Shown in pieces: positions 1 through 64,000 of a stretch of DNA of 64,000 nt. The stretch spans positions 248,001-312,000 of the IMG/VR virus record IMGVR_UViG_3300036715_004471; one strand, written 5' to 3'. The notes beneath the pieces are model-generated. The model was not told where the DNA came from, searched no databases, and saw only the letters and a list, made by a program, of their open reading frames with translations. Made by a program: the position numbers and the translations under genes. Position 1 is the stretch's first letter. Each line of letters begins with the position of its first letter.

Positions 1-371
1 CATTTTTTATAAGCTTTTACTAATTCTTCTTCCGGAAAAATATCTCCATTAGAATTCTTATATGGCTTGATGCTTGGATCATTAGATGTCCAGCGCCAAG
101 TGCCACCTCTTTTATCCCAACCAACTTGTACTTGTTCTCCTCTAGCATTTAGCTTGAGAGTACCATCATCGTTGAGAGAAGATGCCTCAGCAGCATGCAT
201 CATAACAGCTGAGAAATACAAAAAGTCTTCAGCCTTAGGAGCTATCTTCTTAAGATTAGCGGCTGTTTTTCTAAAATTTTCCAATACTTCAGCACTGACT
301 GCCGGAATACAAGATTCTGTATTCTCAATTCTGCTGATTTCAATAAGTTCACCCAATTTGACAAATGGCAT
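1..371 (-). CDS. 5' part of a gene running off the left edge; probable prohead/capsid maturation protease
   Basis: Not in ORF track. My translation from ATG 371: MPFVKLGELIE...FRKTAANLKK...YKNSNGDIFPEEELVKAYKK(W), open to position 1. The NxNGDxFxxEEL motif resembles phage prohead proteases; lies in the portal/terminase module. Confidence 0.45.
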   Translation of the reverse strand, partial: MPFVKLGELIEISRIENTESCIPAVSAEVLENFRKTAANLKKIAPKAEDFLYFSAVMMHAAEASSLNDDGTLKLNARGEQVQVGWDKRGGTWRWTSNDPSIKPYKNSNGDIFPEEELVKAYKK

Positions 372-374
372 TAT

Positions 375-536
375 TTATCTCCCTGATTTCTTCTCTATTG
401 AAGTATCAGCACTGTCGTCCTCAGACTGCTTAGTTAATTTCTTTGACAAGTCATTAACAGATTGTTTTTGTTGTTCTGTTAATTCTTCTTCATCAAGAAC
501 AGTCATTATTTTTCCATCACCATGTTTTATAAACAT
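375..536 (-). CDS. small hypothetical protein (53 aa)
   Basis: ATG 536 preceded by GGAG; stop 3 nt before the next ATG. Confidence 0.6.
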   Translation of the reverse strand: MFIKHGDGKIMTVLDEEELTEQQKQSVNDLSKKLTKQSEDDSADTSIEKKSGR

Positions 537-640
537 CTTAACTCTCCGTCTGAGAGAATCATAATAAGTACAATTACTATAAGGAATTATTGCTATAACG
601 TGCAACTTACTCTCTCGTATACAACATTATTACCAAATTT

Positions 641-1288
641 TTAACCTACTTGTGTTCTCTCTTTTATTATTTCGTTTAGTTGATCTTGTCTTTTATTGAA
701 AAGATCTAGTATCAAAGGCGTTTTCTTCTGCACTCGCATTTGTAAATCGTCACTAACAGTATCAACCCAGCTTTTAGCCAAAATGTTGGATTGAATGTGA
801 GATTTGATTCTTTCATCAATGATCTCATCTATTTCTTCACACTGTTTTTGAATATTTTCAATTGAAGTTACTACAGTTTTGGCAAATTCTTTTGATTCCA
901 AATCATTAAAAACATCTGCAAAACTATTAACTTTTACTTCTAAATCATCAATTGAAGATATGAAAGACTTCATTAATTTTAGTGTTTGAGTATCTGAAGA
1001 AAAAACTTGCATTACATTAATACATTTGAATGCCGCAACCTTAAATTCATTAAAATTCTCAATTGATTTGTCTCTAAATCTTCTAATAGCTGCACGTGCC
1101 TTTTGAACATCATCGGGAGACATTTCTGGATTATCTTTGAATGGAGTTTTCATAATATCCAAATGATTGGATGCCATGTCTAACATTTTCAATGAATGAT
1201 TAAAACATAATAAGGCTCGTTCTGCCTGCATCTTTTCAGAATCAGAAACATCATATGTCATTTGAACAGAATAGCCCTTTTTAATCAT
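641..1288 (-). CDS. hypothetical helical protein
   Basis: Start MIKKGYS (1288) overlaps the upstream stop (ATGATTAA). Confidence 0.7.
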   Translation of the reverse strand: MIKKGYSVQMTYDVSDSEKMQAERALLCFNHSLKMLDMASNHLDIMKTPFKDNPEMSPDDVQKARAAIRRFRDKSIENFNEFKVAAFKCINVMQVFSSDTQTLKLMKSFISSIDDLEVKVNSFADVFNDLESKEFAKTVVTSIENIQKQCEEIDEIIDERIKSHIQSNILAKSWVDTVSDDLQMRVQKKTPLILDLFNKRQDQLNEIIKERTQVG

Positions 1289-2033
1289 AGAAAAACCCGC
1301 CATAATTCTCAGTTGGACCAAAACCTCTAGCACCAGCATCATTATCAAATGTTCCAACTTGAGGAATTGCGTCTTCTGAAGGATGTTCTTTTATTGGCTT
1401 ATTGGGATGGTAATTTTCTCTGGTAGGAGATTGGTCGTCAATATAATTATATACAGCGTCCATTGGATTTTGTCTAGTTTGACTTAAATATGGAGCAAAT
1501 GATCCTTGATGTCCTTCATCTAAAAAAGAGTCTCTATTATCACTCTTATATTCTCTCTCGTTCGAGACAATATCAGCTTGATTAACATCTTTAATAGGTT
1601 TGCAATTTCTAATAAGCTTTTTATAAGTATTTATTACATGTGGCGGTAACCCAACTCCAAATCCTAATGATTCTGCTTCTTGAATAGCCTTTTCAGAATC
1701 TTTACCCAAAAATTTACACTCTATAAGCGCACAAGCTAATCCCGTACGATCTTTACCATGTAAACAATGGATAAAAGTTGGACCACCTGTTAGAAATAAC
1801 TTATTAAAATCATGACTTAAAAAATCTAATAATGATTTACGAGTATAGTCTATTGGAACCATTACATGAATAATGCCGACCGCTTTACAAATACGATCTA
1901 TCTTGTCTCCCGATTCTTTATCTAGGGAAACAATCTTTTTGATACCAAATTTTTTTAGATTAGCTACATCTTGAGGAGAAGGGGCGCTGCCACGATATAA
2001 TTCATTTGTTACTTTCTTAAACCTATGAATCAT
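1281..2033 (-). CDS. protein-tyrosine/dual-specificity phosphatase family protein with C-terminal extension
   Basis: P-loop HCLHGKDRTG (CX5R); N-terminal LYRGSAP and GIKKIVSL typical of small DSP/PTP domains. Confidence 0.85.
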   Translation of the reverse strand: MIHRFKKVTNELYRGSAPSPQDVANLKKFGIKKIVSLDKESGDKIDRICKAVGIIHVMVPIDYTRKSLLDFLSHDFNKLFLTGGPTFIHCLHGKDRTGLACALIECKFLGKDSEKAIQEAESLGFGVGLPPHVINTYKKLIRNCKPIKDVNQADIVSNEREYKSDNRDSFLDEGHQGSFAPYLSQTRQNPMDAVYNYIDDQSPTRENYHPNKPIKEHPSEDAIPQVGTFDNDAGARGFGPTENYGGFFYD

Positions 2034-2770
2034 ATCAGATTCCTTGTAATGTTATTTAAGACCTTTCTAATATATTGAGCATCATGATTAAATAACACAT
2101 GTTTAATGAAAGTAATAGATTGACCCATAGTTGCAGTAGCCGGCATATTCTTTATTGCCATCTCTTGTTCATTCAAATGATAAATCTTTGTTCTTAATTT
2201 AGGTAAAACAAAATCCCTTTTTTCCGCAGGTAATTTATTCAAAGTAAATCTAACAATGTCTGCCAAATACTTTCCTACTAGTATCGGATCTCCCAATTCA
2301 CTGAGGGCAGCATTTTTAACTAGTTTCTTCTTTATTTTGATAGGATGACTTTTATTGAATTTAATCAAAGAGTTTTGTAAGGCAATTTTCTCCGGTTTTT
2401 GCAATTTCTTTTTAACAGCCTTATCAAATTCTTTTTTGAATAGTTGCAAAAAATATATAACTTGTTCTTTAGAAGCTTCTTTTCTTAAACGACGCATAAT
2501 AGCAGAATATGAAAAATCATCAATTTGAGTCAAATCAATAACTTTTTCGTCCTGAGCATCACTCTTGTCTTTGAAATATTCTACTTGCTTTAATCTTTTT
2601 TCTGCACCTGATCTAGAACCAGAAGTTCCCAAATTCTTTCCTTTACCAGAAAGAACACGATACTTACCACTAGGCAATTTTTTAATACGCCCCTCTTTTA
2701 TGGTCAAGCACAATTGTTCATATTGGCTTGCCATTTTGGTTATTTGTTCTAGATTGTATGTCATAGTCAT
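2030..2770 (-). CDS. hypothetical protein
   Basis: 246-aa ORF with 4-nt overlaps to both neighbours; basic segment IKKLPSGKYRVLSGKGKNLGT...AEKRLKQVEYFK. Confidence 0.75.
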   Translation of the reverse strand: MTMTYNLEQITKMASQYEQLCLTIKEGRIKKLPSGKYRVLSGKGKNLGTSGSRSGAEKRLKQVEYFKDKSDAQDEKVIDLTQIDDFSYSAIMRRLRKEASKEQVIYFLQLFKKEFDKAVKKKLQKPEKIALQNSLIKFNKSHPIKIKKKLVKNAALSELGDPILVGKYLADIVRFTLNKLPAEKRDFVLPKLRTKIYHLNEQEMAIKNMPATATMGQSITFIKHVLFNHDAQYIRKVLNNITRNLI

Positions 2771-3159
2771 TTCGCAAAAGCAGCTTTAACATCCAAAGAC
2801 TCTTTACTTCTTAATAACATGTCTTCCAAAATACCATTACCATCAACTTCTGTAAGAGCCCTGATGGCTCTTTCATTTATAAACAAAATATTGCCTAATT
2901 TAACTTTTTTGTTTTTGCCTTTTGAATCAACATAAGCGCCATTGATAACCAAACACTCTCTATATGCACTTATTACTTTTCCACAAAGAATAGCGGGATA
3001 AGAAGTAGAAATTTGTTCAGTGCTAACTTCTTCATAAGAATCTCCAAGATAGATTTCTATAAATCTATCCTTGAATAATTCGGCGAGAAATTCAGCAAAT
3101 GTTTTTCCTGATCCTGCTAATTTGCCAGCTAATTCTTGAACTTCTATTTCAGTTGCCAT
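2767..3159 (-). CDS. hypothetical protein
   Basis: 130-aa ORF, tightly packed in operon. Confidence 0.7.
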   Translation of the reverse strand: MATEIEVQELAGKLAGSGKTFAEFLAELFKDRFIEIYLGDSYEEVSTEQISTSYPAILCGKVISAYRECLVINGAYVDSKGKNKKVKLGNILFINERAIRALTEVDGNGILEDMLLRSKESLDVKAAFAK

Positions 3160-3166
3160 TGTTCCC

Positions 3167-4144
3167 TTAGATAAACTTAAGTAAGAATTTTTTATGTTGA
3201 TGTTCGGCAGACTTCAAATTTATTTGACTATGTATAGATTTTTGTTCTGCAAAACATTCAGTATTAACAAGGACTTTTCCAATTTTATTAGTAGCTACTT
3301 GAAAAGCCTCGACAACCGAATTAGTCAACTGTTTCGTAACTTCTAAACATTCTATAGATGGTCCTGGAATATTACATTCTATTTCAACTTCTTGACCATC
3401 TGTATGAGTATATGCGTTTGCCATCAATTCTTCTTCTAATGCTGAGCAAAGTATTCTTGCAAACTCTACTGAATTAGTATAACTATCAGAATTGACTTTC
3501 ACTAAGATGTTATTATATGGCAACATCTTTTTGTATAATCTTTTGTTTTTTCTTTCAGAGGCAGCAACCATTTGTAAATAGCTATCCAAAATATTGGTCA
3601 ATGAATTATCATTTGCCGGAACTTTAGGAACCATAGCTATACTACTTTCTGCATTAGATTTAGAATATTGAGAATATAATTTCGTCAAACTTTTGGTGTA
3701 AGGTTCTTCGTTGGCAGTATAATATCCGGCGGCTTTTAATGCTTTTGAAAATTTTACTGGATCAGGATTTAAAATATGTTGCCAAGCTTCAGAATATTTT
3801 TTTCCACTAATGAATTTCAAATAATCTTCTGCACCCATTTGTAAAGATGGATAAGCTCTATATTTAAGATTCATCTTTTTCCAGGACCCAGGTTTAACTT
3901 GTTCTTTTGTAGTCAAATCATCAAAATAATCGTATGGTCCTTTGCTATCCGTAGTAATATTACCTACGTTGTAATTCCACATACTTTTTCTATGACCTGT
4001 TTCAAGGGCATTCTGTGCCAAAACCATAGCAACTTGTTCTTTAGAGGGAGTATCTCCAAATAGTTTTCTCCATGCCCCCGAAATGGCTTGAGCCATTTGA
4101 GAAGCCGAAATATCTGTTTTGACACGGCGAACTCTGTTTCCCAT
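3167..4144 (-). CDS. GH73/FlgJ-like glucosaminidase (peptidoglycan hydrolase) domain plus unknown C-terminal domain
   Basis: AQNALETG (catalytic Glu), NYNVGNI, YRAYPS, KALKAAGYYTA match the FlgJ/glucosaminidase pattern. Confidence 0.75.
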   Translation of the reverse strand: MGNRVRRVKTDISASQMAQAISGAWRKLFGDTPSKEQVAMVLAQNALETGHRKSMWNYNVGNITTDSKGPYDYFDDLTTKEQVKPGSWKKMNLKYRAYPSLQMGAEDYLKFISGKKYSEAWQHILNPDPVKFSKALKAAGYYTANEEPYTKSLTKLYSQYSKSNAESSIAMVPKVPANDNSLTNILDSYLQMVAASERKNKRLYKKMLPYNNILVKVNSDSYTNSVEFARILCSALEEELMANAYTHTDGQEVEIECNIPGPSIECLEVTKQLTNSVVEAFQVATNKIGKVLVNTECFAEQKSIHSQINLKSAEHQHKKFLLKFI

Positions 4145-4145
4145 G

Positions 4146-5432
4146 TTATCCCTTGATAGATTTTACTATTTGAAATAGCTTCAAAGCTGTTTCCGGATCA
4201 GAGCCTTGAATAGATTTCGCATATCTAGCAATATGAACTGCTAAGAATTTTGGCGATTCCTCCCCTAATGTTTCTAAAGAATCAAAAAATTGTTTATGTG
4301 CCGGGGCTAACTTTGTCTGTGTAGTGCGTGTAGAATTTGGAGATGGTTGGGGAGCCGTAATAGGATCAGCATCAGGATCCTGTACGCCTTGATCTGTTAT
4401 TTCTCCTGTGATTGGGTTAACATTTCTCATTCTCCCCTGATCAATAACATGAGGCGGCATTTGTGGAATTTTTGGAAGAGGAGGTGCTATTTGTGGAACT
4501 TTTCCAAGAGGACGAGATAATGGTTTATTTTGAACTAAAGTGATTGTTTGATCAGGATCAGGATTAATACCGCTACCGCCACCAGCTGGTGGAGCTGTAA
4601 CTTCTTTTTTTCCTAATTCATCTGGCTTGGTAGTAGTATCAACTTTAGTTGGAGCACTAAACTCTGGTCTCTCAATAAATCCTTTAACATGCTCAGTATA
4701 GAATTTCTTAAATCCTTTATCGCCATTTTCGAAGACATTAAAATTATTGGTTATTTTGTCTGACAAATTAATATATGCATCAGGATTTCTGGTAGCTCTG
4801 GCTTTTGCCATATCTTTCAAACTACTTAAAATGATACTCAATAGTTTTTCTGATTGTGCCAATAGAGATGTCGCATCATCTTTTAATTTCTTTATCTTGT
4901 GTGGGTATCTTTTTTCCCAAGCAGCTAAAGCCCTTCCTCTTTCAGTAGCAATGTTAGTAAAGAAATCTAACAAATTAGCTTCTTTTACAAAATAAGGCTG
5001 TAGGGAAGCGCTTTTTAATCTTCCGTTCAAATCTTGTAAATGTTTCTTTGTCTCATCATCCATATCTTGGAAAAGAAATTTCTCATGAGTTTTGTCAACA
5101 TTACTTTTGAATAAACCTAATAGGTGAGCAATATCATAAACCTTCTTATGAAATCTACCTAAATCTGCAACAACCCTCATGTATTCGCGTCTGTTTAAAT
5201 TAGACTTGATAGACTTAAGAACATCTTTCAAACTAGTAGCATCAGATGGAGCAGAAGCATCACCAACTTGTTCACCAGCAGCAATAGCTCTAACTCCATC
5301 ATCTACATTACGTAGATGATCCATAATTTGTTTGAATTCTGGATTAAAGTATTTTTCAGTGGCAATACCACTGACATTTGTCATCTCTCTTAACTTGTTA
5401 AGAAGACTTCTTTTTTGGGCAGTTTTCTGCAT
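4146..5432 (-). CDS. hypothetical, probably virion-associated protein with Pro-rich linker
   Basis: Start MQKTAQ preceded by AGAGG; directly downstream of portal. Confidence 0.7.
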   Translation of the reverse strand: MQKTAQKRSLLNKLREMTNVSGIATEKYFNPEFKQIMDHLRNVDDGVRAIAAGEQVGDASAPSDATSLKDVLKSIKSNLNRREYMRVVADLGRFHKKVYDIAHLLGLFKSNVDKTHEKFLFQDMDDETKKHLQDLNGRLKSASLQPYFVKEANLLDFFTNIATERGRALAAWEKRYPHKIKKLKDDATSLLAQSEKLLSIILSSLKDMAKARATRNPDAYINLSDKITNNFNVFENGDKGFKKFYTEHVKGFIERPEFSAPTKVDTTTKPDELGKKEVTAPPAGGGSGINPDPDQTITLVQNKPLSRPLGKVPQIAPPLPKIPQMPPHVIDQGRMRNVNPITGEITDQGVQDPDADPITAPQPSPNSTRTTQTKLAPAHKQFFDSLETLGEESPKFLAVHIARYAKSIQGSDPETALKLFQIVKSIKG

Positions 5433-5529
5433 AATAAAAACCCTCTGCATATATGTACCGGAATCTGTAAAACAATACAAGATTATACATACGTAGAGGG
5501 TTATTAACTATTTTGGATTAAATTCCTTA

Positions 5530-7377
5530 TTATTTTGGTGGCGGTCCACTTGGAGGAGGAGGTGGTGCTGAAGGAGGCTCTCCACCCAAAGGTCCGGAAG
5601 GCATTGGTGGAGGCATTCCTCCGCCTGGAGGCGCGCCCAAATCTAATCCTGGCATTCCACCTGGAGGTGGAGCTCCCATTTGTCCTGGCACAGTTCCATC
5701 TGCACCTGGTTGTGCAGGATTTTGTGATTGAGGAATTTCATCTTCATCATCCAAAGCTCTCAAAGAATTCAGATCAAGAGTGTCCAAAGACATTTGTTCT
5801 TTCTTAGCAATAGCATTTTGAATGGCTTCTTTACGTATCTTTCTAGTTTCATCTTCAAATTCTAAACCCATAGAACGATATAAAGTGTGAACTGATGCTC
5901 TTTTTTGATCGGCAGTTCCTTGTGTCAAGGTAACTAAAGTATTTATATAATCACCAGCATCAAATAATGACATATGATTCCAATCAATCTCTGGAACAAT
6001 TAATTGTTTTTCTCCATTGGAATAATCATAAAATCCTTGAATCTTAGAGATTGGGGCAAAAATCTTTCTTTTCAACCAAGTTGACATCATATTACGAAAT
6101 TGCATGTAACGCTGTCTCAAAACATCTAATGCTACACCACCGTTTGCATACGTAGTATCAGCACCACCATCCATTAAGACTGGTGGAACTTGTAATCCAA
6201 CATATATTTCTTTGATTATTTGAGTGATATCTCCAGAAATATCATATATGCCTTGACCATATCCAACTCTTTCAACTGCCACTCCTGCATGAGTAAAGAT
6301 TTTGAAATCTTTATCATATTGAGCTTCTTCGAAAATGCTTCTCCAAGCTTCTAAATCAGCAAATGTAGGATGAAGAGCATCATTTCCTTCTCCACCAATT
6401 TTTACTAAAGTTAATGGATTGATCATGTTATCTGCTTGAGCATACTTAGATTCTCTCAATTTATCGAATAACATAAGCTGTCTAAAAATACAAACAGGAA
6501 GCCCCGTGCCCCTGATTTCATAAGGGCTGATTCTTCTGGCTAAATGAGAAACATGAAAATTATCCAAAGGAATATTTTCGCCACGCTTTACAGAATCAAT
6601 AATGTGTTGATTAAGTTGTTTACGTTGTTCAATATCAGTTGATTTATTGGAAAAAATGATTTTCTTTAAATTCTCATCAGGATGTAACATGATAATTGGT
6701 TCATTAGCCACCACAGTACGTTTTACCAACATATAATCTGGGTTTTGAATCAATAATCTACTCCACTTACCCCTGCTTTCATCCAATTCAGCATAAACAA
6801 AAGATTCTCCCAAAAGCCAATACTCTTGAGCAATCTGCACGCAAATATTCATTAAATCAATTTCCTCAATCATGTCATTGAAGAATTTCTCAATATCTTT
6901 ATTGGGACATTTAATATTCAATTTGCTAATTGGATATGTACTATGAAGGTTAATAGCATTATGTACGAATGGATTCAAAGCATAAAAACTGCGACACCAA
7001 GCATTAATAGTAGCTCTATCTCTAGGAAGATTTAAGTTGCTATTAAGCCAAAGTGGAGAATATACTTCGGGAGCCTGCTTAACAGTGTCTCCATTTCCAC
7101 CACGATAACCGCCACCACTAACAATTTGAGCATATTTTTTCATGCCCACAGAAGCGGTAACAAATGAATTATGAGTTAAGTCATTTTCTTTATTAGAAGG
7201 ACCCGAACCATCTCTGAAGAAACCTTGTTCTACCTCATCTGCTAATCCGTCTCTACGTACGCTAGAAACGCCTTGAGCCATTAGAGCACTAACTTGGGGA
7301 ACAGTTGATCTTTTTTGCATAAACTGTTCTGAATTAGATGGTCCAACCCACCGTTTTGAAGATTTATTTACAGCCAT
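5530..7377 (-). CDS. portal protein (putative) with Pro/Gly-rich C-terminal tail
   Basis: 615 aa, immediately downstream of the terminase; NPFVHNAINLH, HLARRISPYEIRGT and NPLTLVKIG segments resemble large-phage portals. Confidence 0.7.
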   Translation of the reverse strand: MAVNKSSKRWVGPSNSEQFMQKRSTVPQVSALMAQGVSSVRRDGLADEVEQGFFRDGSGPSNKENDLTHNSFVTASVGMKKYAQIVSGGGYRGGNGDTVKQAPEVYSPLWLNSNLNLPRDRATINAWCRSFYALNPFVHNAINLHSTYPISKLNIKCPNKDIEKFFNDMIEEIDLMNICVQIAQEYWLLGESFVYAELDESRGKWSRLLIQNPDYMLVKRTVVANEPIIMLHPDENLKKIIFSNKSTDIEQRKQLNQHIIDSVKRGENIPLDNFHVSHLARRISPYEIRGTGLPVCIFRQLMLFDKLRESKYAQADNMINPLTLVKIGGEGNDALHPTFADLEAWRSIFEEAQYDKDFKIFTHAGVAVERVGYGQGIYDISGDITQIIKEIYVGLQVPPVLMDGGADTTYANGGVALDVLRQRYMQFRNMMSTWLKRKIFAPISKIQGFYDYSNGEKQLIVPEIDWNHMSLFDAGDYINTLVTLTQGTADQKRASVHTLYRSMGLEFEDETRKIRKEAIQNAIAKKEQMSLDTLDLNSLRALDDEDEIPQSQNPAQPGADGTVPGQMGAPPPGGMPGLDLGAPPGGGMPPPMPSGPLGGEPPSAPPPPPSGPPPK

Positions 7378-7424
7378 GAAACCTCTGTCATATCCTATAC
7401 CTTAACTCTAATTCCATAAATAAC

Positions 7425-7432
7425 ATATATCA
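7425..7432 (-). promoter_or_regulatory. TGATATAT putative extended -10 element upstream of portal
   Basis: Intergenic copy of an octamer recurring at gene boundaries. Confidence 0.45.
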
Positions 7433-7437
7433 TTAGA

Positions 7438-9318
7438 TTAAAATCTACGTCCAATATGCCCAGTGGTAATCAGTGGCTTGTTGGCTTCTTGAAACGTTTG
7501 TTGTTGAATCATTGGATTATTATTCTTGAAACCTTTAGTTAAGATAAACTTATAAGCCAAATAAGCATTTAATAAAGCCATAAATCCATCGTTTGGAGTA
7601 CCGCCTTTTACATAATGAATACTATGATCTCCATATTTAGAAATAGAAGGACTAATTTCCATACTAGCACAATGCTCGATTAACCAAGCAATTTTTTCAT
7701 AATCTCCAAAAGGAAACTTAACGTTACCCTTTTTCATTAATTCATAAAATTCACCAATATAATGATCTCTTTCAAAAACAATCTCTTTAGGAAAAGCATC
7801 AGCAGTATATTTAACGTGACCATTGACTTTATTATGAGCACGGGAAACTAGATAACGATCTCCATAAACATTATGCAACATTGAAGAAAAATCTTGAGAG
7901 AAACCAATATCTCCAACCGCCAACTGCACACTATATTGTCTCATAATTTGGTCAATTAAACCTTTCTTACTTTCCATATCATTTCTTTTGAATTTTGTTG
8001 CAAATTCAATGGATAATAAGTTTGGTCCTTTTGCTATTAATACTACGGCTGTGCTATAAGATTGACCTGTTAATTTAACTTTTTCTGGATTTGCTAACTG
8101 CTCTAAATCTGAACGAGCACCATAATCGATCCCTAAAACAACCAATTGATCTTTACTAGGTTCTATTCTGGCTCTAAATTTTCTACCGGGCTCGCCGCAC
8201 ATTTCCCTAATTTCTTCTACTGAAATTGGAGAGGCATCACCTTGATAAAATTCTCCCAATACTTCATTTTGATACACGCGTTCAGTGTTGATAGGATGTT
8301 TGCCCGGCTTTTCATTAATCAAATCTTCTCTGGTAAACATGGGCATGTAAATCTGATTGATATGAAAACCTATCATTTGACAATCTGGATCTTGTTCTGA
8401 TTTCAAAGCAATCCACTTGCCTCTTTCAGCAGCTTCGCGCTTATCTTGTTCATGACCACAATGAACACATTTAACTATGAATCCATGTATCCATATTTTT
8501 TCCCAATCATCACTTCCAGGAGTATATAATGGAAAATGATTCTCACATTTTTCACATCCTAAATAGAAGTATTGCTGAGATGATGATTGCCACATCTTGT
8601 GAAAATCAGAGCCTTTACGACGCGGCGTTCCAAAGTATACTTGTACACCTTTAGTTGGTTTACCATACTTAGCCGTAGTTAATACCTTCAAAGAGTTACC
8701 AATAGCCATACTGGTAGTCTTCTGAACTTCATCAAAAAATAACACATCAGCCGTACGACCCATGATGCGATCTCCATCCAAACCTACAGATTCTACCCAA
8801 ATATGATTTCCATTTACAAATTGTTTGAAATGCAAAGAATCATTGGTTGCACTGGTTTGATCTAATAATGATTGCATGTATGATTTAGGTCTCGCTGCTT
8901 TTTTACTTTCTTCTGGATTAGCTGGAAGAGACGAAGAAATCATTTGATTCAATTTAGTTTTAGAATAGGCGGCAGCTAATTCTAATTGAGGAAAAGCATG
9001 AATTACTCTAATTGGCGGCTTATCACCACTTCCAAAAATACCAGAGCCCATGAAGTACATTTCTAAAGCACCTGCCATGGTTGTTCCTCCAACCTGACGT
9101 CCCTTTACCATAATAACTGGTTTGGCATTTGGCTCTAAAGCTTTTATTCCAATGTATCTATAGATATCAGAAAAAGGTTTATACCCGTTGCCACTCAGAC
9201 GAAATGGTTTTCCATCTAGAGTAAGATAGTGCTCTACAAAAGCCACGGGATCAAGCATTATAAGTTGTCTTTTTAACTTTTCAAATAGTTCTTTGTCATC
9301 AATATTTAATGTCGGCAT
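7438..9318 (-). CDS. terL: terminase large subunit (lambda GpA-like)
   Basis: Walker A region VKGRQVGGTT, Walker B LFFDEVQ, CxxC pairs CEKC/CVHC between the domains, nuclease LGIDYG. Confidence 0.9.
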   Translation of the reverse strand: MPTLNIDDKELFEKLKRQLIMLDPVAFVEHYLTLDGKPFRLSGNGYKPFSDIYRYIGIKALEPNAKPVIMVKGRQVGGTTMAGALEMYFMGSGIFGSGDKPPIRVIHAFPQLELAAAYSKTKLNQMISSSLPANPEESKKAARPKSYMQSLLDQTSATNDSLHFKQFVNGNHIWVESVGLDGDRIMGRTADVLFFDEVQKTTSMAIGNSLKVLTTAKYGKPTKGVQVYFGTPRRKGSDFHKMWQSSSQQYFYLGCEKCENHFPLYTPGSDDWEKIWIHGFIVKCVHCGHEQDKREAAERGKWIALKSEQDPDCQMIGFHINQIYMPMFTREDLINEKPGKHPINTERVYQNEVLGEFYQGDASPISVEEIREMCGEPGRKFRARIEPSKDQLVVLGIDYGARSDLEQLANPEKVKLTGQSYSTAVVLIAKGPNLLSIEFATKFKRNDMESKKGLIDQIMRQYSVQLAVGDIGFSQDFSSMLHNVYGDRYLVSRAHNKVNGHVKYTADAFPKEIVFERDHYIGEFYELMKKGNVKFPFGDYEKIAWLIEHCASMEISPSISKYGDHSIHYVKGGTPNDGFMALLNAYLAYKFILTKGFKNNNPMIQQQTFQEANKPLITTGHIGRRF

Positions 9319-9344
9319 ATCAAAATAACGTTATATGCAGGAAT

Positions 9345-10004
9345 ATGACTTCACAGAAAAATAGGGATCCAGTACAATGTATCAAATGCCACGTTATGTT
9401 AAAACTAGAAGAAAATTGGAAAGAGTATCTTAAAAAGAGGGGAAATTATATATGTGACACTTGTTTTTCGGACTATGGTAAAACATATTATCAAAAAGAT
9501 TCTGTATCAAATTCCAATAAACAATTGGCGCGCTCACGTGTTAAAAAAAGCGCTGTAATTTTCGCGTACGGTGACAAATGCGCTATTTGTCAAGAAGATG
9601 ATTATGACAAATTGACAATTGTTAATTTGAATGGTCCCAAACATAAACATGGAAATATCTATGATTGGCTGTATGATCATGTAACAAAAAAAGACAATTA
9701 TCAAGTACTATGTTACAACTGTGAAAAAAGCAAAATCTCTTATAAAGATAAGTATGCCTTGGAAAATAAGAAGATTGTAATGGAAAAATTTGGGGGATGT
9801 TGTATTGAATGTCAAGAAGATAAAATTGAAAAATTGATTCTACAAAAGACAATTGGCGGTGAGGATCACCGCCAATTACATTCTGGTTCAAATCTATATA
9901 GATGGTTAATTAAAAATCATTATCCGATTGAATTACAGGTTGTTTGTTTTAATTGTTATTTTAGTAAGCTCAATAGGAAAGTATTAGATCTTGACCGGAT
10001 TTAA
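9345..10004 (+). CDS. degenerate tandem HNH-like (His-Me finger) endonuclease, opposite strand
   Basis: Two copies of (Y/F)GxxCxxC...LYxWL...QVxC(Y/F)NC; start 9345 has AGGA upstream; canonical DH lost in both copies. Confidence 0.6.
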   Translation: MTSQKNRDPVQCIKCHVMLKLEENWKEYLKKRGNYICDTCFSDYGKTYYQKDSVSNSNKQLARSRVKKSAVIFAYGDKCAICQEDDYDKLTIVNLNGPKHKHGNIYDWLYDHVTKKDNYQVLCYNCEKSKISYKDKYALENKKIVMEKFGGCCIECQEDKIEKLILQKTIGGEDHRQLHSGSNLYRWLIKNHYPIELQVVCFNCYFSKLNRKVLDLDRI

Positions 10005-10637
10005 TCCGTGGAATGCATCCATATTTGATGGATCGATATCTGTGTCATTGGTATCATCACCTTTACCTAGATTATTATATTGTGCATCATCGGCATAATT
10101 CTTACTTTTTTCTTCTAGATTCATTCTACTGACAGCTCTAACCAAATTATCTTCTTCCCAATCACTAGCATCTGAAACGTCACCATCATGAATAGATTTT
10201 ATTTTTTGAATGATAGCCGGAACAGGTAAGTTACCTCTAGTGGAGGTAATATAATTTCTAGCAGTTTCTTTGGCTCTTGGGCACTTGGTAAATACTATAG
10301 GAGCCATAGGTACTTTTTTATCAATGGCGCCATTATTATCTGAAGCGGTTTTTTTCTTGCTTGAGCCTTCATTGCCTGAAGTTTTACTTATATTGTTTAA
10401 GTAATCAGTTAATCCGCTTCTATTTTTCATATCATCTACGGCTGCTTGTACAGAAGGATATTTTGGTTTACCATTCATAATAGTAGTGATTTGTTCAAAA
10501 ATAGATTGATCTACTTTTTTAGGCTGAACGGCATCTTTTTGCAAAGATTTTTCAAACCTATTTAACCAATTATCTTCATCAATATGAGAATCTGAATTTC
10601 TGGATATGACTGATTGATGTCTGGAGTATTTTGACAT
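9984..10637 (-). CDS. hypothetical protein
   Basis: Start MSKYSR with AAGGA upstream. Confidence 0.7.
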   Translation of the reverse strand: MSKYSRHQSVISRNSDSHIDEDNWLNRFEKSLQKDAVQPKKVDQSIFEQITTIMNGKPKYPSVQAAVDDMKNRSGLTDYLNNISKTSGNEGSSKKKTASDNNGAIDKKVPMAPIVFTKCPRAKETARNYITSTRGNLPVPAIIQKIKSIHDGDVSDASDWEEDNLVRAVSRMNLEEKSKNYADDAQYNNLGKGDDTNDTDIDPSNMDAFHGLNPVKI

Positions 10638-10642
10638 GATTT

Positions 10643-11551
10643 TTATCCTTTGTAATTGGCTGCCCAATCGAAATTATCTGATGATGCTGTATCAACATCT
10701 TCATCTGGCATGTATCCTCTATCACCGCGCATTGGATATCCCATATCATATAGGAACCATCTGACTTCTGCCTTCTCTCTATCGTTCAGGCTCCATTTTT
10801 TAACTTGTTCTGCATATGTATACTCTATGTCATGTCCGGCAGAGACCATGCTATTTATACAAATCCTACCAATGCCAGAAATTAACAAAGGCACGGTCAC
10901 AAAAACTCCCTGCACGCCAGTAATTTTTTGACCTTCTTTAACTAATCCACTTTCTACATTGTCTGCTCTCTTCTTACGACGACCCTTAGTACTTTTCTTA
11001 ACTTTATCTAATCTATCATGCAATCTAGATAAACCATCATCAATTTTTGATCTAACTTCTTCAATTTTGTTAGCATCTAATTCGCCATCCAAATCCAATC
11101 TCATAGCCTTGGAAATTTCGCTATCTAATCTTTCCATGTATGATACTGCTCTTTCCAAACCTGCTGAATCATATCCAGAGTGCTTTGGAACATCATCAAT
11201 TCTTGTTTTAATCCAAGCAACAAAGCCGTGTGGTCCGTGATACTCCCAATCCCATTTTTCATTCTTTTTTGGTTTGGCTTCATTTTGATCCTCAGCTGGA
11301 GCCTCATCTACAACTTCTAATTGTGGAAGCTCTGGATCTTTAGTTCCATCTGGAGCGCCTGGCAAATCACCAAGTGATATTTCTAATTCGCCTTCATCTC
11401 CAACGCGCAACTCACCTTCATCACCATGTTCCTGAGCAGACATATCTACTTCTAATGGAACAATAGGAATAACAGAATTCTGGCTACTCTCATGATGAAC
11501 AGAGCCGGGATCTACAACTATTAATTCTTGTGCTGTTGATTTTAGTGACAT
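10643..11551 (-). CDS. hypothetical protein (acidic N-terminus)
   Basis: Start MSLKSTAQ with GAGG upstream. Confidence 0.7.
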   Translation of the reverse strand: MSLKSTAQELIVVDPGSVHHESSQNSVIPIVPLEVDMSAQEHGDEGELRVGDEGELEISLGDLPGAPDGTKDPELPQLEVVDEAPAEDQNEAKPKKNEKWDWEYHGPHGFVAWIKTRIDDVPKHSGYDSAGLERAVSYMERLDSEISKAMRLDLDGELDANKIEEVRSKIDDGLSRLHDRLDKVKKSTKGRRKKRADNVESGLVKEGQKITGVQGVFVTVPLLISGIGRICINSMVSAGHDIEYTYAEQVKKWSLNDREKAEVRWFLYDMGYPMRGDRGYMPDEDVDTASSDNFDWAANYKG

Positions 11552-11604
11552 TTTCAATACCTCTGAAGAACTTTTGAAATACAATTATATGTAAGAATAA
11601 TCCG

Positions 11605-11997
11605 TTAAATCCACATTTCATTATAAAATGTGTTTCCAGAATCTGTCTCACCATATTGTGGTTGTTCGGGACTTGGACTATCCAAATCTTCTTGTGGAGA
11701 AATACCATCAGGTAAACCATAAAGAGATGGTTCGGCAGGACTTAAATACTTTTTTATTAAAGCATCAATATCAACAGGCTCATCTTCCACATAATCTCTT
11801 CCAAAATCTAATGTGCTTGGGTCTTTTCCTTCAAAATCATTTTCTAGCAAATATTCATCTAGATTCCCGCCAATTTGGGCGCCATCACTATATGAACCAC
11901 TTTCCCAATTGATAAAACTATCTCCTACTTGTTCATCTACCGGAAAATCAATAGCAGTTTTGACAATTGAATTTATGACCTCTGCTCTTACTCTCAT
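11605..11997 (-). CDS. hypothetical acidic protein
   Basis: 130-aa ORF in operon. Confidence 0.65.
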   Translation of the reverse strand: MRVRAEVINSIVKTAIDFPVDEQVGDSFINWESGSYSDGAQIGGNLDEYLLENDFEGKDPSTLDFGRDYVEDEPVDIDALIKKYLSPAEPSLYGLPDGISPQEDLDSPSPEQPQYGETDSGNTFYNEMWI

Positions 11998-12000
11998 GTT

Positions 12001-12324
12001 TTAAGAACGTTGCTTTCTATTTGAGTCATTATCTTCAATCCAAAAATCATCTGCTTTATATTTGTCCTGCATATGTTTACGTTTAGCATCTCTGAATTCT
12101 TTAATGCTTTTATATTTATGCATGTGATGCCATCCAGCACCAGGACCTAATTTAGGTTTTCCATCTACACCTTCAACATCATATAAATCAAAATTTCTGT
12201 AGAAAGGTTCTTTGAAACGAGGTTGAACTAAAATAGCCTTTTCTGCCTTATACTTTTTCTTTTTAGGGGTTGGCTCATTGCCGCCTCCGCCCCCTTGAAA
12301 ATATGCTGTTTTATTTTGAGACAC
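12001..12324 (-). CDS. hypothetical basic protein
   Basis: GTG start after AAGGTGG, overlapping the upstream stop. Confidence 0.65.
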   Translation of the reverse strand: MSQNKTAYFQGGGGGNEPTPKKKKYKAEKAILVQPRFKEPFYRNFDLYDVEGVDGKPKLGPGAGWHHMHKYKSIKEFRDAKRKHMQDKYKADDFWIEDNDSNRKQRS

Positions 12325-13084
12325 TTATTCCACCTTTAACATGTTTGTTATAATATGGATACATAATCTCAGTAATAGGAACATAATTCCATATATTCAT
12401 TTTAGTCAAATTATAACTAGCACGGTCGGCATCTCTTTTGAAAGCCTCGTTCAATTTATCATTCAATGATTTTTCGGTAGCAATTCTAACTGAATTTGGA
12501 TTCTTTTTAACGAAATCTACTATTGACTGATCAATATCAAAACCCAATTTAGAAGCCAAATACACTGCTCTAATAACTCTGTTCTTATTTGAAGTTAATG
12601 TTATCTGTGGACTCAGACAAGTTTTAATTTTCTTTTCTTTGATATCCTTAAATCCGGCACGTGTCGGATCAATAATATTTTTTAAATCCAAAGATAACAG
12701 TAAAGCATTACAAGTAAAATCTCGACTAAACATTTCTTTTTGCATTTCTGTTGGATTTGCAATACCTTGTTTATTCAAAATAACTTCAATGCCGGGCGCA
12801 TTGAAGTTTGAAGAAAAATCTATTTTCAAGTTTCCCACATGGATAGTGCTATGACCATCTTCCATGGTTTTCCTATTAATGTTGTATCTTTTCTTAAATT
12901 CTTCTGCAAACCGTTGTGATAACAAATCTACAGATTTATCTCCAGTAGTAACATCTAAATCAGAAATATTATCTAGTCTTTTTAAGTACTTATCTCTGGG
13001 CGTACCTCCGCAAATATAAGGCTCGGAAGCCTTAATCTCTTGTTGGACCGCTTTCATAGTAGAAAGTAACTCACGTAATTTCAT
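12311..13084 (-). CDS. class II tRNA nucleotidyltransferase / poly(A) polymerase family protein (short, atypical template motif)
   Basis: GGTPRD...DLD (D42/D44), third carboxylate D89, SRDFTCNA, NRVIRA...KLGF. EDxxR position reads SNKNR. Confidence 0.85.
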   Translation of the reverse strand: MKLRELLSTMKAVQQEIKASEPYICGGTPRDKYLKRLDNISDLDVTTGDKSVDLLSQRFAEEFKKRYNINRKTMEDGHSTIHVGNLKIDFSSNFNAPGIEVILNKQGIANPTEMQKEMFSRDFTCNALLLSLDLKNIIDPTRAGFKDIKEKKIKTCLSPQITLTSNKNRVIRAVYLASKLGFDIDQSIVDFVKKNPNSVRIATEKSLNDKLNEAFKRDADRASYNLTKMNIWNYVPITEIMYPYYNKHVKGGISVSK

Positions 13085-13086
13085 AA

Positions 13087-14913
13087 TTATCTAGCTGGTG
13101 CGGCTGTAGGTTTAGCTGGTTGAGGTGCTTCCGGTGGAGCAGGGGGCTTACTTAAATCTTCTTCGATATCAACTTCTGGAGTCTCTTTTGCCGGCTGCAT
13201 AGATTCTGCTAATTCACGATCAGCTTGCTCTGCTCTCATCTTTTTCTTAGTCTTATCCTTCTGTTCTTGCATTTCTAATTTTTGCCTAAATGCTTCATCT
13301 TCTGGAGATGTGCTTTTATTATCGCCTCTCAAATCTAAATCTTTTCCTTCTATTCCACCTTCCAATTTAGATAAAATATCATCTAAACGTGTAGCAATAT
13401 AGTTGTTTGATTCCAATGCTTTGTTAATAGCTTCTGATAAAGAAGGGAAGTATGCCGCCCAACCTTTACTATCTAACATCATATCAATGATTGAAAGTTG
13501 TCTTGGAATTTCTCTAGTTTTATAGACTTTGGCAATGTCTTTCAATTTGCTAATAATATCATTAACTGTTACATTAGCAAAAGCCGAATCAATGATTCTA
13601 TCAAAATCTCTTGATTCTGGTGAAGAACCTGCATCTACTTCGGCTACATTATCAGTAGAAGGTTTTAGTGTTTTTGATGGTTTTGGTGGAACCACTGGTG
13701 CGACTGGAGGTTTAGCCGGCATTTTAGATGCAGGTGGCGGAGGAACTTCTTGCGCTTCTGTAACCAATACCTCATCTTCAATATCATTAACATCTAAACT
13801 ATCGCTAACTTCTAAGATATCATCTTCTGATGCATGTTCATCATCTTTTTCACCTGGATCAAGATTCTTCAAAAATAAATCAATGCCTTTTGGTGTTGAT
13901 TCATTTGGTGCGCTTTCTGGAGGTGTTTGAGGCATTCCCGGACCAATAGATGGCAATCCTCCAGGAGCGCCAGTATTTTGTGTTGGAGGCGCTGGAGAAA
14001 CAGGAGTTATAGGCGCACCCACATCATTAGTTCCAGTTCCCGGAGGTGGCGGGTTATTGGCTTGAGAAATTGAAAATAGCAAATTAGCGGCTTTAACAAA
14101 ACCCTTCTTATTCATGATATTAGCCTCACGAATAATCATATCTTCATACAATTTAGTAGAGATACTAATCTTATTTACCATTTGAATTTTCTTTTTCAAT
14201 TGATAAATAATTTCCAATAGAGACTCAAATTCTTTTCCTGCAAAAATTTGTCCCTCATGTGTTCTTAATAATTTTTCTGCCGAATCTAATCTTCCAACAA
14301 TCTTATTTCTTTGCTTCTCTATAATACGTTTCTTTTCGGAAGCAGGAAGCTCGTCGGCAATAGAATCACGAGCCATATCAATGTCTTGTCCTTGGACAGA
14401 AGGCGTCTGTTCTTTTTGAGGATCTTGTTTGATATGCAAAAAATAACCTGGAGAACCATTTTCATACCATAATTGAGCCGTTTTGTATTTCAAATGAGTG
14501 TTTCCTTCGTAAAATTTCAACCAATTAAGAAAATCATAAGTTTCCATTGGATTCCAACCATTAGTGGCTTGTCTAATAGCGGCTATACGATTGGCACCAT
14601 TTCTTTCCTTATAATAAACTTCTCTAACTGTTTGTAACCATTTTGCAGTATCACGCGCTCCCGGAATATGAGAATATTGTTCATTATTTGGATAAGCTTT
14701 CTTATCTCCAACAATATCTCCTCTGCCTGTACCGTCTAAAAACTCTGAATCAAATCCACCATATGGATTTTTTATTTTTCCAAAGAAGTCCAATAGTTTT
14801 TGGATCTTAGCTTCCATTTCTGGTGTATAAACCTGATCTTGCTCCTCTGGAGCTACCCAAGTTTTATCTACCATTTTTGACCAAGGCATATCTGGTTTTA
14901 CTTTAATAGTCAT
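13087..14913 (-). CDS. large hypothetical protein with Pro-rich and acidic linkers
   Basis: 608-aa ORF in head module. Confidence 0.75.
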   Translation of the reverse strand: MTIKVKPDMPWSKMVDKTWVAPEEQDQVYTPEMEAKIQKLLDFFGKIKNPYGGFDSEFLDGTGRGDIVGDKKAYPNNEQYSHIPGARDTAKWLQTVREVYYKERNGANRIAAIRQATNGWNPMETYDFLNWLKFYEGNTHLKYKTAQLWYENGSPGYFLHIKQDPQKEQTPSVQGQDIDMARDSIADELPASEKKRIIEKQRNKIVGRLDSAEKLLRTHEGQIFAGKEFESLLEIIYQLKKKIQMVNKISISTKLYEDMIIREANIMNKKGFVKAANLLFSISQANNPPPPGTGTNDVGAPITPVSPAPPTQNTGAPGGLPSIGPGMPQTPPESAPNESTPKGIDLFLKNLDPGEKDDEHASEDDILEVSDSLDVNDIEDEVLVTEAQEVPPPPASKMPAKPPVAPVVPPKPSKTLKPSTDNVAEVDAGSSPESRDFDRIIDSAFANVTVNDIISKLKDIAKVYKTREIPRQLSIIDMMLDSKGWAAYFPSLSEAINKALESNNYIATRLDDILSKLEGGIEGKDLDLRGDNKSTSPEDEAFRQKLEMQEQKDKTKKKMRAEQADRELAESMQPAKETPEVDIEEDLSKPPAPPEAPQPAKPTAAPAR

Positions 14914-14918
14914 AGTGG

Positions 14919-15677
14919 TTACTCATTAATCTTTTTGTTTATGGTCTCATTGAGTAACTTAGCTTCTGCCAGCCTCATTTCTGAACTGGTACCAGACTCT
15001 TTATCTGGTGCTTTTAATTTAGCCATTTTCTCGTTAAAGACTTCCATGAAATATAAAGAAGTTTCCAAATCCATTTGAGAAAGAACTTCTTTGATTACAT
15101 CATGAAATACAGAAATATGCTGATCTACCACCTGCAAAGTAACGTTATGTTGTATTACTTGATCGGCGGCTGGTGTCTCTGTGAATTTATGACACTTATC
15201 TAATAGATTGCCTAGCACTTCTGCATAGTCAATCATTAATCTATCAATTCTAGTATTTATGTTTCGTGGATCTTCTTGAATCTCATCAAAAACTTGCGCA
15301 AAACGAGTTTCTAATCCAATTACCATTCTCTTGATAGTTTGTCTAATATCTAATTCTTCTTCTGCTGACTTTAACATAATAGTTTTGTAAGCAGGGGAAT
15401 TTTTAACAGTTAGTTGCAAATTATCTTCTGTAGAAGTGGCAAGAGCAACCTTGCTTTTGACAAGATCCTCCTGAATCAAACTATAAATATCTAAATAATT
15501 ATCTTGGAATGATTTAATAGATTTTTCAGCGATAACAAATTTTGCTTCGCTGACATTGGTGTATTTTGATTTTAACCAATCATAAATATCCTTAGATGAT
15601 ATTCCAAGGAATAGTTTAGAAATAATTTCATCCTTGTCGGGATGGTCCAATATTTTCTTGAGTGCTGTTTTGTTCAT
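14919..15677 (-). CDS. hypothetical protein; possible terminase small subunit
   Basis: N-terminal HTH-like ILDHPDKDEII..L..G.S...I..WL, central helical hairpin, head-module location. Function is inference only. Confidence 0.35.
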   Translation of the reverse strand: MNKTALKKILDHPDKDEIISKLFLGISSKDIYDWLKSKYTNVSEAKFVIAEKSIKSFQDNYLDIYSLIQEDLVKSKVALATSTEDNLQLTVKNSPAYKTIMLKSAEEELDIRQTIKRMVIGLETRFAQVFDEIQEDPRNINTRIDRLMIDYAEVLGNLLDKCHKFTETPAADQVIQHNVTLQVVDQHISVFHDVIKEVLSQMDLETSLYFMEVFNEKMAKLKAPDKESGTSSEMRLAEAKLLNETINKKINE

Positions 15678-15817
15678 TGTTCACTTTTTTCATGTTTCTT
15701 TAAAACATCTAATAAAACTTCACAATAACTAAGCATTAATTTGTCATTTTTTATGTCATGAGGGTTTGTTTGAATTTCATTGAAAACTTGACTAATTCTT
15801 TTTCTATACATATGCAT
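15674..15817 (-). pseudogene. disrupted mini-paralog of the central region of ORF 14919-15677
   Basis: Encodes RISQVFNEIQTNPHDIK and, past a stop/frame disruption near 15735-15755, SYCEVLLDVLKKH; aligns to RFAQVFDEIQEDPRNI...DYAEVLGNLLDKCH. Ends in an ATGA overlap with that gene. Confidence 0.6.
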
Positions 15818-15819
15818 AA

Positions 15820-15828
15820 ATTATAACA
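15820..15828 (-). promoter_or_regulatory. extended -10 promoter TGTTATAAT
   Basis: Perfect TGnTATAAT just after the endonuclease stop. Confidence 0.6.
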
Positions 15829-15829
15829 T

Positions 15830-16732
15830 TCATTTCTCATTTTTATTTTTCCAATCTGATTCCCAAATAGATACTAAATTATACCCGGCATTTTTTATCA
15901 TTTTCTCTCTTACCATAGTATCTTTATACAGATCACCACATCTTTTATTATTTTTGTGATTCATTGTTTCTGCATCGTAAATTTTCGGATTTCCGTGAAA
16001 ATAATCGCCATAAAATTCATAAATGGTATTGGTTTGTGGGTCAAAACCATCTGGTTTTATATACGAATCATTCATATAAATTCTACAATGTCTATGTATA
16101 TTATCATTAGATATACCCAAACTATCCAACCATTCCATTTCTGGTTTAGATGAATTGCTTGAACAGGTGGGGCATCCAACACCATTCAAATATGAATCCG
16201 GACATTGCCAAAAAGAACCATGCTTGCGGCATGATATTTCAATGTCAGTTCTGGCGTTTAAATATTCTCCTGGATAAGTGTATTTATCATTATGAATAGC
16301 ATTTGCTTCTTTAACAAATTGTAATTTTGTTTTCTTAACAGTGCCGGCGCATTTTGGACATCCATTTCCTTGTAGATGCTTATCAGGTGTTTGTAAAAAC
16401 ATGTCATGAATTTTACAATGTATTTTGATTTTGATTTTGGATCCCTTATAATCTTCCAAATATATATACTTGTTATTATGAATAATATTAGCTTTTTTTA
16501 TGAAATCTTCACTTGATTTTCTGAACAAATTCTTTCTGTATTCTATAGCACAATTAGGGCACCCACATCCTTGTAAATGACTACTTGGAATTTGTTCAAA
16601 AATTCCATGAATTGGACATTCAATACCTATTTTAATAGAATCACCGCAATAAGTATAAGGATATTTATACTTATTGCGGTGAATTTTATTAGCTTGTTCG
16701 ACAAATTGTAAATTTGTTTTCTTTAAACACAT
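15830..16732 (-). CDS. free-standing homing-type endonuclease: three Cys/His zinc-binding repeats plus C-terminal Vsr/PD-(D/E)XK-like domain
   Basis: Three repeats F..AN.IH..KY.Y...C..H..F.Q.P...L.G.GCP.C; C-terminal DGFD...IYEFYGDYFHGNP...SIWESDW. Paralog at 36856-37773. Confidence 0.75.
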   Translation of the reverse strand: MCLKKTNLQFVEQANKIHRNKYKYPYTYCGDSIKIGIECPIHGIFEQIPSSHLQGCGCPNCAIEYRKNLFRKSSEDFIKKANIIHNNKYIYLEDYKGSKIKIKIHCKIHDMFLQTPDKHLQGNGCPKCAGTVKKTKLQFVKEANAIHNDKYTYPGEYLNARTDIEISCRKHGSFWQCPDSYLNGVGCPTCSSNSSKPEMEWLDSLGISNDNIHRHCRIYMNDSYIKPDGFDPQTNTIYEFYGDYFHGNPKIYDAETMNHKNNKRCGDLYKDTMVREKMIKNAGYNLVSIWESDWKNKNEK

Positions 16733-16771
16733 ATAATAATGAGTTATTATTCCTAGAATACCTTCCCTAGT

Positions 16772-17482
16772 TTAATTATTTTGTCCCAAACGTCCGCTTC
16801 TAGTATCGAAAATTGCATGAGTAGGAACGCCTAAACCTTGAGTTTGTTGTGACACATCGCCACCAGGAACCTTGGTTCCATTATTTAACTCAAAACCAGT
16901 TTCAAAATTGTATGTTTTTTTATCCATTTCACATTGCCAAATATGCTCACCTACACGAGATATTTGAACACCCGCATGATCAGGACAATATCTTGTGCTT
17001 AAAGGAGCTTCAAGAATATTAAACTGTTTTATAAACTTGCTCTTATCAATTGCCTTTTCTGAGTCTGCAATTTTATTGGTTTTTGCTAATTCTTTACGAG
17101 GATCTTCATATTTCTTTTTCAACTCTTCTAATCTATTATCTTCTAGATCTTTTCTAGCAGCTAAAGCATTAGGTGGAGCAGCAATAGTCAACAACAACTC
17201 ATCAATTACAGATGCTTGTTTTTTTAATTCTGGATCGCCAGATGAATATAGCGCAGTAGCAAGAGCAGCCATGCCGTCTATCGAATCCGGAGTAATTACA
17301 GATTCAACAGGTTCAATAGCATCTACTTGCTCGGCGGCATTTTTTAACAATTGGGCAGCTAAAACACAAGATTCAGCCACTATGTTAGCGCAAGTGTCAT
17401 CACCTTCTGCTAACATAAGTGCTTCGTTGTTTGGACTCTCTAGCCAAGAAGCCATAGTATTCAATAATTCAGCTATTCTCAT
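16772..17482 (-). CDS. hypothetical protein with C-terminal Cys/His motif
   Basis: YCPDH...WQC near the C-terminus. Confidence 0.7.
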   Translation of the reverse strand: MRIAELLNTMASWLESPNNEALMLAEGDDTCANIVAESCVLAAQLLKNAAEQVDAIEPVESVITPDSIDGMAALATALYSSGDPELKKQASVIDELLLTIAAPPNALAARKDLEDNRLEELKKKYEDPRKELAKTNKIADSEKAIDKSKFIKQFNILEAPLSTRYCPDHAGVQISRVGEHIWQCEMDKKTYNFETGFELNNGTKVPGGDVSQQTQGLGVPTHAIFDTRSGRLGQNN

Positions 17483-18467
17483 AGGTACCCTTTAATAAAA
17501 GTTTGTCAAGAAACTTCAAAACACCGTCGCTTCGAATAAGGCGTTGACGATCTTCTTCAATTATTCTTTGAGCATGTGCATCATCTCTTTGTTGAATCAA
17601 TGGTTGCATACGCTCTCTTTCAAGCCTGGCAGCCTCTTCTTTACGCAATTTTGATTTCTCTTTTAGTTCTTTAATTTTAGCTAACTCATCTTCTGAAACT
17701 TCGGTTTCAGGCTCTGCTCCATGTTCAAAATAACTATCATTATCAGACAACCTTTGTCTGATAAGTTGAGCTAGATATTCTACCTCTCTGCTTAATTCGG
17801 GAGCATCCGCAGGACGATGACCTCTATCTATGGCATTGATAACAGTTGTTAGTTTTTGTCTTAATTCTGGATACTCCAAAACTTTCGTTACAATATCTAA
17901 AGTAGTTAACCCCATAGCTTGAGCTTCTGGAGTAATCAAAAATCTCTGTATTTTATCTTTACTTAATTCTTTTCTTTGAGGTTCAATTAAACCACCTGCT
18001 AATGACCCTTCTGGAACTAAGGTTTTTAATTTTATAGCAGCTTTTTCTAATAATCCAAAGATCCTGGTTAAAGCAGTTTCATACTTTGATTTTATATGTT
18101 CTCTGTATTGAATATCACTTTGTCTTTTGATTCTGATAGCATCATGAATAAAGTTTCTAACCTTTTTCTCTGGATCTTTTTTATATTCAGAAATGATTTT
18201 TAGAACTTCATTCACTTGTGTAAAAAGTGTGGGAGCATCGTAATCATTTATGTTTTTCACCAAATCTTCCATTATTTCAACTAATTTGGTAGTTTCTGGT
18301 TCATTAAACTCTTTTGATACTTTACTAATAACCGGTTCTTTTGCAGTTTCTGATACATGTAGCTGATAAGCTAGCTTAATTTCCTTCTTAGCCTCATCTA
18401 ATTTAGTAGAAGCTAATTTGAGAACATATTTAACCTCAACAGCTTTTGCTAGCCTCTCTGTTGTCAT
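17469..18467 (-). CDS. hypothetical coiled-coil protein
   Basis: 332-aa ORF overlapping the next gene. Confidence 0.7.
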   Translation of the reverse strand: MTTERLAKAVEVKYVLKLASTKLDEAKKEIKLAYQLHVSETAKEPVISKVSKEFNEPETTKLVEIMEDLVKNINDYDAPTLFTQVNEVLKIISEYKKDPEKKVRNFIHDAIRIKRQSDIQYREHIKSKYETALTRIFGLLEKAAIKLKTLVPEGSLAGGLIEPQRKELSKDKIQRFLITPEAQAMGLTTLDIVTKVLEYPELRQKLTTVINAIDRGHRPADAPELSREVEYLAQLIRQRLSDNDSYFEHGAEPETEVSEDELAKIKELKEKSKLRKEEAARLERERMQPLIQQRDDAHAQRIIEEDRQRLIRSDGVLKFLDKLLLKGTYENS

Positions 18468-18472
18468 TTGTA

Positions 18473-20080
18473 TTACCCAAAAATCTTGTAGTTGTTAAAT
18501 GTAACAGCTTCGTAACCTTCTTCCATACCTTTCCTATATAGAGGTCTGCAATTACCTTCTTTATCAATGTAAGTCTTATGAACCGGTAGTCCAGTGTGTG
18601 AACAAATTGGATGTTCACTGGAAGCACTTTTAATCATTTTGTTGCAAGTTGGTTCGGCAGAAGCGTTAGCGACCTTGCCTGATAATCCTTGAACAAAAGC
18701 TTGGAATCCAAAGGCATATGCTTTTGCATCTCTAGAATTTGCTAATACATTCAAAGCATCTTCAGCACCTTCATGATTTCCTTCACTTAGTGCTTTCTTA
18801 ATATTAGTAATTAATTCACTTGGTTTAAGATTATACACAGGTGAGGCGGAGGCAGCAGCTTTGAAGTCAGAATGGTTACTCTTAACTAGAGTGTTTATGG
18901 TTTCTTCGCTGAAAGAACCAACAGTTCCATTACATAGCATTACAGATGGTGAAGAGATCTTACCATTTGCAACCTTAATTGGCACAGTAAATCCTACACG
19001 ACCATTATTTAATGCAACGCTCAAATAAATTGCGCCCGGCTCTGATCCTGATACTGTAATTTGCGGATTTTTATATCCAAATCCAAGAATTTCACGAGCA
19101 ACACATTCGCGAGCTAATTTTACAACTTGTTCTCCAAATTGTAACATTGCCGTACCTTGTGGCGAAGCAAATTTCTCTTCAAATGATTGGAATTCATCAG
19201 ATTTTGGTAGTTCAACATCTTTTACAGATGCTTCTGCCATCTTTTGACCAACAATCTGATTGTGAAAGAATTCTGACTTTCCCTGTCTAGTAGCATTAAG
19301 TTTAGTCAATGCTAATTCAGCCGCACTAATTTCTCTATTTTCAGTAGATGCTTGAGTTAGTAAACTCAAGATAGATGTTCCGCTAGCTTTTAATTTGCTA
19401 CCAGCATTAGTGGTAACATACTTTTTAACATTAGTATGATCCAAATCTTGTGGACCAGTATTACCCATAAAAACAGATGCTTCTGAAAGTTTTCCGCGAT
19501 GAATTTCTACTGGAACATAAAATCCAGTAACACCTTTTGGAGTTTCGTATTCTGCTCTAATCATTAAAAACTTATCATTACCATCTTCCATTACTAATGA
19601 AGATGGTCTCAAGTTCCAAGAATCTAAAGTAGAAGCAACGGTTTTTATAGCTTGATTAGCCAAACTTTGATTATACATCTTAACAGGGGAACCATCAAAA
19701 ACACTATTTAAAGCATTTGATAAAATTTGATCTCCTACCTGATAAGGGTTAAGCATGGCAGCATCATCTCTTTCATAAGTCTTGATATTAGGCTCATTAT
19801 CAATGATACCTAACTCATCTTGAAAAAGCTCAGCCACTTTGTTATTACGTGAATACAATTTATTGTATAGTGATTTGAAATCAGCCTTTTTAATAAAAAG
19901 TGTGTTATTGGATGCCATTTTTTCGATTACTCTAGACATGGATCCCAAAGTCTGATCTTGGGGGTAGAGGTTCACGTACTTAGCCAATTTAGCCGCAAGA
20001 ATTGGTGTAGCCAATTTTTCATTGTCGTCTATTGATTTAGCTAGTGAACTTACTAATTGCTGAATTTTTTCGAGACTCAT
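18473..20080 (-). CDS. large hypothetical protein with C-terminal Cys/His motif
   Basis: 535 aa; CNK...CSHTGLPVH...CRP. Confidence 0.75.
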   Translation of the reverse strand: MSLEKIQQLVSSLAKSIDDNEKLATPILAAKLAKYVNLYPQDQTLGSMSRVIEKMASNNTLFIKKADFKSLYNKLYSRNNKVAELFQDELGIIDNEPNIKTYERDDAAMLNPYQVGDQILSNALNSVFDGSPVKMYNQSLANQAIKTVASTLDSWNLRPSSLVMEDGNDKFLMIRAEYETPKGVTGFYVPVEIHRGKLSEASVFMGNTGPQDLDHTNVKKYVTTNAGSKLKASGTSILSLLTQASTENREISAAELALTKLNATRQGKSEFFHNQIVGQKMAEASVKDVELPKSDEFQSFEEKFASPQGTAMLQFGEQVVKLARECVAREILGFGYKNPQITVSGSEPGAIYLSVALNNGRVGFTVPIKVANGKISSPSVMLCNGTVGSFSEETINTLVKSNHSDFKAAASASPVYNLKPSELITNIKKALSEGNHEGAEDALNVLANSRDAKAYAFGFQAFVQGLSGKVANASAEPTCNKMIKSASSEHPICSHTGLPVHKTYIDKEGNCRPLYRKGMEEGYEAVTFNNYKIFG

Positions 20081-20100
20081 TTAGCATCCTATAATGTTTG

Positions 20101-20556
20101 TTAGACCAATTCCGGATATTTGTTTAGAACTGCTTCCTTAGAAGCCGCTGATAATTCATTAAGCAATGCCTTTACCAATTTCTTGTTCTCAGCTAATCTA
20201 GTTGGTAAGTAATCTTTTACTTTACTGATCTCACTACTAGGTATCCCTAGCTTGGAAGATGCTACCCTTACTATAGGGTCACCTTTATAAGAAATCTGTA
20301 AATCACCAGCAGTCTTGCTAATTGCGACATCCCAAACCGCAGCAGTCTTCTCATCTTCTGGTTGGTAAAGTGATACAATGTATTCGCCATCATCAGAGCT
20401 TTGAACTTGCCATAAATCAGCGCCACTGTCTCCGTCCTTAAATCTTACAACATCGAACGCAACAGTTTCAAGGCGATCTTTCACATCTTCAAGTCTATAG
20501 GCTTTTTTGTAAAGTTTGTTCTCCAGCCTTGAGTAATCTATTGAAAATTTTGACAT
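20101..20556 (-). CDS. hypothetical protein
   Basis: Start MSKFS after GGGAG. Confidence 0.7.
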   Translation of the reverse strand: MSKFSIDYSRLENKLYKKAYRLEDVKDRLETVAFDVVRFKDGDSGADLWQVQSSDDGEYIVSLYQPEDEKTAAVWDVAISKTAGDLQISYKGDPIVRVASSKLGIPSSEISKVKDYLPTRLAENKKLVKALLNELSAASKEAVLNKYPELV

Positions 20557-20632
20557 TACGTCTCCCGTAAACACAATATACCTACCATAGATAAAGAAAT
20601 ATTGATAAATTCTCTACTTTTTAATAGAAGGG

Positions 20633-20755
20633 TTACAAATCCAATACCATAACATCCATTACACAGTGTAATAGATTTCTTTCAAATACCTTTGTGAAAT
20701 TATATTTCTTTAAAGGGTTTTTGGCGTAATTTATACAGGGTTTTACTAATTCCAT
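20633..20755 (-). CDS. possible 40-aa ORF (MELVKPCINY...)
   Basis: TAATG-coupled to the upstream stop; below the ORF-track cutoff; no recognisable motif. Confidence 0.3.
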   Translation of the reverse strand: MELVKPCINYAKNPLKKYNFTKVFERNLLHCVMDVMVLDL

Positions 20756-21195
20756 TACCAAAAAGCCCTTATCTTAAGTTTTCTCACTATTTCATTAAAT
20801 CTATTTTCATCTGAAAATATTTCATATAAATTAGTTATCTTCACAGTGTCTTCGCCACCCCGAACTGAATAAAATATTCCAAGTGCTGTTAACATCTCTC
20901 TTGATTTCTCTATTAACTTTTTACGATCTTCGACGGCTTGATTGATAGAGTTAATAGATTTGACTTTATCTTTTAATCTTTGTATATCTCGTCCAAGGAG
21001 TGAAAATATTTCGGTAGATTCTTCTTTAGTCAATTCATTTGCTTCGGATGCCTCAGTTGCCTCTTTCATAAGATTGCCTATATAAGTTATTGCAACTGTT
21101 AATCCTTTTGTGTCATGCCTGCTATGTGCAGGCATTTTCCATAATTTCTCTATGATTTCGCGAAACTTACTGCTCATTTCATGGAATTCACTCAT
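20755..21195 (-). CDS. hypothetical protein ending ...EIVRKLKIRAFW
   Basis: C-terminal motif shared with 21200-21385 and 26685-27104. Confidence 0.75.
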   Translation of the reverse strand: MSEFHEMSSKFREIIEKLWKMPAHSRHDTKGLTVAITYIGNLMKEATEASEANELTKEESTEIFSLLGRDIQRLKDKVKSINSINQAVEDRKKLIEKSREMLTALGIFYSVRGGEDTVKITNLYEIFSDENRFNEIVRKLKIRAFW

Positions 21196-21199
21196 CTTA

Positions 21200-21385
21200 T
21201 TACCAAAAGGCTTTCATCTTGAGTTTTCTAACTATTTCATCAATCTTACCCTCATCAAGTAAGATGTCATATAATACTCTAACGCTTATCGAAACGCCAT
21301 CATTAGGTATCTCTAATTTATCTAGCAATTCTGCTTTTTTAGGATCATAATGATAGTTTGAACTTACATATCCATCACTGAACAT
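21200..21385 (-). CDS. small hypothetical protein ending ...EIVRKLKMKAFW
   Basis: Shared C-terminal motif. Confidence 0.75.
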   Translation of the reverse strand: MFSDGYVSSNYHYDPKKAELLDKLEIPNDGVSISVRVLYDILLDEGKIDEIVRKLKMKAFW

Positions 21386-21388
21386 AAA

Positions 21389-21829
21389 TCACCATTTTGA
21401 TTCTCTTATCTCATCCATCTTTTTGAGAATATCTTTGATCTTCTCATCATTCTCAATAATCTTGCGAATTTTCTTCCTAGCTCCACCGTAAATCTTTTTA
21501 CCATTCTTATAGTCAACGTTTCCGTTCAAAGATTTGGTAATAGAGCTTTGATTGACATTTAGCATTTTGGCTATTTCCATTTGGGTATAACCATCAGCAT
21601 ATAATCTAATTACTTCTCTTTGTCTTGGTGTCAAAAGGGTATCAACTACTCTCCAAAATTCTTTTTTGAGTTGATCTTCAAGATTCATTAAATCCTCATT
21701 GTATTCAAATGGATTAAGCCTATTGTAAATACTATCTTCGTTACAAAAAGCCTCCATCATATCGTTTGAGCATACGGTTTCTAATAGAACCCATTGGTAT
21801 TTGTCTGATCTATTTTTTCTACGTTCCAT
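21389..21829 (-). CDS. sigma70 region-4-like HTH protein lacking region 2
   Basis: LTPRQREVIRLYADGYTQMEIAKMLNVNQSSI; GAGGAG before MERRK; 146 aa. Confidence 0.75.
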   Translation of the reverse strand: MERRKNRSDKYQWVLLETVCSNDMMEAFCNEDSIYNRLNPFEYNEDLMNLEDQLKKEFWRVVDTLLTPRQREVIRLYADGYTQMEIAKMLNVNQSSITKSLNGNVDYKNGKKIYGGARKKIRKIIENDEKIKDILKKMDEIRESKW

Positions 21830-21831
21830 AT

Positions 21832-22101
21832 TCACTCCTCGATTAAATCGTTTTCTGAAACTTGAACCCAAGTAGTTTCAGACATACCTTTATCAGTTAT
21901 TTCAAAACTTCTATCTTTTCCGCCCAGTGCAAAATGCTTCTCAGTAGTTTCAATTAGCCAACCTTTCTTTATTAATTCTTCGGCTAACTTATGTGTAGCA
22001 GGTCTACTGTCACACCATACTGATCCATTCATTTTGCACACTTTACACCCTGCAATTAAGTCTAGAAATACCTTTTGCTCTTCCGTCAATACATGTTCCA
22101 T
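21832..22101 (-). CDS. small winged-helix-like protein
   Basis: AEELIKKGWLIE...SFEITDKG wing pattern; GAGG before ATG 22101. Confidence 0.5.
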   Translation of the reverse strand: MEHVLTEEQKVFLDLIAGCKVCKMNGSVWCDSRPATHKLAEELIKKGWLIETTEKHFALGGKDRSFEITDKGMSETTWVQVSENDLIEE

Positions 22102-22133
22102 AAAACCTCGAACTATCATATACCAGATAGTAA

Positions 22134-22889
22134 TTACCCCCTGACAACAAAAGACAAAGATTCGTATTCATTCTTAGCGAAGAACTCGTCAATGTCTTTA
22201 TAATTATCAGGTAAGTAAAAATTTTGAATATTGGCATGCTTGCCAAATTTATCTATGATGCGTTTTCTCCCCTTCTCTCCCGCTTCATCACTATCTAATA
22301 GCAAGATTATATTATCAGTGTATCTGCTAATGACGGAAAATTGATAGGCAGTCATATTAGAATTACCTAAACCGACAACATTTTTCATTCCCTTCTCATG
22401 AGCCTTGATTACATCAAATTGACCCTCTACCACATACACTAGATCATTATCTATGATAGATTGCTTATTTTCATACATTCCAAACAAATAATTACCTTTA
22501 GTAAAAACAGTATTCTTATATTTAGAAATGTTTTTAACTTTTCTTTCATTATCTGGAAGTAGCGACCTTCCAACTATAGCTACGATATTTCCATAAGCAT
22601 CCTTAAAAGGCATTACTAATGGATAATCATCGAAATATGAAAAGTTTACTGTGCGAGGATAAAGAGAATCTTCAATTTCTCTTGAGTAGAAGATTTTCGT
22701 TTCCCTAAGTGAATCTTCTCCAACCAAAGAAGTTAAAGCTTTCAAATTATGAAGATTGGGGAAATATCCAAATTGAAACTTATCCTGACTTTCAGTACTT
22801 AAACGATAGTCAAGATAAGTCTTGCAATCTTGTGCTTCTGGATAGTTATGTAGTAAAAATTGACAAGAACTAATAATTTGATCAAACAT
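22134..22889 (-). CDS. dnaG: DnaG-type primase catalytic core (no zinc-binding or helicase-binding domain)
   Basis: YL..R...F.FGYFP, IVGR, KYKNT...KGNYLFG, TOPRIM VVEGQFDVI and LDSDEAG. Confidence 0.9.
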   Translation of the reverse strand: MFDQIISSCQFLLHNYPEAQDCKTYLDYRLSTESQDKFQFGYFPNLHNLKALTSLVGEDSLRETKIFYSREIEDSLYPRTVNFSYFDDYPLVMPFKDAYGNIVAIVGRSLLPDNERKVKNISKYKNTVFTKGNYLFGMYENKQSIIDNDLVYVVEGQFDVIKAHEKGMKNVVGLGNSNMTAYQFSVISRYTDNIILLLDSDEAGEKGRKRIIDKFGKHANIQNFYLPDNYKDIDEFFAKNEYESLSFVVRG

Positions 22890-22916
22890 AAGTTAAACTT
22901 TCTTAACACTTAGGTT

Positions 22917-23261
22917 TTAGAATTCATCATTTATATTTTTAAGTTTTTCTTTCAACATATTTTTGAATGGTAGACTTAAATGATCCAACGGTTTAGAACA
23001 GGAGGCGCAAACCACGTCATCATTAATTACTTTTGGTCTACCCTCACGTTCACATTTTTTGCATTTCACAGAATATGAGAGATTTTTCTTTTGCTTAAAT
23101 TGCTTTAAATTCTTCATTTGAATTTTAGCAAAATGACTGACATTATCTATTTCTCTATCGCACAAAGAACAATATACTTTATTATCTTTATCTTTGGGAT
23201 CCAGGTATGGTTCTTGTGTTTTTCCGCATCCCTTATTTGTACAACTCATAGCAAACGGCAT
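22917..23261 (-). CDS. zinc-ribbon protein
   Basis: Four Cys pairs (CTNKGC, CSLC, CKKC, CASC). Confidence 0.7.
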   Translation of the reverse strand: MPFAMSCTNKGCGKTQEPYLDPKDKDNKVYCSLCDREIDNVSHFAKIQMKNLKQFKQKKNLSYSVKCKKCEREGRPKVINDDVVCASCSKPLDHLSLPFKNMLKEKLKNINDEF

Positions 23262-23264
23262 AAT

Positions 23265-24272
23265 TTAATCCTTATCTAAATGATCTATGTCACTTGGATC
23301 GTAAGTTTGATGACCATTCAACACATTGATTAACCTAGATATTATCTCTACATCTTCTGGATAAGTAACATCTATTATTACTTTTTGAGATCCTACACCA
23401 TTAACACCTAGGTTAGGTATCTTTATTTCATCTTTGTTTCTAGAACAAGGGGGAATTATTAATTCTTTTTCTCCCATAATGGTTTTTACTTGAACATTAA
23501 TACCCTGTAACGCATCTAGAAAAGATAGATTTAAGTGTGAAACAACATCTTGTCCTTCCAACGATAATCCTTCTTCTGGAATAACTGTTAAATGAAGGTG
23601 TGCTTCTGAATATTGATCCATGCCCATAAAGCTATTAACATAATGTCCAAAACCATTCAGCCTCAAAATGTTTCCTGACACTACGCCAGGTGGCACATTG
23701 ACACTTCCAGAAACCTGAGTACTAATAGTACCTTTCGATGAACAAGTGCGACATTGATTAATAGGGATTCTTCCAAAACATTTATCACATGTCCTGGTAA
23801 ACATCATGTTTCCCTGTTTACCAATAATTTGCCCTTTTCCTCCACACTTATCACATCCATTATTAGATTGTATCTGTCCTTGACCATTACAATCTGCACA
23901 CTTACCATTTCTGGTAAAAGAAATTTCCTTTTGACAACCCAAAATAGATTCTTTGAATGATAAGGTGATTTGAAGTACAATATGTTCTATTTGTGTCTGC
24001 TGTCTTCCTCCAAAAGGATTTATATTGATTCCAGGAAATCCTTGAAATGGATTAAACCCAGATTCTTGTATCACTGGCTCAGGATCGGTGCCTTTTCCAT
24101 TAACAACACACCGATAAGCTTCATTAATCTTTTTGAATTTATTTTCAGCACCATCTTCTTTATTAACATCAGGATGATACTTTTTAGTAAGTTCTCTATA
24201 TTTCTTTTTAGCATCTTCCGGAGAAGTTTCCGGAGATAATTCTAATATTGAATATGCTTCTTGCAAATTCAT
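23265..24272 (-). CDS. dnaJ: DnaJ chaperone (type I)
   Basis: J-domain KYHPD, G/F stretch, four CxxCxGxG-type repeats, C-terminal domain. Confidence 0.92.
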   Translation of the reverse strand: MNLQEAYSILELSPETSPEDAKKKYRELTKKYHPDVNKEDGAENKFKKINEAYRCVVNGKGTDPEPVIQESGFNPFQGFPGININPFGGRQQTQIEHIVLQITLSFKESILGCQKEISFTRNGKCADCNGQGQIQSNNGCDKCGGKGQIIGKQGNMMFTRTCDKCFGRIPINQCRTCSSKGTISTQVSGSVNVPPGVVSGNILRLNGFGHYVNSFMGMDQYSEAHLHLTVIPEEGLSLEGQDVVSHLNLSFLDALQGINVQVKTIMGEKELIIPPCSRNKDEIKIPNLGVNGVGSQKVIIDVTYPEDVEIISRLINVLNGHQTYDPSDIDHLDKD

Positions 24273-24826
24273 TTGCGTTTACCTTTAGCCTTACCTGTTA
24301 ATACAAATGCATAATACAGAGCAACGGCAATACCGTCAGCCCTATCTCTATTTTCTTCTTTTATGCCACCCTTATTCTTACCCTTAGTGATTCTCTCATA
24401 GGGAAACGTAATTCCTAAATGTTTTGCCACAAGCTCCGGCATATCTTCTTTTTTTGGCAGCACTTTAGAAGTTTTCAATCCATGTCTGATTGTCATAACA
24501 TTGAACAACCCGGGATTGGATTTCAAATAGTCATAACTAGTTAAACAAACCATACGATTGAATGTTGTCAACATTACTACAGTTGTAGCCGTACTTTTAG
24601 GCATGAATTTTATTAAATCTTCTACGCCAATATAATCTGGTTTTGATTTATTGATAATCTCCTGAATTTTATCCCTAGTATCTACTATACGATCAACTAT
24701 TGAACCTATTTTCACAGGTTTGAAATAACCCGAATCAATATACTTGATAGTGTTATCTTCTTGAATTTCTAACTCACACCATCCAATTGTCGAACTAGAC
24801 ACGTCAAAGCCAAGCACTGTCTTCAT
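24269..24826 (-). CDS. RuvC-like Holliday junction resolvase
   Basis: LGFDVSSSTIGW, IGVED, C-terminal DRADGIAVA. Confidence 0.8.
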   Translation of the reverse strand: MKTVLGFDVSSSTIGWCELEIQEDNTIKYIDSGYFKPVKIGSIVDRIVDTRDKIQEIINKSKPDYIGVEDLIKFMPKSTATTVVMLTTFNRMVCLTSYDYLKSNPGLFNVMTIRHGLKTSKVLPKKEDMPELVAKHLGITFPYERITKGKNKGGIKEENRDRADGIAVALYYAFVLTGKAKGKRK

Positions 24827-25434
24827 TTTATCTCCTTACTTTTCAAGAACGAAACAATGCTCTCTAATTCTACAAGTGTAGCATTATTTTTTATTCTGTT
24901 GGCTTTATGAGATATAACGACAATATTACCTTTAACGTATCCTTTTTCTGGAACAATACGATCCAAAGATGGCGAATCATCTTTGGTTTTTCCTACATTT
25001 GTTACAAGTAACATACCAAATATGGGACATTTACCATCGCTCGGGTAAATGTCTACTACATCTTGTTTGGTAATATCAAATATTATGCCAGAAGCTTTAG
25101 AGCGCTGTTTAGCCGAGTAATAAATAAATCTACACGGATCTTCTTGTCTTTTTTTATGTATCCATTGTTTATGAAACGCTTTGCGCTCCAGACTACTATC
25201 GTAAATACGCAGTTTTTCTTTATTCTTTTCTCTATATTCTTTATTTTTCTTACTTATATCATTTTTGTATTGTTGATAGTACTCTTTTGCTTGCGCACTT
25301 TTTGCTTCTTTCCTGCGATCATTTTGTTGACGAGCATGGGCTCGACACAAAGAACATAATTTGAAATATTCACCATTTGGCTTTGCAAATGAGGAATCAT
25401 TAAATTCTCCACGACAAGTATTACATATTCTCAT
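24823..25434 (-). CDS. HNH-variant homing-type endonuclease
   Basis: N-terminal CxxC pairs; CPIFG...SPSLDRIVPEKGYVKGNIVVISHKANRIKN. Confidence 0.75.
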   Translation of the reverse strand: MRICNTCRGEFNDSSFAKPNGEYFKLCSLCRAHARQQNDRRKEAKSAQAKEYYQQYKNDISKKNKEYREKNKEKLRIYDSSLERKAFHKQWIHKKRQEDPCRFIYYSAKQRSKASGIIFDITKQDVVDIYPSDGKCPIFGMLLVTNVGKTKDDSPSLDRIVPEKGYVKGNIVVISHKANRIKNNATLVELESIVSFLKSKEIK

Positions 25435-25486
25435 GTCTGAATGATATAATATTGGTAGAAGTTTCGGCAAATATTACTATAGGTTA

Positions 25487-25494
25487 ATATATCA
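25487..25494 (-). promoter_or_regulatory. TGATATAT putative extended -10 element
   Basis: Directly after the SSB terminator, upstream of the endonuclease-ruvC-dnaJ run. Confidence 0.45.
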
Positions 25495-25496
25495 GG

Positions 25497-25537
25497 AAAA
25501 AGAAAAAGGGGTCCTGAGTTCGCTCAGGACCCCCTTT
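25497..25537 (-). terminator. rho-independent terminator after SSB gene
   Basis: Minus strand GGGGTCCTGAG-CGAA-CTCAGGACCCC followed by TTTTTCTTTTT. Confidence 0.9.
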
Positions 25538-25557
25538 GATGTTATTGTATCAGTTGA

Positions 25558-26283
25558 TTATGCTTGGTTATCATAATCTGGAAATGATTCTTCTAATTCT
25601 TCATCATCTGCCATGCTTACTGGAGCTGTTTTAGTGTTAGCTTTTACAACTGGTTTAGCAGCCGCCTTTTTTGCTGCTGCCGGAGCGGCAGTTGGAATAG
25701 CTTCGCCCTCACCAAAAATCTTATCCAATCTCTTTTGGACAACATCTGAAGTTGGAGGAGTTACTCTACGCTTCAAATCATCAAAGTCAACATCATCTTT
25801 GACCTTTTGATCTTCTGCCGAAAGAGGCTCTTTTGGAATTGGTTGTACTGAGTAATAACCAGTAGCTCCACCGTTTTTATCAACTACGATGTTAAGATCG
25901 TACTTGGTAGGATCGCCCCAACGGTCAGCTTTTCTGGCTAGTTTTCTAATTTGAGAGAAAACCGCAAAGGAAACATCCAAAATCTTGTAAGTACCAGTCT
26001 TACGGCTCAAGACACCATACAACCAACGAAGCTTGGCTTTATCACCAGAGGCACAAACAGGGCAGCTACCGTGAATGGCTGAGCATGGAACCTTTTGACC
26101 AAAATCTTTTGGATTTGAAGGGTCTTTCTTCACCTTATGTACAGAATATTGGAATGGATTGGTTAGCAATCTTAATTCGTTATCACCTTCATCCAATCTC
26201 ATGAAGAGGTCTTTGGAATTGGTGGTCTTTTTGTCACTGTAAATCTCGTCGTTATAAGAAATTTCACCGAATGTTGATGTCAT
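25558..26283 (-). CDS. single-stranded DNA-binding protein (T4 gp32-like)
   Basis: LDEGDNELRLL, C..IHGSCPVC zinc site, YKILDV, GDPTKYDL, acidic aromatic tail. Confidence 0.7.
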   Translation of the reverse strand: MTSTFGEISYNDEIYSDKKTTNSKDLFMRLDEGDNELRLLTNPFQYSVHKVKKDPSNPKDFGQKVPCSAIHGSCPVCASGDKAKLRWLYGVLSRKTGTYKILDVSFAVFSQIRKLARKADRWGDPTKYDLNIVVDKNGGATGYYSVQPIPKEPLSAEDQKVKDDVDFDDLKRRVTPPTSDVVQKRLDKIFGEGEAIPTAAPAAAKKAAAKPVVKANTKTAPVSMADDEELEESFPDYDNQA

Positions 26284-26365
26284 TTTGATCTCCTACTGTT
26301 ATCTATTTTGTACAAAACGTACTTGTTTCTTTTTAACACATTGATCGTATTTACGACCTTATCAA

Positions 26366-26671
26366 TTATCTTGATGCAAACTTGACGAAGCGGGTACGAG
26401 TACGATCGTTAGCTCTTCCGAATCTAACTGATACGCCTCTTGTGCGTAATCTATTTGCTATCCTATTTATAACCACTCTTAGTGCACTTGGCGAACCAGG
26501 GAGGTTATTTACTTTTGTCTGACTTCTGTTGTAAACTCTAGCTAGAATAGAGTCTAATTGTGTCATTGTGCCTCTCCAATTATGAGAGGTCTCAAGTGAC
26601 CTTAGAACGCCTTCTAGAACCAAGTTATCAACCGAATTTGTCTTACCATTAGATGTCATTTTATTGCTCAC
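26366..26671 (-). CDS. small basic hypothetical protein
   Basis: Arg-rich 101-aa ORF. Confidence 0.6.
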   Translation of the reverse strand: MSNKMTSNGKTNSVDNLVLEGVLRSLETSHNWRGTMTQLDSILARVYNRSQTKVNNLPGSPSALRVVINRIANRLRTRGVSVRFGRANDRTRTRFVKFASR

Positions 26672-26684
26672 TTTCCTATTTTTA

Positions 26685-27104
26685 TTACCAAAAAGCTTTC
26701 AAATTATTGAATCTTTTTATCAACTCTGGATCACAGAGTCCTAATGCAACATGCCTGTAATCCGCATAATCACATTCTTGATAGTTATCTGCAATTGCTA
26801 ACGTTTTGCCTTCCGAAATATCTCTTGTAAAAATTACGTTAGCGCCCCAAATACTTATGTTTTTATTGACGGTAATATTAACTTCTTCAAACATCGAAGA
26901 AACTTCTATTATTTGAATGGGATTCATTACCCAATAATCAACTACTAAGTCCCACCTATCAACTAGCATTTTGGTTTCGATTAAAAATCTTTTGAATCCC
27001 TTTTTATAATCTAATCCATTTGTATAATTATACAGAGTAATACTGTTTGTAGATTTGGTTTCGGCAGCTTCCAGCAAGATGCCGAGGTCTTTCAATACAT
27101 CCAT
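26685..27104 (-). CDS. hypothetical protein ending ...IKRFNNLKAFW
   Basis: Shared C-terminal AFW motif. Confidence 0.7.
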   Translation of the reverse strand: MDVLKDLGILLEAAETKSTNSITLYNYTNGLDYKKGFKRFLIETKMLVDRWDLVVDYWVMNPIQIIEVSSMFEEVNITVNKNISIWGANVIFTRDISEGKTLAIADNYQECDYADYRHVALGLCDPELIKRFNNLKAFW

Positions 27105-27106
27105 AA

Positions 27107-27427
27107 TTATTTTTGCTTAAATACCAGGCTGCGCATGTACGAGATTTTGTGCCACGGTACCAATACCTCCAATATTAAGTCTTTGGGGGTGGAAGTCAAG
27201 ATGTCGACAAAGTTTTTTATTATCTCGTCCTCCGTCGAATCAGAAAAAATTCCTTTAACCTGCACAAAACCCTGTAAAAGCTCCGGTTTATCCAGAGTAA
27301 TGAATTTTTTTACATTCTTATTCTTAGAAGAATCATCCATAATAATCAAATAGGACGGCTTCTTAGCTATGGCAACTGTACCCATTAATCCAGTTACTTG
27401 TATTGCAATATCACTAGGTCCTGACAT
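27107..27427 (-). CDS. hypothetical protein
   Basis: TAATG-coupled to recA. Confidence 0.65.
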   Translation of the reverse strand: MSGPSDIAIQVTGLMGTVAIAKKPSYLIIMDDSSKNKNVKKFITLDKPELLQGFVQVKGIFSDSTEDEIIKNFVDILTSTPKDLILEVLVPWHKISYMRSLVFKQK

Positions 27428-28623
27428 TATGATTTAGCCTTTCTTCCTCTTTTTTTAGGTTCTGAAGAATCATCTTCAACTTCATCAATTGCTTTTTGCA
27501 ATTTAGCGGCAGCTTGTTCAAGAAGCTTTAATTCCCACTTTGTGTTACGGGCTTCCGCAATTTTGTCTGCCAATTCTTGAGCTAAATCAGTGTCTTCTTT
27601 CAAGGCATCACAAAACTTATTATAACCTACCCACTTATGCTCGCCATATTCATGGGTAACTGAAGATGTTTTTGATACTACGCCATAATCAACAGATAAT
27701 TGTGCAATTTCTTCGTGCCTATCAATAACACCAATACCAAAATCAATTCTAAACTCGCACTTGCGTGGCCAAGGTCCAAATTTCGACTTTTCAATCGTAG
27801 CTCTTATGGTTTGACCAATCTTGTTTTCTTTTTCATCCAAAATACGAGCATCAGCACGATTGACTGGTTCAAAATATACGTTAGCACTCAAAAAATGTGC
27901 GTAAGTGTTACCACCAGAATATGTATGATCTGATGCGTATGGATCCATATTAGCTTTCTTGTGATTGATAATAATAAATGGAACCTTAGCCTTATTTACT
28001 TCCAAGGAAAGCTTACGGAAAGTGGTAGTCAAGAATCTTGCTAAAAGCGCCATATTCATTTTACCAACAGCAGAAATATCTTCTCCTGGAGGTATAATAG
28101 ATCCCAAAGAATCCAATACAATTAAGTTAATGTTGAAGTCGCCAGAAGCTACCTTATCCAATAACCCTTCTTTTGATTTACCTTTCAAAATATGTGTCTT
28201 GGTATCTTCTTTCGGAACACCCAAAACCATTTCAAAACACTTACGACCATTTACAGCCGTATCACCTTCTACAAGAATAATCTTAGTAGTATCTAAGCCA
28301 AGTGATGCTGCCCAAGTAGGATCAAACGTTTGTTCCGCGTCAATGAATACCTGTTGAGCTGATGGATCTTCTATTTGTGCTTCTTTGATAGCAATCATTG
28401 CCATCAACGTTTTACCGCTACCTGGCGCGCCATAAAACTGAATCAATCTTCCCTTAGGGAGACCGCCAGAAGATAGGGCGTCATCTAATAGTAAGGAACC
28501 AGAAGAAATTGCTGGAACCTTTTGACCCACAGTTTCATGAGCCATTCTGAAATCTAATTGTTCGTCTGAATCTGCAAAACTTTTGAAAAAGGCATCTAAT
28601 TTATTCGACATTTTATCTCCCAT
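27427..28623 (-). CDS. recA: RecA-family recombinase
   Basis: Walker A GAPGSGKT, FIDAEQ, Walker B IVLDS, IEKSKFGP; insertion before Walker B; basic tail KKRGRK. Confidence 0.93.
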   Translation of the reverse strand: MGDKMSNKLDAFFKSFADSDEQLDFRMAHETVGQKVPAISSGSLLLDDALSSGGLPKGRLIQFYGAPGSGKTLMAMIAIKEAQIEDPSAQQVFIDAEQTFDPTWAASLGLDTTKIILVEGDTAVNGRKCFEMVLGVPKEDTKTHILKGKSKEGLLDKVASGDFNINLIVLDSLGSIIPPGEDISAVGKMNMALLARFLTTTFRKLSLEVNKAKVPFIIINHKKANMDPYASDHTYSGGNTYAHFLSANVYFEPVNRADARILDEKENKIGQTIRATIEKSKFGPWPRKCEFRIDFGIGVIDRHEEIAQLSVDYGVVSKTSSVTHEYGEHKWVGYNKFCDALKEDTDLAQELADKIAEARNTKWELKLLEQAAAKLQKAIDEVEDDSSEPKKRGRKAKS

Positions 28624-29138
28624 TATTCGTAGCCTTCGGGAATTTTCTCCGTTGTTGTGGCGCCAAGACTATATCCAAGGATCGTCTTTCTGAGCCCGCT
28701 AGCAATATCTTTGAAATGATGATGAGATTTTATTAAAATCTCGTATTTTCTTTCCAATACTAACTTGCTGCCTTTAGCTTTTGCTAATTTTATTTGCACC
28801 GCTTCAACTTCTGGAGAAGATTCGCCAGCCCACTTTTTCATGTCCGCCGTAGTTCTAGAACCGTCGGGCGCATGATACTCTAATGATACTTTGTTTTTTG
28901 TACTGTTTACTTTTGCTTCTAAATAACCTACTGTTTTTACTATTTTCCCTAGATATCCCGTAATAACATCGGCGCCTCGTAAAGCCTGTTGTTGTAACAG
29001 TTCTGCGTGAGACAAATCTATTGCGTCAATATCTTGTAATTTCTCCAACACTAATTGAATTTCTGTTAGGTCGAAATTTGAAAAATCTTCTTCCAATTCA
29101 GATCCCATAAAATCCGAAAGTCTTACTTGTTGGCTCAT
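28623..29138 (-). CDS. helical protein, possible UvsY-like recombination mediator
   Basis: Coiled-coil protein coupled to recA; assignment by position and pattern only. Confidence 0.35.
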   Translation of the reverse strand: MSQQVRLSDFMGSELEEDFSNFDLTEIQLVLEKLQDIDAIDLSHAELLQQQALRGADVITGYLGKIVKTVGYLEAKVNSTKNKVSLEYHAPDGSRTTADMKKWAGESSPEVEAVQIKLAKAKGSKLVLERKYEILIKSHHHFKDIASGLRKTILGYSLGATTTEKIPEGYE

Positions 29139-29187
29139 ATTCTTTCCTTCTTAATCAATGTACAATATCTAACTATGTCTCGACAAA

Positions 29188-29487
29188 TTACTTCTTAATT
29201 TTTTCTTTAATCTGATCACATAAATCATCAATTTGAGCGTGCATTAATCTCAAATGTTGATGTTGCATCAAAGACATTAAGAACAAAAATACTTCGAAGG
29301 AAGTTTGTCTTTTAGAAGGAGGTTTCAAAAAAATGATAATTCCATTATTATCCACCTCAAATAAATCGATAAATAAGTCTTCTCCCTTGTTGGTGCCTAT
29401 TGTATAAGATTTAGCGATCTTCTCATACATTAACCACTCATCCTGGGTCATGTCAACCTTTTTATTATCTATGATTCTAAAAGACAT
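29188..29487 (-). CDS. hypothetical protein
   Basis: 99-aa ORF. Confidence 0.7.
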   Translation of the reverse strand: MSFRIIDNKKVDMTQDEWLMYEKIAKSYTIGTNKGEDLFIDLFEVDNNGIIIFLKPPSKRQTSFEVFLFLMSLMQHQHLRLMHAQIDDLCDQIKEKIKK

Positions 29488-29496
29488 TTTTAACCT

Positions 29497-30333
29497 TTAT
29501 GCTCTGGAGAAACCGCCGCCGCCCGATAAGAAATTCTTTCTGGAACCGGATACTCTATTCTGTAATTGTTGCAATTTTGCTAAATCAGCTTGAGATCCTT
29601 TGCCACCACTCTGTGCCATATTAGCCATTCTTAAAACAGATGCTGGAATTTCATCTTCTCCAGTGAATTCTGAATCAGGAAGCGCCGAATTAATCATATC
29701 GCCGCCGCCAATCATAGCTTGCATTTCTGCAACAGCACTAGGATCTGCTGACTCCATCATTTCTGGAGAAATGATTCCTGCCATTCCAGATTGGTTAACA
29801 ACGGTAGCGCCTTCTCTTCTAATTTGTTGTGCCATAGCCTTAAGATGTTGAGTCTTTTCAGTAACACTCTTGAAACCTTCGATATTTGGCTTAACAGCTT
29901 CGGCTCTACTATAAAATCCATTGGTTTTTTCTTCTGACTGAATTTTTTCAGCTACAATTTCTTGTTCACCAGCCTCAGTAGTTACCTTAACCTTGAATTT
30001 TTTGTTTTTACGTTTTTCAAAATCTTCCGTATCTAAATCAAGACCTTGCTTGAATTTTTCAACGGCTTCTTGTTTTAGAGAATCAAAATATTCTTGAGGA
30101 ATATAAGAAGCTAATTTATCAGAAGTTGTTTTGATGTAATTATGATTGGATAACATCCAATCATCTAATTGGTCCTGATAAGGAGTTAAATCGTCCATAG
30201 TATCACACAATGATGAAAATAATTCTTTCAATTCTTCATCCATTATGAATCTGCCACAGAAGGGGCACGTATTAATATCAATAGCGTGTTTCCATTTTGG
30301 ATCTATTTGCATTTCACAAGATATACACTTCAT
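29497..30333 (-). CDS. hypothetical protein with N-terminal zinc ribbon
   Basis: MKCISC...CPFC. Confidence 0.7.
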   Translation of the reverse strand: MKCISCEMQIDPKWKHAIDINTCPFCGRFIMDEELKELFSSLCDTMDDLTPYQDQLDDWMLSNHNYIKTTSDKLASYIPQEYFDSLKQEAVEKFKQGLDLDTEDFEKRKNKKFKVKVTTEAGEQEIVAEKIQSEEKTNGFYSRAEAVKPNIEGFKSVTEKTQHLKAMAQQIRREGATVVNQSGMAGIISPEMMESADPSAVAEMQAMIGGGDMINSALPDSEFTGEDEIPASVLRMANMAQSGGKGSQADLAKLQQLQNRVSGSRKNFLSGGGGFSRA

Positions 30334-30334
30334 A

Positions 30335-31015
30335 TTAATCCTTAACACTCAATACCTTCTGAGCATGTTTAACTATAGAGAAGAATATATCTCTTTTCTT
30401 ATTTTCCGCACGTGTTTTTATGAATGCAACTTTATCCTGCACCTTTTCTTTCCAAGTTTTCTTAACTGGCGGTGGTGGAGGCGCCTCTAATTGTTTCAAC
30501 AAAGCTTTAGTTATGGCATTGATATTTTGCAAAGCTTCTTGACGATGTTTTTTATTTTCATCCACAGCAATCTCCGTTGCGACAACGTTTCTTTCATAAG
30601 ATACCCCAGTCCTGTTAATACCTGACTGACAAGATCCATTAAATTGCTTAAAATGCTTATCAAGATGAGCTTTGGTATGAGGATTTAATTTGATTTTGTT
30701 TTTTTCTACCTCTTTGCTGGCTTTTTCTCTTACTTCGCGTAAATATTGATTACGAGTTTCCGCCTCATCATTAACAACTGGAACTGTTACATATACAGGC
30801 TCATCAACAGATTCAACACTATTTTCTAAAGCTTCAATATTGTAATCATTAAACTCACTATCATGTCTTTTAGTTACTTCTCTGGCTAGTTCCATTACTT
30901 TCTCTATAGACTCTTCTAACCTAAGAAGTTTGACAGGATCTTCTTCAAATTCAGACGCATCCACTTCAATTACAAATCCATCTTCATCAACACTTAAGAT
31001 TTTCTCATCACTCAT
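30335..31015 (-). CDS. acidic/coiled-coil hypothetical protein
   Basis: 226-aa ORF. Confidence 0.7.
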   Translation of the reverse strand: MSDEKILSVDEDGFVIEVDASEFEEDPVKLLRLEESIEKVMELAREVTKRHDSEFNDYNIEALENSVESVDEPVYVTVPVVNDEAETRNQYLREVREKASKEVEKNKIKLNPHTKAHLDKHFKQFNGSCQSGINRTGVSYERNVVATEIAVDENKKHRQEALQNINAITKALLKQLEAPPPPPVKKTWKEKVQDKVAFIKTRAENKKRDIFFSIVKHAQKVLSVKD

Positions 31016-31026
31016 AAATCTCCCAA

Positions 31027-31926
31027 TTACTTCTTTTTAGAAGGTTTTCTGCCTCTTCTTGCTTTAACCACTTGAGAATGTAATTGATTAGCCACTGTTT
31101 CCATAGCCTTACTGACTGAATCTAATTCTTTTTGTGTTGGCTTAAACGCCCTTCTGGCATCAACTGCTGGAGTTAAAGTTGGTGAAGCAGCGATTGTAGA
31201 AGATATCTTACTTGATACATCTTCTAAATTAAAAATTGGCAGGTCGCCAATAGTATTGTTACTAGAGTCGGTATAGTTTAATTGTGGAGTTAATTCAATT
31301 CTGTTAACAATACCATCGGCACCTGCACTGCTATATGTCTTAATAGAATTATTAAGACTTATCACACCACCTGTAGTGGTTGCAAAAGCAGCTGTTAAAT
31401 CTTTTAGCAAATCTTGCACTTCTATAGTGGGAGCCGTACCATCAGAAAGATGTTGCGCCAGCTCTTGAGTCTCTAATGATTCTGAAGCTTCTGCTAATTT
31501 ATCGAATTCATCATCGTCAGCAATCAGCATTGCTAGCTTAGGCTTCTCTCCTTTAGGTTTTAGGAACTTCTGAAAATGCTTTTGAACATCTTCTGGTTTA
31601 GGTTTGTTCCTAGAATATTTGGGAAGATCATTGACCATTGAATTCAATTTCAAAGAAAAATTAGATAGAATATAAGCGGCAAAGTCTTCTAGAGAAGCGT
31701 TGCTTTTACTAAATTCTACAGTTTTCTTAAGAAATGTAGACATTGCCTCATTAGGTTGGCTGATACTACCTGCCATGTTGCTATCCAAGTTTTCAGATTC
31801 ATCCTGCACAATTATTGTGCCAGAATCAGATTGATAAGCCTTGATTGGTAATTTGCCGTCTTTGAACCACCTATAAGCGGTCAAATAAGAAATGCCCTGC
31901 TTTTTTGCCCAATCTGAAAGTTTCAT
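31027..31926 (-). CDS. MerR-like (IS607 TnpA-type) HTH fused to an unknown region
   Basis: MKLSDWAKKQGISYLTAYRWFKDGKLP...SGTIIV; no serine-recombinase catalytic motif follows. Confidence 0.7.
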   Translation of the reverse strand: MKLSDWAKKQGISYLTAYRWFKDGKLPIKAYQSDSGTIIVQDESENLDSNMAGSISQPNEAMSTFLKKTVEFSKSNASLEDFAAYILSNFSLKLNSMVNDLPKYSRNKPKPEDVQKHFQKFLKPKGEKPKLAMLIADDDEFDKLAEASESLETQELAQHLSDGTAPTIEVQDLLKDLTAAFATTTGGVISLNNSIKTYSSAGADGIVNRIELTPQLNYTDSSNNTIGDLPIFNLEDVSSKISSTIAASPTLTPAVDARRAFKPTQKELDSVSKAMETVANQLHSQVVKARRGRKPSKKK

Positions 31927-32025
31927 AATCTTATTCCTTGTTATGCATATACAGATAATATCATTTATTTCATTTTTTGATTCTTAGCTGCTTTTGCGAT
32001 TCATTTTATTATTGATTACTATCTT

Positions 32026-32033
32026 ATATATCA
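32026..32033 (-). promoter_or_regulatory. TGATATAT putative extended -10 element overlapping the dnaE stop
   Basis: Recurring boundary octamer. Confidence 0.4.
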
Positions 32034-35000
32034 ATCATCTTGCTCTTCTTCAAGATCAATTAACCCCTCATCGTATAAAGAGTCTTCAATTTGTTCGAGT
32101 AAATTGCGAGTTTCGGTAAGTTTAGTGATAGCTTCTTGAACAAGTTTCACTTTCGAATCTTTCAGATTTACCTTTTTGGCTTTAAGGTCATCTGGCAAAC
32201 TTGGAATCATAGAAATATTGAACATATCTTCTAGAATAAGACCCATATCATCTTCATAGTTATTGGTATTTCCGCAAAAACTTAATGCAATACCCACATC
32301 AAATACTGCTTTACTATGAATTTCTTTAAGTCTATTTTGTACAATCTTCCATCTATCAGGAAAAATAGTACAAAAACACTGTTCGCCATAAGCATCTTCG
32401 ACAATTGCTTTGATCATAGATTGACCATAATATTTACTGGTTTCTTTCTTGACTTTGAATTCAAAGAAACTCCTAACCAAAGCTTTGATAGGATACAATC
32501 TGGTTTTGTCTTTTGCTCTTTTAACATCTGCTATTGTCTTATGCTCATCCTTAAAGAACTTGCCATAAGCTTCAGCAGGTTTACAAACGAAAGATTCTCC
32601 CAAATAATACTGTTCCAAAGCATACAACTCTGACAGCTTCCATTCTGCTTCTTTTGGCCAAGGATAAATAAATTCTTCTTTGTTAAGATCATGCTTCTTT
32701 AACCAAACTTGCAATTTCTTTCTATAATCTGAACAATATAGATAAATTGATTTTCTGGAAATTCCGAAATGGTCCATACTACCAGCAGCAGCTAATGCCT
32801 GAATAGCATTTGCTCTAACTTTTCTAGAATCTACTCTAACCATGAAATCGAAAAAGTTATTGAATGGTCTTTTTTCAATAATATCTTTGATTGCATCTTC
32901 GCCAACAAACTTCAAAGCATCCAAACCAGTTAACAACTTATTGTCTTTGGATATGGTGTAACTTAATTGTGATTTGTTAATATCTGGCGGAACAATCTTA
33001 ACATTATGTTGCCTTAACTCCTTCTTGATTTTTTCAATATTAGCCTTAGCATCAGGGGTGTTAGATTTAACTTCTGCCATTAAGTTTGCCATCAAGAACT
33101 CTACTGGATAATGAGCTTTTAAATAAGCTGTCTTATAACTAGTCATAGAATAAAGTACACTGTGGGACATATTAAAACCATAGCCCTGGAACTTATCTAC
33201 AACCTCATCCCAAATCTTCTTAGCGATTTCCTCACTAATATCATTCTTAACTGCATCATTAATGAATTCCAATCTCCATTGTTGAGCCTTTTTGGGATTC
33301 TTTCCTTTTTCTTTCGTTAATTTACGAAGACGATCTGCGGAATGCAAGTTCCAACCGGCAACATCTTGCGCTAAATACATTAAAGATTCTTCATACAAAC
33401 CAAATCCATAAGTATTATTAAACGCTCTTCCTAAGGAAGGGTGCAATAATGCGAATGGCTTTTTACCATCTTTGGTTGCAATAAAATCGCTACGCATATC
33501 TCTTGCAGACGGTCTTGCTAAAGAATTGACATAGCTAATATCATTGACGGATTTTGGTTTGATCTTACGACATAAATCAATAGTACCACCACTGGTACCT
33601 AATTGAAATACACAGAATGTATTTCCATGAGAAATTAAGTCGTAAGACAATTGGTCATATTCTTCATAATTCAAAGGATCTGGTGGGAGAGGCTTGCCAG
33701 ATTCCTTAATTAGTTGTAAGGTTTGTCCAATGATATCTAGAGTCGAAAGACCCAAAGTATCCATTTTAACTAAACCATTTTCTTCTGCTTTATCTTTATC
33801 GTATTCGATAGCCAAAGCACCATCTTTATCTTTTCTTAACGGAACTAATCCTGTCAATGGTCTAGCAGAAATAATAATACCACCAGCATGAGTAGACCAT
33901 GCCCTATATTTGCCACAGATTTCCTTATATCTAATGAATTCAGGATACTTTTTACAATATTCCGTGAACAAAGGTACTTTGTTCAAAGCGTCATCAATAG
34001 AATGAATATCTGCTGGAAGACAATCTGCAACATCATTTCCAATTCTAATAGCCTCCTCACGGGAGCCACCTAATTCACATGATCTTGCAATATCTCTAAC
34101 ATAAACTTTTGGTGTAATGGTATTAACGTTAGAAACGTGAGCTACGCTATCTTCGCCATATTTCTTTTTTAAGTAATCTTGTACTAATGCGCGTCCTGAT
34201 GGAGCAAAATCAGTATCAATATCAGGAAAACTTGATTTTTCTTTATTGTGGAATCTGGCAAAAATCAAGTTATACTTAATTGGATCTGCTTGATGAATTC
34301 CTAACAAGAAGGCAATTAAAGAACCTCCTACTGAACCACGACCTTCACCAACTGCTATATCATGGCGACGTGCCCAATCAATATAATCTGCCACAATTAA
34401 CATATAGCTAGAAAATCCATGATATTCTAGTACGTCCAATTCTTCTGCAATGCGTTTATTGTAAATATCACGTTCTTCGTCAGAAAGAATATTAACTCTA
34501 GAATCAAACTTAATTTCGCACCTATAACGAAGAAATAATTTGTCTTCATCTAGTTTTTGTAATTCTTCTGGCAGTTTAGATGCCCAAGTACGAAAAACTA
34601 AATAATCAACCTCATCTTTAACAGGGAAAATTGGCAATTCTTTTCCAGAAGGATTAGAGTATTTTGGATCTATCCAATTGGGGAATTCGCATAGAGAAGC
34701 AAAATGTACACTGTTGGCACAAACTTGTTCAGCAAATTCTTCACCGAAATTTCTAGAAAAGAAGTTTTTTACTTCATCACCAGACTTGAGATAAAAATCT
34801 GGAACATTATATTTAAGCCTGAAATTAGAATATGCCGGCTGATGCGATCCAATTGCTAAGAAAACATCATGGATATCATGATCTTCTTTCTTAAGGTAAT
34901 GAGCATTACAAGCAGCAACTAAACGAATATTATATTTCTTACCTAATTCAATTAATCTACGATTAAGGAATCTTTGATCAATTTTATCAGAATAGAAATT

Positions 35001-35546
35001 AGAACCTCGATCCATATTGTTTGGCAGAATTTCAATTCCTAAATTGTCTCCAAATATATCTTTTAGTTTGAGAAGAGTTTTTTCTGCCTCATCAAACTTA
35101 CCGTTGGTCAACAATTGTGAAACAATACCATTACCGCAAGCGGTCAAACAAATTAGACCTTCGCCGTAAGTCTCTAATAGTTTCCAGTCAACCACAGGAT
35201 AAACTCTTTTACCTAAAAAAGCACCTTGGTCGAAACCTTTTTTATTGATTGTTAATAGATTTTTGTAACCTATTGCATTCTTTGCCAATAAAATTACATG
35301 GCGGAATTTATCTTCCACATTATCAGAAGAATTTTGAAAATAGCATTCACACCCCATGATTAACTTAATCCCTGTTTCTTTGGAAGCCTTCAGAGCGTCC
35401 CATGCAGAAGCAAGTGTACCGTGATCTGTGATTGCAATCGCTGATTGCCCAAGCTCTTTAGCTCTTAAAAAGAGCTCCTTGGGAGAAATAAGAGAATCTA
35501 GAATAGAAAAATACGTTTGATTGTGTAACGATACAAAATCAGTCAT
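32031..35546 (-). CDS. dnaE: DNA polymerase III alpha subunit (family C)
   Basis: PHP (LHNQ, ITDHG, GCE), GRGSVGGSL, PDIDTDF, KMDTLGL, YGFNMSHS, C-terminal OB; no intein. Confidence 0.96.
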   Translation of the reverse strand: MTDFVSLHNQTYFSILDSLISPKELFLRAKELGQSAIAITDHGTLASAWDALKASKETGIKLIMGCECYFQNSSDNVEDKFRHVILLAKNAIGYKNLLTINKKGFDQGAFLGKRVYPVVDWKLLETYGEGLICLTACGNGIVSQLLTNGKFDEAEKTLLKLKDIFGDNLGIEILPNNMDRGSNFYSDKIDQRFLNRRLIELGKKYNIRLVAACNAHYLKKEDHDIHDVFLAIGSHQPAYSNFRLKYNVPDFYLKSGDEVKNFFSRNFGEEFAEQVCANSVHFASLCEFPNWIDPKYSNPSGKELPIFPVKDEVDYLVFRTWASKLPEELQKLDEDKLFLRYRCEIKFDSRVNILSDEERDIYNKRIAEELDVLEYHGFSSYMLIVADYIDWARRHDIAVGEGRGSVGGSLIAFLLGIHQADPIKYNLIFARFHNKEKSSFPDIDTDFAPSGRALVQDYLKKKYGEDSVAHVSNVNTITPKVYVRDIARSCELGGSREEAIRIGNDVADCLPADIHSIDDALNKVPLFTEYCKKYPEFIRYKEICGKYRAWSTHAGGIIISARPLTGLVPLRKDKDGALAIEYDKDKAEENGLVKMDTLGLSTLDIIGQTLQLIKESGKPLPPDPLNYEEYDQLSYDLISHGNTFCVFQLGTSGGTIDLCRKIKPKSVNDISYVNSLARPSARDMRSDFIATKDGKKPFALLHPSLGRAFNNTYGFGLYEESLMYLAQDVAGWNLHSADRLRKLTKEKGKNPKKAQQWRLEFINDAVKNDISEEIAKKIWDEVVDKFQGYGFNMSHSVLYSMTSYKTAYLKAHYPVEFLMANLMAEVKSNTPDAKANIEKIKKELRQHNVKIVPPDINKSQLSYTISKDNKLLTGLDALKFVGEDAIKDIIEKRPFNNFFDFMVRVDSRKVRANAIQALAAAGSMDHFGISRKSIYLYCSDYRKKLQVWLKKHDLNKEEFIYPWPKEAEWKLSELYALEQYYLGESFVCKPAEAYGKFFKDEHKTIADVKRAKDKTRLYPIKALVRSFFEFKVKKETSKYYGQSMIKAIVEDAYGEQCFCTIFPDRWKIVQNRLKEIHSKAVFDVGIALSFCGNTNNYEDDMGLILEDMFNISMIPSLPDDLKAKKVNLKDSKVKLVQEAITKLTETRNLLEQIEDSLYDEGLIDLEEEQDD

Positions 35547-35606
35547 GACTTATCCTTGTTAAGGTATTATGACAATAATACACATCAGGCTTATGTAAAA
35601 GCACTT

Positions 35607-35625
35607 TGCCCTAATAAATAGGGCA
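35607..35625 (-). terminator. short hairpin upstream of dnaE (possible terminator or processing site)
   Basis: TGCCCTA-TTTAT-TAGGGCA; U-tract weak and displaced. Confidence 0.35.
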
Positions 35626-35661
35626 CGTGTGTTTGTCAGGGAATACCGGTGAAAATGAAAC

Positions 35662-36327
35662 TTACCCGCACAGTATAGATTTTAGACTTTTTTCGTCAAG
35701 GTCATCGCCATTTTCGAAAATATAGTCAATGTTTTTAAATTGCGCTTTCCAAAATTCTTTATTTTCAGATTTTTTAGTTAGAATCTCTTTCAAATCTGAA
35801 AAGTAAAGTCTTTTCTTTTGGAAAAGAGCATGAGAAACTAAAACAACTGCTTCCCAATGTTGTTGAACCTCATAATGAGTTTCTTTAATTAACTTTTTTT
35901 TGAGATTATATCTTTTTCTGCCTGGTGTTGCTAATTGTTTAATCAACGCCGCAGCAGCCATAGTATCACTTGATGATCCATTTTTCCAAAATCCGGGAAA
36001 TTTATCGGATCCTGAAACATTTTTAAAATGATACTTTTCGGCAATCAAACCTGCGTAATTAACACAGATATCTGATTTCATTAATTGTTTTGATAGCTCA
36101 GAATCTTCTACTTCCATGGCTATTGGATAGTTAAAATGTGTAAAACCACATATTCTTTTTGATTTCTTATCTTCAAAAATATGCACCATATTAACCTTCA
36201 TATAGTGCAATAGCCCATAAATCGTATGACCAGCCTCATGATAAGCGGTAGATATCAATTCATGTGTGTGAGTGACTTTCTTTCTAATATTTTCTATGGA
36301 TCCTGAGCTATTAGCAGTCATATTCAC
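35662..36327 (-). CDS. stand-alone M41 (FtsH-protease-like) zinc metallopeptidase domain
   Basis: TAYHEAGH (HEXXH), YAGLIAE, GSSSD (cf. FtsH GASND). Confidence 0.75.
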   Translation of the reverse strand: MNMTANSSGSIENIRKKVTHTHELISTAYHEAGHTIYGLLHYMKVNMVHIFEDKKSKRICGFTHFNYPIAMEVEDSELSKQLMKSDICVNYAGLIAEKYHFKNVSGSDKFPGFWKNGSSSDTMAAAALIKQLATPGRKRYNLKKKLIKETHYEVQQHWEAVVLVSHALFQKKRLYFSDLKEILTKKSENKEFWKAQFKNIDYIFENGDDLDEKSLKSILCG

Positions 36328-36602
36328 CCTATTGTTTGAAGTAATGCCTCAAGATCATTAAGTTTTTGGTCGCATTCCGCAGCCTTACACTTTACTTGAA
36401 GTCGGTCCGAGCCGATCGGACCCGTCACTATAAAGTCCGAATTATCGGCATATAGGATTCCAGCTTTAGTAAAATGTTGATGCTCGTTGAATCCAACCTT
36501 GACCAACCCCGCCAAATGTACTTTGGTTAAGGGTTGGTCAGTCTTAAAGATTATTGACATTCTTCCACAACAGGATTGAATAGTAAACTTTTCAACCTTC
36601 AT
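36324..36602 (-). CDS. hypothetical protein
   Basis: 92 aa, Cys-containing, ATGA overlap. Confidence 0.65.
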   Translation of the reverse strand: MKVEKFTIQSCCGRMSIIFKTDQPLTKVHLAGLVKVGFNEHQHFTKAGILYADNSDFIVTGPIGSDRLQVKCKAAECDQKLNDLEALLQTIG

Positions 36603-36605
36603 GAA

Positions 36606-36851
36606 TTAATCCCAACTTATATACAATGTATCACATACAAAAGTAATTTTATAACCTTTAGATTCAAAATGATTCCGAATGGCTTTAAGATTATTCTTTA
36701 TGGTATGAGTAGATGATTTGTCTTCTAGTTTTTTTATTCCTTTATTAGAAAGATGTTCTATTTTCCTTTCTAAGTTATTAATAACTTTATTAGGTTGAGA
36801 GTTTTCTTCATTTATTTTATCGTCTATTTTTTTATTATCAGAGGCTGTCAT
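36606..36851 (-). CDS. hypothetical protein
   Basis: Start MTASD just after the endonuclease stop. Confidence 0.6.
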   Translation of the reverse strand: MTASDNKKIDDKINEENSQPNKVINNLERKIEHLSNKGIKKLEDKSSTHTIKNNLKAIRNHFESKGYKITFVCDTLYISWD

Positions 36852-36855
36852 ATAA

Positions 36856-37773
36856 TTATTCTTTCTTATTAAAATCAGATTCCCATATTGAAACGATATT
36901 ATACTTGGCATTTTTTAATGCCAACTCTCTGTCTACTGTTTTTTTATATAAACTACCAAAAGTTTTTTTAACTGTAAGATTCATTTTTTGTGAATCATAT
37001 TTTTTAGGATTACCATGCCAATAATCTCCATAAAACTCATAAATAGTATTAGTATTAAAGTCAAAAGCATCTACTATATAATTTTTACCATTAATCTTGA
37101 TAGTTTTATGTCTGAATTCTTCAGGAACAGATAAACTATCTAACCATTTAATTTCTGCTTTAGATATTAAATGGTTACATGTCGGGCAACCTTGTCCACA
37201 TAAATGTTTTACTGGTTGTTGCGAAAACAAACCATGTTTTTTACATGCGATCAATACTTTATCAAAAGAATTAGAATAAACAACCTTAGAGTAATCATAT
37301 TTATTATCATGAATGACAGATGCTTGATCAATAAATTCCTTAGTACTTTTAGATAACTTATTTTTTATTGATTGTATTGCGCAAGTAAAACATCCTTTAC
37401 CAAGAAGATGATTTTGTGGTGTTTGATTAAACTCGCCATGAATTAAACAAATTATTATTATTTTAGTATGATTATTTTTGTAATTGACTTTAGAATAATC
37501 ATATTTTTTATCATGCACTATTATGGATTGATCTACAAAATTTTTAAAACCTAATGATCTTGTAGTATTGCTACTTAATTTACCACATTTTGGACAACCT
37601 TGTCCACATAAATGATTGGTTGGAGATTGTTCGAATATACCATGTATATTACATATAATACTAACCTTAGTATGAGAATCTTTAAATACAACTTTTGTAT
37701 AATTAAAAGTATTTCCGTGTTTTAATTGGGCTTTTTTAATAAAACGTAACTCTTTAGTATCTATTTTAGACAT
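36856..37773 (-). CDS. free-standing homing-type endonuclease (three zinc repeats plus Vsr-like domain)
   Basis: Same architecture as 15830-16732; YEFYGDYWHGNP...SIWESDF. Confidence 0.78.
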   Translation of the reverse strand: MSKIDTKELRFIKKAQLKHGNTFNYTKVVFKDSHTKVSIICNIHGIFEQSPTNHLCGQGCPKCGKLSSNTTRSLGFKNFVDQSIIVHDKKYDYSKVNYKNNHTKIIIICLIHGEFNQTPQNHLLGKGCFTCAIQSIKNKLSKSTKEFIDQASVIHDNKYDYSKVVYSNSFDKVLIACKKHGLFSQQPVKHLCGQGCPTCNHLISKAEIKWLDSLSVPEEFRHKTIKINGKNYIVDAFDFNTNTIYEFYGDYWHGNPKKYDSQKMNLTVKKTFGSLYKKTVDRELALKNAKYNIVSIWESDFNKKE

Positions 37774-37808
37774 AATTAAAATATGTAATTATTAATAGAT
37801 ACTAAAGA
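37751..37808 (-). promoter_or_regulatory. 15-bp perfect inverted repeat enclosing the endonuclease start codon
   Basis: Arms 37751-37765 (tctttagtatctatt) and 37794-37808 (aatagatactaaaga); ATG 37773 lies in the 28-nt loop. Confidence 0.75.
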
Positions 37809-37814
37809 TGTTAT

Positions 37815-38141
37815 TTACTTATCTGAAATGTCCACACCCTTACCTTCAAGTAAAAATAATGCATACTTGATTTTTGCCATCTGAACTTTAGCAGCATCAC
37901 GATAAGGGGCTTCTAATTCCTTCTTGATTTCCTTAGCAGCATTTAACTTAATGTCGCCTTCTTTTTCTTTTTCTATTGTATAAATATTGCCTTCACAAGT
38001 CACAATGATCTTTTTCAATGATTCTGGACTGGCTGCATCAGCGGAATCTTTAAACTCAGGTATATCTTTAATTACCTTAGCCCACTTCTCTGGAAAAGCA
38101 AACATCTCATTATCGGCGCTATCATTTTGTTTCTTACTCAT
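37815..38141 (-). CDS. hypothetical helical protein
   Basis: 108-aa ORF. Confidence 0.7.
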   Translation of the reverse strand: MSKKQNDSADNEMFAFPEKWAKVIKDIPEFKDSADAASPESLKKIIVTCEGNIYTIEKEKEGDIKLNAAKEIKKELEAPYRDAAKVQMAKIKYALFLLEGKGVDISDK

Positions 38142-38152
38142 TTTATTCTTCC

Positions 38153-39400
38153 TTATTCAACAATATTAATCTTCTTAGCGATGAAATCCAATGCGTATTC
38201 ATCTTTGATTCTAGAGAATAGAATTTGTAAATAACCAGTTCTATTCATCTCTTTAATTGCATTATCTACTGAATCTTTTGTTTGAGTTTTCATTAAATTC
38301 TGTTTGATGACTTCAAACACTTCTTGATCTGTAATTTGTGCATCTAGTTCAGATTCTCTTACTTTATCCAAGATAAGAGCCAATTTTACATTTTTTTCTG
38401 CAATTTCAATGTATCTTTGTTTATCTTCTTCTGCCATGGCGTCCCAATCAGCCTTAGCATTATGTACTAAGTATTGAGCCTCTGACAAACTTAACCAATT
38501 TGGAACAGTGAAGTTATTATCAGCTACCAAACGAGCAGAAATAGCCTCTATGATTTGCATTTTGAAATTATTTGTCATTCTAGTCATTGACATACCATTG
38601 ACATGCTCTCTTAATTCTGCAAAATCTTTCTTGCCTAATTTGTGCGCCAGAGTATCATCTAATGGACACGGCTCCGTTTTTGAACCCATATTCAAAGTGA
38701 CTTTGAAATGAAGAGTCTTGCCAGCTAAAGATGGTAAACCATGTTCTGGAACTACCAAATCAAATTCTCTAGTTTCTCCCAATGTCATACCAACCAAACT
38801 GTCATCAAAATTCATTAATTGGCTGCGACCAACAGTTAACATCTCACCTTCGGCGGAAAGATTGTTAATCTTTTTTCCGTCGAGAGTTCCCTCATAGTCT
38901 ATAATGATATTGTCGCCAGGTTGAACCGTGTCACTTTCGGTATATGGAGAGACTTCACCAAACTTAACTCTAAGTTCTTGAAGTAACTTTTCGGCAAAAT
39001 CAACTTCTGTAGTATCAGAGTGTGGTTTTGGAATATCCATTCCCACATAAGAAGCTAATGTAAAATCTGGCTTAACATGAATTTCAAATTCACATGTGAA
39101 TTTGCCATCTGCCATCAAAACAGACTTAAACAGAGGGGCGCCGTGTGGTCTTAATTTCTTTTCGAAAATGGTATTGTGATACGCATCTTCTGCTAAACCT
39201 CTTTTTAGAGACTCTTCTATTTGGGATCTATAATGCATCTTAATAGCATCTAAAGATCCTTTACCGGGTCTAAATCCGGGAACAGGAGCTTTCTTAAAAG
39301 CTTGTAGAACTTGACCACGTTTGTCTAGAATTTCTCCAGCATCAGCCACATATTGTATGCTTAACTTGCATGACTCTAGCTCTTTAACTTCGATTTCCAT
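38153..39400 (-). CDS. tig: trigger factor
   Basis: Ribosome-binding loop VPGFRPGK, FKBP-like domain (GDNIIIDYEG), C-terminal domain; AGAGGA before ATG 39400. Confidence 0.92.
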   Translation of the reverse strand: MEIEVKELESCKLSIQYVADAGEILDKRGQVLQAFKKAPVPGFRPGKGSLDAIKMHYRSQIEESLKRGLAEDAYHNTIFEKKLRPHGAPLFKSVLMADGKFTCEFEIHVKPDFTLASYVGMDIPKPHSDTTEVDFAEKLLQELRVKFGEVSPYTESDTVQPGDNIIIDYEGTLDGKKINNLSAEGEMLTVGRSQLMNFDDSLVGMTLGETREFDLVVPEHGLPSLAGKTLHFKVTLNMGSKTEPCPLDDTLAHKLGKKDFAELREHVNGMSMTRMTNNFKMQIIEAISARLVADNNFTVPNWLSLSEAQYLVHNAKADWDAMAEEDKQRYIEIAEKNVKLALILDKVRESELDAQITDQEVFEVIKQNLMKTQTKDSVDNAIKEMNRTGYLQILFSRIKDEYALDFIAKKINIVE

Positions 39401-39427
39401 ATTTCCTCTTACCAAAATGTCTTTAAC

Positions 39428-40216
39428 TTAACCGTATGTTACTTCGCCATAAATATTCTGACCATAAGATTTAGCTTTGCCCTCTGGACAAAGATTCAAA
39501 TAATCGCAGAAATTACATAGAGCCGTTGGATTAGGCATATATTCTTTTTCTGTTAAAATCTGTTCAGCATATTCAAGATACTTATCTTGAATTTTCATAA
39601 TCTCTGGAACGGCGAATTCTGTAGTAATATATTCAAAATCATGTCTGAGCAAAATGTAAGATGCTCTAACTTTCTCAATTGAAGGATCTTCCGAAATTAT
39701 AACATAGGCATATGTTAACAATTGGAAAAAATCGTCTTTCAAGTATTTTTTATTTTTGACCGTCTTATAGTCGCAGACATGCACTACACCATCGTCATCG
39801 ATCTGGATTCTGTCAATCATCCCATTTAAGATAATTTTACCATCCACTAAAAATTCGAAATTCTTTTCGCACGCAATTACGTTGGCGGACAAATTATTTT
39901 TTTTATCTGTGGTAACAATCTTTAAATATTGATCAATAATCTTCCAACAATCCTTCTTCATCTCTGGAGTCATAGCTGACTTATATTCTACTACAGCATC
40001 TTTGAAAGATTTGGACATAACTACACTATAAGCTTCCTGAGAACCATTAAGATAAGCATTGTGAAAATCCTCTAATACCTTATGACAAAACTTTCCAAAG
40101 GTATGGAATTCCCAATCTTTTCTTGGCAATTTCTCAACATAAGCATACTTAAACTTAGCCTTACAATCCAAAAATGTTTTTGTTTTGGATACGGACAATC
40201 TTAATTCATTTGACAT
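39428..40216 (-). CDS. PD-(D/E)XK exonuclease with 4-Cys Fe-S ligands (AddB/Cas4-like)
   Basis: LSVSK..FLDCKAKF, GMIDRI, CDYKT, CNFCDYLNLCP. Confidence 0.85.
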   Translation of the reverse strand: MSNELRLSVSKTKTFLDCKAKFKYAYVEKLPRKDWEFHTFGKFCHKVLEDFHNAYLNGSQEAYSVVMSKSFKDAVVEYKSAMTPEMKKDCWKIIDQYLKIVTTDKKNNLSANVIACEKNFEFLVDGKIILNGMIDRIQIDDDGVVHVCDYKTVKNKKYLKDDFFQLLTYAYVIISEDPSIEKVRASYILLRHDFEYITTEFAVPEIMKIQDKYLEYAEQILTEKEYMPNPTALCNFCDYLNLCPEGKAKSYGQNIYGEVTYG

Positions 40217-40252
40217 GTCGTCACGCGTCTTTCAAATAATGTGTAATACGCA

Positions 40253-40260
40253 ATATATCA
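40253..40260 (-). promoter_or_regulatory. TGATATAT putative extended -10 element
   Basis: Intergenic, upstream of the nuclease-tig run. Confidence 0.45.
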
Positions 40261-40281
40261 TCACGAAAATACTAATAATTT

Positions 40282-41037
40282 TCAATGATAAACGAAATCA
40301 TTTACAATAAAATTATTCATAATGTTTAAACAAATAGTATTGTCATCTCCACACAAATATTGACAATTTGACATAAATGACAAATTATTAATTTCATTAG
40401 CAGTAAAATTTCTTTTTATTTGTTTACCTTTCATAGAATGAAAATCATAACAGCATAATAAATACTTATTATGTGTTAAAGGCATTATGTGATAAGTATC
40501 ATTTACATAATTTTTATCCCTCACGGAATAGATAATACTATCTGGACAAATTAATAGTTCATCTGTAGTTTTGATAAAATAATGATTGTGTTGCATATTA
40601 TAATAAAATATTGGAAAAAGTGCACGAATCAAACTATCAATAGTTTGATTTCTTATCATTTTGTCCTTAAAATTCTTCTTATTTCTTTTTAGGGCAGCAT
40701 CTAAATTATTTGGATTTCTACATATATTCATAGCTATGTATGTAGCCATGATCTTTTTTTCGTTATCTTCATTTATAAGATAACTTGATGATTTGATTCC
40801 TTCTAAAAAAGTATTAAAACTACATTCACATTTAGTAAACTCATTTTCTAATGATTTAAAAATTGATTTTTTTGTGCGATTCATACTCTCAGTAGAATAC
40901 TTCTTATCACTCCACCTATTTGATTTATTTTTATCCCAAAGATATAATTCTGTTTTTCTACAAGATTGAGCGGGTGTTTTAGAGAATTTAGAGGATCGTC
41001 TACATTCTACATGATGTGCATCAATAAGTTTATTCAT
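40282..41037 (-). CDS. hypothetical protein, DUF4238-like
   Basis: N-terminal HHV, LYLWDK, LENEF..CE, ICRNP, ICPDS loosely fit DUF4238. Confidence 0.4.
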   Translation of the reverse strand: MNKLIDAHHVECRRSSKFSKTPAQSCRKTELYLWDKNKSNRWSDKKYSTESMNRTKKSIFKSLENEFTKCECSFNTFLEGIKSSSYLINEDNEKKIMATYIAMNICRNPNNLDAALKRNKKNFKDKMIRNQTIDSLIRALFPIFYYNMQHNHYFIKTTDELLICPDSIIYSVRDKNYVNDTYHIMPLTHNKYLLCCYDFHSMKGKQIKRNFTANEINNLSFMSNCQYLCGDDNTICLNIMNNFIVNDFVYH

Positions 41038-41702
41038 CTTCTATTACCATCAATTATATTCTGTTTAGCCGAGTACGGTCTTAAGTTTTCTAATGCCCAA
41101 CATTTCTTAAAATTGTCGTCTTCCATAGAAGTATACATAAATTTTGAATGAGGAACAATATGATCAATTTGCCATGTCCAAGTAGACTGATCATCGTCTT
41201 TCCATTTATCTACACAATAAATACCATAATTGTTCCATGACATCCAAGATTCGAATTGTTTCTCTAAATGTTTTTTTAATTCATCAATTGAATATTGTAA
41301 AAATCTAAAAAATGATTGTCTATTCTTCTTGATACAAGAACGAATATTAGAAGATATACTTTCTTTCATTCTAAAAATTGAATCATTGCTGCGACGTGTA
41401 TATGTATTCTTTTTAACACGAGCCTTTACAGCTTCTTTATTATTTTGATACCATTGTTTCTTTGTATTTGAATCTTGTTCTTTATTTAATGCATGATATT
41501 TAGTTTGCTTAATAGCAATAGATTTTCTATTTTTTTCTTTATACTTGTGCGATTTTTTGTTCAGCCTATCTTTATCGCAATCTTTGCAAGTCTTATACCA
41601 ATATGAGCACAAGACTCCATTTCTTTTATTGCTGCCTTGAGAAAAATTATCTATTGTTAATTGCTTACTAAGAAGACAAACCTTACATATTTGAAATTCC
41701 AT
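41034..41702 (-). CDS. HNH homing-type endonuclease
   Basis: ELKKHLEKQF..WMSWNNYG, WQIDHIVP, LENLRPYSAKQN; N-terminal CxxC pairs. Confidence 0.85.
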   Translation of the reverse strand: MEFQICKVCLLSKQLTIDNFSQGSNKRNGVLCSYWYKTCKDCDKDRLNKKSHKYKEKNRKSIAIKQTKYHALNKEQDSNTKKQWYQNNKEAVKARVKKNTYTRRSNDSIFRMKESISSNIRSCIKKNRQSFFRFLQYSIDELKKHLEKQFESWMSWNNYGIYCVDKWKDDDQSTWTWQIDHIVPHSKFMYTSMEDDNFKKCWALENLRPYSAKQNIIDGNRR

Positions 41703-41750
41703 GATATCTCCAAATGGTAACCATTCGAAATATCAAACTATTGATAGATT

Positions 41751-42734
41751 TTAGAATAACACTCTACGTGTAAAAGGCAACCATTCGAAAATATATTTAT
41801 TTCCCTCACCACCGCCTGCCGTGGCAATATTGGAAAGATTGCCATTGAAAGTGCCAGTAGGCTGATAAGGTGCTTTGGAAATAATCCACCTATTAGTCCA
41901 AGTGTCTAAATAATAATAGGTAATTGTATTATCACGTGGATTATAATGTGATCTCAAGAAAGATCCACTAACTGGTGGAGCATCTAATCCACTCGTATAA
42001 AAAGCATTTCCATCACGTGCACGTTCAGTATTTTCTAAAGTGAAAAATTGCCTATTTATTTGTATTGGTCCATTAGGATCTTCTTTTGAAAAGTCTTGAA
42101 AAATTACGAACGCCCTTGGATCGAACACGCTTGTAAATTGTGTACTTTCTTCTGGGGCAGCAGGCTGATTTTCAATCTTAACTTGAGCTGGCAAATTACC
42201 AACAATTGCCTCGCCAGTTGCATTTCTAGTAGTGTAAACAATGTTATAATTTTCTGAAGTATAAGGTTTGTTAGTAAATGCGTTTGGATAACCATCTGCA
42301 TCAAAACCTGTTGATTTGGTTGACACCGCCGGGTCATTAACATTTGTACCAGCATCACCCGGATTTAAGAAATTCCCCACAGGTTGAGCGGGTGGCGTAC
42401 CAAAAGGATACAAACCCGGAATATTAGAGCCAGCGGGAGCATCTGTAGCTGAATGAGCTAATCTAGTGTTACTTAGTATATTGGTAGTATATTCGTCAAC
42501 AATAACAGGAGATGAATCTGCCCCATTGGTAGCCATTATACTTAAAATTACAGATAACTGATTAATAGGTAATAGTATTGGTCCAGTATATATATTAGAA
42601 AACAAAGTTGGCGTACTACCATTTAATGTATAAAAAATAGAAGAAGGAATATTAGAAGTGATTGTGACACTTTTAGGTATACCAGCAATTACTTGTTCTG
42701 CTGATTCAGTAATGGTTAAGTTAATTACAGCCAT
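41751..42734 (-). CDS. protein with N-terminal chitobiase/Fn3-associated beta-sandwich; probably structural
   Basis: IFYTLNGSTPT...YTGPI motif. Confidence 0.6.
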   Translation of the reverse strand: MAVINLTITESAEQVIAGIPKSVTITSNIPSSIFYTLNGSTPTLFSNIYTGPILLPINQLSVILSIMATNGADSSPVIVDEYTTNILSNTRLAHSATDAPAGSNIPGLYPFGTPPAQPVGNFLNPGDAGTNVNDPAVSTKSTGFDADGYPNAFTNKPYTSENYNIVYTTRNATGEAIVGNLPAQVKIENQPAAPEESTQFTSVFDPRAFVIFQDFSKEDPNGPIQINRQFFTLENTERARDGNAFYTSGLDAPPVSGSFLRSHYNPRDNTITYYYLDTWTNRWIISKAPYQPTGTFNGNLSNIATAGGGEGNKYIFEWLPFTRRVLF

Positions 42735-42735
42735 G

Positions 42736-43053
42736 TTAAACTACAACGTTTAGAAATCTTGGGTTTGGTTGGCTCATTCTCTTTTTTAACATAATTCTAT
42801 ATACTTTATGAGCAGCGCGGCGGAAGGTTTTGGCGATTTCCAAATAAAGCCCTTCACCCTCTCTTCTATATAAAATTATGAGTTGGTCGTAATAATCTAA
42901 TAATTCTAAATGGGGAGGAGTCCCCTTATAGGTACCATTACTTATTGCTACCAATTTATTGAGGGAGGCAATTAATAGGTTCTTATAGAACTTTTCCTGC
43001 CCTCCCGATACATATCTTGGAACAAATTCCTTCTTAAACAGCTCCACGTTCAT
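42736..43053 (-). CDS. hypothetical protein
   Basis: 105-aa ORF. Confidence 0.65.
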   Translation of the reverse strand: MNVELFKKEFVPRYVSGGQEKFYKNLLIASLNKLVAISNGTYKGTPPHLELLDYYDQLIILYRREGEGLYLEIAKTFRRAAHKVYRIMLKKRMSQPNPRFLNVVV

Positions 43054-43085
43054 GTATAAATGTTTAAATAACCATTATAGTGTAA

Positions 43086-43355
43086 TTATTTTTTGACTTG
43101 ACGAGAAATGCGCAATAAAACCAAATATCCAAGAAGGTCTAAAACTACATCTTCACCAGCGTTGTTTCCACGAGCCAAACGAGATAGTTTATCATCAAGG
43201 CGCACAAGTATTTGTTCTTCAGGAGAAGCTTTTGAAAAAACACGTACTGGTTCTAGAGCACTATTACCATAAGCACGGTTTTTTTCTATCAACATGTCAG
43301 CAAGAGCATTACATTCTTCACGAACCAATAATTCAAAATCATTATCTTTTTTCAT
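43086..43355 (-). CDS. DUF1599 / nucleotide-modification-associated helical protein
   Basis: KNRAYGNS...RLDDKLSRL...DVVLDLLGY. Confidence 0.75.
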   Translation of the reverse strand: MKKDNDFELLVREECNALADMLIEKNRAYGNSALEPVRVFSKASPEEQILVRLDDKLSRLARGNNAGEDVVLDLLGYLVLLRISRQVKK

Positions 43356-43357
43356 AA

Positions 43358-45565
43358 TTACCAACTATTAACTACTCTGGCTTTAGATATCATATTAAGA
43401 TCTTGCTCAACTAAAATACCATTAGCAAATTTGTTTTTTAATCTATCATTGTGTGTAATAACTAGAATTGTAAAATCTTTCTGGAAAAACTTTACAATAT
43501 CGGCAAATGAATCTACGCTGGCTTTATCTAAAGATTGATCAATCTCATCTAATAATAGCAGCTTGATATTAGTTCCAAATATATCTTGTAAAAGATAATT
43601 CAACCCAATTTTTAAACTAAAAGTCACAGCTAGCTTCATTGCTCCGGAAAGTTGTTCATAATACCTATCTTTACCATTCACATGGTAATGAATATCCAAA
43701 GTATCTGATTCTGTGCCATCCCCCTTTGTCTTTTCGATAAAAAAAGATAACTGTAATCCAGGTCTCAATTTATTCAACAAATCATTAGCTTTTAATTGTA
43801 AATCATCCAATACATTTTGTATTATCAGATTTGGAATTCCCGTGGTAGAAAATGCCTGTATCACGTTTGGGTACATAGCATGTTTCTTTTCTAAATCTTG
43901 CAATCTAATTTTCAAACTATTCATTCGAACTATTTCTTTATTCTTTTGTTCGATGTTATGCTTGATCACAGCCCTGGAAGCTGTCAAATGCGCAATTTCT
44001 TTGTTTAGAGAGGCAATTTCAGAATTTGTCCCAACGATCTTTGACCTCTGAGTATCTATGCGCGTCATGATTTCATTAGCTTCAGAAATGGATGACATAG
44101 CAATCATTGCTTTAATCTCATCTAATTCAGACAATTTATTATTCAAATCGTCCAAAAACTTATCATACAAACCAGAATAATCTGCATGAAGATTCTTTTT
44201 ATCTTGCAACTCTTTATTTTTAAGCGTAAGCTTATTGTTCAATTCATCTAATTGTTGCTTAGATCGTGTTAAAGAATTCATCTTTAATTGATAATTATTA
44301 ACTTCTCCATTGAGAAGTGCGATTTCTTTTTTCGCCACAGCAATATTGTGTTGACATTTTTCCATATTCTTAGCAACTTGCTCTAAGCAAACTTTCTTAT
44401 GTTCTTGTGTCATTGGCTGACGACAATGTTTGCATACGCTATCATCTGGAAATGGAATTTTCAAATCTTCATAATCAGCAATATTATTCTGCACCGAAAC
44501 ATTTAGATATGCCAATTTTTGTTTATGCTCGCTAATTTGTTCGGCTAAAGAATTGATTTCAGAAAAATCTATCTCACTTAAACTATTAGATAGTTCTTTA
44601 GATTTCTTTACCTCATCTATTAGTTCTTTTGCCTGCTTAACGGCAGCATTCTTTTTGCCTTGATAATCTTTTACTGATAATTCTAATCTTGATTTTTCTA
44701 CCAAAAGAACTTTTTCTTTTTCTATCAGAGATATGGATTTACTTTCCAAATCTTTATGAGTACGCAACAATTCGCTTAATTCACTGTTCAGCAGTGTTAA
44801 ATTTGCTGTTGGAGATTCTAGTGTTTTAATCAAAGATTCTATCTTAGTCTCTACTTCTAGAGACTGTTCTTGAAGCTCTTCTAGATCAACACCTGCGGAC
44901 ATTAGAGAATCAATCAATATTTTATGTTTATCTATTTCTTTTACCAAAACAGAAGAACGGTCTTTTGCTATTTTTTCCAGTTTTGAATAAATAGCAAGAT
45001 TCAAAGCGTCCTTAAAAAGGGCTTTTCTTTTTTCCGGAGTAGATGTAGTTAAACCTGAAAAATCATTTTGCACAAAATGCACGATACTTCTAAAGGTTTT
45101 GAAGTTAATCTTGATTAACTTTTCTAATTCTTTTTCTGTATCGGCTGCGCGGCGACCAGAAATATCCTTCCAGAATTTGTCATCTGATATCGGATCAGAT
45201 TTCAGATCGTGATATACTTCTATTTCGGAACCAACAACGGAATTTCTTTGTAAAAGAGTTAAATCAGTACTACCTTTTTTTGTTCTTTTACGAATTATTC
45301 TATATTCCTGCTCACCAATTAAAAAATCAAAAGTGATCATACAAATATTTGCATCATCTCTGATGATTTTTTCTAGATTGACATCTGCTTGATTAAAAAG
45401 AACATATTCTATAGCCTTAAAAATAGATGATTTACCTACACCATTAGAGAAAGAATCATTATTTTCCATTTTGCCGACAATTAGAGCCGATTGGAATTGA
45501 GAAAAATCCACAAAACTCTTTTCGTGACACATGAAGTTTTCAATGTATAATTTTGACGGAATCAT
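43358..45565 (-). CDS. sbcC: SbcC/Rad50 (gp46-like) ATPase
   Basis: NGVGKSS, coiled coil with zinc hook CKHC, signature LSGAM, LLLDE, ITHN. Confidence 0.92.
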   Translation of the reverse strand: MIPSKLYIENFMCHEKSFVDFSQFQSALIVGKMENNDSFSNGVGKSSIFKAIEYVLFNQADVNLEKIIRDDANICMITFDFLIGEQEYRIIRKRTKKGSTDLTLLQRNSVVGSEIEVYHDLKSDPISDDKFWKDISGRRAADTEKELEKLIKINFKTFRSIVHFVQNDFSGLTTSTPEKRKALFKDALNLAIYSKLEKIAKDRSSVLVKEIDKHKILIDSLMSAGVDLEELQEQSLEVETKIESLIKTLESPTANLTLLNSELSELLRTHKDLESKSISLIEKEKVLLVEKSRLELSVKDYQGKKNAAVKQAKELIDEVKKSKELSNSLSEIDFSEINSLAEQISEHKQKLAYLNVSVQNNIADYEDLKIPFPDDSVCKHCRQPMTQEHKKVCLEQVAKNMEKCQHNIAVAKKEIALLNGEVNNYQLKMNSLTRSKQQLDELNNKLTLKNKELQDKKNLHADYSGLYDKFLDDLNNKLSELDEIKAMIAMSSISEANEIMTRIDTQRSKIVGTNSEIASLNKEIAHLTASRAVIKHNIEQKNKEIVRMNSLKIRLQDLEKKHAMYPNVIQAFSTTGIPNLIIQNVLDDLQLKANDLLNKLRPGLQLSFFIEKTKGDGTESDTLDIHYHVNGKDRYYEQLSGAMKLAVTFSLKIGLNYLLQDIFGTNIKLLLLDEIDQSLDKASVDSFADIVKFFQKDFTILVITHNDRLKNKFANGILVEQDLNMISKARVVNSW

Positions 45566-46761
45566 TCCTTACCCTCGGATTTGAATGTCTGATAAATTTC
45601 CATTGCCAAATTAATAAACTCATCTTTCTGGGAAGGATGAATATAAGTTTCACCATATTTATTGATGGCAATAGGTACGTCCATTTTAGTATTCAAAGTA
45701 TTGGAAGTGTCCTTCTTTATAAGAACAGCTTTTTTAGACTCTGAAATGCCTGAAATATTGAATGCCCCCTGTGAAGTAAGGTATTTCTCAACTTTTGATT
45801 TATCAATTGATTTAAGATCAGATGATTCGAGTGCAATATCCACTTTAACAATAGATTTGTCCCACGTTTCTTCTAAGCTTTTAATTTGTGATAAAACATA
45901 AGCTGTTGTGTCTTTTGTATCTTTTGGTACAGAAATCGTAACTTTCTTCAAAGCACGTGTTGGAAGATATTGAGTTGTAAATTCCTTATCAGAATTCGTA
46001 TCTAACAAAACTATATATTTCTTTTGATCCGTTTCACCAAAATTAGAAATATCCATACTGCCAATATGGGCAACATACGGGTTATTCTTATTCATGACTT
46101 GAGGTTTATGAACATGACCCATCCAAACGTAATCATATCCTTTAAACATTTCAATTGGACAGAACAATTCATTGGTAATGTCATCAATTTCATCGCCAAC
46201 AGGTATAGAACCCTCTATTGCTAAATGTCCAATCAATACTTTTTTATAGGTCTTTGGCATAGCAGCTTGCTCATAAATCAAGCTATCTTGCAAAAGAGCA
46301 ATTGCTGCCTGATTTGATGGTGTTCCAAAAGATTTACGATCTCTGAACGGAACAAAAGTAAAAGCAGTGGTTCCAATAACAATCGTATCTATGTTTTTGT
46401 AGACATGAATTCCATCCATTTCAGATTCACTGATAATATCTAATGGAGATGAATACACAAACCCACTACGTAACATGTCATGATTACCTAAAATCAAATG
46501 AACATGGACGTCGTTAGCTTGACATCTTTTTAACCAAGAAATAAACAATGTTATCAATGCGGGATGTGGGCGAGGATCTTCGAAAATATCTCCAGTCACA
46601 ACGATATGCTCAGAAGATGATTCTACTGCTTGATCCAAAGTCCAATCAAGAAGATTAAGTTGATCAGCAATGCGACTATTTAAGTTTGAACCGATACCAG
46701 TTTTACCAATATTGACCCCTTTACCCAAATGTACATCGCCTAAAATTATAACATTGGACAT
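45562..46761 (-). CDS. sbcD: SbcD/Mre11 (gp47-like) nuclease
   Basis: GDVHLG, GDIFE, GNHD, GHL, GHVH. Confidence 0.92.
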   Translation of the reverse strand: MSNVIILGDVHLGKGVNIGKTGIGSNLNSRIADQLNLLDWTLDQAVESSSEHIVVTGDIFEDPRPHPALITLFISWLKRCQANDVHVHLILGNHDMLRSGFVYSSPLDIISESEMDGIHVYKNIDTIVIGTTAFTFVPFRDRKSFGTPSNQAAIALLQDSLIYEQAAMPKTYKKVLIGHLAIEGSIPVGDEIDDITNELFCPIEMFKGYDYVWMGHVHKPQVMNKNNPYVAHIGSMDISNFGETDQKKYIVLLDTNSDKEFTTQYLPTRALKKVTISVPKDTKDTTAYVLSQIKSLEETWDKSIVKVDIALESSDLKSIDKSKVEKYLTSQGAFNISGISESKKAVLIKKDTSNTLNTKMDVPIAINKYGETYIHPSQKDEFINLAMEIYQTFKSEGKE

Positions 46762-47378
46762 GGTACGTAATCTTTTATACTTTCTTTGAGTTGATCAACT
46801 ACTGAACGTAAAGCTTCATTATTAAGATTGTGCTTCGCATTTATAGTGTCATATACCATGCAGATATCTTCGATAAATGTACGTGATTTTTCATCATTAT
46901 TAAGTTGTCTAAAACTTCGTACACCATTTGAGAAATTCAACATAATCTCTAATTTTTCAGAGAAGTTATCCCTATCAATCACAACGGCATCTTCATCAGA
47001 ATCAGACTTAAAAATATCCAATATCTTGTATGCCGCTTTTACTCTAGATATTTTGTCCATGTTGGATACAAAATCACAACATCTTACCCCTGTTTTGCAA
47101 CCAAAACACCAAAAACTATTTGTTTGTGGATAAAAATAAAAGGAGGGCGAATTTTCTCGTCCTCCTTTATGAGATGAAAAGGGGCAGATTACTTTTCTAT
47201 TCTGTTCATCTAGCCTTAAACCATACAATTTAAATAGTTTAGTTAGGGGAACTGAATCTGCCCTTTTGATTAAGTCTTGGTAAAACTTCTTTCCTGCAAC
47301 AGTTTCTGAAGAGTTTCCATAATACCGAGATGTTTCGCTATCGCTAACGGATCCTGAACTATCTGATAATTTGTACAT
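46746..47378 (-). CDS. CHC2 (DnaG-type) zinc-binding domain plus unknown helical domain
   Basis: CPFSSH...NSPSF......FWCFGC...DFV. Confidence 0.85.
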   Translation of the reverse strand: MYKLSDSSGSVSDSETSRYYGNSSETVAGKKFYQDLIKRADSVPLTKLFKLYGLRLDEQNRKVICPFSSHKGGRENSPSFYFYPQTNSFWCFGCKTGVRCCDFVSNMDKISRVKAAYKILDIFKSDSDEDAVVIDRDNFSEKLEIMLNFSNGVRSFRQLNNDEKSRTFIEDICMVYDTINAKHNLNNEALRSVVDQLKESIKDYVPCPML

Positions 47379-47449
47379 AGCTGTGAATATTTGCTAAAAT
47401 TCTCTTTTTCCTCAGAAATTAAAAGCAATAATAATTCTTTGGTGATCAT
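47270..47449 (-). CDS. 59-aa helical protein overlapping the zinc-finger gene in another frame
   Basis: ATG 3 nt after the upstream stop; MITKELLLLLISEEKENF...RSFTKT*; below the ORF-track cutoff. Confidence 0.55.
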   Translation of the reverse strand: MITKELLLLLISEEKENFSKYSQLCTNYQIVQDPLAIAKHLGIMETLQKLLQERSFTKT

Positions 47450-47452
47450 AGT

Positions 47453-47947
47453 TTATTCACTGGCTTTTTTCTTGTCAAGAGCCTGTGTAATTTTCGTAGA
47501 AATTAGGGTGTCCATTTTTTTATCAATTTGAGATAGTGTGTATTCTAAATCATTGATTCTATCTCTTTGAGAAAAACAGGTTCTTAATAATAAGGTTATC
47601 CAACTCAAAGATCCCATATCATTTTGCTCAGCAGGATCATCATTAATCTCAATTGCTAATTGAATCATTCTTGTCAGAAGTTCTTTTTCTAATTCTGAAC
47701 TAAAAATGGTTTTATTAGTCTTAAGAGTCTTATCCATCATAGATTTATTGAATTGCAATGCCAATTCAGCAGCTTTAACTTTATGACCAGAAGCTCTTTC
47801 CTGAATTGTATTAACTTTCCTATCCAATTCTTCTTGCGTTGGTTTTTTTGGTATTGAGTCGAAAATAGATTTTTGAGTACTAACATTCTTCAAACCTATT
47901 TTTTTAGACTGTGTAGAAGGAACATCATCTTCTTCATCAAAAGGCAT
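47453..47947 (-). CDS. hypothetical coiled-coil protein
   Basis: 164-aa ORF. Confidence 0.7.
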   Translation of the reverse strand: MPFDEEDDVPSTQSKKIGLKNVSTQKSIFDSIPKKPTQEELDRKVNTIQERASGHKVKAAELALQFNKSMMDKTLKTNKTIFSSELEKELLTRMIQLAIEINDDPAEQNDMGSLSWITLLLRTCFSQRDRINDLEYTLSQIDKKMDTLISTKITQALDKKKASE

Positions 47948-47956
47948 GATAACTCC

Positions 47957-48298
47957 TTATTTCTTTACCTTAGGCGGAGCCAAAGTAACTGCAATAAATC
48001 TATCTACTTGCTCTGTTTGATACTTAGGTGAAACCGCAGTTTCTAATGCAGGTAATGCGGATGTAGCCTTAGTCAAAGCAGTTAAATGAAGTTTTGATGG
48101 ATCAATAAGAACTTGCTTATAATACAAGTGTACAAATTGATTATCCAACGCAAACATTTCTAACTTAAGATTCTTTATCTCATCCCAAATTTTATCAGCA
48201 TCAGACTTAACGGGAGCGGCAGGTGCAGGTGCCGGTGCCACTACAACAGGTGTTTCTACAACAGGGGCGACGACTTTTTTCTTAGCTTTCTTATCCAT
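47957..48298 (-). CDS. hypothetical protein
   Basis: Pro/Ala-rich N-terminus; GGAG upstream. Confidence 0.7.
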   Translation of the reverse strand: MDKKAKKKVVAPVVETPVVVAPAPAPAAPVKSDADKIWDEIKNLKLEMFALDNQFVHLYYKQVLIDPSKLHLTALTKATSALPALETAVSPKYQTEQVDRFIAVTLAPPKVKK

Positions 48299-48614
48299 TT
48301 ATATCTCCTATAGAATCACATATATCAGCAAACGCTTTCCTCAGCGCACTAGTTAAAATCAACCCGTTAATTCTACGTAATTCTTTTCCATTATTTAATA
48401 TGATAATAGTTGGAATAGATGTTACGTTGAATCTTTTACAAAAAACCTTGAAAAAATCCACATCAACGGCAAAAAACCCCATATCCTTGTACTTCTCTTC
48501 CATCTTGGAAAGCATGCTCATCATTTTTTTATGATGAGGCATCCATGAGGAATAAAAATACAAAGACTGGAGTCCTGTAATTATTATGTCTTTTTCTTGA
48601 GTTAAGAAAATCAT
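48291..48614 (-). CDS. thioredoxin-fold protein lacking both active-site cysteines
   Basis: YFYSSWMPHHK at the WCGPCK position; VDVD, SIPT cis-Pro loop, GKELRRING. Confidence 0.8.
   Translation of the reverse strand: MIFLTQEKDIIITGLQSLYFYSSWMPHHKKMMSMLSKMEEKYKDMGFFAVDVDFFKVFCKRFNVTSIPTIIILNNGKELRRINGLILTSALRKAFADICDSIGDING
48320..48327 (-). promoter_or_regulatory. TGATATAT putative extended -10 element in the 3' end of the thioredoxin-like gene
   Basis: About 20 nt upstream of the next start. Confidence 0.35.
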
Positions 48615-48832
48615 TTCAAATCTTCTACAATTTTATCCAAATCACCTGACACATTTGCTTTCTGCAAAAGAGTCATTGATAACACTTCGGTAATACTTCT
48701 AATTTCCCCTTGTAACTCAAGATCTGTAAATATCTTCTTAGCAAGTAATATATTTTCTATGGCTTTCAATCTTATTAAGACATCCGCCATCAATACATCA
48801 TTTGTCAATTGTTGTGCTTCTTGTTTTTCCAT
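48611..48832 (-). CDS. hypothetical protein
   Basis: 73-aa ORF, ATGA overlap. Confidence 0.65.
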   Translation of the reverse strand: MEKQEAQQLTNDVLMADVLIRLKAIENILLAKKIFTDLELQGEIRSITEVLSMTLLQKANVSGDLDKIVEDLK

Positions 48833-48858
48833 AAGTCCTCAAGGTAGCTATATAACTT

Positions 48859-49389
48859 TTACTTAGTGCAACATTTTTTATATTTCTTACCAGAACCACA
48901 AATACATGGTTCATTGGGTCCAACTTTTTTTTTGGATGAAACTGTTACTACTTGGGGAGCCAAGTGATCAATAAATAGCTTACTAGTAAGATGATCTATC
49001 TCATGTTGACAAACTACGGCTATCAAACCTGTGGCTATAAAACTATGGGGATAAACTAAGTTGTTAACTATATGAACTTCTTGAAATCTAATAGTATCTT
49101 CTACTCTTCCAGGAAAAGATAAACAACCCTCCTGTCTAAAGACAGTTGGGTCATATCCTTGAGCAATTTGACAATTGATTAAATTGAAATTTAAATCTTT
49201 ATTAACTCTAACTATTGCTATGTTTTTGGCAATACCTATTTGGGGGGCTGCTAAACCTATGCCCGGAACACCTAGTTTTGCAGAATGTTCTAACTCTTTT
49301 TCCAGAATAGAAACTAATTCTCCAACTTCATCTAGTACAACATCATCACACTTTACTCGAAGTAAATCTTCGTTATTCTTTATGATCAT
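48859..49389 (-). CDS. def: peptide deformylase with C-terminal SEC-C motif
   Basis: GIGLAAPQIG, EGCLSFPG, QHEIDHL; tail KVGPNEPCICGSGKKYKKCC. Confidence 0.93.
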   Translation of the reverse strand: MIIKNNEDLLRVKCDDVVLDEVGELVSILEKELEHSAKLGVPGIGLAAPQIGIAKNIAIVRVNKDLNFNLINCQIAQGYDPTVFRQEGCLSFPGRVEDTIRFQEVHIVNNLVYPHSFIATGLIAVVCQHEIDHLTSKLFIDHLAPQVVTVSSKKKVGPNEPCICGSGKKYKKCCTK

Positions 49390-49401
49390 TTAACTTTCCA
49401 A

Positions 49402-49599
49402 TTATTTACCCTTACATGCACAGCCTCTAGGTTGTTTGGTTGATAAAATGATTTTCTTCAAACAAACAGCGCATTTTTTTTCTATTGCAGAGCAAGAATC
49501 ACATAATACTGATAAATTGTTTAATACAATACTTTGGCACTTAATACAGTTTTTGGTTGTATGTAAAAATAATAGTTTTGAACAAGTAGGACATAGCAT
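49402..49599 (-). CDS. small Cys-rich zinc-binding protein
   Basis: Four CxxC pairs plus a CxC in 65 aa. Confidence 0.65.
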   Translation of the reverse strand: MLCPTCSKLLFLHTTKNCIKCQSIVLNNLSVLCDSCSAIEKKCAVCLKKIILSTKQPRGCACKGK

Positions 49600-49636
49600 A
49601 ACTACTATTCTAGTATATTCACTGGAGATTCAATCT

Positions 49637-49786
49637 ATGGAATTATTCTTTCCCTTTATTCACAAGAAGCAAGAAAAAGAACATGTAAAACAAATATCAT
49701 TGTATATTGATGACATTCCTGACATTATTGAACAAAAAACTGAAATTGAAGAACCAGAAAGAATTGCCATTATAGAAATACTTTAA
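49637..49786 (+). CDS. 49-aa plus-strand protein
   Basis: GGAG upstream of ATG 49637; MELFFPFIHKK...ERIAIIEIL; fills a gap between minus-strand genes. Confidence 0.55.
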   Translation: MELFFPFIHKKQEKEHVKQISLYIDDIPDIIEQKTEIEEPERIAIIEIL

Positions 49787-50044
49787 TCATTTCTTCAATG
49801 ATTTCAATATTTCTCTAGCTTCTTCAAAATATTTCTTGGCTTCAGCAGTTTTTAGATATGAATTAACAATACTGCGCACCTCACGATAATCATCGGTTGG
49901 ATCGGACTTATCTAAACAGGCTTTACAAATCTTAAATTTAGTGATATTTATACTTGACAAGGCTACAGAGTGTAGTTGTTCAGTATCTTCATCAGCAAAT
50001 TCTTCAGCACATACTATGCAATTGTAACTTACCTGTTGGGTCAT
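49787..50044 (-). CDS. small zinc-finger protein
   Basis: CIVC...CKAC. Confidence 0.7.
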   Translation of the reverse strand: MTQQVSYNCIVCAEEFADEDTEQLHSVALSSINITKFKICKACLDKSDPTDDYREVRSIVNSYLKTAEAKKYFEEAREILKSLKK

Positions 50045-50105
50045 GGTGCATCCTATATATCCATTGAGACTATATAGTATTCATAATTATTGAATGAAAA
50101 ATATC

Positions 50106-50145
50106 ATGAAAGGAGGTAATGGGACCCATTATTGCCTCCTTTCAT
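50106..50145. other. 40-nt hairpin pairing a perfect SD with an anti-SD; possible terminator or regulatory RNA
   Basis: atgaaaggagg/cctcctttcat (11 bp), 3-nt bulge, taatgg/ccatta (6 bp). Confidence 0.7.
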
Positions 50146-50163
50146 ATCAAATGACACCAAACT

Positions 50164-50676
50164 TTATATATTTCTTAAGAAATCGTCCCAATCATGGTGC
50201 CAGTGTTCCTGAGGATCAGCCAAATAATGATTTGCTGAAAATGAGGGATGCGTTGGTTTTTTCAACAAAATCATCGCCGCTTGTTCGGGGGTCCTATCAG
50301 CTTTTTTGTTGTTACAGATTTGGCAACAAACTACACAGTTGGTAAAAGAAGTAACACCTTTTTGTGCACGTGGTAAAACGTGATCAATAGTGATTTGAGA
50401 AGCGGTTAACTTCTTGTTACAATACTGGCAAGTACTTCTATCTCTTTTCACCAAAGCCTTGCGGCTAAAGTTAGCGTTAAAGTAGTTTCTTTTAACATGA
50501 GTCTTTAATCTTATGATAGAAGGGTGCTTAATGTGACCAGTACCCCAAATGATTTCATCATCCCAATTAGAAATAACTTCTACCTTATCTTTGATAAGGT
50601 GTTTAATAACTTTTCTTTCTGGAATGAAGTTAAGCACTTCATAACTTGCATTCAATAGTAACGTTTTCTTTGACAT
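50164..50676 (-). CDS. HNH endonuclease (McrA-like small bacterial type)
   Basis: LLLNASYE, RDRSTCQYC, TIDHVLP, NCVVCCQICNNKK. Confidence 0.88.
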   Translation of the reverse strand: MSKKTLLLNASYEVLNFIPERKVIKHLIKDKVEVISNWDDEIIWGTGHIKHPSIIRLKTHVKRNYFNANFSRKALVKRDRSTCQYCNKKLTASQITIDHVLPRAQKGVTSFTNCVVCCQICNNKKADRTPEQAAMILLKKPTHPSFSANHYLADPQEHWHHDWDDFLRNI

Positions 50677-50708
50677 AGCTACAACATTAGCCTCCGATAA
50701 TGCGGTTG

Positions 50709-51410
50709 TTACAGTTTGGCGAGTGACACCGCGATATCTTCGCCATTACATATTTCGTTTCCCAAACAAGTCCAATTGGGGCGAACTCTTCTAGCAAACA
50801 ATTCTAATTTTTCAGTGTTTGGAAACATGGTTTCCAAAGAAACTTGTAAATGTTCTGGCTTTGAAGAATGCTTCAAATTCTCACCAAAAGAAACAGAACG
50901 TTGGGACCTATTTGTTAATTTTTTATAAATACCAGTATTGTTAATACCAATCAAACAAATCTCATGTGTTTGTCTAAACAAACGACCCATACCAAAACTT
51001 AACAAATCATCCATAGGAATTAACTTAGATGTATCATTACATAATTTTGTTATGAGGGACCAATTTGGCTTACCGCCTTCTTTGAAGGATGTTTTCAGTA
51101 CTTTTACCAAATTTGTCACGATGGGTTTAAATAGATTTTTCTTATTTTTTACCCACACATACGTCTGCTTGTGCTTAAAACCCCAGGCAGACATAATATT
51201 CAGACCGTCTTGCAGCATGGATGATGGAACCCACAGCGCTAAAAGAGTTCCAGTAGGATCGGAATAATCTGAAATTGGTAACTCTTTAATAGACCGCAAA
51301 GACATAGTACTATAATTTGCTCTTGCTCCACGAGCTACATCGGACATTTTTAAGGAATCCTTAAAATCCCAGGGCGGGTCAGCCACTATAACTTGGTATT
51401 TTGATGACAT
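50709..51410 (-). CDS. MT-A70 family N6-adenine methyltransferase
   Basis: IVADPPW, LALWV, WGF, HSSKP, LELFARR; long insertion after WVKNK. Confidence 0.9.
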   Translation of the reverse strand: MSSKYQVIVADPPWDFKDSLKMSDVARGARANYSTMSLRSIKELPISDYSDPTGTLLALWVPSSMLQDGLNIMSAWGFKHKQTYVWVKNKKNLFKPIVTNLVKVLKTSFKEGGKPNWSLITKLCNDTSKLIPMDDLLSFGMGRLFRQTHEICLIGINNTGIYKKLTNRSQRSVSFGENLKHSSKPEHLQVSLETMFPNTEKLELFARRVRPNWTCLGNEICNGEDIAVSLAKL

Positions 51411-51467
51411 GTGATTGATTTCTCCACATGTCAATATATGGATCCGTTATTAAGTTGAATAACGTTT

Positions 51468-52220
51468 TCACGCTTTGATAATCATTGTTTGAAGTTCCAA
51501 TGGAGACTTTGATCCATCCACCTGAATATCTTGGACAATTTCCAACTTCTCTTTGTTTAAAGATTCTCTTTTACGAACAAAAACTCTATATGTGCCAATT
51601 GGCAAAGATTGCATCCATTTGCCCGCCCCATTTGTTCTAGTTTTAACTACTGTTTGCATATTTTCAGATTGTATAATCTCGACATCAGCTAAAAATACTG
51701 ACTTGCCATTTTTATCAACAATTCTTTGCATAACAGGAATGTTATTGCCGGAAGGCGCCGGTTGATCTGCCTTTTTCTTTGAAGGAATTTCCGTAAACTT
51801 TGTGGCTTGATTGGGGACCACTACTTCTGGCTCCATCAATTTAGGAATTTGTGTAGGAAATTTAGGAGCTACAACAGCAGTACTAGATGATCTCTTTAAG
51901 TAAGCGTCATCTCCCGAGTATGTTTCAGGTCTAGAAGTTCTTCTGAATCCTTGAGGTTCTCTTTCAATAGGAAGGGCATGTTCGGGAGCCACTGTAATCT
52001 GCCTATTGTCATCTGACAAAGGTCTTGTATCAACTGCCTCAACCTTAATAACTGGAGGAGAAATAATAGTAGGCTTATCAGCCTTTTCTAAAAGAGAGTT
52101 AACTTTGTTAGACAATATCTTGATGTTTAAGTCTTGTGTTCTAACAATACTCATTAATACATCAATTTTTGCCTCAAGTTCTAATAAAACTTCAGAAGCT
52201 TTTCTAGGTTCTTTTTCCAA
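51468..52220 (-). CDS. coiled-coil plus C-terminal transthyretin/prealbumin-like beta-sandwich protein
   Basis: IVDKNGK..LADVEI...TRTNGAGKW...LPIGTYRV. Confidence 0.5.
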   Translation of the reverse strand: MEKEPRKASEVLLELEAKIDVLMSIVRTQDLNIKILSNKVNSLLEKADKPTIISPPVIKVEAVDTRPLSDDNRQITVAPEHALPIEREPQGFRRTSRPETYSGDDAYLKRSSSTAVVAPKFPTQIPKLMEPEVVVPNQATKFTEIPSKKKADQPAPSGNNIPVMQRIVDKNGKSVFLADVEIIQSENMQTVVKTRTNGAGKWMQSLPIGTYRVFVRKRESLNKEKLEIVQDIQVDGSKSPLELQTMIIKA

Positions 52221-52229
52221 GGGAACTCC

Positions 52230-52928
52230 TCAATCCAAAAATACACCAATCTTGATCTTAACTTTTTTCAAAACTAATAGATCTTCAACTGGTACCGGAT
52301 TACCATCGCATATCTCATGCTCTCCAAAAATCAACGCTCTAGTTTCTTCTTGAATAACACTTAATGGTCCAAACGCGAATATGACACCATTAACTAATAG
52401 TATATGCTCATCATCTTCAATATTAGCCCGAGATAATGTTGATAAATCAGTGTCCTTTATAACTTCCTGTAAATCTTTTTCGGTCATAAAAGGCTTGGTA
52501 GGCTGAGGAACTTTTTCAACATGATTTGTTGAAAACCCCAAAGCTTGATCTGTAACAAATTCATTATTATCAATCATTTCATGCTGAAATGAAGAATCAT
52601 CAGACAAATCATCTATCAATTCTCCATCTACTGATGACCAGGTATGTTCCATATTGTTACCAACATTAGGAACTGGACCCCTTCCCCTACCGACTGGGGA
52701 AGGGATAACCTTAGCATATGGCTGTCTAATAGGAGGACGTGGTGCTCTTGGATTCGTCGGCGGAAGCTTAGTAGTAGATTGCTTAATCAATACATGATCC
52801 GGAACTACGGCACTTGCAAATTCTTCAGGTTCGATACCCCTTAATTGATATTGAGGAACATACTTCTTTGCAACATCAGGGGTTTCTCTATCAGAATTTT
52901 TATATACTTTTACGTTTCTATTAGACAT
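52230..52928 (-). CDS. hypothetical protein
   Basis: 232-aa ORF with Pro-rich segment. Confidence 0.7.
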   Translation of the reverse strand: MSNRNVKVYKNSDRETPDVAKKYVPQYQLRGIEPEEFASAVVPDHVLIKQSTTKLPPTNPRAPRPPIRQPYAKVIPSPVGRGRGPVPNVGNNMEHTWSSVDGELIDDLSDDSSFQHEMIDNNEFVTDQALGFSTNHVEKVPQPTKPFMTEKDLQEVIKDTDLSTLSRANIEDDEHILLVNGVIFAFGPLSVIQEETRALIFGEHEICDGNPVPVEDLLVLKKVKIKIGVFLD

Positions 52929-52935
52929 TTGATCC

Positions 52936-53280
52936 TTATTCTGCTTGAGAATCTTTTCTAGAGGAAGATCTTGGTTTATTTGAGTTTAATTCCATTATCT
53001 TTCTTTTCATCTCATTGCGCTTCCTTCTCCTCTTTTGAGAAGGTTTTTCATATGTCTGCCTTTCTTTATAAGCAGACAAAATTCTTTCTTTTTGCACCAA
53101 AGCCCTAAAAGCACGAAGAGCTTTGTCAAAATTGTTATTGTAAACTCTAACTTCTAATGGTTGAGCGAGAACTGCTTCGTTCTCTTTTGAATCATGGCTA
53201 ACGATTTCACCTCCTTTTTGAGCCTTTTTGAAGGTTTTTCCGCTTTTCTTAAATCCACTATCTTTTGACATAACTATCAA
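52936..53280 (-). CDS. rpsU: ribosomal protein bS21 with N- and C-terminal extensions (start 53280 or 53271)
   Basis: VRVYNNNFDKALRAF...ERQTYEKPSQKRRRKR. Confidence 0.88.
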   Translation of the reverse strand: MIVMSKDSGFKKSGKTFKKAQKGGEIVSHDSKENEAVLAQPLEVRVYNNNFDKALRAFRALVQKERILSAYKERQTYEKPSQKRRRKRNEMKRKIMELNSNKPRSSSRKDSQAE

Positions 53281-53293
53281 CTAACCTACTATT

Positions 53294-54610
53294 TCACTTG
53301 AAATACTTATCTGTGTCCACTATCTTACTGGCGTTAAGAATATTTTTATCCTTAACTAAACAACTCAAGGCACTTTCTATGTCTTTTTCTGTTGGAGCCT
53401 TACGATTATGAGCTAAAGCCTCAAACATTGCCGAAATATAAAGTTCCTTTAAGTAAGCATAAGAAAACGCTGACTTCTCTGCAAACTTAGCTAGTTCTCG
53501 ACACTTCTTAACAGACAAGAGTGCTCCGAACCATCTCTTAAGATATATATAAGCCATTTCTTGGTTTGGAAGAGGAATTTCGAATTTTCTATCAAATCTA
53601 GATGGTCTATCAGTAATATTAGATTTTAATTTCTTAACATCATTGGCTGTCGCAATAACTAACAAACCATTTTTTGCAGAAATACCATCCATCAAATTCA
53701 AAAACGAAGAAATATCTACATTCTTTTCTAACATAGAATCCAAATCCTCAAAATACAATAATGAGGGGCTTTGTTCTTCTGCATAAGAAAAGGCTTCTCT
53801 TACCGCCTCGTCATTTGCTCCAGGAACAATAGTAACTGGTTTGAAATTGTATAAAGACATAACTGTCTTTATAATAGATGTTTTACCGTTACCTGGTTTG
53901 CCATATAACAAAATACCACGCTTCCAAGGTATTTTGTTATCTATGTAAAACTGTTTAGAAGCCAAAAAATTCTCTACCAAATTCTTTAATTCATTCTTGA
54001 TACTATCAGGTAAGAATAGTCCATCCCAAGTATGATCTTTGGTATATGGCACATCTTCACCATCAACAACCCTAATATGAAGATTACTTCTATCTCTACT
54101 CTGAACCCATTTATCAAATGAATTTCTCAGAGCAACATATCCTTCATAATTTTTATTTGAACACACAACAAAGAAACTTACTTCATCTTCTTGTTGGTTT
54201 CCCTTATGAAATAAAGCGGCATGAATGAATTCTAAATTCTTATGCTTGATCAAGAAGACACCTTGAACGAAGAACTTTTCAAAATCATGCTCCGTTTGCC
54301 AAGAGATAATAGAATCTTTATACAAACATTCTACCTTGATATCGCTTTCCTCGCAAAATTTCATGAATTGACCATCAATAATAATTCTATTATGAATGTA
54401 TCTATTTATTCCTACAGTATCTTTGAGAGCAGATTTGAAATTATCCTCCACCCATTTCATTAGATCAATAAAATTAGCAGTAGGTCTCGTGTCCTCCAAC
54501 TTATTGAATAAGCCACTATCCATTAGAGCTAATAATTTCTCTTTAGATAGATGTTCTTGGCTTTCCAAATCAGAAGGGGTTAAGTAGTCTTTATTTTCTT
54601 TGACACTCAT
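53294..54610 (-). CDS. AAA+ ATPase (BCS1-like) with unknown N-terminal domain
   Basis: RGILLYGKPGNGKT, LYFEDLD, LNLMDG, DRPSRFDR. Confidence 0.88.
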   Translation of the reverse strand: MSVKENKDYLTPSDLESQEHLSKEKLLALMDSGLFNKLEDTRPTANFIDLMKWVEDNFKSALKDTVGINRYIHNRIIIDGQFMKFCEESDIKVECLYKDSIISWQTEHDFEKFFVQGVFLIKHKNLEFIHAALFHKGNQQEDEVSFFVVCSNKNYEGYVALRNSFDKWVQSRDRSNLHIRVVDGEDVPYTKDHTWDGLFLPDSIKNELKNLVENFLASKQFYIDNKIPWKRGILLYGKPGNGKTSIIKTVMSLYNFKPVTIVPGANDEAVREAFSYAEEQSPSLLYFEDLDSMLEKNVDISSFLNLMDGISAKNGLLVIATANDVKKLKSNITDRPSRFDRKFEIPLPNQEMAYIYLKRWFGALLSVKKCRELAKFAEKSAFSYAYLKELYISAMFEALAHNRKAPTEKDIESALSCLVKDKNILNASKIVDTDKYFK

Positions 54611-54634
54611 TTATATTTTGATTAACCCGGTCCT

Positions 54635-56416
54635 TCATTTACAAGATTTTGTATTCCTACACTTAGGAAATGCAGAGCATGCTAAAAACTTTTCGCCTGT
54701 TGACTTTGCCACACGAGTGCTCATAGGAGAACTGCATTTGTCACAAAGTGTACCACCATGTCCTAAATATGCCTTATCCAATTCAGATTTGAATCCTGGA
54801 TAAAACTTTTTCAACATGTCAATATGATTTATTTTTCCACTTTCAATTTCATCCAAAGATTTTTCCATCTTAGCGGTGTAATCATAATCCATGAATGTAA
54901 AATAATTTGATAAAACATTTGTTATTGTTTTGCCCAAATCTGTAGCATGAAAAACATTACCCTTCTTTTCAACATAATTTCTTGCAGAAATTTTACTTAA
55001 TAGATCTGCATATGTAGCCGGTCTACCAATTCCTCTTCTTTTAAGCTCACTCATTACTTTATTAATTGAGTAACGTGGTGGTGGTTGAGTTTGCTTTTTT
55101 TCCATACGTACTGGAATTTTACCAGACAGATAAACTAAATCTCCCACTTCTAAATTGGGAATCTCAATTTTATTCTTATCATCAACTCCCAAAATCTCAA
55201 GAAATCCTTTAGATTTTAGAGCCTTACCTGAAGCTTTAACTTCTGCTGATTTATCTCCAGACACATGAGCCGTTACTTTTAATGTATTGTATACAGCAGG
55301 CAACATCTGGCTAGCCACAAAGTATTTCCATATAGTGGAATATACTAGCTTTTCATTCTTATCTACAATTTCATAATTGTTGTTATCAATCACAAAATTA
55401 ACATCACACGGGTGGATACACTCATGTGCATCTTGAGTTTCGTCTTCATTTTTGAAGATATTAGGTTTACTGGGTCTGGAAAAATTGTTTTGATCTAACC
55501 AATCATGCGCCATTTTCATAGTTTCTCCTTCAATTCTCACCGAATCTGTTCTATGATAGGAGATGTACTTATTCTCAAAGAGAGATTGGGCTGCCTTCAT
55601 GGTTTCTTCTGGATCAAGATTATGAAGAGAACTCATTGCTTGTAATAATGTAGCAGTAATCAATGGCGGAGGCGCTGGTTTCTTTTCCTCTTCAGCTTTT
55701 ACTTCGGTAACTATATATTCTTTGTTTGCGGATAATCTATCATGCATTGCCTTCGCAACTTTGGCGTTGATTAACCTGCCAGAATATTTTGTAACGAAAG
55801 GCTCTTTACCGTTTTTATCAAGATTAACTTGAATCGTATAAAACTCTTCGGGCACAAATGCTTCTATTTCTAGCTCACGATCAATAATCATTCTTGTAAC
55901 TACGGACTGTACGCGACCAGCTGATAACTTGGGTCCGAAAAAATTCATTAAAAATGGTGATGCACTAAATCCAACTAAACGATCTAGAATACGACGAGCC
56001 TCTTGAGCATGAAAGATATTTAAATCAACATCTCTAAGTTCATTCAAAGATTTTAATAGTGCCGGTTTAGTTATCTTACTATAAGTCATCCTTTTAATTG
56101 GTTTACCCATATCTTCTAATCTTTTAGAAAGATGCCAAGCGATTGCTTCGCCCTCTCTATCAGGATCGCTTGCAATAATAATTCTATCACATTTTTTAGA
56201 CGCATTCATTAGGTTTTTCAACACTGAAACTTTATCATCCGATAAAACATAATGAGGTTTGAAATCATTATCAATGTCTACACCTATACCGTGACTGCCA
56301 CCGCTAGCTAATTCTGTTATGTGCCCTACGCTGGCTTCTACAAGATATTCTTGTCCAAGAATATCTTGGATACTTTTTGCTTTTGTTCCTGATTCAACTA
56401 TTATCAATGTTTTCAT
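54635..56416 (-). CDS. topA: type IA DNA topoisomerase
   Basis: LIIVES, ASDPDREGEAI, AGRVQS, active-site ISYHRTDS, GRPATY, C4 zinc ribbon. Confidence 0.95.
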   Translation of the reverse strand: MKTLIIVESGTKAKSIQDILGQEYLVEASVGHITELASGGSHGIGVDIDNDFKPHYVLSDDKVSVLKNLMNASKKCDRIIIASDPDREGEAIAWHLSKRLEDMGKPIKRMTYSKITKPALLKSLNELRDVDLNIFHAQEARRILDRLVGFSASPFLMNFFGPKLSAGRVQSVVTRMIIDRELEIEAFVPEEFYTIQVNLDKNGKEPFVTKYSGRLINAKVAKAMHDRLSANKEYIVTEVKAEEEKKPAPPPLITATLLQAMSSLHNLDPEETMKAAQSLFENKYISYHRTDSVRIEGETMKMAHDWLDQNNFSRPSKPNIFKNEDETQDAHECIHPCDVNFVIDNNNYEIVDKNEKLVYSTIWKYFVASQMLPAVYNTLKVTAHVSGDKSAEVKASGKALKSKGFLEILGVDDKNKIEIPNLEVGDLVYLSGKIPVRMEKKQTQPPPRYSINKVMSELKRRGIGRPATYADLLSKISARNYVEKKGNVFHATDLGKTITNVLSNYFTFMDYDYTAKMEKSLDEIESGKINHIDMLKKFYPGFKSELDKAYLGHGGTLCDKCSSPMSTRVAKSTGEKFLACSAFPKCRNTKSCK

Positions 56417-56450
56417 TTATTAACGTCTTTCAATATTTTCGTATATAAAG

Positions 56451-56855
56451 ATGGATATGCACAAAAATATCACTACTTTTTTTGATGAAATGCTTAAAGA
56501 TGTTAAGTGCCAGCAAGATACTCGCGCCTACATCGTTAGCATTTATGGGAAATACAAAAAATCGGACTGTGACTTGTCTAAAGATAGTGTCACTTTGCTT
56601 TTTGCGCAAGCCCGTCTAAAACAAGATTTTTCTGCCTACCAGAATTTAGGAGATTGGATATTTTTTGCAAATACTATGGCGCCCAATCATCTTAGATTTT
56701 CGAGTAAAGATTATTATGATACTATCGCTAGACTATCATACTATTCCTGTTACAAAATGATCAATAGACAATGGAAATTATTTGAAGAACTTTCAGATAA
56801 CTTCATTGAATTAGAATCTCAAGTTAAGAATAAACTCAAAATTATTCATCTTTAA
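56451..56855 (+). CDS. hypothetical protein, divergent from topA, resembling a bacterial family
   Basis: LGDWIFF...DYY...SY...LFEELSDNF pattern recalled from bacterial hypotheticals (unverified). Confidence 0.65.
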   Translation: MDMHKNITTFFDEMLKDVKCQQDTRAYIVSIYGKYKKSDCDLSKDSVTLLFAQARLKQDFSAYQNLGDWIFFANTMAPNHLRFSSKDYYDTIARLSYYSCYKMINRQWKLFEELSDNFIELESQVKNKLKIIHL

Positions 56856-57283
56856 AAGGCAAATTTGTTTTTGTGTTTATGTCTTGATTTTCTTTGAGAA
56901 ATCTCTGGTCTATTTGAAATAGATTTTTCAGCAAAAGACCAAACAGAAGATCCGCATTCACAAGTCAAATGCTCTACTAAATCAAAAACTGGGTTGGTAC
57001 CCCTTGTTCTGTGCAATTTAGGATTATATCCTTTATAAGCAACAGGATGGTTATAATAACCAATTTTGTTGGCGGATATAAAATCATCCAAAACATAATC
57101 TTCTGGAGACATTCTAGTCATATATTTTTTCACGAAATCAAATAATTCTCTATTCTTATATGGATCATACCACATAATAGGATTTCTAGAATAAAAATAG
57201 TATTTTGGTCTGCCGCCACACGCAATGCAACAGGTGCGACTTAAAAAGGAACTAGACAGGTTGATTGATTTTGTTTTTTTCAT
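56852..57283 (-). CDS. hypothetical Cys-containing protein
   Basis: CCIAC...CECG. Confidence 0.65.
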   Translation of the reverse strand: MKKTKSINLSSSFLSRTCCIACGGRPKYYFYSRNPIMWYDPYKNRELFDFVKKYMTRMSPEDYVLDDFISANKIGYYNHPVAYKGYNPKLHRTRGTNPVFDLVEHLTCECGSSVWSFAEKSISNRPEISQRKSRHKHKNKFAF

Positions 57284-58611
57284 GTATTATCTATCATAGC
57301 GGCAGCACGATCGACAATTTTTTTACGAAGTCTATTCACATAAACCATTCCGCCCATTTGATAATGTGGGGGAATTCTTAAATGTGTTACCACTATTTCC
57401 TTACCTGGTATTATATCCTTCATCTTAAGTTTGGAAAATCCATACTCTTCAACATTATTTATAAGAGATTCTTTAGTATTTTTATCATAAACCGACAAAA
57501 GTTTGCCAATATAATATGGTTTAGTATAAGCTGCCTTACGACCACCAATATAGAATTCTTTTGTATTGTTTTTAACCTCTAACTTGTCAGAAACAATTCC
57601 ATCAAATTCGCTAATACCATCAAATAAAGATAATTCATCATCCAACAAAGATTCTATTTTGTAGATTTTACCATTCTTCTTAAAAGAATACGGTAATGAC
57701 TTCTCTAAAATGTTAATATATTCTTGGAATATTTTTTGCTGAAACCCGCCACTCCTACTGGCATGCAATAAATAATCCACCATTTCAATAGGATATTTAT
57801 CTAATAGTTCCAAAAACGCTTGATAACAACACAATTTATTATGAACAGTAAACTCAGAACTGGAGTATGCGACACTATTCATTTGAGAATTAATAACATC
57901 TTTCAACAAGATAACCTTGCCATTTAACTCTTGCAAAACTTCAATTTTATTTAAAATATCAATATCAGGATCGATAATGTTATTTTTCATGGAGGTACTA
58001 TTATCAATAGTTGCGTCTAAAATCAATTTTTCTGGATTTGATTGTATTGTTGGATGATTCATCCTTTTCAAGGATGACCAATTACCAACAAAACAACAAT
58101 CTAAATAGGGGCATGTCACTCTCATCAAATTATCTAAAGGATGAGGAATGAATCTTTCACAGTCAGCACAACGATATCCGTGTTTATTATGGCTAGCAAA
58201 TGTTTTAAACAGCGTAACCTTCTTCTGGTCAGTTGTCTGTTCTATTTTATCTTCGCAATCTTTACAATTGAAAAGCGTGCCAGATGTCAATATATTCTTA
58301 TTTTTAAAGAAAAGACACCCAGGACATAAATATTCCGTTTTCTTCTTAAAAGAAACAAATGCTCTTTTTTGACAAAAAGCATTAACAATATAAAACAAAT
58401 ATGATCCTAAATCTTGTTGCGGATCTTCTTTATTAAAAAAAGAAACACATCCGGTTTTCAATTCATCCATAACCTCAGCGATCATAGCTTGAATTGACAC
58501 CGGATTATCATTATGAAAATGTGTTCGATGAACAGTAGCAATACCTTGCTTATGTTCATCCAAAAACTGATTAACTAATGTATCAATATCTAATAAATTA
58601 TTAACTTCCAT
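57280..58611 (-). CDS. hypothetical protein with central multi-CxxC zinc domain
   Basis: CPGC, CKDC, CADC, CPYLDC; TAATG-coupled to the FtsK-like gene. Confidence 0.75.
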   Translation of the reverse strand: MEVNNLLDIDTLVNQFLDEHKQGIATVHRTHFHNDNPVSIQAMIAEVMDELKTGCVSFFNKEDPQQDLGSYLFYIVNAFCQKRAFVSFKKKTEYLCPGCLFFKNKNILTSGTLFNCKDCEDKIEQTTDQKKVTLFKTFASHNKHGYRCADCERFIPHPLDNLMRVTCPYLDCCFVGNWSSLKRMNHPTIQSNPEKLILDATIDNSTSMKNNIIDPDIDILNKIEVLQELNGKVILLKDVINSQMNSVAYSSSEFTVHNKLCCYQAFLELLDKYPIEMVDYLLHASRSGGFQQKIFQEYINILEKSLPYSFKKNGKIYKIESLLDDELSLFDGISEFDGIVSDKLEVKNNTKEFYIGGRKAAYTKPYYIGKLLSVYDKNTKESLINNVEEYGFSKLKMKDIIPGKEIVVTHLRIPPHYQMGGMVYVNRLRKKIVDRAAAMIDNT

Positions 58612-59609
58612 TATAGATTACCAAAATACTTACATACCTCAGCTGCATCAGTATATGCAATCTGAAATCTTTCTAAGGAACGAAAATTATCTCTAAGAAG
58701 AGCATCGCCTTTTCCCATAAGGTTTTCTGCTCCAACCGCGTCTAATACTACTTTACTATCTACATGACTAGCTACTCTACAAGCAATACGAGCTGGAAAA
58801 TTAGCTTTAATGGTTCCATTGATAATATTTACTGAGGGTCTTTGAGTAGCTAATATGATGTGTATCTTAGCAGCTCTGCATTTCTGCGCCAGCTTACAAA
58901 GTTTTCCATAAAATTCATTATTAGAATCTTGCACGATCAGATCTGCAAACTCATCTACAATAAGAACAATTGGTGGAAACTTTCGTTTGCTATTATCATG
59001 CATCATAGAATATCTGAATTCCATAGTCTCAATCAACATATCAAGTACATCCAAAGCTTCATGATACGAATATGATACATTAATATCATTACTTATCTTT
59101 TTATCATACTCGATAAATTCTACGCTTTTAGGATCTACTAAGAAAAGTTTCACCTTATTGTAATTGAAAAGATTAGCAATCAAATTGTGAAGCAATGTGC
59201 TTTTGCCTGAACCTGTGGTACCAGAAATAATTAAATGTGGATTTTGAGCTAAATCCATCCACATCCTCTGTCCATTCAAAGACTGCCCCAATAAGCACAT
59301 AAGATCACCACTAGGAATATCTGTATTGGTAAAATAATCAAACAAATTCAATACTTTAGTGCGAGGGGCAGCAAACTCTAACCTTACAATTCCTTCTTGG
59401 TGAAGGATTCTTACATTAGGTTTACTGGGTGAACGCAGAGCCAAAGATATCTCATCTACAAACTTGCTAATATCTTTTACTTTTGCTTGAGGCTTGAGGG
59501 TCAAATCATAAAAGAAATAATTATCTATAACCTGATAGTTAACACAACTTGCCTGAATATTGAAATTACGCAGTATTTTGTTGAAATCCTGCACATAGGT
59601 ATAGCTCAT
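58611..59609 (-). CDS. FtsK-like motor (alpha and beta domains only)
   Basis: PHLIISGTTGSGKS, IVDEFADL, ATQRPS, GAENLMGKGD; no TM or gamma domain. Confidence 0.9.
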   Translation of the reverse strand: MSYTYVQDFNKILRNFNIQASCVNYQVIDNYFFYDLTLKPQAKVKDISKFVDEISLALRSPSKPNVRILHQEGIVRLEFAAPRTKVLNLFDYFTNTDIPSGDLMCLLGQSLNGQRMWMDLAQNPHLIISGTTGSGKSTLLHNLIANLFNYNKVKLFLVDPKSVEFIEYDKKISNDINVSYSYHEALDVLDMLIETMEFRYSMMHDNSKRKFPPIVLIVDEFADLIVQDSNNEFYGKLCKLAQKCRAAKIHIILATQRPSVNIINGTIKANFPARIACRVASHVDSKVVLDAVGAENLMGKGDALLRDNFRSLERFQIAYTDAAEVCKYFGNL

Positions 59610-59662
59610 TACTTAACCATGCCCTTATTCTTTGATGGGAGGCTCTCCGAATTTTGTTGAAT

Positions 59663-60055
59663 TTAAAATTTGTGTTGCGATAGAATTGTGCGCAATTCTC
59701 CGGAAGTTGGAGAAATTATTCCCACTTTATTGCCAATCATAATTCCAGAAGAATTTATGGTGCCATGTGGGAATTCAATTACTAAATCACTAGTATCATT
59801 TGGTCCGATGGCAGAAGTACTATATGGTTCACCCTTATGAATCGCAATGATTTTACCAGCCTTACAAAAAACAATATCTAATGGGCTTGGAGTATTTTTC
59901 ATCCAAAATTTATTGTTTTGTGGAGATGGATAAACAAATGACATGACTGGCGGTGGCCATTCTACATTCATTAACCCTTGTTGCTGTTCCTGCTGAGAAA
60001 TAGCAAAATAAGTAGGAAAAACACTATCATCGACATAAATATAACCTTTACGCAT
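59663..60055 (-). CDS. DUF192 family protein
   Basis: QQGLM...FWMKNTPSPLDIVF. Confidence 0.85.
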   Translation of the reverse strand: MRKGYIYVDDSVFPTYFAISQQEQQQGLMNVEWPPPVMSFVYPSPQNNKFWMKNTPSPLDIVFCKAGKIIAIHKGEPYSTSAIGPNDTSDLVIEFPHGTINSSGIMIGNKVGIISPTSGELRTILSQHKF

Positions 60056-61578
60056 TATCTTCTGCCTTGATAAATATCAGCCAAATCTCTGTAACGTCTT
60101 CTATCTATTAGCTGTTGAAGACGTTTACGTTGATCATCATTTAAGTTTGGTCCATAATTGGTTATCTTACCAGAATCCAAAAGATCCATGAAAGGTTGAT
60201 CAAAACCTTTTCCTCTTAAAGTTCCTTCTAATCCATTCATCAAATGAACCATTCTTTTTAACTTAAAATCTACATCTCCAGCTAATTTCATCAAATGATC
60301 AACATTCATTTCCTTTTCTAATGAATCCATCATTGTATCTATAATTTTTCTAGCAGCATCCGCCGCATTATAGATATCTAATCTGTGAGCAGAAGTTTTA
60401 TCGAGTGGACTTATCTGATGCTTTAATTTACTTATCCATCTTTGGATGGCTAATTGTCCTACAGCCTCAAGATGCTCAGCAATTACAAAACCCTTAGCTT
60501 TTTTAGCTTCAAAAATTTCCTTGAAAGATTGTCCATTAGTTCCGTTAGCTGCATTAAGTTGAGCCAATACATTAGCATATTCTGTCGTAAGAATATCTCC
60601 AGTTTGATCTCTATATGGTCCCTTTTCTACCCTATACTTACCGATCAATCTAATCAATTCTTTCATATTGATGTCGGTAAAATTAGCAGAATACTTCTTA
60701 TAATCATCTATAATACCATCTGGTCCAGATGGTGGAGGAGATGGTACAGAAGGTGCTTGAACTGGTGGAGTAGCTACAGCAGAAACCGTAGAAGCTGTGT
60801 CTGGTTTTTTTGTCTTTGGAGAAGCTGGTTTGGCTGTATCAGTAACAATGCTATCACGACCATCTTCTTTAGAAGAAATTTCGCCGCCAGATTCAGATAA
60901 TCTTTCAAAATAAGTTTCATTATAAGCTTTAATTCCAGTTTTGAAAAAATCCCAATTGCCCATAATTTTAGTTAATAATCTATTACTAGTAAAAATACTT
61001 TCTGGCGAGCTTTCAACGATATAAGATTCTAGTCTTACTAAATCTTTATAGATTTCAACCGCTGACTTTAACATAGCCATTCTATATTTTCTTGTTCTAG
61101 CGGCAGGGCTTCTACCAACACTTGGATTAAGAAGGTGGGCAAAAAATCTAGTAAAAACATTAGATCCTAATGCAACCATTTCATATACTTCTGCCTGAGC
61201 AGCCAACTGCTTACTCAAATCTGTAGGCGAAGTATCACCTGCTGGTGGAACCGAAGGCATTCGAACCAATGTTTGTTTTGGTTGTTTCTTTTTTCTACTT
61301 TTTGAATAGCTTAATTGTTCTTGAACTAACGCATTACCTTTTTGAGCAATTTCCTGAAAATCACCCGCAAGGGCACCAATGATAGTGACCGGATCACCAG
61401 GAATTGGTTCCTTAATGGATGATTTTTCAGGATAGAACTTAGAAGGTTTGCCATTCATCATATCTTTAAGACGGAATAAGTTATCAGCAAATTCTGATAC
61501 TTGCTTATTCCAGATCTTTTTATTCTGCCTCAATTTCTCTTGAACAGGATCGGATGATGGTTTAGCGGTTTTAATCAT
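60055..61578 (-). CDS. large helical hypothetical protein with Pro-rich linker
   Basis: 507 aa; starts MIKTAK like head-module proteins. Confidence 0.75.
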   Translation of the reverse strand: MIKTAKPSSDPVQEKLRQNKKIWNKQVSEFADNLFRLKDMMNGKPSKFYPEKSSIKEPIPGDPVTIIGALAGDFQEIAQKGNALVQEQLSYSKSRKKKQPKQTLVRMPSVPPAGDTSPTDLSKQLAAQAEVYEMVALGSNVFTRFFAHLLNPSVGRSPAARTRKYRMAMLKSAVEIYKDLVRLESYIVESSPESIFTSNRLLTKIMGNWDFFKTGIKAYNETYFERLSESGGEISSKEDGRDSIVTDTAKPASPKTKKPDTASTVSAVATPPVQAPSVPSPPPSGPDGIIDDYKKYSANFTDINMKELIRLIGKYRVEKGPYRDQTGDILTTEYANVLAQLNAANGTNGQSFKEIFEAKKAKGFVIAEHLEAVGQLAIQRWISKLKHQISPLDKTSAHRLDIYNAADAARKIIDTMMDSLEKEMNVDHLMKLAGDVDFKLKRMVHLMNGLEGTLRGKGFDQPFMDLLDSGKITNYGPNLNDDQRKRLQQLIDRRRYRDLADIYQGRR

Positions 61579-61607
61579 ACACTATAATGGTACATTATTG
61601 CTAACCA

Positions 61608-62330
61608 TTATAATTCTGGATAATTATCCAATAACTTCTTAATTTCTTGACATTTAACAATTGAAAATTGGTTGTTTTCTCTAACTCCAGATTCCATATC
61701 TATATAATATGGTATTTCATCTGAATTTTCTTTTTCAATCAATTTAACAATTTTGACCACATTATCTGGTTTTATTCCACCAGCAAAACCAGTAAAAATA
61801 TCTGGGTCAGGAGGCGCTACTTGTTCAATTTCTCTTCCAAACCCACCAGACGAATCATTTAACCAGGAAAGAGATATCTCTCCTGTCGCTTGCATACGCT
61901 CCAAAAAGACTTCATTAAACTTCTTTTTAGTTCCGTTTTTTTGCAAAATGATACAATAGTTGTATTTCGAAGCCACTCTCAAGATGGAATTTGATAGTTG
62001 TTTGTGATCAGTATACTTCTTAATATTCAAATTCAATTGAATACGATTTGACTTATCACACAATTCCAAAACATGTAGATCTTCTATCAAAAATCTGTCT
62101 ATAGAAGATCCACATAAATGGATAGAATGGTAAACTTTATTTTCATCTGCCCAAGATAAGAATTTCTTACAAAGATCATGACCCGGGTATCTAGTATGAG
62201 TATCATTCTTAGAATCACTGTATAGAACACTAAATTCATAAGGAACATTAGCGTCCTTAAATTCCAATAGATCCTCAAATTTTGTTTGACGGTCTACTCC
62301 AACAAATGATACTAAAACTAGATTTTTCAT
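61608..62330 (-). CDS. TrpF/PRAI-like TIM-barrel protein
   Basis: HLCG, RIQLN, DSSGGFG, FAGGIKPDNV, IDMESGVR. Confidence 0.65.
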   Translation of the reverse strand: MKNLVLVSFVGVDRQTKFEDLLEFKDANVPYEFSVLYSDSKNDTHTRYPGHDLCKKFLSWADENKVYHSIHLCGSSIDRFLIEDLHVLELCDKSNRIQLNLNIKKYTDHKQLSNSILRVASKYNYCIILQKNGTKKKFNEVFLERMQATGEISLSWLNDSSGGFGREIEQVAPPDPDIFTGFAGGIKPDNVVKIVKLIEKENSDEIPYYIDMESGVRENNQFSIVKCQEIKKLLDNYPEL

Positions 62331-62911
62331 AAAACCTCGTCAATTATTCCATATTCTAATGCTTGTTTGACATCCAACCAAACATCTCTTGTACAATCTT
62401 GTTTAATCTTTTCTAATGGGTGACCAGTGTGTTTTGCCAACATCTTCATAATATTATCATTATTGTCTTTTAAAAATTGATAATAGTTCTTTGAATTAGT
62501 CATATCATGACCGGGGATTGGGAATCCGGCTTGAATACCATGAATCATGATTTTAGAATGTTTGAAAGCACATCTTTCTCCAGGAGTGCCTGCGGCTAAA
62601 ATTACTGCTGCCGCAGAATAACATTTACCCAAACAAACTGTTCTTACAGGAGATTTAATCATTTGCATGACGTCGTAAATATTGGTTAGCCCAGCAGCAT
62701 CACCACCATTACAATGTAAGTAGATAGATATTTCTTCGTCAGAAACATTATCATAATACAACAATAAAGCGGCAAGATCAGAAGCAGACTGCTTAGTCAC
62801 ATTCTCATTCAAAAAGATAATTCTATCCTTAGATAGTTTAATATAAGTTTCTGCATATCCAGGAAACTTAGGAGGCATTGCGTGCGCATGTTCGTTAAAA
62901 TTGATTGACAT
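62327..62911 (-). CDS. clpP: ClpP peptidase, catalytic triad intact
   Basis: CLGKCYSAAA (Ser), IMIHG (His), TRDVW (Asp); AAAGG before ATG 62911. Confidence 0.92.
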   Translation of the reverse strand: MSINFNEHAHAMPPKFPGYAETYIKLSKDRIIFLNENVTKQSASDLAALLLYYDNVSDEEISIYLHCNGGDAAGLTNIYDVMQMIKSPVRTVCLGKCYSAAAVILAAGTPGERCAFKHSKIMIHGIQAGFPIPGHDMTNSKNYYQFLKDNNDNIMKMLAKHTGHPLEKIKQDCTRDVWLDVKQALEYGIIDEVL

Positions 62912-62924
62912 GAAACAATACCTT

Positions 62925-63509
62925 TCACTTATTGAAGGAAACAACTTTATCAATCAAACCATATTTGGCTGCTTGATGGCAAGTCATAAACACTCTTCTA
63001 TTAAAATCTTCTGTTACTTGTTTATAAGTCTTACCAGAAGTTTTGGCAATGATTTCCATCATTTTTTTGTTGTCTCCCATAAACTGGTCTAGAACTTTTT
63101 TGGCGTCTGTTAAATCTGAATAATTAACCCAATCGTGAGTCAATTGATTAATGGCAATTACCGAATTTTTCGTAGCAAATCTCATACCGGGAGTGCCCGC
63201 ACACAGAATGAGTGCAGCTTCATCCATCGCAGATCCAATACACACAGTTTCGATGGGTGCTTGTACTAAACACATCATGTCATAAACCATGAGGACATTT
63301 CTAATGTCACCGCCTTCTGAATTTATGAAAAGAGTTATTTTAGTATTAGGATCTTCTGCATCCTTCAAAAGCAAAGTGGCTACAATATCTGTAGCCAATT
63401 TATCATCTATCACATCACAAACAAATAATATTCTATCATTTGAAAGCTTTTGATAGATATCAATAGGGATATCCCCATGCTCCGTAGCTTCTGTTACAAG
63501 AGTATTCAA
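62925..63509 (-). CDS. ClpP-like subunit lacking the catalytic triad (ClpR-like)
   Basis: CIGSAMDEAA (Ser to Asp), IAINQ (His to Asn), NRRVF (Asp to Arg); INSEGG retained; TTG start. Confidence 0.88.
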   Translation of the reverse strand: MNTLVTEATEHGDIPIDIYQKLSNDRILFVCDVIDDKLATDIVATLLLKDAEDPNTKITLFINSEGGDIRNVLMVYDMMCLVQAPIETVCIGSAMDEAALILCAGTPGMRFATKNSVIAINQLTHDWVNYSDLTDAKKVLDQFMGDNKKMMEIIAKTSGKTYKQVTEDFNRRVFMTCHQAAKYGLIDKVVSFNK

Positions 63510-63511
63510 AA

Positions 63512-63865
63512 TTAAGCTCTCTTTCTTTGTTTTACTTCGGCTTCTCTTTCTTCAGCACACAAAACGCAGGTTTCAAAACAAGGATTTGTTAATAACCTTT
63601 TTTCAGGGATATCATCATCACAATCCTCGCACAAACCATAAGTATTACTTTCAATCTTCCTTAGAGCATTGTTTATTAATGCAACTTTAGCCAAGTCTCT
63701 TGACGATAATTGATTGGCTATTTCAATCAGCAAATTGCCCTGAACCTCATCGGTTTCGTCGCCATCAGTGTCTATATCTGGCAGTTGATTTGCTTTAATT
63801 AATAACTCATTCTTTTGATTTTGTAAATCGTTTTTTATTTGTTGCAAGAAATCTTTATTTTTCAT
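63512..63865 (-). CDS. dksA: DksA/TraR C4 zinc-finger RNAP-binding protein
   Basis: Coiled coil with DETDEV tip; ALRKIESNTYGLCEDC...RL..NP...CVLC. Confidence 0.88.
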   Translation of the reverse strand: MKNKDFLQQIKNDLQNQKNELLIKANQLPDIDTDGDETDEVQGNLLIEIANQLSSRDLAKVALINNALRKIESNTYGLCEDCDDDIPEKRLLTNPCFETCVLCAEEREAEVKQRKRA

Positions 63866-63998
63866 CTTTAATAAACCTCAAATCACTAATGGGTGCTGTA
63901 ATTGTTCCTTTGGGAAAAGGGACTTTTTTATCGTCTGTCCTTTTAATAAAAATCAAATATGCATGGTTGACTGGTTCTTCTAACTTGAAGGCATTAAC
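63855..63998 (-). CDS. 3' end of a gene entering from the right edge
   Basis: Open frame ...VNAFKLEEPVNHAYLIF...RFIKDEK* overlapping the dksA start. Confidence 0.55.
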   Translation of the reverse strand, partial: VNAFKLEEPVNHAYLIFIKRTDDKKVPFPKGTITAPISDLRFIKDEK

Positions 63999-64000
63999 TA

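What the first reader, a model, noticed from the sequence alone, without database searches (positions are those of the whole stretch)
62327..63509. Phage-encoded ClpP plus triad-dead ClpR-like pair
Seen: adjacent paralogs, one with Ser/His/Asp intact and the other with all three replaced (Asp/Asn/Arg) yet full-length and undisrupted. No ClpX/ClpA in the window. Known: inactive ClpR subunits form mixed cores in cyanobacteria, plastids and apicoplasts and affect assembly and ATPase pairing. Inference: a phage ClpPR core, or a dead subunit that poisons or redirects host ClpP. I know of no described phage example, but could not search.
Basis: partly seen in the sequence, partly recalled or inferred. 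Interest (0 to 1): 0.75.

Follow-up and report, generated by a model that had tools for sequence, protein, structure and literature searches.

The report
Huge-phage ClpP with dead partner
A 446-kb environmental phage, and a whole lineage of its relatives, carries two adjacent copies of the ClpP protease gene, one catalytically dead but strongly conserved. The pair arose by duplication inside the phage lineage and most likely builds a two-part protease barrel, which has not been described for a virus.

Summary
On the minus strand, 62925-63509 encodes a full-length ClpP homolog with Asp/Asn/Arg at the Ser/His/Asp positions. The next gene, 62327-62911, encodes a ClpP with an intact triad.

The window lies in a 446.5-kb tailed-phage genome from aquatic, mat and sediment metagenomes.

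- **Conserved, not decaying.** All 38 related loci have the dead gene directly upstream of the active one. So do the two most divergent relatives with enough downstream sequence. The dead copy never keeps a triad residue; the active copy always does. dN/dS is about 0.1-0.15 for both.
- **Not copied from a host operon.** In a careful tree the two families are sisters. They nest among single-copy active ClpPs from phage-like contigs with the same gene order, so this was a tandem duplication inside phages.
- **The copies split the ancestral features.** The dead one kept the canonical N-terminal axial hairpin, which faces the ATPase. The active one kept catalysis and lost the hairpin.
- **Rates co-vary.** Their evolutionary rates track each other more tightly than any other neighbouring gene pair.
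- **No partner found.** None of the four complete genomes tested encodes ClpX, and this genome has no Clp/Hsp100-type ATPase.

Best reading: a heteromeric phage ClpP core with divided labour, served by a host unfoldase. Co-assembly, architecture and partner remain inferred. It resembles ClpR in function but is not a ClpR family member.

The parts
62925..63509 (-). Triad-dead ClpP paralog, 194 aa, TTG start 2 nt after the upstream gene's stop. D96, N121 and R172 replace Ser, His and Asp. It keeps the canonical ClpP N-terminal hairpin.
   Evidence: Pfam PF00574 E 1.9e-46. Alignments to E. coli ClpP and to PDB ClpPs. Codons checked. Dead state kept in 120 of 120 close homologs and in about 35 clusters at 50% identity. 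N-terminal conservation.
62327..62911 (-). Catalytically intact ClpP paralog, 194 aa from ATG 62911 (the mechanical ORF runs to TTG 62953). It has S99, H124 and D176. The N-terminal hairpin is replaced by a variable, somewhat His-enriched extension.
   Evidence: Pfam PF00574 E 1.6e-47. Alignment. Triad S-H-D/E in 39 of 39 gene copies: the window plus 38 loci. Start choice. N-terminal variability.
62912..62924 (-). 13-nt spacer between the dead gene's TGA and the active gene's ATG, containing AAGG (a likely ribosome-binding site). In relatives the two genes are mostly between 14 nt overlapping and 13 nt apart.
   Evidence: Sequence. Distribution of gaps in 38 loci. No promoter or terminator signal above shuffled expectation.
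63512..63865 (-). DksA/TraR-type C4 zinc-finger protein. It lies directly upstream of the ClpP gene or genes in every relative examined, including single-copy lineages.
   Evidence: Pfam and NCBIfam. Synteny.
60055..61578 (-). Fast-evolving protein of unknown function (507 aa here, 498-899 aa in relatives) with a Pro/Ser/Thr-rich linker. It follows the ClpP gene or genes in relatives.
   Evidence: No hit in Pfam, NCBIfam or PHROGs. No usable Atlas hit. Synteny. Largest mean distance of the six block proteins.
61608..62330 (-). Variable insert between the active ClpP and the unknown protein, with a weak PRAI-like match below the Pfam cut-off. Present only in the nearest relatives; not part of the conserved module.
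   Evidence: Pfam E 9e-4, under the cut-off. Found in L020-L023 and L031 only, in two frames in L021-L023 and L031. Absent in L015 and L016.
59663..60055 (-). DUF192 protein, a conserved member of the same gene block.
   Evidence: Pfam E 3e-18. Synteny.
58611..59609 (-). FtsK/SpoIIIE-like P-loop ATPase, a conserved member of the block. It is a DNA-translocase type, not an unfoldase.
   Evidence: Pfam E 2e-31. PHROG 1358 E 3.5e-66.
53294..54610 (-). Classic-clade AAA ATPase (438 aa, one AAA module after a 230-aa N-domain), 7.7 kb downstream of the pair. It is the only candidate phage-encoded unfoldase near the pair, and a poor one: by eye there is no aromatic pore loop between Walker A and B, and no IGF-type loop.
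   Evidence: Pfam AAA E 7e-19. NCBIfam PAN/Cdc48/FtsH-like hits far below cut-offs. 57-76% identical orthologs in 11 of 12 relatives; in the two relatives checked (G001, G003) they lie 7-9 kb downstream of the pair. Sequence.

Best explanation
The two genes encode the two subunit types of a phage-made heteromeric ClpP barrel.

**Shown: origin.** An ancestral single phage ClpP sat in a conserved block (DksA-like, ClpP, unknown protein, DUF192, FtsK-like). It had both the catalytic triad and the canonical N-terminal axial hairpin. It duplicated in tandem within one lineage of roughly 330-470-kb phages.

**Shown: division of features.** The upstream copy lost all three catalytic residues. It kept the hairpin, a conserved Thr/Ser-Phe/Tyr-Met/Leu set at the three aromatic hydrophobic-patch positions, and the acidic-Arg pair next to the former catalytic Asp. 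The downstream copy kept Ser-His-Asp(Glu) and lost the hairpin.

**Inferred: mechanism.** The dead subunits provide the gated pore and the docking face for an AAA+ unfoldase. The active subunits provide all peptide-bond cleavage. The arrangement I favour is a dead heptamer stacked on an active heptamer, which would give a one-sided protease.

**Inferred: partner.** The genome encodes no Clp-type unfoldase, so the partner is most likely the host's ClpX, ClpA or ClpC. During infection the phage would then divert host unfoldases onto a chamber of its own.

**Not shown.** Co-assembly, ring arrangement, the partner ATPase and the substrates.
For: **Fold and residues**
- Both genes are full-length ClpPs; the triad is dead in one and intact in the other.
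- The dead state is ancient and maintained. 120 of 120 close homologs lack the triad. About 35 clusters at 50% identity show variable residues at the three positions on a conserved scaffold.

**Pairing**
- In 38 of 38 related loci the dead gene lies directly upstream of an S-H-D/E gene, mostly between 14 nt overlapping and 13 nt apart.
- The pairing holds in the most divergent relatives, at 32-40% identity.

**Selection**
- dN/dS has a median of 0.11 for the dead copy and 0.15 for the active one. In most of the nine pairs the dead copy's dN does not exceed the active copy's.

**Origin**
- In the careful tree DEAD has support 100/100 and ACT 100/99. They are sisters at 97/85, inside a 99/97 clade with ClpPs that carry S-H-D/E.
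- Two of those (P0177, P0231) were checked and occupy the same gene order as single copies.

**Divided features**
- At least seven of the twelve outgroup ClpPs (P0231, P0161, P0178, P0223, P0190, P0221, P0256) share the canonical hairpin with the dead family: E8, T10, G13 and D18 in E. coli numbering. The active family lacks it.
- Mean top-residue frequency over the N-terminus is 0.65 in the dead family and 0.34 in the active family. The rest of each protein scores 0.67-0.69.

**Co-variation and docking**
- DEAD-ACT has the highest raw r (0.85) and partial r (0.69) of 15 pairs among six syntenic proteins. None of 5000 permutations reached it.
- Complex prediction: score 0.32 against 0.00 for the best control, 'weak support'. 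That mark was reached by 58 of 80 solved complexes and 2 of 110 mismatched pairs.

**Precedents**
- In Streptomyces ClpP1P2, ClpP1 supplies the activity, ClpP2 binds all the ATPases, and a ClpP2 Ser-to-Ala mutant keeps full activity (PMC9765437).
Against: - Nothing physical shows that the two proteins bind. The complex score is weak, and the tool warns that it may reflect memory of solved ClpP rings.
- Rate co-variation could arise because paralogs share constraints without touching.
- Hydrophobic-patch positions stay hydrophobic in both families, so sequence does not say which face docks an ATPase.
- No partner unfoldase was identified and the host is unknown.
- No RNA evidence was obtained.
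- Neither the prohead protease nor the major capsid protein was located, so a structural role is not excluded.
- Stacked rings versus mixed rings could not be told apart.
Confidence: 0.6

Rival explanations
1. Decoy or poison. The dead subunit acts on the host rather than on its phage partner. It either mixes into host ClpP rings or caps and sequesters host ClpX/ClpA/ClpC through its intact hairpin, damping host Clp proteolysis. The active paralog works separately.
For: The dead copy keeps exactly the ATPase-facing features. No phage Clp unfoldase exists, so host unfoldases are the obvious contact. Iyer et al. proposed that jumbo-phage ClpP and ClpS are aimed at the host (PMC7824862).
Against: The dead gene was never seen without the active one directly downstream, wherever downstream sequence was available. 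The two co-vary in rate more than any other neighbouring pair. The dead copy is only about 32-39% identical to cellular-type ClpPs, which makes mixed rings with host ClpP unlikely.
Confidence: 0.13
2. Head-maturation protease. The pair, or the active copy alone, is the phage's prohead protease. Many phage prohead proteases are ClpP-related, and the unknown helical protein downstream would then be a scaffold.
For: The best PHROG hits are families annotated 'head maturation protease' (phrog_94, E 1.5e-24 and 3.4e-11). No S77, S78 or other prohead protease was found in the genome or next to the portal. The protein downstream is fast-evolving with a low-complexity linker, which is scaffold-like.
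Against: Matches to true ClpP are much stronger: 153-167 bits on NF001368 and E 1e-47 on Pfam. The ClpP-related head-maturation model NF045542 gives only 55 and 49 bits against a cut-off of 120. The dead family and at least seven of the twelve outgroup ClpPs keep the axial hairpin, which matters for a gated, ATPase-served barrel. Neighbours are DksA-like, HU, FtsK-like, topoisomerase and S21 rather than capsid genes. Terminase and portal lie 53-57 kb away.
Confidence: 0.1
3. Two independent homo-oligomers. The dead protein has taken on a non-proteolytic job of its own, such as a chaperone-like cage or a regulator, and merely stays next to its paralog.
For: Catalytically dead ClpR forms homoheptamers on its own in Plasmodium (PMC7966870). 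Nothing here shows physical contact.
Against: Invariant adjacency and frequent start/stop overlap. The complementary loss of hairpin in one copy and triad in the other is what division of labour within one complex predicts. The strongest rate co-variation of the block.
Confidence: 0.1
4. Recent capture of a host clpP-clpR (or clpP1-clpP2) operon, or a decaying duplicate.
For: Adjacent clpP paralogs are common in bacteria (my knowledge).
Against: Both copies score far below NCBIfam ClpP cut-offs: 153 and 167 bits against 249. Both are about 32% identical to E. coli ClpP. No relative of the dead family was found in 185,579 species genomes at the sensitivity of the pattern search. The two are sisters inside a phage clade. 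dN/dS is 0.1-0.15 and no frame is disrupted in any of 38 loci.
Confidence: 0.02

Closest known systems
Asymmetric ClpP1P2 heterotetradecamers of Actinobacteria (Streptomyces, M. tuberculosis) and Listeria
   Same: Two ClpP paralogs, usually encoded side by side. One ring type binds all the unfoldases and the other does most or all of the cleavage. In Streptomyces the docking subunit's own serine is dispensable (PMC9765437; PMC4416901). The first hydrophobic-patch position is Ser in Streptomyces ClpP2 and Thr/Ser in 30 of 31 dead-family members.
   Different: In the Streptomyces and M. tuberculosis systems both subunits keep a Ser-His-Asp triad; Listeria ClpP1 has Asn in place of Asp. Here the presumed docking subunit has lost all three residues, and the catalytic subunit has lost its N-terminal hairpin. 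The pair is phage-encoded and arose by its own duplication. The stacked-ring architecture is not shown here.
ClpR subunits of cyanobacteria, plastids and apicoplasts (ClpP3/R, ClpPR cores)
   Same: A ClpP homolog without a catalytic triad that is kept as a core subunit beside active ClpP (PMC7966870).
   Different: Independent origin. The dead family is sister to its own phage partner. It scores 100 bits against a cut-off of 263 on NF009204, which one of 14 control genomes passes and which I take, from memory, to be the cyanobacterial ClpR-type model. By my reading it has no insertion relative to E. coli ClpP near the active-site region. There is no ClpC/ClpS/ClpT context.
Single ClpP genes of jumbo and mega phages (phage G ClpXP, Atu_ph07, Lak-like megaphages)
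   Same: Phage-encoded true ClpP. Iyer et al. suggested it is aimed at host proteins (PMC7824862). Phage G has ClpP plus ClpX (PMC12484599).
   Different: Those examined here are all catalytically intact and scattered in the genome. The main copies are 37-56% identical to E. coli ClpP, and phage G brings its own ClpX. None is a dead/active tandem pair.
ClpP-related phage head-maturation proteases (NF045542, PHROG 94)
   Same: Same fold superfamily. The best PHROG label for both proteins.
   Different: Both are below the NCBIfam cut-off (55 and 49 bits against 120). Both match ClpP at full length including the handle, and the dead copy matches the hairpin too. They are not located among head genes.

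Membership tests
ClpP / CLP_protease (Pfam PF00574, MEROPS S14) | Full-length match to the ClpP fold profile | tested here: met
   Both proteins: E about 1e-47 over roughly 175 of 182 profile positions. PDB ClpPs match at E down to 7e-34.
ClpP / CLP_protease (Pfam PF00574, MEROPS S14) | Ser-His-Asp catalytic triad | tested here: not met
   Met by the downstream protein (S99, H124, D176). Not met by the upstream one (D96, N121, R172). The upstream protein is therefore a ClpP-fold pseudoenzyme.
ClpP equivalogs of NCBIfam (TIGR00493, NF001368) | Score above the curated cut-off | tested here: not met
   128-138 bits against 308.6 on TIGR00493, and 153-167 bits against 249 on NF001368. Both are divergent, not host-like.
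ClpR (cyanobacteria, plastids, apicoplasts) | ClpP homolog lacking the catalytic triad | tested here: met
   Definition from PMC7966870.
ClpR (cyanobacteria, plastids, apicoplasts) | Common descent with cyanobacterial ClpR | tested here: not met
   NF009204 gives 100 bits against a cut-off of 263; that this model is ClpR-type is my recollection. The tree places the dead family as sister of its phage partner inside a phage ClpP clade. No named ClpR sequence could be put in the tree.
ClpR (cyanobacteria, plastids, apicoplasts) | Co-assembles with active ClpP in one core | tested here: inconclusive
   Complex prediction gave weak support, 0.32 against 0.00 for the best control. Indirect support comes from adjacency and rate co-variation.
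Asymmetric ClpP1P2 heterotetradecamer | Two distinct ClpP paralogs encoded together | tested here: met
   Adjacent in 38 of 38 loci.
Asymmetric ClpP1P2 heterotetradecamer | One homoheptameric ring of each type, with unfoldases docking on one face only | not testable with these tools
   Only suggested: the N-terminal hairpin is kept in one paralog alone.
ClpP-related head-maturation protease (NF045542) | Score above the curated cut-off | tested here: not met
   55.4 and 49.5 bits against 120.
ClpP-related head-maturation protease (NF045542) | Encoded among portal, scaffold and capsid genes | tested here: not met
   Portal is at 5530-7377 and terminase at 7438-9318, 53-57 kb away. Neighbours are DksA-like, DUF192, FtsK-like and topoisomerase. 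The capsid gene itself was not located.

The most novel reading that the evidence does not exclude
A widespread lineage of huge phages has independently invented a 'ClpR'. A catalytically dead ring does only gating and docking, stacked on a hairpin-less catalytic ring. The phage uses this one-sided barrel to capture the host's own ClpX/ClpA/ClpC unfoldases, pulling host-controlled proteolysis into a phage-controlled chamber during infection. That could serve takeover or counter-defence, for example by changing which proteins are destroyed.
Probability: 0.3. Interest if true: 0.8.

Novelty: new variant of a known kind. Interest (0 to 1): 0.68.

Why it matters
- **A second, independent origin.** Dead ClpP subunits were known only from cyanobacteria and their organelle descendants, and why they are kept is still debated. 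Here the ancestral single-copy state survives in sister lineages. That gives a clean natural experiment in duplication followed by complementary loss: triad in one copy, axial hairpin in the other.
- **A natural end-point of a known design.** It is the extreme of the division of labour shown by mutagenesis in Streptomyces ClpP1P2.
- **A testable idea for phage biology.** The largest phages may not just borrow host proteolysis but re-plumb it with their own barrel.
- **Small and tractable.** Both proteins are 194 aa and soluble-type. That makes the questions of ring arrangement, unfoldase choice and gating directly testable.

Tried and rejected
- **Close phage relatives in GenBank phages.** No DNA match. 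Protein hits were at most 39% identical. The terminase is only 24% identical to the nearest record.
- **Dead family in cellular genomes.** Alignment A2 gave no usable pattern. Patterns from A4 found no relative in 185,579 species genomes; this is limited to the sensitivity of a pattern search.
- **Host identification.** The S21 scan found nothing. The window has no tRNA. The host remains unknown.
- **Phage Clp unfoldase or adaptor.**
  - PF10431 gave no hit in this genome.
  - The PF07724 hit is a MoxR-like ATPase.
  - ClpS scored only E 0.04.
  - The ClpX model found nothing in four complete genomes of the lineage.
  - One of 24 relatives (G002) has a 748-aa Hsp100, but by eye it lacks an IGF/IGL/VGF loop and so looks ClpB-like.
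- **Three classic AAA ATPases of the genome**. The one in the window is well conserved in the lineage. It lacks an aromatic pore loop by eye and resembles the BCS1-like proteins noted in jumbo phages (PMC7824862). I do not count it as a likely ClpP partner.
- **Prohead protease and capsid.** Searches with S77, S78, NF045542 and PF05065 found nothing, and scans of genes beside the portal found nothing either.
- **Expression.** The only 'RNA' run offered is probably DNA and gave one 254-nt piece. This is no evidence either way.
- **Complex prediction.** Weak support only: 0.32 against 0.00 for the best control. That mark was reached by 58 of 80 solved complexes and 2 of 110 mismatches, but passes at or below 0.60 are more often wrong than right unless the guess was already likely. 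The interface it drew is the ordinary side-by-side ring contact, which the model would draw for any two ClpPs, so it says nothing about mixed versus stacked rings.
- **Unknown protein downstream.** The Atlas search gave nothing.
- **Lak-like megaphages with several ClpPs.** All copies are catalytically intact and not adjacent.
- **First dN/dS script.** It timed out and was redone.
- **First alignment for locus search.** Too divergent and was replaced by A2.
Full report
**1. What is there**

On the minus strand, 62925-63509 and 62327-62953 are open frames of 194 and 208 aa. Both match Pfam CLP_protease over nearly the whole profile, at E 1.9e-46 and 1.6e-47. They are 35% identical to each other.

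I fetched E. coli clpP from NC_000913.3 and aligned all three. The search against solved structures gave the same register.
- The upstream protein has Asp96, Asn121 and Arg172 where ClpP has Ser, His and Asp.
- The downstream protein has Ser99, His124 and Asp176.
- All six codons were verified.

The downstream gene most likely starts at ATG 62911, giving 194 aa. That start follows a 13-nt spacer with AAGG after the upstream TGA. Orthologs are 182-208 aa, mostly 193-199.

**2. Context**

The window is bases 248,001-312,000 of a 446,541-bp IMG/VR virus record.
- The window itself holds a large terminase, a portal, a DNA polymerase, a UvsX-like recombinase and SbcCD.
- It also holds a type-IA topoisomerase, ribosomal protein S21 and an MT-A70 methylase.
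- The genome has 56 tRNA genes, all on one strand.
- The terminase is only 24% identical to the nearest GenBank phage.
- The DNA is found in microbial-mat, aquatic, sediment, lake, groundwater and wastewater metagenomes.

This is an uncultured huge tailed phage with an unknown host.

**3. The dead copy is maintained, and always paired**

- The word-index search gave 731 proteins at E <= 1e-10. All 120 listed (68-100% identical) lack the triad.
- The exhaustive search of 50%-identity representatives showed about 35 further clusters of the same family, down to 32% identity. Almost any residue occurs at the three positions, while the scaffold stays conserved.
- A profile scan of IMG/VR returned 36 loci on contigs up to 473 kb.
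- In those 36 loci, plus two from other collections, the dead gene is always followed directly by a gene with Ser-His-Asp or Ser-His-Glu. Most junctions fall between a 14-nt overlap and a 13-nt gap.
- The most divergent family members examined show the same order, wherever downstream sequence was available.
- dS is near saturation. Even so, dN/dS has a median of 0.11 for the dead gene and 0.15 for the active one, and the dead copy changes no faster.

Random decay is excluded.

**4. Origin**

A quick tree of 147 rows and a careful tree of 60 rows under LG+C20+F+G4 agree.
- The dead family is monophyletic at 100/100 and the active family at 100/99.
- In the careful tree they are sisters at 97/85.
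- Together they sit in a 99/97 clade with a set of S-H-D/E ClpPs, apart from the representatives that group with E. coli ClpP.

I looked up two of those outgroup ClpPs. Each is the single ClpP in the same gene order: DksA/TraR-like, ClpP, an unknown protein of about 500 aa, then DUF192. On the longer contig the order also includes HU upstream and FtsK-like plus topoisomerase downstream.

The pair therefore arose by tandem duplication of a phage ClpP, not by capture of a host clpP-clpR operon. Three further results agree.
- Both proteins score far under NCBIfam's ClpP cut-offs.
- Both are about 32% identical to E. coli ClpP.
- No relative of the dead family was found in 185,579 species genomes at pattern-search sensitivity.

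Caveats: the background representatives are unnamed, and single-copy status was verified for only two of them.

**5. Complementary loss**

At least seven of the twelve outgroup ClpPs have both the triad and the canonical N-terminal hairpin. Single-copy status was checked for one of these, P0231; the other verified single copy, P0177, has a non-canonical N-terminus.
- The dead family keeps the hairpin. In E. coli mature numbering it has E8 in 29 of 31 members, T10 in 26, G13 in 27 and D18 in 30. Its first 20 residues are as conserved as the rest of the protein, 0.65 against 0.67.
- The active family has a variable, somewhat His-enriched extension there instead, 0.34 against 0.69.

The three aromatic patch residues known to matter for unfoldase binding are Y74, Y76 and F96 of the E. 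coli precursor (PMC9765437).
- In the dead family they are Thr/Ser (30 of 31), Phe/Tyr (28 of 31) and Met/Leu (28 of 31).
- In the active family the first position is unconstrained.
- Streptomyces ClpP2, the ATPase-binding subunit there, also has Ser at the first position.

The acidic-Arg pair before the catalytic Asp is kept in the dead family: E/D in 25 of 31 and R in 27 of 31. It is mostly Lys-Arg in the active family. From memory, this pair is an inter-ring sensor in S. aureus ClpP. This would fit a dead-on-active ring contact, but I did not test it.

**6. Do they assemble together?**

Three lines of indirect support.
- **Adjacency and overlap.** These are invariant.
- **Rate co-variation.** Among six proteins of the conserved block across 27 loci, the dead-active pair has the highest raw distance correlation (0.85). 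It also has the highest partial correlation after removing the shared background (0.69, next best 0.47). None of 5000 permutations reached it.
- **Complex prediction.** It scored 0.32 against 0.00 for the best control. That mark was reached by 58 of 80 solved complexes and 2 of 110 mismatches, but a pass this low is weak.

The predicted interface is the usual side-by-side ring contact. It cannot separate stacked from mixed rings, and it may be recalled from solved ClpPs. Co-assembly is therefore probable but not shown.

**7. Partner ATPase**

- The genome has no ClpB_D2-small domain, no ClpX and no credible ClpS. The one AAA_2 hit is MoxR-like.
- Three other complete genomes of the lineage also lack ClpX.
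- Among 24 related records, only G002 has an Hsp100. It has no IGF-type loop by eye.
- The genome encodes three classic-clade AAA proteins.
- The one in the window (53294-54610) is 57-76% identical in 11 of 12 relatives. In the two relatives checked it lies 7-9 kb downstream of the pair.
- It lacks an aromatic pore loop and looks like the BCS1-type proteins described in jumbo phages (PMC7824862).

A host unfoldase is the most economical partner. That is an inference.

**8. Rivals**

- **Head-maturation protease.** PHROGs labels both proteins 'head maturation protease', and I could not find another prohead protease or the capsid gene. Against this, the match to true ClpP is much stronger than to the ClpP-related head-protease model, which gives 55 and 49 bits against a cut-off of 120. 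The hairpin is conserved, and the neighbours are not head genes.
- **Decoy or poison of host Clp.** This fits the retained ATPase-facing features. It does not fit the obligatory pairing or the co-variation.
- **Independent homo-oligomers.** Possible, as for Plasmodium ClpR in vitro (PMC7966870).
- **Recent host capture or decay.** Contradicted (sections 3 and 4).

**9. Comparison with known systems**

- **Asymmetric ClpP1P2 cores.** This is the closest functional match. In Streptomyces, ClpP1 cleaves, ClpP2 binds ClpX, ClpC1 and ClpC2, and a ClpP2 Ser-to-Ala mutant is fully active (PMC9765437). In M. tuberculosis the chaperones bind only the ClpP2 face (PMC4416901). The phage pair looks like the natural end-point of that design.
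- **ClpR.** By definition the dead subunit is ClpR-like, a ClpP homolog without a triad (PMC7966870). It is not a ClpR family member by descent.
- **Other phage ClpPs.** ClpP genes in jumbo phages are known (PMC7824862; phage G ClpXP, PMC12484599; Jug phages list CLP_protease among their most frequent domains, PMC12880540).
- **Literature.** Four of the five full-text searches were aimed at a phage-encoded triad-dead ClpP or a phage ClpP/ClpR pair, and none found a description. The library holds open-access papers only, so this is absence of evidence.

**10. Verdict**

The feature is real, conserved and phage-born: a new variant of a known kind of machine. Confidence:
- about 0.9 that it is a selected dead/active pair made by duplication within phages;
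- about 0.6 that it forms a heteromeric core with divided labour;
- lower for the stacked-ring, host-unfoldase-capture model.

Noticed in passing
window 52936-53280 (-): Phage-encoded ribosomal protein S21 (Pfam E 8e-16), directly downstream of the conserved AAA ATPase. Used for a host search that found nothing.
   Followed up: partly
window 53294-54610 (-): A 438-aa classic-clade AAA ATPase with a 230-aa N-domain of unknown type. It is more conserved across the lineage (57-76% identity in 11 of 12 relatives) than the ClpPs themselves. The one relative that lacks it (G002) is the one that has a ClpB-like Hsp100.
   Followed up: partly
L080 1468-3243 (-) = G002:C1 around 354,000: A relative of 472,749 bp encodes a 748-aa two-module Hsp100 (ClpB_D2-small, E 2.9e-24) with no IGF/IGL/VGF loop by eye. 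It was the only Clp/Hsp100 found among 24 related records.
   Followed up: partly
window 60055-61578 (-): A fast-evolving protein of unknown function with a Pro/Ser/Thr-rich linker (498-899 aa in relatives). It follows the ClpP gene or genes, directly in most relatives but after one inserted gene here and in L082, and in single-copy lineages too. No family, feature or fold match was found.
   Followed up: partly
window 63512-63865 (-): A DksA/TraR-type zinc-finger protein always lies directly upstream of the ClpP gene or genes, 2 nt from the dead gene's start here. Whether it is functionally tied to the protease is unknown.
   Followed up: no
window 61608-62330 (-): A 240-aa gene with a weak PRAI-like match is inserted between the active ClpP and the unknown protein, only in the nearest relatives. 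In L021-L023 and L031 the match is split over two frames, so it may be degenerating there.
   Followed up: partly
G000:C1 15230-15303 and 320811-320884 (outside the window): Two tRNAs with a CUA anticodon (amber-suppressor type) are among the genome's 56 tRNAs. TAG ends only 15 of 329 long minus-strand frames. Partial TAG recoding is possible. The two ClpP genes end in TGA and are open under table 11, so they would be unaffected.
   Followed up: partly
P0161, P0231, P0256, P0180, P0190, P0221 (the outgroup ClpPs; single-copy status verified only for P0231): These outgroup ClpPs carry a Lys-rich C-terminal tail of about 10-25 aa that both members of the duplicated pair lack.
   Followed up: no
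window 62858-62911 (-), N-terminus of the active ClpP: The hairpin-less N-terminal extension of the active family has twice the His content of the rest of the protein (8% against 3.7%), often as alternating His with Asp or Glu. It could be a propeptide or a metal-binding tail.
   Followed up: partly
run X1, laid on window 60000-64000: The sample that holds this genome at 100% identity also holds a second, diverged relative of the same locus (a 6-kb contig at about 80% identity). Related huge phages therefore co-occur in one mat sample.
   Followed up: no
G000, G003, G004, G005, G009, G024 (whole records): IMG/VR classes this genome and several relatives as 'provirus', while a close relative of 451,956 bp has direct terminal repeats. 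No terminal repeat was found in G000. Whether any of these phages integrates was not examined.
   Followed up: no
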